This document shows positions 1-22,695 of a stretch of 22,695 nucleotides of DNA, one piece after another. Source of the DNA: Thermoproteaceae archaeon. Lineage in GTDB: Archaea > Thermoproteota > Thermoprotei > Thermoproteales > Thermoproteaceae. The stretch covers positions 1-22,695 of the forward strand of contig JAJHRB010000021.1 in the NCBI GenBank assembly GCA_020833025.1, given 5' to 3'. Each line of letters begins with the position of its first letter. Position 1 is the stretch's first letter. Both the position numbers and the translations under genes were made by a program. The notes beneath the pieces were generated by a model. It did not search any database. It saw only the letters and a program-made list of their open reading frames with translations, and was not told where the DNA came from.

Positions 1-188
1 TCCACGTGTATTATCTCGGCGTCGAGCTCGCCTCGCGCCGCGAATTCTGCCAGCTTCTCGACCGTAGTCGTCTGTGGAGTGATGGGATATACCGCAATTA
101 CATCCACGTCTACTGCCTTCACGGCGTACGCGGCTGCGTAATTGCTTGTAAGCGCCTCAATCCTTCTCGCTGCTTGCCGCTCCTGCAT
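1..188 (-). CDS. porA: Pyruvate/2-oxoacid:ferredoxin oxidoreductase alpha subunit, 5' part (runs off the window edge; absent from the ORF track)
   Basis: Manual translation from ATG at 188: MQERQAARRIEALTSNYAAAYAVKAVDVDVIAVYPITPQTTTVEKLAEFAARGELDAEIIHVE. It contains the POR-alpha YPITPQ motif. A TATA-like TTATTTA lies ~20 nt upstream on the minus strand. Confidence 0.88.
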   Translation of the reverse strand, partial: MQERQAARRIEALTSNYAAAYAVKAVDVDVIAVYPITPQTTTVEKLAEFAARGELDAEIIHV

Positions 189-754
189 CGTGCAGGGCAG
201 CCTGGCAGTAAATAAGCTATCACGCCGCTGCCTGAGCTCCTCCGCAGCCGCCTGCCGGTGCCTTGGCTGATCTCAGGAAGCCCCCCGCTACCTCGCGTTG
301 ACTTGCCGACACGCATCGCGACGCGGCGCTTGTATAGAGTAGCGCAGCGGAGGCCCTCTTGCTCGCGCTCGGCGTGCAGGTCGCCGCGGCGCGGGGCTGG
401 GGCGCGACGTGCAGCGCCGCGGTCTTCGCGCTGACGGCCGCGCTCCTGGCCCTTGCATGCAGAGGATATCTCGCCGGGGCGGCAGGAGACGTGTCTCTGG
501 CGCTTAAGTACGGTGCCCGGGCCCGCCGGGAGGGCGCCGCCGGCTAGAATTGCGATTGCGCGTGGCGCGGGCCCGAGGAGGCGGGTTGAGGGGCCTGCAG
601 TGCGACACGGCGCCCCCACGCCGGGGCGATGCTCTGCCCGACGGCGCGCTCCAGCTGCCAGGCCGAAATGCGGGAAGGCGCCAGCAGTGCGGACGGCGAG
701 ATCCAGCGCCGGGCCCGAGGGCGGGAGAGGCGGGGGGATGGGGGCACGGCGCCA

Positions 755-803
755 TCAGCCGGCAATCTCCGGGCACCGCTCCCTATGGTCCAGGACTCAT
801 CAC
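755..803 (-). ncRNA. Weak candidate C/D box sRNA
   Basis: Minus strand: box C GTGATGA (803-797) and box D CTGA (758-755) are 38 nt apart in an intergenic region. Internal C'/D' boxes are not recognisable. Confidence 0.3.
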
Positions 804-1248
804 TGATCGGGCACTCCGAGGCGGCCTGTTTCCTCCCTGCATGAGGTGATAAAAGTCCGTGGCGCTAGGCGCGAGAGCCAGTAGGCCGGCGCGCAGCGGC
901 CTTCCCTGGACCTCGGGAAGTGATGGACGGCCAGTCCGGCCTAACGCTAAAGCCAAGAGTGCGCGGACCCAGCGCCCTCACAATCTCAGCGCCGGATAGG
1001 TCCCGCTCGCCGAGTTAGAAGAGCCCGCGCGGTCTACTAGCGCTGCCGATATGCCAGAAAGTCTGGCGCGCGGGCTGAGACTGCACTGCTGGGCGCGTCG
1101 GTCCCGGGCCGGCACGTTAACAGAGCTCGAGACGCCGGGAGGGCTGTTGCTGCGGCTAGCCGGCGCTCTGCTCCCTGCTGAGAGCGGTTAGTAGCGCGCA
1201 GGCGACATGAGGTGCGGCGCGGTCTTTGCTCACTTCCGCGCGAGCCAG

Positions 1249-2712
1249 CTAGTAAAATAACGACGGCTCGGGAGTGTAGCCAGCCAGTATCTCGGCAACG
1301 GCGTCCTTAACGCGCCTGGCAATGTCGGGATCCGGCCTGAGTTCCTCGGGCCACTTGCGGCCGCCGTACTCCTCGGGGAGCTTTCTAGTAGCATCAATTC
1401 CGAGCTTCGAACCGTAGCCAGGGACTGGGGAACCTGTGTCGAGGGCGTCAGTGTGAGCCCCGGGAATTATTACAACGTCGCGCTGGGGATCGACGCGCTG
1501 CGCTATTGCAAAGAGCACCTCCCTTACGTCGTGGACGTTGATGTCGTGATCCACTACAATTACAATTTTCGTTAGCGAGAGCATGTGCCCGAGCCCCCAC
1601 AGCGCCATCATCACCTTCTTGCCATGTCCCGGGTACCTCTTCCTTATGGACACTATGGCAATCCCCTGAAAGAGGCCGTGGACAGGCAGGTTAATGTCGA
1701 CCACCTCAGGAATGAGAAATTGCAATACCGGCAGGAACACGCGCTCTACGGCCTTGCCGATGTACGCGTCCTCTAGAGGCGGAGGTCCCACCACCGTGCC
1801 GTAGTATATCGGGTCGCTGCGCCTCATTATGGACTCCGCCCGGAAGACGGGATAGAGACCGCCCGGGTCGTAGACTCCGTAGTGGTCGCCAAAGGGCCCC
1901 TCGCGCCTCAAGTCCTTAACGTCGATGCAGCCCTCTACCACGGCCTCGGCGCGTGCTGGCACGTAGAGGTCGGTCGAGACGCCCCTCATGACCTCAACGC
2001 CCCGGCCCCTCAACACCCCGACGAATAGATACTCGTCCAGCGGGTAGGGCACCGGCATGGCGCCAGCCAGGAGAAAGACGGGATCTCCGCCCAGCACTAT
2101 TGCGGCGTCCACGCACTCGCTGGCACTTGAGAGCAGGTCCGCGGCCCTCTTGTGAATTTGCGCGTGGACTATTGCCTCGCGCTCGCTCAGTATCTGCACT
2201 CTGTAAACTCCGATGTTTGTAATGCCGTGCTGGCCCCTCGTTATCAGCAGGCCGTAGGTTATGTAGCGCCCGGCATCGCCGGGCCAGCTCCTAAACGCCG
2301 GGATCGCGAGAAGGTTGGGCTCTTCGACCACCTCCGCGACGGGCCCCCTCTTCACGACGCGGGGGGCCGCGCGCCCCAATTCCAGTAATTTTACCGCTGC
2401 CTTGATCTTGTCCCACGCCGACAGCGGAGGGGGGCCTGTGAGGAGCTCAAGCGCGCGCCTGCCTGCATCCTCAAGCCTGTCAACCCCAAGCGCCGTCTTT
2501 ATGCGCTCGAGCGAGCCGAAGATATTGCCGACAACCCTCCAGCCTGGAAACCCCCTCACAGACTCGAAGAGCACGGCGGGGCCCCTCGCGTACATTACCT
2601 GTCTGAGAACTTCCGGGATCTCTAGCTCGGGCGACAGCGGCCTTTTGACTCGTCTCAGCCAGCCTCTCTCCTCAAGTGCGGTAATGAATTCGCGGAGGTC
2701 TGAGAATTCCAC
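1249..2712 (-). CDS. ubiD: UbiD-family (prFMN-dependent) decarboxylase, menaquinone/futalosine-pathway MqnL type
   Basis: Motifs EGPFGDHYG, GVYRVQ, QIHKR and GSKLGIDATRK. The start is placed at GTG 2712 (VEFSDLREF), ~21 nt from the TTTTAAA box, rather than at the track's 2766. Confidence 0.9.
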   Translation of the reverse strand: MEFSDLREFITALEERGWLRRVKRPLSPELEIPEVLRQVMYARGPAVLFESVRGFPGWRVVGNIFGSLERIKTALGVDRLEDAGRRALELLTGPPPLSAWDKIKAAVKLLELGRAAPRVVKRGPVAEVVEEPNLLAIPAFRSWPGDAGRYITYGLLITRGQHGITNIGVYRVQILSEREAIVHAQIHKRAADLLSSASECVDAAIVLGGDPVFLLAGAMPVPYPLDEYLFVGVLRGRGVEVMRGVSTDLYVPARAEAVVEGCIDVKDLRREGPFGDHYGVYDPGGLYPVFRAESIMRRSDPIYYGTVVGPPPLEDAYIGKAVERVFLPVLQFLIPEVVDINLPVHGLFQGIAIVSIRKRYPGHGKKVMMALWGLGHMLSLTKIVIVVDHDINVHDVREVLFAIAQRVDPQRDVVIIPGAHTDALDTGSPVPGYGSKLGIDATRKLPEEYGGRKWPEELRPDPDIARRVKDAVAEILAGYTPEPSLFY

Positions 2713-2732
2713 GAGCTGCGTCTCCCGCGCGA

Positions 2733-2739
2733 TTTTAAA
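2733..2739. promoter_or_regulatory. Shared bidirectional TATA box for ubiD and the ABC operon
   Basis: TTTTAAA lies 20 nt from GTG 2712 (-) and 25 nt from ATG 2765 (+), the spacing expected for leaderless crenarchaeal genes. Confidence 0.55.
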
Positions 2740-2764
2740 CTCGGCATAGTTTTTTATTCGGCAC

Positions 2765-3700
2765 ATGCAAAGGCGCGTGACAAGACAGGCGTCCCTCGCC
2801 GCGCTCCTCGTGGCGCTGGCGGCAGTCGCGGCGCTCCTCTACTTGTACCAGCACTTGCACCAGCCCCCTGAGGCCGCGACAGGCACGCCCGCGAGGCTTC
2901 GCGTGGGTCTGCTGCCTGTAATTGACGCGCTTCCGTTTGTTGTAGCTGAGAGCGAGGGGCTCTTCAGCGCAGAGGGCGTCAACGTGGAACTCATTTACTT
3001 CGGCTCCGCGAGGGACAGAGACGCTGCAATAATGACGGGGCAGGTTGATGTCGCTGTGCACGATCCTGTCGGCGCGCTGCTGCTCATCAGCCGCGGGGCT
3101 CCCATTAAGATAGTCGCGTTCGTCTGCTGTCTGCGCGACGAGGACGCAAACGTCGGCTTCTACTACGTGAGGGCGCCGGGCGCGCGAGAGGTGAGGACCG
3201 TCGCGATATCGCGCGGCACGATTATTGAATACGTCGCGTCGAAGTTAGTGGCGGGCAATGTGACATTTGTTGACACGCCCAGCATCTTGAACAGATTCCA
3301 GCTGATGATTGAAGGGAGGGTTGACGCTGCAGTGCTCCCAGATCCCTGGGGGACTCTCGCGCTGGCGAAAAACGCAACGCTCCTGGCGAGGCACAGGGAT
3401 CTCGTCGTGCTAGTCGCCAGGGCTGAGCTGCTTGAGACGCGCGAGGGCCGCCGCGCGCTAGAGAGGCTTGCGAGAGCGCTGAATGAGGCCGTCGACGCGT
3501 ACAGCGCAAATCCCGACAAGTACTGGAGCCTAGTTGCGGAGAGGCTCAACGTGCCGCGAGAATTGAAAGGCGCGTACCGCGCAGTCTGGAGGGCGCGAGT
3601 CGCGGAGGTGCCCAGAGAGCTCTTCGAGAGCGTGGCGGCATGGCTGAGGGAGAGGGGCCTGGTAGAGAGGCAGCTTAAGTATGAGGAGTGCGTTGGATGA
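2765..3700 (+). CDS. ABC transporter substrate-binding protein, NMT1/SsuA (NitT/TauT) type, N-terminal membrane anchor
   Basis: Hydrophobic N-terminus followed by LRVGLLPVIDALPFVVAESEGLF...GVNVEL; adjacent to ATPase and permease genes. Confidence 0.85.
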   Translation: MQRRVTRQASLAALLVALAAVAALLYLYQHLHQPPEAATGTPARLRVGLLPVIDALPFVVAESEGLFSAEGVNVELIYFGSARDRDAAIMTGQVDVAVHDPVGALLLISRGAPIKIVAFVCCLRDEDANVGFYYVRAPGAREVRTVAISRGTIIEYVASKLVAGNVTFVDTPSILNRFQLMIEGRVDAAVLPDPWGTLALAKNATLLARHRDLVVLVARAELLETREGRRALERLARALNEAVDAYSANPDKYWSLVAERLNVPRELKGAYRAVWRARVAEVPRELFESVAAWLRERGLVERQLKYEECVG

Positions 3701-4416
3701 TAGAATTGCGAGACGTCTGGTTTAGGTACAGGGAAGGTCCCTTCGTGCTCCAGAGCTTCACCGCCGCATTTCCCCGCGGGGTGAGCACAATCCTGGGCCC
3801 GAACGGGAGCGGGAAGACCACTCTCCTGAGAGTGATTGCAGGAATCCTAAAGCCGGAGCGTGGCGTCGTCACGATTGACGGGAGGCCTCCAGAGAGACTC
3901 TGGGGGAGGGTGGTATACCTGCCGCAATCGGGCGGGCTGTATCCGTGGATGTCGAACAGGGAAAACATAGCTCTGCCGCTGAAGCTGGCACGCCGCCCCC
4001 GGCGCGAGATTGAAACGGCAGTGGTGAGGGCGGCTAGGGCGCTCGGAGTGGCCCACCTCCTCGACAAGTACCCAAGGGAGGTCTCGGGCGGCGAGCAGCA
4101 GAGAGTCCTCTTGGCGCGGGCGGTGGCGTCTGGCGCGGAGGTCTGGCTTCTCGACGAGCCGCTGTCAATGGTAGACGTGGACCATAGATCCGAGATCGCG
4201 CGTATAATAAGCGATGCCGTGAGGGGTACGGGGAGTTGCGCCATTGTCGTCACGCACAACATAAAGGATGTCGTGGAGCTGGGCGGGCGCGCTTACATCG
4301 CGCGCGGCCCCCCGCTGTCTCTGGTGGCGGAGCTCAGCCCGCACGAGTGCGCAAGCGCCGAGGCTCTTGAGCGCGCCGTGAGGGCGCTGCTAGCCCGCCC
4401 CTTCGCTAGTCGCTGA
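3688..4416 (+). CDS. ABC transporter ATP-binding protein
   Basis: Walker A GPNGSGKT, signature VSGGEQQR, Walker B WLLDEP and H-loop VTHN. Confidence 0.93.
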   Translation: MRWMIELRDVWFRYREGPFVLQSFTAAFPRGVSTILGPNGSGKTTLLRVIAGILKPERGVVTIDGRPPERLWGRVVYLPQSGGLYPWMSNRENIALPLKLARRPRREIETAVVRAARALGVAHLLDKYPREVSGGEQQRVLLARAVASGAEVWLLDEPLSMVDVDHRSEIARIISDAVRGTGSCAIVVTHNIKDVVELGGRAYIARGPPLSLVAELSPHECASAEALERAVRALLARPFASR

Positions 4417-4531
4417 GCGCCAGGGCGAGTAGAGCCGGGTCGGGCCCCCAGCCCCGGGCTGCGGGCGAGGCGGGAGGCTCTGAGGGCGCGGCGAGCCTGA
4501 GCATATAACGCAGCCGGCGCCGGGCGAGTGC

Positions 4532-5260
4532 ATGAGGGCGGCCCTCTACGCCGCGGCGCTCGCCGCCCTCCTCGCTGCATGGCAAGTGACCGCGCTGGCG
4601 GTGGGCAAGCCCTATCTGCCGCCGCCAGCTGAAGTAGCCGCCCAGATGGCCAGTGACTCCTGGCTTCTCGCTTACAATTTGCTCGCCACTTTGAGGAGAG
4701 TTGCAATCTCCGCGCTCATAGCGCTAGTCCTGGGCCTCGCCGCTGGTCTCTCCGCGACGTGGCTCCCAGAGAGGGTGAGCGCAAGCTTCATACGGGCGCT
4801 CGTCCTGCTGACATATCCCATTCCGCACCTGGCGCTAACGCCGATCTTCCTCCACCTCTTCGGAATCGAGGCGAGCAAGATAGCCATTATCTCGCTAATT
4901 GCCCTCTACCCAATAGCGCTCTCAGTTATGGAGTGGGCGCAGAGATTCCCGCGCGACCTAGCCTCCCTGATTTACGTCATGGGAGGGGGGAGGCGCGATG
5001 TCGTGAAATACGTCGTGTTGCCGTCGTCACTTCCCGGCGTGCTCACCGGTGTCAGGATCGCCGTGAGCACTGCGTACTCGGTCTCGTTCATCGCGGAGAG
5101 CCTCGCGGTGACGGACGGGCTGGGCGCGCTCATTTACACCAGCTGGCACAGGCTCGAGTTCGCGCGGATGTACGCGGCAATCGTGACGCTCAGCGCCGCC
5201 GGGCTCGCGAGTTACGCGCTGCTCGCGTGGCTGGAGAGGCGCGCGGTCAAGTGGGCTTGA
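4532..5260 (+). CDS. ABC transporter permease (SsuC/TauC type)
   Basis: Multi-TM protein with LPPPAEV N-terminal motif and EAA-like loop (YVMGGGRRDVVKYVVLPSSLPGVLTGVR). Confidence 0.9.
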   Translation: MRAALYAAALAALLAAWQVTALAVGKPYLPPPAEVAAQMASDSWLLAYNLLATLRRVAISALIALVLGLAAGLSATWLPERVSASFIRALVLLTYPIPHLALTPIFLHLFGIEASKIAIISLIALYPIALSVMEWAQRFPRDLASLIYVMGGGRRDVVKYVVLPSSLPGVLTGVRIAVSTAYSVSFIAESLAVTDGLGALIYTSWHRLEFARMYAAIVTLSAAGLASYALLAWLERRAVKWA

Positions 5261-5291
5261 AGCGCTTTAACTGCAATTCAGAGCCGGTAAC

Positions 5292-6170
5292 GTGCCCTTC
5301 GACCCGGAGGCCGTAGGCATCACGGCATTTAGGCTTATGAGGTTCATAAGAGTGGAGCACACAGTATACACCCTGCCCATGGCCTACGCGGCAGCGCTGC
5401 TTGCAGGCGGCCAGTTTGGCTTGTGGGAGGCAGTGCTGATAGGCCTGGCTGTATTCGGGCTGAGGACTGCCGGCATGTCCTGGAACAACATAGCGGACTA
5501 CCCAATCGACAGGCTGAACCCCCGGACGCAGGGAAGGATGCTCGTGTCGGGAGCCGTGAGCCTCACGGAGGCCTACTGTGTATTCGCGCTCGGCGCCGCG
5601 ACATTCTTAGTCTCCGCGGCCATGCTGGGGCCCTGGCCCGCGGTTCTGGCGCCTCTGTATCTCGCAGTCGTCATAGCATACCCCTACGCAAAGAGAGTAC
5701 ACTGCCTCCCGCACCTCCACCTAGGGGCGGTTTACGCGCTGCTGCCCCTGGGCGCTTCCATAGCGGTTCACGCAAGCGACATCAGCACGGCGCTGGCGCG
5801 CACGCCGTGGCTTCTAGTAACGGCCGCGGCGCTGTGGGTCTCTGGCTTTGATGTGGCTTACTCCAGGGAGGACGCAGAGTTCGACAGGAGGCACGGGCTG
5901 GGAAGCGTTGCTGCGTGCTACGGCACTGCTGCCGCGAATGCTGCTACCGTGGCGCTGCTCACTGCATCTGCCGCGCTCTACCTGGCCAATTACATTGCCT
6001 ACGGTCTCGGCCTCACGGGCCTCATCGTGACAGCCGCGGGGGCCGCCGTTGAGGTCTACTCGGCAGCTGCCGGCGTCAGGGGAAGGTCGGCGCTTTGTAT
6101 GAACTTAAACTTGGCGGTCGGGGTCTTAATCCCCCTCGGCATCTTCACCGGACTTTATGTCAGGCCTTAG
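5292..6170 (+). CDS. ubiA: UbiA-family aromatic prenyltransferase (MqnP/4-hydroxybenzoate polyprenyltransferase-like)
   Basis: EHTVYTLP, first Asp-rich motif NNIADYPIDRLNPRT, second motif FDVAYSREDAEFD; hydrophobic overall. Confidence 0.9.
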   Translation: MPFDPEAVGITAFRLMRFIRVEHTVYTLPMAYAAALLAGGQFGLWEAVLIGLAVFGLRTAGMSWNNIADYPIDRLNPRTQGRMLVSGAVSLTEAYCVFALGAATFLVSAAMLGPWPAVLAPLYLAVVIAYPYAKRVHCLPHLHLGAVYALLPLGASIAVHASDISTALARTPWLLVTAAALWVSGFDVAYSREDAEFDRRHGLGSVAACYGTAAANAATVALLTASAALYLANYIAYGLGLTGLIVTAAGAAVEVYSAAAGVRGRSALCMNLNLAVGVLIPLGIFTGLYVRP

Positions 6171-6720
6171 CGCGGAGAATTTCCCTCATTTTTCTAAGCG
6201 CCCGCGACAGATCGTGCGGGGCGCAGTCGTACCGCGCAAGCTGCAATACGAGGCCGCCTCTCGGGTCGCGGGAGCACTTAACTTCCGTTGCGAAGAAAAG
6301 CCCCCGGTACTTGACAAGTGCATACTTGCCCTTGATCGTTACCCTACCGAGTGTTTTCACTAGCTGCGTGCGGACAGCGATGTAACCCGCTGGCGGCATT
6401 GTAGGGGCCACGGGCTCGATGCAAACGTCAACCCTGGACACGGGGGTCTCTAATGCGAGCGGCGGGGGCCTCGGGTGTGACACGGGCGCGCATATTGACA
6501 CATCAGCTAGCAAGTGGGCGCCGTGCCACTCAATGAGCAAGAGCCCGAGAGACGGGAGAGGCCCGGCGGCGCAGAAAGCTGCATTCCACTCTCTTTCGAG
6601 CACTCGCTTCAGCTCGCCCACGTGACTCTCGACCCACTCTCTCACGCCAACAGGCAGCTCGAGATCAATGCGATACTTAACACGCCTCTGAAGAAGTCCC
6701 TGCACGTAGGCCCTTTTCAT
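6160..6720 (-). CDS. Hypothetical protein (186 aa)
   Basis: Protein-like composition, ATG start ~21 nt from a TATA-like box, convergent overlap with ubiA. Confidence 0.7.
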   Translation of the reverse strand: MKRAYVQGLLQRRVKYRIDLELPVGVREWVESHVGELKRVLEREWNAAFCAAGPLPSLGLLLIEWHGAHLLADVSICAPVSHPRPPPLALETPVSRVDVCIEPVAPTMPPAGYIAVRTQLVKTLGRVTIKGKYALVKYRGLFFATEVKCSRDPRGGLVLQLARYDCAPHDLSRALRKMREILRAKA

Positions 6721-6740
6721 AGCGGGCGCGTTAAAGAATA

Positions 6741-6747
6741 CTTAAAA
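6741..6747. promoter_or_regulatory. Bidirectional TATA-like box
   Basis: CTTAAAA lies 20 nt from ATG 6720 (-) and 21 nt from ATG 6769 (+). Confidence 0.45.
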
Positions 6748-6768
6748 CCGCTAGCATGCGGGAGGGGC

Positions 6769-6861
6769 ATGCCGACGCTGACGCGCGTTGAGGAAGAATG
6801 GGAGGAGGAAGAAGAGCTGTGGGAGGAATTTGAGGAGGAGTGGGAGGAGGAAGAGTGGTAG
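6769..6861 (+). CDS. 30-aa hyper-acidic Glu/Trp micro-protein
   Basis: MPTLTRVEEEWEEEEELWEEFEEEWEEEEW. GGAGG lies directly before the ATG, a TATA-like box lies 21 nt upstream, and GAG/GAA codons are mixed. Confidence 0.6.
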   Translation: MPTLTRVEEEWEEEEELWEEFEEEWEEEEW

Positions 6862-6898
6862 CGGTGCGCCCTAGCGTGTCTCGCGCACGGGGGTAAGC

Positions 6899-6925
6899 TT
6901 TTTAAAGGGGGCTGACCCAGCCCCC
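6899..6925 (+). promoter_or_regulatory. speD promoter: TATA box plus inverted-repeat operator candidate
   Basis: TTTTTAAA (6899-6906) is followed immediately by GGGGGCTG-acc-CAGCCCCC (6907-6925) and then ATG 6927. Confidence 0.5.
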
Positions 6926-6926
6926 G

Positions 6927-7337
6927 ATGGCGGGGGGCGTGGGGGGTGGGCCAGTCGTCGGTAGGCATATTTACGGCAATCTTTACGGCTGCGATCCCCA
7001 GATACTGAGGGACGAGATAGCGCTTATATCTACCGTGATCGAGGCCGTGAGGGTAGCAAATGCCACGCTGCTGTCAGTCAGCTATTACAAGTTTGGAAAC
7101 GGCGGCGGGCTCTCTGTCTTTGCGCTAATAGCCGAGAGCCACATCTCAGTTCACACGTGGCCCGAGTATTACTTTGCCACAGTCGACGTGTACACGTGCG
7201 GCGCCAGCACGGACCCAAGGGCCGCGTTTGACTACATCGCGTCGAGACTTAAGCCGAGGCGCGTTGAGGTATTTTTCAGCGATAGGTCGCTGCGCTATGA
7301 ATGGCTTAAAAACGAGACGACGCAGACTGTTACGTGA
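6927..7337 (+). CDS. speD: Pyruvoyl-dependent S-adenosylmethionine decarboxylase proenzyme (SpeD/SpeH family)
   Basis: GRHIYGNL, autocleavage site IAE|SHISVHTWPE, and VDVYTCG. The paralogous crenarchaeal arginine decarboxylase cannot be fully excluded without a phylogeny. Confidence 0.82.
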   Translation: MAGGVGGGPVVGRHIYGNLYGCDPQILRDEIALISTVIEAVRVANATLLSVSYYKFGNGGGLSVFALIAESHISVHTWPEYYFATVDVYTCGASTDPRAAFDYIASRLKPRRVEVFFSDRSLRYEWLKNETTQTVT

Positions 7338-7942
7338 CTGTATACTTCAGACAGGCGTACCTCGAAATCGCCAATTTTATCCTGAACTCGTTCAGCAAGA
7401 TAAGCGAGAGTGATGTGGAGAAATTTGTTAGCGCTATAATAGACGCTTACAAGCATAACAACAAGATTCTTGTTGCCGGCGTTGGCAGAAGCGGCCTCGT
7501 GGGCAGGGCGTTCGCCATGCGGCTGCGCCACTTGGGCGTGGAGTCGTACGTGCTCGGCGAGACTATAACGCCATCTGTCAGGCAGGGAGACCTCGTAGTG
7601 GCGATCTCAGGCAGCGGCTCTACACAAATTATTATTACCGTCGCCGAGGCTGCCAAGAGGGCCGGCGCTAAAGTTGCCGCCATCACCTCTTTCTACGACT
7701 CGCCTCTCGGGCGGCTGGCGGATATAGTCTTGCTGGTGCCAGGAAGGACGAAGAGGGCCTCAAGCGACGATTATTTTGCCAGGCAAATCCTAGGAGTTCA
7801 CGAGCCCCTGTCGCCACTCGGAACGCTCTTTGAGGACACGTGCATGGTCGTGCTCGACTCAATTATCGTGGAGATAATGAAGCGGCTGGACAAGAGCGAG
7901 AGGGAAATGTCTGCGATACACGCAAACGTGGAGATATTCTAG
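7334..7942 (+). CDS. hxlB: 6-phospho-3-hexuloisomerase (SIS domain)
   Basis: GVGRSGLVGRAFAMRLRHLG, ISGSGST and PLGTLFEDT; GTGA overlap with the speD stop. Confidence 0.9.
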   Translation: MTVYFRQAYLEIANFILNSFSKISESDVEKFVSAIIDAYKHNNKILVAGVGRSGLVGRAFAMRLRHLGVESYVLGETITPSVRQGDLVVAISGSGSTQIIITVAEAAKRAGAKVAAITSFYDSPLGRLADIVLLVPGRTKRASSDDYFARQILGVHEPLSPLGTLFEDTCMVVLDSIIVEIMKRLDKSEREMSAIHANVEIF

Positions 7943-7944
7943 GA

Positions 7945-8003
7945 TGCTTCAGCAGTGTCGCCACCGCTCATTTGCTCGCCACACACCTGCCCTCATCAAC
8001 GCT
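7945..8003 (-). ncRNA. C/D box methylation-guide sRNA
   Basis: Minus strand: C TTGATGA (7999-7993), 13-nt guide, D' GCGA (7979-7976), C' ATGAGCG (7971-7965), 12-nt guide, D CTGA (7952-7949). A TATA box lies ~20 nt upstream. Confidence 0.7.
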
Positions 8004-8023
8004 TCACGCGCTGTAGGCAGCCC

Positions 8024-8049
8024 ATTTTAAATAAACATTTTAAATAAAC
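8024..8049 (-). repeat. 13-bp tandem duplication forming doubled TATA boxes
   Basis: ATTTTAAATAAAC x2 (8024-8036, 8037-8049); reads GTTTATTTAAAAT x2 on the minus strand, upstream of the sRNA. Confidence 0.75.
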
Positions 8050-8161
8050 TAGTAATGTGTCGCTGGCTCCCTCGAGACACGGGGCCTACAGCTGTACGCT
8101 CTATCGTGAGGTATTCTAAAGGCCTTTTTACTTTAACTGAAATGATGCTACTGGCAACTTT

Positions 8162-8181
8162 TATTATCTAATATTATCTAA
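8162..8181. repeat. 10-bp tandem repeat in an AT-rich patch
   Basis: TATTATCTAA x2 (8162-8171, 8172-8181). Confidence 0.7.
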
Positions 8182-8276
8182 AAAAGTAAAGTACCGATTT
8201 TTCTATACCCTACCTTTCTTTAATTGCCGCAATTGCAATCCTTAAATTTCAGATGCCCGGCCTTCGCGCAGCGGCC

Positions 8277-8810
8277 TCAGCCCGTTAGGCTCCACTCGGG
8301 GATTTTGAAGTCTTTGCGTAGTGGGTAGAGAGGCTTGCCTGTCCTCTCGTCTATGCAGCAGTCGGGGTCTAGGAGGAAGCGTTTGCCCATGTGCGGGTTG
8401 CCTTCGAACTGTATGCCGAACATCTCGTGACACTCCCTCTCGTCGTAGTCGGCTGAGGGGAATATGTCGGCTATGGAGGCGATCCTGGGGTTGTCGCGGG
8501 GGATCTCGGCCCTTATGTGGAGGAGCTGGCTTCTAAGCTCTGGGTTTATGTAGGAGGCAAAGATGTAGGTCACCAGAAACTTGCCCTCGGCTACGTAGTC
8601 CACCGCGCTTAGGGAGAGCACGTGGTCGAAGCCCATATCTCTCGCGGCCGTGGCTGCTTCCCTCACCTTATCTGGTGGCACCAGCACGCAGAGGTGCCCC
8701 TCGGGGGTTACGCCGTGGCTCAACACGGCGCCGCCGAGCGCCTGCTTGACCTTCTCAAGTAACGGGTGATCACGCGGTGGCGGGCACTTGGGCGGGGGTT
8801 TTGCAGACAT
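8277..8810 (-). CDS. nuoC: NADH:quinone oxidoreductase (complex I-like) subunit C
   Basis: LSAVDY, PRIASIADIFPSADYDERECHEMFGIQFEG and YPLRKDF. Confidence 0.9.
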   Translation of the reverse strand: MSAKPPPKCPPPRDHPLLEKVKQALGGAVLSHGVTPEGHLCVLVPPDKVREAATAARDMGFDHVLSLSAVDYVAEGKFLVTYIFASYINPELRSQLLHIRAEIPRDNPRIASIADIFPSADYDERECHEMFGIQFEGNPHMGKRFLLDPDCCIDERTGKPLYPLRKDFKIPEWSLTG

Positions 8811-8811
8811 A

Positions 8812-9375
8812 CTACGCCGCGGGGGCTTGCTGTGTCTGCTGAGGCGCAGGCCTCGCAGGCGGCTTGGGCGGCGCTATGTCGACCCTGACAGGCTCTACGT
8901 AAGGGCCTGGCCTTCCCTTGATCTTGTTGTGCAGCATGATGAACGCTCTGATGACGGCCTCCGGCGTCGGCGGGCAGCCTGCGATGTACACTTCGACCGG
9001 CACCACCGTGTCTACCTGCACTACGTGGTAGGAGTTCCAGAATAAGCCTCCCCTGGCCGCGCACGCTCCCATTGCTATGACGTACTTGGGCTCAGGCATC
9101 TGCTCGTATACCTGTCTCAGCGCTCTGGCCATTTTTCTAGTTATGGTTCCCTCGACGAGTATTACATTGCACTGTCTCATTGTGTGGAACGGCAGCACGC
9201 CCCACCTCTCGGCATCGAAGCCGGGCCCCGCGGTGTGGGCGACCTCCACGCCGCAACAGGAGGTGACGAGGTGGACGGGCCACAGGCTCCACCTAATGCC
9301 CCACTTGAAGAGGATCTCAAGCCTTAGAGTCTTCAGAAGAAATCTCCTGATGCGCTCTCTCAGGGACTCTAGCAT
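8812..9375 (-). CDS. nuoB: NADH:quinone oxidoreductase subunit B (4Fe-4S N2)
   Basis: TSCCGVE, GTITRKM, EPKYVIAMGACA and GCPPTPE. Confidence 0.93.
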   Translation of the reverse strand: MLESLRERIRRFLLKTLRLEILFKWGIRWSLWPVHLVTSCCGVEVAHTAGPGFDAERWGVLPFHTMRQCNVILVEGTITRKMARALRQVYEQMPEPKYVIAMGACAARGGLFWNSYHVVQVDTVVPVEVYIAGCPPTPEAVIRAFIMLHNKIKGRPGPYVEPVRVDIAPPKPPARPAPQQTQQAPAA

Positions 9376-9537
9376 GCAGTAGTGTGTGCAATGCTTTTAA
9401 GTATTTTTTAAGCACTGTTAACGCAGCCGAGTATTTTCTAGGCATTGCTAATGCAGCCATGCCCACCACGACGGCGGCTCACAAATTACTCAATGTCGAC
9501 TCCCGGAGCTCGCGAGACCAGGCCGTTGCCGGCCGGC

Positions 9538-10935
9538 TCACGCCCTCACCGCTCTTCTGACCGCTGCGAGCGCAGCCTCCCTTGCAAGCGGCGACAGGGT
9601 GAGCAGCGATAGCAGTACTAGCGCTGCGAGTATGACGGCATTTGGGGCATACGTTGCAACGGTCTCGAGAAGCCCGCCGGTGGCGTAGGGAAGCGTCGGC
9701 ACTGGTGCGATGTAAATTAACGCAAGAGCCGCCGCGGCTGGTACGTACAGCTGCGTCAAGATCTTTAGGTACGCCCGCCCCAATAACCAGAGCCTGAAGG
9801 CCGCAGACGCAGTGCCGGAAACCGCGGATGCAATGACGATTCCGGTAATACCGTATGAGCACGCAAGTATGTATGTTAGTGCGAGAGCCAGGGGCGACAT
9901 CATAAGGTCGAGCGCGAGAGCCCTGGCCGGTCTGTCTCTCAGCGTGAAGATGACCTTCTCCTCAATGCCGCGCAGCACCGTGTCGGCATGCAGCCAGATG
10001 CCCCACACTACTATTGCTATTCCATTTAGGCTCACGGCCCTTAAGAGCTCCTCGTTTCCCAGCTCCGACGGCCTGACCACTGCGAGGTACCACTCCGGGC
10101 TCTTTGCGACTACCGCAGCCGCGACCAGGTGAATGTACATCACGACCACGCCGTCGAGGAGCGCGCGCCGGAGTTTGTCGCCTCCCGCCAGGAGAGATCC
10201 GTACATGAGCGACGCCACGGCGAGAGCGGGATACACCGATTTGCCTATCTGCAGCAGTATGTAGCTATAGGCGAGTAGCGAGCTCCCGCCTGCTGCGAAG
10301 ATAATATATGTCACCGCGCTGCTCGCCGCCGTGGCGGCGACGCTTAAGGTCTGGTAGTGTGCCCCCCTCAGTAACTCTCTAATGACCGCGAGGGCCCGGG
10401 AGAAGTCCGGGCGCTTCGTTCCTGCAAGCGCGGTGGGGAGACTCACGACGGCGCTTACGGCAAGCGCGGCGTGGGCGCTGGGAAATGCCCTGATGATGAG
10501 GGCGCCCGCAAGCTTTGCCGTCTGGCCGACGTAACCCAGCGCAACGGCCTTGCGCTGGTCGTGTACCACCAAGTAGGCACCTGCCGGCCACGCATTGAGG
10601 AGGAGCAGCGCAAGCCCCAGCGCCGCGATGGGGGCGTCAAGCCTTCCGTATGCACTGATGTAGGCGAGGAGTACGGCCCACGCAATGAAGGCTGTTAGCA
10701 TGCCCGCTCCCGCGAGCTCGGCAAAGCGCTCTGGCTCTCTCGCCAGCACTCTTGAGTACCACGCCGTGATGTATCCCAGCAGCGAGAGAGCAACTCCGAG
10801 CCCCGCGTTGAACGCCGTTAGTAGCGCGAGGTCGTCAAGCGGGAGCCTTCTAGTGACGGCGAGCGCATAAATTGCCGAGACCAGGAGCGAGTAAGCGCCT
10901 CCGAGCGCCGCGAGGACTCTAGTCTTGAGGGCCAC
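9538..10935 (-). CDS. Polytopic membrane protein, possibly MOP/Wzx-like flippase family
   Basis: 465 aa with many (12 or more) hydrophobic segments; the N-terminus (..LAVTRRLPLDDLALL..) resembles flippase starts. Function unconfirmed. Confidence 0.55.
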   Translation of the reverse strand: MALKTRVLAALGGAYSLLVSAIYALAVTRRLPLDDLALLTAFNAGLGVALSLLGYITAWYSRVLAREPERFAELAGAGMLTAFIAWAVLLAYISAYGRLDAPIAALGLALLLLNAWPAGAYLVVHDQRKAVALGYVGQTAKLAGALIIRAFPSAHAALAVSAVVSLPTALAGTKRPDFSRALAVIRELLRGAHYQTLSVAATAASSAVTYIIFAAGGSSLLAYSYILLQIGKSVYPALAVASLMYGSLLAGGDKLRRALLDGVVVMYIHLVAAAVVAKSPEWYLAVVRPSELGNEELLRAVSLNGIAIVVWGIWLHADTVLRGIEEKVIFTLRDRPARALALDLMMSPLALALTYILACSYGITGIVIASAVSGTASAAFRLWLLGRAYLKILTQLYVPAAAALALIYIAPVPTLPYATGGLLETVATYAPNAVILAALVLLSLLTLSPLAREAALAAVRRAVRA

Positions 10936-10956
10936 GGGGCAGTGAACTGTAGGGCA

Positions 10957-10965
10957 AAATTAAAA
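10957..10965. promoter_or_regulatory. Bidirectional TATA-like box for the membrane-protein gene and the sRNA/trm5 unit
   Basis: AAATTAAAA lies ~21 nt from GTG 10935 (-) and just upstream of the sRNA (+). Confidence 0.45.
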
Positions 10966-10981
10966 GGGAGGGGGACAGTAG

Positions 10982-11043
10982 GCGCGGTGATGAGTGCAAT
11001 CCCCGTTGAGCTGGCGTGATGCGAGTCTGGAGCGCTGACGCGC
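10982..11043 (+). ncRNA. C/D box methylation-guide sRNA (predicted target tRNA-Trp C34)
   Basis: Terminal stem GCGCG/CGCGC; C GTGATGA (10987-10993); 12-nt guide; D' TTGA (11006-11009); C' GTGATGC (11016-11022); 12-nt guide GAGTCTGGAGCG; D CTGA (11035-11038). Confidence 0.88.
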
Positions 11044-11068
11044 AAAAATTTGTGGCGCGCGCACGCCC

Positions 11069-11899
11069 GTGGCGCTGAGGCAGAAAATGCGTGGCATCGT
11101 GCCCGACGAGCTGCTAGAGAGAGTGCCGACGTCGTTTGAGATCATCGGGTCGAGAGACGGCGCTGTTGCAATAGTGGAAATACCGCCAGAACTCGAGAGG
11201 TACAAATACAGCATAGCGAGGGCCATAGTGGAGCTAAACAAACACGTGAGGGCCGTGCTAAGGAGAGTCGGCGGGCGCACGGGCGAGTACAGACTCTACA
11301 ATTACGAGATGCTAATTGAGGGCCCAACAGAAGTTCTGCACAAAGAGCACGGTTACTACATAAAGGTGGACCCAACCAAGGTTTACTTCTCGTCTAGAGA
11401 CCAGACGGACAGGCTAGACGTTGCGAGAAGGGTAGGCGAGGGCGAGAGGGTGCTCTACCTCTTTGCTGGCGCGGGGCCCTACGCCGTGGCTATATCAAAA
11501 CTCGCCAGGCCGGGACTGATAGTTGCCGTCGAGCTGAATCCCTGGGGCTTTAAGTACATGGTTGAAAACTTCAGAATAAACAGGATGCGGAATGCCGTTG
11601 CAGTTCACGGTGATGTGGCAGTCGTGGCGCCGCTTCTCAGGCGAAAGTTTGATAGAGTGATCATGACACTGCCTCTCGGCGCTCGCAGCTATTTACCGCT
11701 TGCGCTTGAGTGTATAGACAGAGAGGGCGTGGTGCACTTTTACTGCCTCGGGCGCGAGGAGGATCCGTTCAGGGAGGCAGAGACAGCAGTGAGTGAGGCG
11801 TGCCCTAGCTGTGAAATAGTAGGAAAGAGAGTTGTCAGAGATTACGCTCCGCGCGTTTACAAGGTAAGAGTGGATGTATACCTCAAGAGGGAGTCTTGA
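11069..11899 (+). CDS. trm5: Trm5/Met-10+ family SAM-dependent tRNA position-37 methyltransferase
   Basis: SFEIIG, KEHGYYIKVDPTKVYFS, motif I LFAGAGPYA, AVELNP and FDRVIMTLP. Confidence 0.8.
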   Translation: MALRQKMRGIVPDELLERVPTSFEIIGSRDGAVAIVEIPPELERYKYSIARAIVELNKHVRAVLRRVGGRTGEYRLYNYEMLIEGPTEVLHKEHGYYIKVDPTKVYFSSRDQTDRLDVARRVGEGERVLYLFAGAGPYAVAISKLARPGLIVAVELNPWGFKYMVENFRINRMRNAVAVHGDVAVVAPLLRRKFDRVIMTLPLGARSYLPLALECIDREGVVHFYCLGREEDPFREAETAVSEACPSCEIVGKRVVRDYAPRVYKVRVDVYLKRES

Positions 11900-11900
11900 C

Positions 11901-12383
11901 TCAGAAGAATCTCGGGGTCTCTCCCTCGCCGCGCCTCTTACGCGACGGCGGTGTTAATGCCTGCCCCCTCTGCTGGAAGTAGAGCATAAGGACGCTCGGC
12001 ACCTTCCCCTCTCTTGCAAACTTTGTCAACAAGTCCTTATACTCATTTGTATGCTCGATGTCGACCTGTGCAAATTTCACTGCCACCTCGCGCAGCATGC
12101 TCTCGAGCTTTCTAAGCATGTCCTCGGGCATTATGGCAGTGACGGCCGGATTACTAAGCCACGACTCGAAGTCCTTCAACACTCTGGCTATATAGTTCAG
12201 CATTGCCTGGGCGGAGTAGAGGAGCTCCAGGCGGTCTGCTAGTTTCATGGCCTCCCCGTGCGATTCCAGCTCTTTTACCTGCCTCTCCTGCTCTCTAATC
12301 CACTGCTCTAGGCGCTCTATCATCGACTCCAGATATTCCATTATTGTCTCCGTTGTCGGGACCTCACGGGACATGCCTGGCAT
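11901..12383 (-). CDS. Conserved crenarchaeal helical protein, DUF2153-like
   Basis: LEQWIREQ...ADRLELL...FESWLSNP...DIEHT pattern recalled for DUF2153. Confidence 0.7.
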   Translation of the reverse strand: MPGMSREVPTTETIMEYLESMIERLEQWIREQERQVKELESHGEAMKLADRLELLYSAQAMLNYIARVLKDFESWLSNPAVTAIMPEDMLRKLESMLREVAVKFAQVDIEHTNEYKDLLTKFAREGKVPSVLMLYFQQRGQALTPPSRKRRGEGETPRFF

Positions 12384-12392
12384 TGCGCGCCT

Positions 12393-14021
12393 CTATAAAA
12401 ACGTTGTTATAGCAGCGATCAGTACTGCGGGCAGAAGCAATACCATCGCTAGCGTCACGAGCGTTACTCTCTTGTACGCAAGTGCAGCGCGCTGGAGTTT
12501 TGCAAATCCGTCCGCGCCGAGAACTTCTGTCTCGACTTCAACACGCCTGTATGATACATCAAAACTACCCAGCGACCTCTCGGCCGCGCTCACGGCACTC
12601 TCGACGGTCTCTAGGATCTTTTCGTGATCTATGCGCTCGCCCACTACCCTATAGCCGCGCTCGAGCCCGATGCCAGAGGCTCTATGCGTGTCAGTCGTGA
12701 CAACCTCGACGACTTTATAACCGCGCGACCTATACCTGCCGACAATCTTTCTGTAGAGCTCGCTGTTTATGTTATTCCCGTCTATTACAACTAGGAGGCT
12801 CCTGTCGCCGTTGCAGTCTGTCACCACTGCCGAAATGCCCCCCGGCCCTATCTCATGCCCGTGGGGGTCCAGGTGCGCCGCGCTTGCCTTTCCGATGCCG
12901 ATCAGGAAGCTACTGCAAGGCTCCGCGGATCTGAGAATATTAAGGCACTCTGAGAGCGCGCTCACGTCGCTCTCGCGCCACGCAACGGACCCCTCGGGCT
13001 TGTTCTGCGCGTCGACGAGCACGTAATCGCCGGAGTTGACGCTCTTGGCAATCCACGCCGGTATGTCGTCTGACGCGGAGTTCAACCTGCTCACAATTGC
13101 TAAGTACGGCGGCGTCCCGAGGCTCAAGCCGACAACTCTCAGATCCCCGCACGCTACCTCCATAGTGCGAATTCCGCTTGCCTTCATGCCGTTGCGCGCG
13201 CCCTCGGCGGCAATCTTTACTGCATTAACAATTTGCCTAACAGCGTCCCTGGAGACGGGGTCTCGCTCATGGCTCCCAACGCCGTGAATAAACACGAGGG
13301 TGCGGTTCTCCCTCTCGATCTCACTGAGGAGCTCGTCAACAAGCAACCCGCCGCCCACGCCGCCCAGAGGGCCCGGGTGGAAATCGGAGACTACAATCAC
13401 GTGCCTCTCGCCGATTTTGTAAACGTGCACTGGAACTCTCTCCCTGACGGCAAGTCTCTTAAGAGCGCGCTCTATCAGGTCTCCGCGCTTTTCCTTCGCT
13501 AAAACGGCGTGGACGTAGCCAGAAAATAGACATGTTACGTCCAGACCGCCGGCAATCCTGCTCGCAACGAATCTCACGGCATACATAACAGGGGCGTGCG
13601 CTGCCGAGATTGCTACCAGCACTACGCTACTTGAGGCAAGATAGATGAGCGCGGCGGCAGCAAGCGGCAGCATGAACGCGGGCCCCCGGCACTTAGTCCA
13701 CTGTATAATTGCGGAGCACAGAAGGGCCCCCGGCAGGGCAAACGTCAGGGGCGCTTTCTTGAAGATTGCATCTAACGCCGCGACGGGGAGCATTGATATT
13801 ACAGTGGCGTAGTAAAGGCCGCGCGGCCTCATGACGTCCCTACACGCTATGAATAGCGATGCGAAGAGCGCTGCCCCAAATATCAGATATGCCAGCGCTG
13901 CCGCCGGGCGCGCAAGCGAGTTGAAAGTAGCGAGCGCGACTAGCAGCGTGCTGTCAATTAACAAAAACTTTCTATTCTGGCTGCCGAATAGAAGCGCATA
14001 GCCCCTCTCAATTTCTCTCAT
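12393..14021 (-). CDS. DUF2070-family membrane protein
   Basis: N-terminal TM segments, then SDFHPGP, HGVGSHERDP, IDGNN and VVTTDTH, with a C-terminal TM helix. Confidence 0.8.
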   Translation of the reverse strand: MREIERGYALLFGSQNRKFLLIDSTLLVALATFNSLARPAAALAYLIFGAALFASLFIACRDVMRPRGLYYATVISMLPVAALDAIFKKAPLTFALPGALLCSAIIQWTKCRGPAFMLPLAAAALIYLASSSVVLVAISAAHAPVMYAVRFVASRIAGGLDVTCLFSGYVHAVLAKEKRGDLIERALKRLAVRERVPVHVYKIGERHVIVVSDFHPGPLGGVGGGLLVDELLSEIERENRTLVFIHGVGSHERDPVSRDAVRQIVNAVKIAAEGARNGMKASGIRTMEVACGDLRVVGLSLGTPPYLAIVSRLNSASDDIPAWIAKSVNSGDYVLVDAQNKPEGSVAWRESDVSALSECLNILRSAEPCSSFLIGIGKASAAHLDPHGHEIGPGGISAVVTDCNGDRSLLVVIDGNNINSELYRKIVGRYRSRGYKVVEVVTTDTHRASGIGLERGYRVVGERIDHEKILETVESAVSAAERSLGSFDVSYRRVEVETEVLGADGFAKLQRAALAYKRVTLVTLAMVLLLPAVLIAAITTFL

Positions 14022-14944
14022 AGCGACTCGACATAGCCCCTAATTATGCTCGAGTGCGACTGCACGGTCCTGCTAAGCCTGAGATAGCGGTTGCCTTGTG
14101 AGTACTTGTAAAGGTACAGCTCCTCGTCGGGCTGGTTTATCACGATATAGCCGATCTCGGACACGTCCCATCTATTACGAATTCTGTTCGCCACCTGTCT
14201 GTGGAAGTCGTGCGAAACATACGGGTGGAGCAGAATTACGTGGTCGAGCCCGTACATTAATAGGCTCTTTGCCGCGGAGAGTCCGAGGTGGTAAGTCCTG
14301 CTCACGTCGGTATAGCTGAAGCCTATTAGCGTGTTATCGGCCGTCTTTAGTAAGATGTCTATTTTGTCTGCGTACTTGTTTACAAGCTGCGGTATGTAAG
14401 GAACTTTCCGGAGCACCTTGCTTATTCTTTTGCCGAGAAACACAGACGCTGATTCAAGAAACCTCGCGAGCACGTCTAGGGGGCCCTCCTCGCCGGCAAG
14501 CCCCCTGGCGCTGATTATATAGTATTTCTTTATCTCGTAATCGCTGTCCGCAACGTCGGGCATCGGCATGTTCTCCAGGATCTCGTCCAAAAGTAGCGTG
14601 CACGGCACGTAGTACGCGGTGTCTATCCTCTCGGCGGCGCCCACGTTGCTCATTTCCTCCATGTGCTTGCATAAAGGCCCGCCGTCCTGCGCGCACTCTA
14701 CAACAATGCTGCCCGATAAGAACATGTAAATGTTCCCTCTGGTATTAGTCTTGTTCAGCTTTATACCGTGCAAGGCAATTAAGTGCTCGGCGCTTAGTCT
14801 CACCAAGATGCTCTTCACCTTGCTAATGGCAAAGTGGTGCTCGCAGTACTTGAACTCCACCAGGTGATCCGCGGCGTCGCACCCGCGCTTATAGCACAAC
14901 AGGCTCACGGCCTCCACACGCAGCTGGTTTAAATCATTAGGCAA
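14018..14944 (-). CDS. Hypothetical protein (308 aa)
   Basis: Long ORF translationally coupled to both neighbours (ATGA overlap at 14018-14021; 8-nt overlap with udg). Confidence 0.8.
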   Translation of the reverse strand: MPNDLNQLRVEAVSLLCYKRGCDAADHLVEFKYCEHHFAISKVKSILVRLSAEHLIALHGIKLNKTNTRGNIYMFLSGSIVVECAQDGGPLCKHMEEMSNVGAAERIDTAYYVPCTLLLDEILENMPMPDVADSDYEIKKYYIISARGLAGEEGPLDVLARFLESASVFLGKRISKVLRKVPYIPQLVNKYADKIDILLKTADNTLIGFSYTDVSRTYHLGLSAAKSLLMYGLDHVILLHPYVSHDFHRQVANRIRNRWDVSEIGYIVINQPDEELYLYKYSQGNRYLRLSRTVQSHSSIIRGYVESL

Positions 14945-15557
14945 TGTGTCGGCGGTTATCGGAGCCGACTAGGTACTCGTCCAGGCCGCCCAGTAAGAAC
15001 GCGGCAAGGTCGCCCTCCAGCGTTTTTCTCAGCGACGGATTTCTCAACGCTGCAGCCGGGTGGTAAGTGGCGCACACCTCAACGCTCACGCCTGCCACCC
15101 TCCCTCGAAAGCACTTGCCCCGCACGTCGCTAATTCTCTCTGCCCTCCTCCCGACAAGTCTTAACAGCGTTCTGCTGCTAGTAAGACCCAGCGCTATTAT
15201 CCTTCGGGGCCTGAGCAGCTCTATCTGGCGCACTAGGTGTACAAGACATGCACTAATCTCGCCCTCCTCCGGCGCTCTATTATTTGGAGGCCTGCACTTC
15301 ACCACGTTAGTTATGTACACATCATCCCGAGAGATTCCAAGTCTCGCGAGCGCCTCGGTTAGCAGCCGGCCCGCAGAGCCGACAAAAGGCCTCCCGCACT
15401 CGTCCTCTGATGCTCCTGGCGCCTCGCCGACGATCATCACGCCGAGCTTGACGCCGCCCTCGCCAGGCACGGCATTTTTCCTGAACTTGTGAAGCTGGCA
15501 GCGCGTGCAGCACGTAATTTCACGCGCCAGCCCCTCCAACGCGTCCATCGGCATCAC
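14937..15557 (-). CDS. udg: Family-4 (4Fe-4S) uracil-DNA glycosylase
   Basis: CTRCQL, GEAPG..ED..GRPFVG, TNVVKCRPPNNR, HPAAALR; PIP-box-like GLDEYL at the C-terminus. Confidence 0.93.
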   Translation of the reverse strand: MMPMDALEGLAREITCCTRCQLHKFRKNAVPGEGGVKLGVMIVGEAPGASEDECGRPFVGSAGRLLTEALARLGISRDDVYITNVVKCRPPNNRAPEEGEISACLVHLVRQIELLRPRRIIALGLTSSRTLLRLVGRRAERISDVRGKCFRGRVAGVSVEVCATYHPAAALRNPSLRKTLEGDLAAFLLGGLDEYLVGSDNRRHIA

Positions 15558-15607
15558 AGTGGGTTTTTATTTCTTGCACATTTAATGCATTACCATAGAG
15601 GTTAGCA

Positions 15608-16261
15608 ATGGTGCTGTGGAGGTTTTTCTCTGCTAGCAAGAAGCTAGCGACTATCAGAGGCAAGCCAGTCTATATAGGGAGCGCGCTGCCAATAGGCGTG
15701 GCCGAGCGCGGGGAGCTCGACGCTAAAAGGGGGAAATTGCTCGAAATAGAGGTGAAGGACGCGAGCGGCGCTGTTTACCGACTGGATACCTCCGACGTCA
15801 AGGTTCGCGTCTTCAGAGACCGCGTGGAACTCGATATAGCTGCCCTCCCCAGATACTTCGAGGTCAAAGTGAGGGAGCTAAATAAAGTAATTGATGAGTT
15901 AAAGAGAGCGAAGGGAGAGCTAGATAAGTCATACCGGAGGCTTGAGGACGCGCTGCTCCGCGGCATCATAAGCCTGGAGGTGTATAACGACAACATTAAG
16001 CGCTTGAGAGAGAGAGAGGACAGACTAAGGAGCGCGTGCGCGGACTTGGAGAGGAGCGTCTTGGCAATGCAGGAACGGCTGCTGCAGCTCAGGGGCGAGC
16101 TGGAGAGGAGGCGCGAGAGGCTAGAGGCCAAGCGCATCCTCAACAGGCTGGAGAGCGAGGAGGAAGAGGAGCTCGGTAAAGTTACCGACACCCTGAGCAG
16201 TATTGACATGCTAGTGCAACTGATGATCGGCACGCTTGTGCAGCTCAAGCTGATTTGCTGA
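15608..16261 (+). CDS. CdvA-like protein (PRC-barrel-like N-terminus plus long coiled coil)
   Basis: Beta-rich N-terminus (IRGKPVY..IGV...KLLEIEV), then LEDALLRGIISLEVYNDNIKRL and heptad coiled coil, resembling the Sulfolobales CdvA layout from memory. Confidence 0.55.
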   Translation: MVLWRFFSASKKLATIRGKPVYIGSALPIGVAERGELDAKRGKLLEIEVKDASGAVYRLDTSDVKVRVFRDRVELDIAALPRYFEVKVRELNKVIDELKRAKGELDKSYRRLEDALLRGIISLEVYNDNIKRLREREDRLRSACADLERSVLAMQERLLQLRGELERRRERLEAKRILNRLESEEEEELGKVTDTLSSIDMLVQLMIGTLVQLKLIC

Positions 16262-16445
16262 CACCACTCGCAAGGTCCGCACAAATGTCGGCAGGCTCCA
16301 CGCACCCGAGTATTAAGTGCTCTCTGTTGGCCTTGCAGCTCTTACAGTAGAGGTATATCTTGCCGCCAAAGACCAGCAGGTTGAAGCCTACCTCAAGAGC
16401 TCGCTCTCTGCCGCATGCAGCGCATCTCAGCAACCACCTAGTCAT
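16245..16445 (-). CDS. Small zinc-ribbon protein
   Basis: 66 aa with CAAC and CKSC pairs. Confidence 0.75.
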   Translation of the reverse strand: MTRWLLRCAACGRERALEVGFNLLVFGGKIYLYCKSCKANREHLILGCVEPADICADLASGVSKSA

Positions 16446-16457
16446 GGAGGGCGCGCC

Positions 16458-17339
16458 CTACTTTCTGGCAATCCGTGCTATGTACTCTGCGAGGTGCTCG
16501 GCTGGATTTATCCCCGTCACCTGCTTAAAGCCGCGCCAGTCGGGACTTGCATTCACTTCAAACACGACGTATCCGTCCTCGCCCTCCCCCACGTCAATGC
16601 CTGAGTACACGAGCCCCAGCGCCTTTGTGGCCCTCAGCGCCAGCTCCTCTAGCTCTGGCGTGAGCTTGCACGGAGCTCCCACAGCTCCCTGGGCGATGTT
16701 TGTTTTCCAGGACATTGTCGATATTCTGTACATGCACCCTATGGCGCGCTCCCCGACCACTAGAATGCGTATGTCCCTATTCGGCTTCTCAATGTATTTT
16801 TGTATGTAGAGCGGATTGCGCATTATAAGCAAGCTCCTCATGAGCTGGAATGCGTGCTCTGGGTCGCTAAATAGCATAGCGCCATATCCCCTACTGCCTT
16901 GCACGGGCTTTAGCACCGCCTTGCCTATCTCCTTCACTGCCGCGTACCCGTAGTACAGGTCCTCGGTTGCTATGGTCGGCGGCACAGGAATGCCGGCCGC
17001 GCCAAGAATGTAAACTGTCTCGAGCTTGTTCCTGCAACTTAGTAGCGCGTCGACGGGATTTATAGTCACGACGCCCTTGCGCTCTAGAATTCTAAGGACG
17101 CTCACGCGCCTCACTAGAGTATTAACATCTACCACGTAACCGAGTCCACGTATTACCGCGACTGAGGCCTCCACGGGACCTTTGCGCGTCTCGACGGCAA
17201 CTCTGCCGCTGGAAACTCTGATAGAGAGCCTCTGGACCGGAATGTAGCGCACGGAGAGTTCCCGCTTTTTCACCTCGAAATAAATGTCGCGGGTTGGCTC
17301 GTCCGGTATGTACGTGCCGGCAATTATAATAACGTCCAT
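16458..17339 (-). CDS. RimK/LysX-family ATP-grasp alpha-L-glutamate ligase
   Basis: CRNKLET, KPVQGSRGYG, YIQKYI, RDIRILVVG, WKTNIAQG, GIDV and FEVNASP. The start is placed at ATG 17339 (MDVIIIAG); the track's extension to 17477 is non-protein-like. Confidence 0.88.
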   Translation of the reverse strand: MDVIIIAGTYIPDEPTRDIYFEVKKRELSVRYIPVQRLSIRVSSGRVAVETRKGPVEASVAVIRGLGYVVDVNTLVRRVSVLRILERKGVVTINPVDALLSCRNKLETVYILGAAGIPVPPTIATEDLYYGYAAVKEIGKAVLKPVQGSRGYGAMLFSDPEHAFQLMRSLLIMRNPLYIQKYIEKPNRDIRILVVGERAIGCMYRISTMSWKTNIAQGAVGAPCKLTPELEELALRATKALGLVYSGIDVGEGEDGYVVFEVNASPDWRGFKQVTGINPAEHLAEYIARIARK

Positions 17340-17482
17340 GCCCCCGCCCGGCATTTTAAAGTTAAAGATTCCGCCGCTCAGGCCCGCTTTTGGGCAGACT
17401 CTCAGTGCAACGCCATGCCGATTGGTGAATATAAAGCGCTGCCCCGGCAGCGAGCATCGCGGGCGCGAGACTGGCATGCCGC

Positions 17483-17520
17483 TGAGCCCTGGCGGGATGC
17501 CGGCATCCCGCCAGGGCTCA
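17483..17520. repeat. Perfect 38-bp palindrome (no spacer)
   Basis: TGAGCCCTGGCGGGATGCC|GGCATCCCGCCAGGGCTCA, checked base by base. Confidence 0.95.
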
Positions 17521-17651
17521 AATCCTCATTAACTCGCCCGCTCCAGCACGCCGTGGAGGAGCGCCCTCCGCCGGGCTCCAAGTCGCTCGGAGCCTCCCGC
17601 TCCCGGCGCGCGGCCGGGACTGGAGGGGGGCAGGAGTCCCTGCCTCCTAAA

Positions 17652-18236
17652 ATGCCGGCAGGAGAGCGCAGACTGTACACTGCCAGAGGGGTAGCGGTCT
17701 GCCGCTCTTGCGGTTTCGCTATGCCGTGGCTTGATATGTGTAGAGTGGCTGAGACGTGCGTTGACTGCGCTCGCAAAATTCTTGGCAGCGAGTGCGACGC
17801 GTGCAGCGATAGGGACGTGTGCGATATCGCTGTCGAGGGAATTAAATTCTTGAAGTCTATCGAGCGGAAGCTTGATGTGTTTATCGACATGGGGAGGTAC
17901 ATTGCTGAACAGCTAGAGCGCTACGACAGGGTGGAGCTCGGCATAGCGTTCCTCAAGTGCCTAATGGGGCTGGCCAAGCTCCTACAGCGCGAGCGCAGCG
18001 AGCGCGCGCTCCCGTTGTGGCTGGCAACGGTGTTGAGAGAGAGTGTAATATCAGAGCTGGCAAGGGTGCCGTACGTCGTTATGGTGGACTTGAGTCAGCC
18101 TCTCGAGGATTACTGCGCCGAGTTTAACTGTAGAGGTCTCGAGCCCGTGTTAAACAATCTCCTCAACGTGCTTGTCAGCCTCTCGCTGGTGGAGGGCAGA
18201 AGAGATCCCAGATACTACTTCCGCCTCGGCGCGTAA
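17652..18236 (+). CDS. Cys-rich hypothetical protein (194 aa)
   Basis: Starts at MPAGERR; the N-terminal half has three CxxC pairs plus extra Cys (CRSC, C, CVDC, CDAC, C). The track's 79-aa upstream extension crosses the palindrome and looks non-coding. Confidence 0.7.
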   Translation: MPAGERRLYTARGVAVCRSCGFAMPWLDMCRVAETCVDCARKILGSECDACSDRDVCDIAVEGIKFLKSIERKLDVFIDMGRYIAEQLERYDRVELGIAFLKCLMGLAKLLQRERSERALPLWLATVLRESVISELARVPYVVMVDLSQPLEDYCAEFNCRGLEPVLNNLLNVLVSLSLVEGRRDPRYYFRLGA

Positions 18237-18715
18237 TAATTAACTATTGCCCTCAACAGCGCGAGCGCGTAGGCAGACGCGCAGGCGCATGCGGAAAGCG
18301 CGCCGAGATAGGCATAATACTGAAGTCTTGCAATCATGTCGCGCGCGGGCGGGAGGAGGGAGGCCGCAGCAAGCGCTACTGCCACGCACGTGATAGCGAT
18401 CGCCGAGTGGAGGAGCCTCTCGGACGATGAGAACTCCCCCCTTGCAGTCGCCGGTCTGGAGAGGAAGATTAGTATTGCCGCAATTATTGCGAGAACAAGA
18501 GACACGAGAGTAGACACGCTCTGAAGCATTATTGTAGCCCCGTAGCCGCTCGTTGCAGCTGCAGTAGCGCTGAGGTAGACCGGCAGATCGCTGAACGCGT
18601 ACGCAGCGGCCCCCAGCAGCGCCGAGATTAGATGCAGGATAACCAGGAAGGCCCCGTAGGCGGAGAAGCGAAACTTAAGCGACTGAACGCGCTGGTAAAG
18701 TCGCGGCCTGCTCAC
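18215..18715 (-). CDS. Hypothetical membrane protein (~4 TM)
   Basis: 166 aa with four long hydrophobic segments. Confidence 0.7.
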   Translation of the reverse strand: MSRPRLYQRVQSLKFRFSAYGAFLVILHLISALLGAAAYAFSDLPVYLSATAAATSGYGATIMLQSVSTLVSLVLAIIAAILIFLSRPATARGEFSSSERLLHSAIAITCVAVALAAASLLPPARDMIARLQYYAYLGALSACACASAYALALLRAIVNYYAPRRK

Positions 18716-18720
18716 GGCTG

Positions 18721-18906
18721 CTAGGCGAGCTGCACGTACTGCTTGATTCTTATATTACACTGCCCGCATATCAGCACCCTCTCGAGCGCCCTCCTTCCCG
18801 TCAGCTGCTCTATCCTAATGAACTGACTTGTTACATTCATGTCGCGGCCGCAAGAGGGACATCTTGTTATGTGCCCGAGATACTCCTCGGTGACTTGAAG
18901 GCACAT
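18721..18906 (-). CDS. Small zinc-ribbon protein
   Basis: CPSC and CGQC pairs; ATG 18906 lies ~21 nt from a TTTTATTTT box. Confidence 0.7.
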   Translation of the reverse strand: MCLQVTEEYLGHITRCPSCGRDMNVTSQFIRIEQLTGRRALERVLICGQCNIRIKQYVQLA

Positions 18907-18937
18907 ACTGGCGCGGTCGGTAACCGAAAATAAAAAC

Positions 18938-19375
18938 ATGCACGAGACTCCGGGAGTGGAGTCGATATCTCTGCAAGAGTTAATTTCGCGGATAATTAGC
19001 GGTGTGAATCTTGAGGTTGTGGGCTACGAGGGAGAGGCTGTTATTGTGAGTAAAGTTCGTGGGATCGTGAAGGGAGAGTTTTCGAGAGAGGAGCTGGGCG
19101 AGATTGCAAAAAGGAGGCCGCGCGGCAGAGCCACCAAGAGGCAGTTAATGCTGGCAGCAGAGATTGCAAGGCGCCTGGGAGAGGCTAGGAAGCCCTTCAA
19201 GGTGGTGTTCGGGCCCAGGGAGGTCACGATAAGAGCGGGCGCTGGCTTCTTGCGGATTTACGAGGGTGAGGTCAGAGTGGCGGGCTTTAGGAGCCTTGAG
19301 GAGGACCCGCTGCCGCTGATAATAGACCTCCTGCGCCAGTACGGGGAGGTTAGGCTGCTGAGGCCCTTAAAATAG
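18938..19375 (+). CDS. Hypothetical protein (true start may be GTG 18956)
   Basis: Protein-like composition; the TATA-like AATAAAAA (18929-18936) fits a start at 18956 better. Confidence 0.7.
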   Translation: MHETPGVESISLQELISRIISGVNLEVVGYEGEAVIVSKVRGIVKGEFSREELGEIAKRRPRGRATKRQLMLAAEIARRLGEARKPFKVVFGPREVTIRAGAGFLRIYEGEVRVAGFRSLEEDPLPLIIDLLRQYGEVRLLRPLK

Positions 19376-19718
19376 CGCTTTGTCTCAGCATCACGATGTT
19401 TAAACGCCCGTCCTTCTTTATTTCCACGTATCCTGCCTCGCTGAGCCTCCGCAGTGCTTTGTGCACAGTGCTCTTGGGAAGCCTAAGCTCTCTGGCTATT
19501 TCGCTCTGATAGGCCATGCCGCGCCTCTCCATCAGAAATACGAGTATTGACCTGTCCACCTCGCTCAAGTCGCCTCCCGGGAGCGCCGGCAGGGGGCTTG
19601 TAGTGTTGCGAGTCTCTGAGAGCAATTTTCTCAACTTAGCGCGCCCGGCGCACGCAGCAGCCACGAGAGCGGCCAGCTGGGCTGCGAGTAACAGGGCCGC
19701 GAGAATTATCACTGGCAT
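19350..19718 (-). CDS. Membrane-anchored winged-helix (MarR-like HTH) protein
   Basis: Hydrophobic N-terminus, then LSEVDRSILVFL...YQSEIARELRLPKSTVHKALRRLSEAGYVEI; start placed at ATG 19718. Confidence 0.75.
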   Translation of the reverse strand: MPVIILAALLLAAQLAALVAAACAGRAKLRKLLSETRNTTSPLPALPGGDLSEVDRSILVFLMERRGMAYQSEIARELRLPKSTVHKALRRLSEAGYVEIKKDGRLNIVMLRQSAILRASAA

Positions 19719-20200
19719 GCCCGCAGGATTGAATCGCCGAGCTCCAGCACCTCGACGAGCGACGATACGCGCCTCGACGCATCTGCTATCCGGCCGCGCC
19801 TGAGCGCGGCGAATCCCAGCTTCTCGAGCGCGCTGACAATGCACCCATCCGTTGTTGACACGGTTACCTGCCTTGCATGACTGTCGTACTCAACCGTAAC
19901 AAACCCGCCGCTTCTGAGCCTCCAGCTCCTCCTGAGCCTCACGACGCCCCCCCTGCCGGCGACGAGCCACCCCATGTGGAGCAGTGACTCCTTGAGGTCG
20001 AGCAGCAGCGATGTGACGTCGGCGCTGCATATAGATCTCAGCAGCATTTCTACTTCCGAGTGGGCCGGCGCTATGTGAAGCGAGCCCCCCTCCCACTCTA
20101 CGCGCTCTGCGAGATCCCTGACGGAGAGGTAGGCAAATGCGGCCTCAATTTCAGGCGCTTTAAATATCAGGGAGTCTCCGCTAGCAAGCACCTCGCACAT
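19709..20200 (-). CDS. Hypothetical protein (163 aa)
   Basis: ATG start, overlap with the downstream HTH gene, and a divergent TATA palindrome upstream. Confidence 0.7.
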   Translation of the reverse strand: MCEVLASGDSLIFKAPEIEAAFAYLSVRDLAERVEWEGGSLHIAPAHSEVEMLLRSICSADVTSLLLDLKESLLHMGWLVAGRGGVVRLRRSWRLRSGGFVTVEYDSHARQVTVSTTDGCIVSALEKLGFAALRRGRIADASRRVSSLVEVLELGDSILRACQ

Positions 20201-20216
20201 TGCGGCCAGTTAGGCA

Positions 20217-20226
20217 AAAATATTTT
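20217..20226. promoter_or_regulatory. Palindromic bidirectional TATA-like element
   Basis: AAAATATTTT between the divergent starts at 20200 (-) and 20244 (+). Confidence 0.45.
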
Positions 20227-20243
20227 AGCGTTGTAGTGAGCGC

Positions 20244-20624
20244 GTGGCCAGAGAGGCAGATCTCGGACCCCTCCTGCGCTTTAGGCAGAAGTACTTGGAG
20301 AGCGTGCTCTCCGGCAAGAAGCGCGTCACGGTGAGATATGGAATAGTCAGACCGCGCCTCAGCCTCGTTTATATTGTCTGTTGCGATGCAATACACGCCG
20401 AGGCGCTCATAACAAAGGTGTACTACACGAGGCTCGGGAGACTGGGCGCTGACGTCATTGCCGCCGAGGGCCTCTCGAGCAGAGAGGAGCTCCTGAGCGA
20501 GCTTAGAGAGATTTACGGCAATGTACGAGAGAGCGATTTGGTGACCGTGATACACTTCACTATTGTACGCAAGTACGGGAGGCCAGTTCCGCTGTCGCGT
20601 CTGTACATCAAGAGGCGCGCGTAG
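20244..20624 (+). CDS. ASCH (PUA-like) domain protein
   Basis: FRQKYLESVLSGKKRVTVR and AEGLSSREELLSELREIYG. Confidence 0.8.
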   Translation: MAREADLGPLLRFRQKYLESVLSGKKRVTVRYGIVRPRLSLVYIVCCDAIHAEALITKVYYTRLGRLGADVIAAEGLSSREELLSELREIYGNVRESDLVTVIHFTIVRKYGRPVPLSRLYIKRRA

Positions 20625-20629
20625 CCGCC

Positions 20630-21676
20630 GTGCCCCGCGCCGGGGGCATTGAGAAGCTGGTGAGGCGCTTCAAGGACAGATTCGACTTACTGGTGCTTAC
20701 GAGACCGCCAAATCTGGCATACGCAGTTGGCGTGCCCGACGCGCTCGGCCTCGTAATTGACCTGAGCACCGGCCACTCAACTCTCTATGTGCCGCGACTC
20801 GACTACTCGCGCGTAAGGGCAGGCGCGCCGGTTGACAAAGTTGTAGCGGTGTCGCAGGCGGAGATCCCGCCGAAGAGGCCGGGAGAGGAGCTTCTCACAG
20901 CGCCGAGCTTTCTCGAGGCGCTGAAGGGTCTGGTGAGCGGGAGAATCGCGTCAGACAGCAAAGAAATAGGGGCTGATGTCTCGGGCGAGATAATGGAGGT
21001 GAGGGCGGTGAAAGACGAGGGGGAGCTCGCCGCGATAAGTGAAGCCCTCAGAATTGCTGAGAGGACCCTCGAGAGACTCTTGCAGTCGAGACTCGCGGGA
21101 ATGAGAGAGCGGGACGCGGCGGCGCTTGCATACAAGTGGATGATTGAGGAGGGCGCTGACGGCGCTGCCTTCGACCCGATCCTCGCCTCCGGGCCCAACG
21201 GCGCCTACCCTCACTACAGATTCGGCGACAGGAAGATCTCCTACGGGGACTACGTCGTGATCGACATAGGGGCGCGGAAGGGCGTCTACTGCTCGGACAC
21301 AACCCGGACGCTTGCGCTTGGCGGCTCGGGCATGCTGAGAGATGCCATGTACGCGGTTTACGAGGCAGTAAAGGCGGCCGAGAGGGCGGCCAGAGATGGG
21401 GCGCTCGCGTCAGAGGTCGACAGGGCAGCCAGAGAGGTCATCTCCGAGTACGGCTTTGCGCAGTACTTCATACATTCAACGGGGCACGGAGTGGGGGTTG
21501 AGGTTCACGAGCCCCCGAGACTCTACGCGGCGTCGCGGGAGGCTCTCAAGAGAGGGAACGTGATCACGATAGAGCCCGGCGTCTACATTGAGGGCGTCGG
21601 CGGCGTGAGGATAGAGGACATGTTTTACATTGACGCCGGCGCCGTGAGACTTAACAGGCTGCCGCGCCTTCCCTAG
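20630..21676 (+). CDS. pepQ: Xaa-Pro peptidase (M24B prolidase/aminopeptidase P)
   Basis: VVIDIGA, YCSDTTRT, HSTGHGVG.EVHE.P, TIEPG.Y and GVRIED metal ligands. Confidence 0.92.
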   Translation: MPRAGGIEKLVRRFKDRFDLLVLTRPPNLAYAVGVPDALGLVIDLSTGHSTLYVPRLDYSRVRAGAPVDKVVAVSQAEIPPKRPGEELLTAPSFLEALKGLVSGRIASDSKEIGADVSGEIMEVRAVKDEGELAAISEALRIAERTLERLLQSRLAGMRERDAAALAYKWMIEEGADGAAFDPILASGPNGAYPHYRFGDRKISYGDYVVIDIGARKGVYCSDTTRTLALGGSGMLRDAMYAVYEAVKAAERAARDGALASEVDRAAREVISEYGFAQYFIHSTGHGVGVEVHEPPRLYAASREALKRGNVITIEPGVYIEGVGGVRIEDMFYIDAGAVRLNRLPRLP

Positions 21677-21792
21677 CCTGCCCAGCCTCCGGGCGCCTAT
21701 ACGCGGAGGCCGTTATTGAATTGCAGGGCCGCGGCGCCGCGAGCTCCGGGCAGGGCCCGAGAGCTCTCGTCGATCGTGCGGCTGCCGTGTCG

Positions 21793-22233
21793 CTACAGCA
21801 CCAGCGGCCGCCTGGGCTTGAGTATTGCTTTCGCACCGCTTACCAGTCTCCTGGCCTTGTCCAGGTCAACCTCAACCCCCCGCTTAAGGCACGTGCCTAT
21901 TATCGCGCCGTCAACTATCTTCAGCACGTTCAGCGTATTAAAGCAAATACCGCTGCCGGCGAGAACCGGCAGGTCTGTGTGAGCTCTCGCTATGGCTATG
22001 CTAACAGGATCAGGCGGCTCGCCGGTCTTCCTGCCGGTTATGACGATCGCGTCCGGTCTCGCTCTCGTGCTTGCAGTCTCAACGGCCTCGCCCAAAGACG
22101 GCGGGTATATTGTCAGTCCGTGCTTAACGTGGACATCTGCTAGCACCTTAACGCCACTCACATAGGGAGCCTCGGGCAGCAGGATTCCGGACTCTGAGAG
22201 CACGATATCCGTGTACGCGTTGCAGCGTATGCG
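21793..22233 (-). pseudogene. btpA: 5'-truncated BtpA/SgcQ-family gene
   Basis: IRCNAYTDIVLSESG, ADVHVKH, DAIVITGRKTG, PVLAGSG and DGAIIGT are present. The frame is closed by TGA at 22287-22285 with no start codon before GTG 22203, and the N-terminal HL/EN.D/GVN.LRN motifs are missing. Confidence 0.75.
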
Positions 22234-22603
22234 ACTAGTGAGACGGGGCCCCGGAGGCTTTAATGCGCGGGCGCCGGCCGTGATTCAGGAGGCGGCGGTG
22301 GCCCCCTACCTCGCGCGCCGGTCTCTGCCCTGGCGGGCGGGGAAAAAAGGCGGGGGCTGCCGCGCCTCCCGCTCCGGGGGCCGCTCCATCTCCCTCCAGA
22401 GCGCCCGGATGCCGCTGAGAAGCAGCCCGGCCGCGGCGCCGGCAAGTTCCGTGGGCGGGCAGCGGCGCCCGCCTTAGCAGCCTCATTACAGTCAGCGCCG
22501 CCCCGAGCGCCGCCGCCGCGCGCGACCCCGCCAAAACTTCCGGCCAACTGCAGTTGCACCAGCTTACCGCGGTTGCATTTATGCCGCGGGCCTCCGGCGC
22601 GGC

Positions 22604-22695
22604 ATGGAGGGAAGAGCGCGCAGGGCCTACAGGGCGCTGGTGCTCAAGTACGACGTCCTCAGGCTGCCGCCCGAGATACAGCAAAAAATCCCCGA
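22604..22695 (+). mobile_element. 5' end of a probable TnpB-like/zinc-ribbon transposase-associated gene (partial; absent from the ORF track)
   Basis: MEGRARRAYRALVLKYDVLRLPPEIQQKIP resembles, from memory, the N-termini of multicopy Thermoproteaceae IS200/IS605-derived proteins. An ATTTAT box lies ~21 nt upstream, hairpins precede it, and the neighbouring btpA is truncated. Confidence 0.5.

Follow-up and report, generated by a model that had tools for sequence, protein, structure and literature searches.

An ABC importer encoded between a UbiD-family decarboxylase and a UbiA-family prenyltransferase in a Pyrobaculum archaeon probably imports a ready-made quinone ring precursor, since the same pump recurs beside late quinone enzymes in distantly related archaea and bacteria from which the early pathway is missing. 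As cargo we favour, with a probability of roughly 0.55, the headgroup in the form of a soluble aromatic acid, 1,4-dihydroxy-6-naphthoate being the most likely one. That the importer works with UbiD and UbiA on an aromatic headgroup precursor had been put forward in a preliminary description of this DNA (the window, a stretch of 22,695 nucleotides); the comparative analysis presented here supports the proposal, and we infer the identity of the substrate from it.

The locus and its divergent spacer

The five genes lie at positions 1249–6170, with UbiD on the minus strand head-to-head with plus-strand genes for a binding protein, an ATPase, a permease and UbiA (Table 1), and the complete importer co-oriented with UbiA that had been described before was recovered in all its parts. 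The last 13 nt of the binding-protein gene are shared with the start of the ATPase gene, and UbiA begins 31 nt past the permease stop in the same orientation; the genes are putatively co-transcribed.

Table 1. Features of the UbiD–importer–UbiA locus.
Feature	Coordinates	Strand	Basis
UbiD-family decarboxylase, MqnL-like	1249..2712	-	Pfam UbiD_N, UbiD, UbiD_C (all three UbiD domains matched); start by alignment
Divergent intergenic region, 52 bp	2713..2764	.	read from sequence; possible shared promoter of UbiD and importer
Membrane-anchored (predicted) substrate-binding protein, distinct NitT/TauT (NMT1/SsuA-fold) subfamily	2765..3700	+	Pfam NMT1_2, NMT1
ABC ATPase	3688..4416	+	Pfam ABC_tran 94.5 bits
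ABC permease, TauC/SsuC/SaoP type	4532..5260	+	Pfam BPD_transp_1
UbiA-family aromatic prenyltransferase, MqnP-like	5292..6170	+	Pfam UbiA 127.9 bits; TIGR01475

The longest UbiD open reading frame reaches an ATG at 2766, but as aligned relatives begin M-F-S-D-L-R, translation probably starts from the GTG at 2712, which leaves the short spacer listed in Table 1. Within it an A/T box, ATTTTAAA, at 2732–2739 lies 20–27 nt upstream of the UbiD GTG and 26–33 nt upstream of the binding-protein ATG, and on account of these distances a TATA element shared by UbiD and the importer is geometrically plausible. UbiD relatives carry a TATA-like box about 19–29 nt upstream of their start, and the head-to-head spacers of other linked archaeal loci are likewise short (17–116 bp by our own, crude, open reading frame calls). 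The single bidirectional TATA box proposed earlier thus fits both starts in its geometry, while its shared use is no more than plausible and a second A/T box, TTTTTTATT, is present at 2750–2758.

The UbiD of the locus is the sole UbiD of its genome and a single-copy core orthologue of the Thermoproteaceae, sharing 69–79% identity with the one UbiD present in each of 23 other Thermoproteaceae genomes from the two nearest genera, and 59% with that of the third genus. It shares 73–79% identity with other Pyrobaculum copies, as an ordinary vertical orthologue would, and its adjacency to the importer is therefore not a transferred island. Against TIGR03701 (MqnL) it scores 446 bits, under the equivalog cut-off of 495.9. 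The UbiA exceeds the cut-off of TIGR01475 (ubiA_other; 198 bits against 180.8) and falls below those of the MqnP models NF041584, NF041585 and NF041586 (104–143 bits against 375–430); its orthologue directly adjoins UbiD in sister genera.

Fold and motifs of the importer proteins

With an NMT1/SsuA-fold receptor, a BPD_transp_1 permease and an ABC ATPase, the pump is a NitT/TauT-type ABC importer, akin to TauABC, SsuABC, ThiXYZ and PqqT (TC 3.A.1.17), which likewise combine such a receptor with one ATPase and one TauC/SsuC-type permease. The three genes are kept together in nearly all of the ~120 related loci long enough to show it. Walker A (GPNGSGKTT), signature (SGGEQQR) and Walker B motifs are readable in the ATPase translation, and the best NCBIfam matches of the permease (SaoP, TauC, NtrB and SsuC) are all under their cut-offs. 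The binding protein passes NMT1_2 (49.8 bits; cut-off 24.7), and its AlphaFold2 model (pLDDT 90.6) begins with a helix at residues 2–31, the predicted membrane anchor, followed by a disordered linker at 32–42. The best Foldseek matches of this model are TauA and SsuA (E about 1e-15), Thi5, ThiY and PqqT, at 13–19% identity; among solved structures, the nearest have taurine, sulfonates, pyrimidines, thiamine or PQQ as ligands, and these matches gave no ligand-level information. A sequence search of the PDB returned weak generic matches (E 1e-5 or worse), and substrate-specific NCBIfam models all stayed under cut-off, SsuA_fam (TIGR01728) at 54.8 bits against 163.5 with the N-terminal third alone aligned.

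What sets the subfamily apart from known NitT/TauT importers, besides this low identity, is a set of invariant motifs of its own (S-A-x-x-R-D, S-x-N-T-I-I-E-Y and R177; the subfamily also carries F-x-S-A-R-D-R-D-x-A) and its genomic partners, which are UbiD, UbiA and UbiX and not sulfonate, thiamine or nitrate genes. Residues S81, R85, D86, S149, T152, I153, R177, P194 and A199 are invariant family-wide; the conserved arginines R85 and R177, together with the conserved aromatic residues Y156, Y253 and W293, might suit an aromatic carboxylate.

MqnA and MqnD share with the binding protein the common type II binding-protein fold class, and the preliminary description had drawn on this likeness. 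The binding protein was accordingly considered as a disguised MqnA or MqnD and rejected: it has no PF02621 (VitK2_biosynth) match at E ≤ 0.001, its structural neighbours are transport receptors and Thi5, and neither enzyme is named among the Foldseek matches listed. The likeness therefore adds nothing to the case. The protein differs from MqnA/MqnD (PF02621), moreover, in its predicted membrane anchor and in the translational coupling of its gene to that of an ABC ATPase; its role is that of a receptor for transport rather than an enzyme of the pathway.

Recurrence of the importer beside UbiD and UbiA

Related loci were found by means of two peptide motifs, which leaves out members having lost both, and genomes that share a lineage are not independent of one another in the counts that follow. 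The closest orthologues, those of Pyrobaculum MAGs and of eight other Pyrobaculum species, suggested chance adjacency: in the eight species the pump, at 62–66% identity, lies elsewhere, consistently flanked by genes for a thioredoxin-like protein and a protein phosphatase, and neither UbiD nor UbiA occurs within 8 kb of it. (The thioredoxin-like neighbour was considered as a VKOR-type quinone enzyme and set aside, Pfam giving weak Thioredoxin_2 matches.) Wider sampling reversed this view. In deeper Thermoproteota (6 genomes and 15 hot-spring contigs) the pump stands beside UbiD, and in all but one the two are head-to-head and UbiA follows behind UbiD. Sulfolobales and Desulfurococcales MAGs (L070–L073 and L075, the last on a contig that ends inside the binding-protein gene) have UbiA and UbiD diverging from binding protein, ATPase and permease, and another Thermoprotei MAG (L076) has the order UbiD–TrmB–binding protein. 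Cassettes of the form UbiD–UbiA–(UbiX)–binding protein–ATPase–permease occur in Chloroflexi (L078), Sphaerochaetaceae (L084, L095) and Treponematales (L101), with UbiX inside the cassette in Spirochaetes, and the linkage was seen again on 15 archaeal and 3 bacterial-type metagenome contigs beyond these. The preliminary description had exposed its proposal to refutation should no such linkage exist elsewhere; it recurs, in differing gene orders, in at least four deep lineages.

A binding-protein tree, built by a quick search and supported by SH-aLRT values alone, unites the Thermoproteota in a single clade (SH-aLRT 100) in which every outer branch is linked and the copy of our locus is sister to the unlinked Pyrobaculum copies, from which it follows that linkage is ancestral in Thermoproteota and was retained at the locus. 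About 60 further family members are unlinked, including those of Negativicutes, Syntrophomonadaceae and Desulfobacterota. An MqnL-like UbiD was found in 38 of 45 further genomes carrying the binding protein; in 29 of these it exceeds the equivalog cut-off, compared to 2 of 14 control genomes.

These data bear on the view that the pump is an ordinary NitT/TauT importer of the sulfonate, nitrate or pyrimidine type whose position between UbiD and UbiA is functionally meaningless. Such a view would account for the generic family-level matches (SsuA_fam, NMT1, a TauC/SsuC-like permease) and for the unlinked pumps of the eight Pyrobaculum species and most bacterial members, but it must contend with adjacency to a mostly single-copy gene across these lineages and orders on more than 25 independent contigs, where chance adjacency is expected at about 0.1% per genome. 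In addition, the SsuA_fam score is far under its cut-off, the annotated recurrent neighbours include no sulfonate monooxygenase, thiamine or nitrate gene, and no TPP riboswitch precedes the binding-protein gene in nine bacterial loci. We regard it as improbable.

Much the same low standing attaches to the idea that what the importer brings in for the decarboxylase is not the ring but a flavin or other precursor of the prFMN cofactor, or bicarbonate or another small anion. The NitT/TauT family includes the riboflavin-binding protein RibY, the structural neighbours of our binding protein include PqqT (PQQ) and CmpA (bicarbonate), UbiX lies within the Spirochaetes cassette, and in 4 of 10 linked genomes no lumazine synthase was found. 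However, this enzyme is present in the other 6, neither FMN nor TPP riboswitches were found upstream of the binding-protein gene in nine bacterial loci, and one would not expect an importer of flavin to follow UbiD and UbiA specifically, or the loss of MqnA–D. On the riboswitch and lumazine synthase results, thiamine/HMP and riboflavin were set aside as cargo. The sole TPP riboswitch found, at L088, goes with another ABC system nearby.

Late quinone steps without the early pathway

Linked genomes outside Pyrobaculum show a "late steps plus importer" pattern. PF02621 (MqnA/MqnD) was found in 0 of 10 such genomes (mostly MAGs, with completeness figures not given), and MqnC/E, MenB and MenD were not found above cut-off in any of the five tested, while UbiX is present in all ten. 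The co-occurrence analysis suggested earlier therefore comes out in favour of salvage, linked genomes being without early mqn and men genes. Five genomes checked among unlinked family members have MqnC/E and MqnA/D-family genes. The two MqnA/D-family genes are present in all complete Thermoproteaceae genomes, and the two radical-SAM Mqn enzymes in each of three Pyrobaculum genomes checked, in both cases with or without the pump, so that salvage is not obligatory there. The earlier remark that the window holds no early mqnA–E genes is true but trivial, as the source genome carries these genes on a different contig; MqnC, broken into fragments by a repeat element, is apparently disrupted in that genome.

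How far the ring can be specified depends on the enzymes. The late futalosine enzymes MqnP (UbiA family), MqnL (UbiD family) and MqnM (UbiX family) were predicted by Ravcheev and Thiele (2016; PMC4746308). Akin to these, the UbiDs of the bacterial cassettes are MqnL equivalogs (637–655 bits against 495.9) and their UbiAs have MqnP as best or near-best match, and the UbiA and UbiD of our locus are single-copy orthologues in a family carrying Mqn (futalosine) genes; what differs from the published scheme is that here a candidate importer is physically joined to the genes. Both facts speak against a cargo other than the naphthoate, for example 4-hydroxybenzoate or another hydroxy-aromatic acid, brought in by an importer that is still tied to UbiD and UbiA and ending in a benzoquinone-type or other prenylated phenolic lipid instead of menaquinone. 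Such a cargo would apply above all to the Sulfolobales and Desulfurococcales lineages: the archaeal cassette UbiA is a divergent subfamily with no MqnP match, missed by tblastn with the locus UbiA; archaeal cassette and locus UbiDs (404–446 bits) are under the MqnL equivalog cut-off; and MenG/UbiE, which exceeds its cut-off in no more than 2 of the 10 linked genomes, is mostly missing, which suggests that the end product may not be standard menaquinone. We hold this to be unlikely overall, if less so than the two preceding alternatives.

Under our preferred reading, import of 1,4-dihydroxy-6-naphthoate or a close analogue, the membrane-anchored binding protein would capture this aromatic carboxylic acid outside the cell and the ABC importer would pump it inward. 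The MqnP-like UbiA would then prenylate the headgroup, and the MqnL-like UbiD would next decarboxylate the prenylated product with prFMN, a cofactor presumably made by a UbiX encoded elsewhere. In Pyrobaculum, import would add to the de novo supply through the futalosine route or, should MqnC prove truly broken, take its place in the source genome; the other lineages with the cassette would obtain their headgroup by import alone.

The logic resembles that of DHNA-dependent menaquinone salvage, in which the late men genes MenA and MenG are kept, the early pathway is lost and an exogenous soluble headgroup is needed, and for which no transporter was named (PMC4746308; PMC5738691; PMC10746273). 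As opposed to that salvage, which belongs to the classical Men route, the cassette lies on the futalosine side (MqnL/MqnP), reaches archaea and brings a candidate ABC importer dedicated to it. Earlier work expected importers for soluble precursors of menaquinone, which were yet to be annotated, and described no transporter (PMC4746308), and quinone uptake pathways were still to be identified (PMC10746273); in the literature that we searched, no published quinone-precursor transporter of this kind was found. The subfamily may be the first one dedicated to the uptake of a soluble intermediate of the quinone headgroup, whether 1,4-dihydroxy-6-naphthoate itself or an analogue of it, a designation that we offer tentatively, at slightly less than even odds.

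Exchange of soluble quinone precursors between microbes has already been proposed, and many genomes keep late quinone steps only; a UbiD–UbiA–UbiX–importer cassette in genomes without any of the early genes searched is a concrete, testable importer candidate. If the reading is right, organisms with only UbiA, UbiD and UbiX would build their respiratory quinone from a cross-fed ring, among them Sulfolobales- and Desulfurococcales-type archaea, some Pyrobaculum, Chloroflexi and Spirochaetes, and quinone-headgroup auxotrophy and cross-feeding would extend to the futalosine branch and to hyperthermophilic archaea. The metabolic reconstruction of uncultured lineages would be improved, and the finding might point to a growth factor for their cultivation.

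The five-gene locus and its divergent junction

The window comprises an entire 22.7-kb contig (C2) from a Pyrobaculum MAG of 126 contigs and 1.56 Mb (94% complete, G+C 62.6%), and ORF calls together with profile matches bore out the proposed set of UbiD, binding protein, ATPase, permease and UbiA; the remainder of the contig carries housekeeping genes unrelated to these five. In its predicted structure the binding protein has a membrane helix at its N-terminus, followed by a disordered linker, which is what an archaeal extracellular receptor should show, and such an anchored extracellular-type protein accompanied by an ATPase and a permease marks the system as an importer. At their greatest length, the UbiD and binding-protein ORFs both start within a single CATG palindrome (2764-2767), with one ATG at 2765-2767 (plus strand) and the other at 2766-2764 (minus strand). 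UbiD probably does not start at this ATG, since its relatives begin with M-F-S-D-L-R, which corresponds to the GTG at 2712 in the window. With UbiD starting there, 52 bp separate the two divergent genes. In between, ATTTTAAA is spaced from each start codon as a TATA element would be, and a single putative TATA box common to the two genes is plausible.

Genes of the window locus (contig C2) and MqnC fragments in its source genome (G000)
Feature	Contig and position	Strand	Remark
UbiD decarboxylase	C2, 1249-2712	minus	start 2712 (GTG)
Binding protein, NMT1/SsuA-type	C2, 2765-3700	plus	
ABC ATPase	C2, 3688-4416	plus	13-nt overlap with binding-protein gene
Permease, TauC/SsuC-type	C2, 4532-5260	plus	
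UbiA prenyltransferase	C2, 5292-6170	plus	start 31 nt past permease stop
MqnC residues 25-121, N-terminal piece	C47 (506-877)		
MqnC residues 57-177	C122 (within 1-3031)		two pieces with frameshift
MqnC residues 157-210	C122, opposite end		past ~2.5-kb insert containing a ~1.6-kb multi-copy repeat

The ATPase and permease genes of the window are separated by 115 nt (4417-4531), where other Pyrobaculum loci have a 4-nt overlap, and the ATPase carries a C-terminal extension of ~12 residues. Further along, genes for S-adenosylmethionine decarboxylase (6927-7337) and 6-phospho-3-hexuloisomerase (7334-7942) overlap by 4 nt; an S-adenosylmethionine decarboxylase gene is likewise present in two linked archaeal MAG loci (L071, L072), within a few kb on the downstream side of the pump.

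Distribution and history of the linkage

Close relatives of the binding protein are few. The same three-gene pump is present in 8 of the 17 other Pyrobaculum species (62-66% identity), flanked by a thioredoxin-like protein on one side and a protein phosphatase on the other, with neither UbiD nor UbiA within 8 kb, and every Pyrobaculum-type metagenome contig (62-70% identity) is unlinked as well. Two hot-spring metagenome contigs (L198:1147-1570 and L199:382-844) carry Pyrobaculum-type copies in which an N-terminal part of the binding protein is followed almost immediately by a C-terminal part of the permease; these seem to be what deletion has left of the pump.

Taken alone, the unlinked nearest orthologues would have refuted, by its own criterion, the preliminary description, which had the pump import an aromatic or naphthoate quinone-headgroup precursor and expected its orthologues to be linked to quinone genes elsewhere. 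That expectation failed for the eight Pyrobaculum species but held in a wider survey, a motif-based scan (one genome per species) that yielded 259 relatives, with 80 loci kept and compared by tblastn and ORF clustering. In Sulfolobales and Desulfurococcales MAGs, UbiD followed by UbiA runs divergently from binding protein, ATPase and permease, the head-to-head junction matching that of the window, while one further Thermoprotei MAG has the order UbiD-TrmB regulator-binding protein-ATPase-permease. Bacterial cassettes were found in a Chloroflexi MAG (TetR-UbiD-UbiA-binding protein-ATPase-permease), two Sphaerochaetaceae genomes (UbiD-UbiA-UbiX-binding protein-ATPase-permease) and a Treponematales MAG (UbiD-UbiA-UbiX-binding protein, with permease and ATPase on the opposite strand); metagenome contigs added 15 archaeal head-to-head cases and 3 of bacterial type. 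In Selenomonadaceae and Sporomusaceae loci (L080, L093, L096 and similar), a DUF3783 protein is encoded ahead of the binding-protein gene or close to it (13 loci), as are two recurring neighbour families without Pfam match, of ~271 aa (12 loci) and 343 aa (9 loci).

In a tree of the binding proteins, sequences from Thermoproteota make up a single clade (SH-aLRT 100) in which every outer branch is linked and the window copy groups as sister to the unlinked ones of Pyrobaculum. Most simply read, the linkage is ancestral in this clade and retained in the window, the pump having been relocated in the other Pyrobaculum species. Judged from its genes, the cluster is not an imported island, because UbiD is an ordinary vertical orthologue (73-79% identity to other Pyrobaculum copies) that occurs once per genome in 25 of 28 family members, and UbiA directly adjoins UbiD in both sister genera.

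Early and late futalosine-type genes

Outside Pyrobaculum, the linked cassette is carried by ten genomes, none of which has a PF02621 (MqnA/MqnD) gene; UbiX, our positive control for genome recovery, is present in all ten. Five of them were tested further and yielded neither MqnC/E (top score 24 bits) nor, at the model cut-offs, MenB or MenD. UbiDs of the bacterial cassettes exceed the equivalog cut-off of MqnL; the UbiAs of these cassettes match MqnP best or second best, yet stay under the MqnP cut-offs. Of 45 further genomes that carry the binding-protein subfamily, 38 encode an MqnL-like UbiD (above the equivalog cut-off in 29 of the 38, versus 2 of 14 control genomes) and only 23 have PF02621. 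The subfamily thus co-occurs with late futalosine-type enzymes and clusters with them in just those genomes that lack the early pathway; late enzymes and a pump without early pathway are the pattern to be expected of a headgroup salvage system.

Other carriers keep early Mqn genes, which speaks against an obligatory salvage role there. Two PF02621 genes are found in every complete Thermoproteaceae genome, whether or not the pump is present, and MqnC is paired with a second radical-SAM gene in 3/3 Pyrobaculum genomes checked; unlinked members in Negativicutes, Desulfosarcina and Archaeoglobus genomes occur alongside radical-SAM Mqn enzymes and one or more MqnA/D-family genes. In these hosts the pump may be accessory (recapture or opportunistic uptake) or, at ≤30% identity, differ in specificity. 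Three Negativicutes genomes with unlinked members, Mitsuokella (L134), Anaerovibrio (L127) and Sporomusa (L097), have one PF02621 gene each versus the two expected (MqnA and MqnD), as well as two to three closely spaced MqnC/E-like radical-SAM genes, which in Mitsuokella and Anaerovibrio form a direct tandem of three. These organisms may use a non-standard futalosine route.

In the source genome of the window, contig C47 carries the second radical-SAM gene and the strong PF02621 gene, both intact, and MqnC is present only as fragments (see table). The C-terminal third of MqnC is absent from the assembly, as is the weaker of the two PF02621 genes, whose counterpart immediately follows MqnC in the one complete relative examined. 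Segments C47:521-717 and C122:2835-3031 are 99.5% identical, and the two contigs are therefore alternative assembly paths. The MqnC orthologue thus appears disrupted, which in a fragmented MAG is no more than a hint of broken de novo synthesis in the only Pyrobaculum with the ancestral UbiD-importer junction. A multi-copy repeat of ~1.6 kb (C122:1028-2634; copies on C54, C108, C32, C7, C1 and C6 at 73-82% DNA identity) has a 484-aa ORF (C122:1279-2733) without Pfam or NCBIfam match and may be an uncharacterised mobile element.

Candidate cargo and relation to known importers

The nearest solved structures to the binding protein bind taurine, sulfonates, pyrimidines, thiamine or PQQ, at 13-19% identity. 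Thiamine-precursor and flavin alternatives are weakened by the lack of a TPP or FMN riboswitch ahead of the binding-protein gene in nine bacterial loci and by lumazine synthase in 6 of the 10 linked genomes. Since MqnC and MqnD are absent from linked genomes, the cargo there should be the direct UbiA/UbiD substrate, which in the futalosine route is 1,4-dihydroxy-6-naphthoate (PMC4746308). The family has two invariant arginines, along with three aromatic residues shared by at least 90% of its members, which would suit an aromatic carboxylate ligand. In the archaeal cassette lineages, a different aromatic acid as cargo and a non-standard product are possible, since UbiA of the archaeal cassettes forms a divergent subfamily and most linked genomes lack MenG/UbiE.

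The window system shares the mode of working of NitT/TauT ABC importers and belongs to that class but falls under the cut-off of every substrate-specific model; the flanking enzymes likewise resemble MqnL and MqnP, but under the strict equivalog cut-offs. By comparative genomics, a functional tie of the importer to UbiD and UbiA is well supported through recurrent linkage and the absent early genes, and we give import of a headgroup precursor for salvage a probability of roughly 0.55. No importer for menaquinone precursors is named in the literature that could be searched, and such transporters are said to await discovery (PMC4746308, PMC10746273); the importer of the window gives a directly testable prediction.

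Follow-up and report, generated by a model that had tools for sequence, protein, structure and literature searches.

The stretch of DNA analysed here (22,695 nucleotides, referred to as the window) carries a gene for a predicted box C/D small RNA (sRNA) at 10982–11043 on the forward strand; 25 nt past the 3' stem of this RNA, and in the same orientation, begins a gene for a Trm5-family SAM methyltransferase of 276 amino acids (11069–11899). On the other side, divergent from the sRNA and with its start 46 nt away from it, lies ORF465 (9538–10935, reverse strand), whose product of 465 amino acids matches no Pfam family. ORF465 and the sRNA, being divergent, may share a promoter region. The source genome (G000) is a draft of 126 contigs, 94% complete and with 62.6% G+C; its 23S rRNA is missing from the assembly and its 16S rRNA is partial, and own rRNA matches to either guide of the sRNA could thus be hidden. 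The closest named Trm5 orthologues are from Pyrobaculum (77% identity, e.g. to P. oguniense TE7), then from Thermoproteus, and on sequence comparison the genome is that of a high-GC Pyrobaculum lineage.

Anatomy of the sRNA

The preliminary description of this DNA had reported a textbook C/D sRNA with a 5-bp terminal stem, and boxes, guides and stem can all be read directly in the sequence. The 5' stem GCGCG (10982–10986) is followed by the C box GUGAUGA (10987–10993), a D' guide of exactly 12 nt, GUGCAAUCCCCG (10994–11005), the D' box UUGA (11006–11009), a 6-nt spacer, GCUGGC, between 11009 and 11016, the C' box GUGAUGC (11016–11022), a D guide of again exactly 12 nt, GAGUCUGGAGCG (11023–11034), the D box CUGA (11035–11038) and the 3' stem CGCGC (11039–11043), which forms five pairs with GCGCG and joins the C and D boxes (K-turn). 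The D' and C' boxes are each one base off consensus. A strict C/D regular expression matched at two places in the whole 1.56-Mb genome and at none in 10 shuffles, and the only match to a relaxed expression within the window was this sRNA; the C/D anatomy of 10982–11043 is in excess of chance. The predicted fold contains the terminal stem and, beyond it, no more structure than shuffled sequences, as expected because guides stay open. An Rfam search gave no match to the sRNA at the gathering score; below threshold, 10 of the 12 weak matches were to C/D families at the coordinates of the sRNA, the best being snoPyro_CD (full length, 18.4 bits, E 0.075). Genes for fibrillarin (C72:20393–21070, 342 bits) and Nop5 (C19:12390–13073, 245 bits) are present in the same genome.

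The Trm5-family gene

The ORF at 11069–11899 matches PF02475 (TRM5/TYW2) with 141.4 bits against a cut-off of 28, and PF25133 (TYW2 N-terminal domain) with 64 bits; the protein has the SAM-binding motif FAGAGPY, and its best solved relative is Pyrococcus abyssi Trm5b (PDB 5yac, E 1.6e-55). The gene had been described as encoding a position-37 methyltransferase, with which the PF02475 and 5yac matches agree. The alignment begins at residue 88 of 5yac, from which it follows that the D1 domain is missing; upstream of the start the frame is open for just 10 more codons. All NCBIfam equivalog cut-offs were missed, with 214 bits against the 600 required for Trm5b (NF047730) and 131.8 against 550 for Taw22 (NF047728). 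This ORF is the only strong Trm5-family member in the genome, and a single-copy orthologue of approximately 275–290 amino acids was present in 41/41 relatives; the ten orthologues inspected all share VELNPW (with E at the position of MjTrm5b D223) and TLPLGA (with T at that of N265). Thermoproteales have been described as having a single Trm5, classed as Trm5a/Taw22, mostly D1-less and presumed to make m1G37 and imG2 (PMC7761594). The protein is the expected m1G37 enzyme, of the Trm5a/Taw22 type according to the literature, and it probably also performs a step of the wyosine pathway.

Putative promoters

A TATA-like box, AAAATTAAAA, lies at 10956–10965 on the forward strand and is the candidate promoter of the sRNA itself; AAAAUUAAAA stands 21 nt before the C box, a spacing much as in the sR26 genes of relatives (see below), and the arrangement recalls the A/T box with GGGAGGGG found ahead of tRNA halves of the same genome. 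Judged by these elements, the sRNA most likely has its own promoter. A second TATA-like box, AAAAATTT (11044–11051, forward strand), occupies the 25-nt spacer directly after the 3' stem and 17 nt ahead of the GTG that encodes the first residue of the conserved M-A-L-K/R start of the Trm5 protein. In orthologous trm5 loci, TTTTTAAA or TTTTATAAA is found 16–19 nt before a conserved GTG-GCN-CTN start. A TATA-like box at 16–19 nt before the start is the layout of leaderless Pyrobaculum genes, and the Trm5 gene is most likely served by a TATA box of its own within the spacer, with a leaderless start. The two genes had been taken to be probably co-transcribed, but the presence of AAAAATTT between them favours separate starts; two separate promoters are the simpler reading that the sequence suggests, with read-through possible.

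The D guide and its predicted target in tRNA-Trp

Searching the genome with the complement of the guide located a tRNA-like locus on contig C28 whose sequence at positions 30–41 of tRNA-Trp is GGCUCCAGACCC. The D guide forms nine contiguous Watson–Crick pairs with it at positions 31–39 (fewer than 8–9 had been set down as too few in the preliminary description); outside this block there is a G·G mismatch at 30, an A·C mismatch at 40 and a pair at 41. The complementarity to the anticodon loop of tRNA-Trp(CCA) described earlier thus stands for 31–39, including the G31–C39 pair that had been predicted, whereas the idealised guide complement, CGCUCCAGACUC, does not fit the actual tRNA sequence at 30 and 40. 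The fifth D-guide base from box D, G11030, is opposite the wobble base C34, as had been proposed, now on the genome's own tRNA-Trp. Sites with at least nine contiguous pairs including the fifth base number just 55 genome-wide; by chance one expects 0.06 such sites over the tRNA sequence as a whole and 0.0008 at a tRNA position 34. C34 in archaeal tRNA-Trp is a known Cm position. Given this complementarity, the sRNA should guide 2'-O-methylation of the wobble C34 in tRNA-Trp(CCA); the RNA of 10982–11043, if expressed, would act together with L7Ae, Nop5 and fibrillarin.

The ordinary tRNA-Trp genes of relatives have the anticodon arm GCGGG-CUCCAGA-CCCGU, and in the relatives checked (e.g. G022, G023 and G010) the guide is GGGUCUGGAGC, which pairs with tRNA-Trp 31–41 and is free of the A·C mismatch at position 40.

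The tRNA-Trp of the source genome is itself unusual, as its gene is in two pieces. The 3' half (C28:19256–19341, reverse strand) comprises the anticodon loop, T arm, 3' acceptor strand and CCA and has no D arm; the 5' half (GGGCCCG-UA-GCUCAGCCAGGCAGAGC-G-GCGG) is located at C46:~7290–7391 on the reverse strand, lying at 7391 and followed by a trailer. The break falls at 30/31, with an 18-nt intron after position 43, and 14 trailer bases of the C46 half are perfectly complementary to the C28 leader (duplex −48 kcal/mol); paralogous tRNA-Arg genes have a cis intron at 30/31. The D-guide target (31–41) is wholly on the 3' half and begins at the 30/31 junction. ARAGORN detected neither a tRNA within the window nor a tRNA-Trp elsewhere in the genome and called several long introns that were false, and the Rfam tRNA model missed the tRNA-Trp 3' half; a single-deletion scan of the C28 locus yielded only a false tRNA-Ala, and the locus was resolved by comparison with paralogues and relatives.

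Two further tRNAs, tRNA-Lys(UUU) (C81:~430–592, reverse, with C81:627, forward) and tRNA-Arg(UCU) (C13:7314–7391, forward, with C89:28993, reverse), likewise seem to be split at 30/31, their leaders and trailers matching; no partner was found for an Asn(GUU) 3' half-like gene (C74:5789–5832, forward). An intron-like insert, AGGCCG-N4-GCGGGCGG, after position 43 is common to all of these genes. No split tRNAs were found in five Pyrobaculum genomes by Chan et al. (2011). In the complete genome of one relative (G015:C1:1555150–1555500; L164) the tRNA-Trp locus likewise lacks a D arm upstream of GCUCCAGA; this tRNA-Trp may be split or contain a long intron.

Conservation of the D guide: the sR26 family

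The guide followed by its box, GUCUGGAGC-N-CUGA, was found with one mismatch allowed in 33/41 Thermoproteales genomes, with few matches in a reversed control, and within C/D sRNAs of Pyrobaculum and Thermoproteus it occupies the D-guide position. A Pyrobaculum family "sR26:C34Trp" is listed by Lui et al. (2018; NAR 46:5678, PMC6009581), who describe wobble-position guides as having single targets. A free-standing Cm34 guide for tRNA-Trp is, on that account, already published and is not new (PMC6009581). A sequence model (R1) constructed from the sR26 genes of 15 relatives matched the window only at 11015–11039 (19.5 bits, E 1.6e-5), over model positions 34–58 (C' box, D guide and D box), leaving the 5' half of the sRNA unaligned. 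By sequence, the sRNA is a new sR26 member through its C'–D guide–D half, with an unrelated D' guide, and it is the single copy of a tRNA-Trp guide in the source genome. In a more distant family, f2 (L072–L081; e.g. G025, G034 and G027), the tRNA-Trp guide plus CUGA is followed immediately by a GUGAUGA box, and the box order of this guide RNA looks permuted or D-first.

No sRNA sharing the D' guide GUGCAAUCCCCG was found in 40 relatives with up to two mismatches allowed; the two-mismatch matches that did occur lacked C/D boxes. The rRNA of two relatives (G001 and G016) and the partial 16S rRNA of the source genome contained no convincing site for it. The sole match in a tRNA context is to C48–U55 in the T arm of tRNA-Trp (8 bp including one G·U), where the fifth base from box D' would face G52, and 29 of 1000 shuffled guides equalled it; tRNA-Trp C48–U55 is a weak candidate target of this orphan guide, and we treat it as a lead and not as a finding. 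Were both guides to pair with tRNA-Trp, the sR26-like RNA could grip the free 3' half twice (D guide at 31–41, D' guide at 48–55) and help its folding or checkpoint trans-splicing besides directing methylation. C/D sRNA genes with their short promoters may, in addition, be movable modules that exchange positions at rearrangement junctions, here beside the Trm5 gene; we consider this combined proposal unlikely.

The conserved D' guide of sR26 itself (..GUGGGGCC) fits the same tRNA-Trp, complementing A73, C74 and the 3' acceptor strand so that its fifth base faces nt 70. When sR26 loci (L082–L101) were compared with tRNA-Trp loci (L143–L160), the D' guides of 13 Pyrobaculum relatives formed 7–8 bp with this region of the tRNA-Trp from the same genome. 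A matching change is seen in G005 and G002, where tRNA-Trp C69 is G and a G of the sR26 D' guide is U, and in G003 and G013 the pairing is shifted to the T-stem/acceptor junction. This pairing was not found in the main text of Lui et al. (2018; PMC6009581), as far as that text was drawn on here.

Gene order around trm5 and sR26

The preliminary description had proposed a co-expressed cassette of guide and Trm5 gene, for which synteny in Pyrobaculum and Thermoproteus is informative. A survey of the sequences upstream of Trm5 orthologues (L043–L064) showed an sRNA in the same orientation as trm5 in 17/17 other Pyrobaculum and 4/5 Thermoproteus genomes, but this was not the tRNA-Trp guide: in every case it belonged to a different family, here termed X, and in the fifth Thermoproteus genome (G024) family X is inverted upstream of trm5. 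The D' guide of X is (G/A/U)AACU(U/A)ACC.. or AACUUACC.. and is fitted by 23S rRNA CCGG[G]UAAGUUC; its D guide, ..GGGUCAGGG(A/G) or GGGGUCAGGGA, has a weaker 23S site, ACUCUGACCC, 33 nt upstream of the D'-guide site. Exact 10-mers of the D-guide target in G016 and G008 proved to lie in coding-like sequence and not in rRNA. Family X stands directly before the TATA box of the Trm5 gene (17/17 Pyrobaculum, 4/5 Thermoproteus); in G001 its D box abuts the trm5 ATG without an intervening TATA box. In the genomes carrying X before trm5, sR26 is found elsewhere, on different contigs or at different coordinates, and closer inspection of two of them, G016 and G001, shows it convergent with geneB and a few hundred bases from geneC.

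The source genome has retained family X intact at C61:~46530–46590 (reverse strand), between the orthologues of geneB and geneA. X has kept its old left neighbour there (the geneA orthologue, C61:46680–47708) and now converges on the geneB orthologue (C61:45013–46518). At the window locus, where the order is ORF465, sRNA and trm5 with the sRNA divergent from the former and directed towards the latter, the genes downstream of trm5 (DUF2153 and DUF2070) are the same as in relatives. Orthologues of ORF465 are restricted to the genus (12/15 members searched) and lie at a third locus, with no sRNA beside them at the four loci inspected. As both the left (ORF465) and the right (trm5) neighbours have changed, both sides of the approximately 100-nt sRNA module are rearrangement junctions. 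From these gene orders, the window sRNA and X are seen to have changed places between loci in this lineage; an excision joining the 3' sides of both sRNAs followed by re-insertion would be one scheme that fits.

An sR26-like guide adjoining trm5 was found in the source genome alone among the 41 searched, a distribution that goes against the proposed cassette. Two metagenome pattern scans yielded no junction of the sR26 guide with trm5 on other contigs; three pattern matches were due to chance, with no Trm5 gene after them.

Rearrangement versus functional pairing

We favour the reading, with a probability of roughly 0.85, that an sR26-like C34 guide has come to lie beside the single Trm5 gene through lineage rearrangements and not through a conserved functional pairing. 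In the ancestral state X, with its 23S-matching D' guide, would have preceded trm5 and sR26 would have lain beside geneB; a rearrangement would then have placed X beside geneB and the sR26-like RNA before trm5, where sRNA and Trm5 gene would each be expressed from their own promoter with no functional coupling.

The main alternative is a functional cassette in which one transcript would cover both the Cm34 guide and the gene of the G37 methyltransferase, and the two modifications of the tRNA-Trp loop would be made together. The genes share a strand with only 25 nt between them, two genera have kept a C/D sRNA immediately in front of trm5, and the arrangement in G001, with the D box abutting the ATG and no TATA box, indicates that sRNA–trm5 co-transcripts may exist in some species. 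Further, the tRNA-Trp of the source genome has G37, within CUCCAGA, so that the enzyme probably acts there and tRNA-Trp is a plausible Trm5 substrate; the same is true, however, of every other G37 tRNA, all of which the enzyme serves, tRNA-Trp not in particular. The earlier notion that guide and enzyme work on the same tRNA loop therefore holds to the extent that both could act on it, whereas a functional coupling of the two finds no support. The sRNA kept before trm5 in the 21 relatives with the same orientation is X and not the tRNA-Trp guide, sR26 being elsewhere in all of them; a TATA-like box separates the sRNA from the trm5 start codon; and no further metagenome contig carries the guide–trm5 junction. 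Taken with these observations, co-transcription for a joint function seems improbable.

It is also conceivable that the D guide in truth targets a different RNA, for instance the 23S rRNA at its 5' end or an mRNA. The 23S 5' end of relatives contains CGCUCCACACGG, which offers seven contiguous pairs plus two more, the 23S rRNA of the source genome itself is missing from the assembly, and 54 genomic sites other than tRNA-Trp, mostly in coding sequence, have at least nine pairs. The tRNA-Trp match is, however, longer and places the fifth-base site on a known archaeal Cm position, and the guide has been kept across 33 genomes alongside an invariant tRNA-Trp anticodon arm; a match in the 16S rRNA of G016 is absent from that of G001, and no conserved mRNA targets are reported by Lui et al. 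(2018; PMC6009581). A different target is accordingly a very slender prospect.

Least credible is that the rearrangement has left behind a decaying sRNA copy without function, as its orphan D' guide, its C' box GUGAUGC and D' box UUGA off consensus and its one more target mismatch than the guide of relatives might indicate, given that it is the sole tRNA-Trp guide copy in the genome and that sRNAs targeting tRNAs usually have C'/D' boxes that are degenerate and one guide that is orphan (PMC6009581).

As a discovery the locus carries little weight, since the guide family and its target have been in print since 2018 and the adjacency to Trm5 is explained as an accident of rearrangement. It does provide a clean example of two C/D sRNA genes exchanging loci while the layout of an sRNA directly before a gene's promoter is retained. 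Moreover, as the target of a wobble-methylation guide lies here beside the break of a trans-spliced tRNA-Trp, the order of methylation and joining becomes testable.

Comparison with known systems

The window sRNA and sR26 of the same genus are alike in being free-standing and in directing a D guide, GUCUGGAGC plus N plus CUGA, to C34 of tRNA-Trp. They differ in the D' guide, which in sR26 is ..AGUGGGGCC (Pyrobaculum) or GGUGAGCCC (Thermoproteus) and in the window sRNA GUGCAAUCCCCG; in the D'–C' spacer (6 nt in the window sRNA versus 3–4 in sR26); and in the 5' end of the D guide, which is GAG in the window sRNA and GGG in sR26, creating the A·C mismatch at tRNA position 40. The flanks of the window sRNA also differ on both sides from the usual geneC–sR26–geneB setting.

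A precedent for the change of place is the transposed "Pca sR26a" given in Table 1 of Lui et al. (2018; PMC6009581), which has a guide in common with sR26. Like the window sRNA it shares one guide with sR26 and not the other and occupies a new genomic place, although the shared guide is in the D' position in Pca sR26a and in the D position in the window sRNA. Unlike that of Pca sR26a, the move of the window sRNA went along with a shift of X, a second sRNA, into the former sR26 site.

The guide within the intron of euryarchaeal pre-tRNA-Trp (Clouet d'Orval et al., 2001; Singh et al., 2004, as cited in PMC3218864) resembles the window sRNA in serving Cm34 of tRNA-Trp by C/D RNP chemistry. In euryarchaea the intron of the tRNA itself acts as the guide, for Um39 as well, whereas the window sRNA is a separate gene with one guide for the tRNA-Trp anticodon loop; the tRNA-Trp introns and leader of the source genome contain no C/D boxes.

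The Trm5-family protein shares with characterised archaeal Trm5 enzymes (MjTrm5b, 2ZZM; PaTrm5b, 5YAC; PaTrm5a/Taw22, 5WT3) the D2 domain, the Rossmann-fold D3 domain and the FAGxGPY motif, but it is without D1 and has E for Mj D223 and T for Mj N265; its gene is single copy, as described for Thermoproteales.
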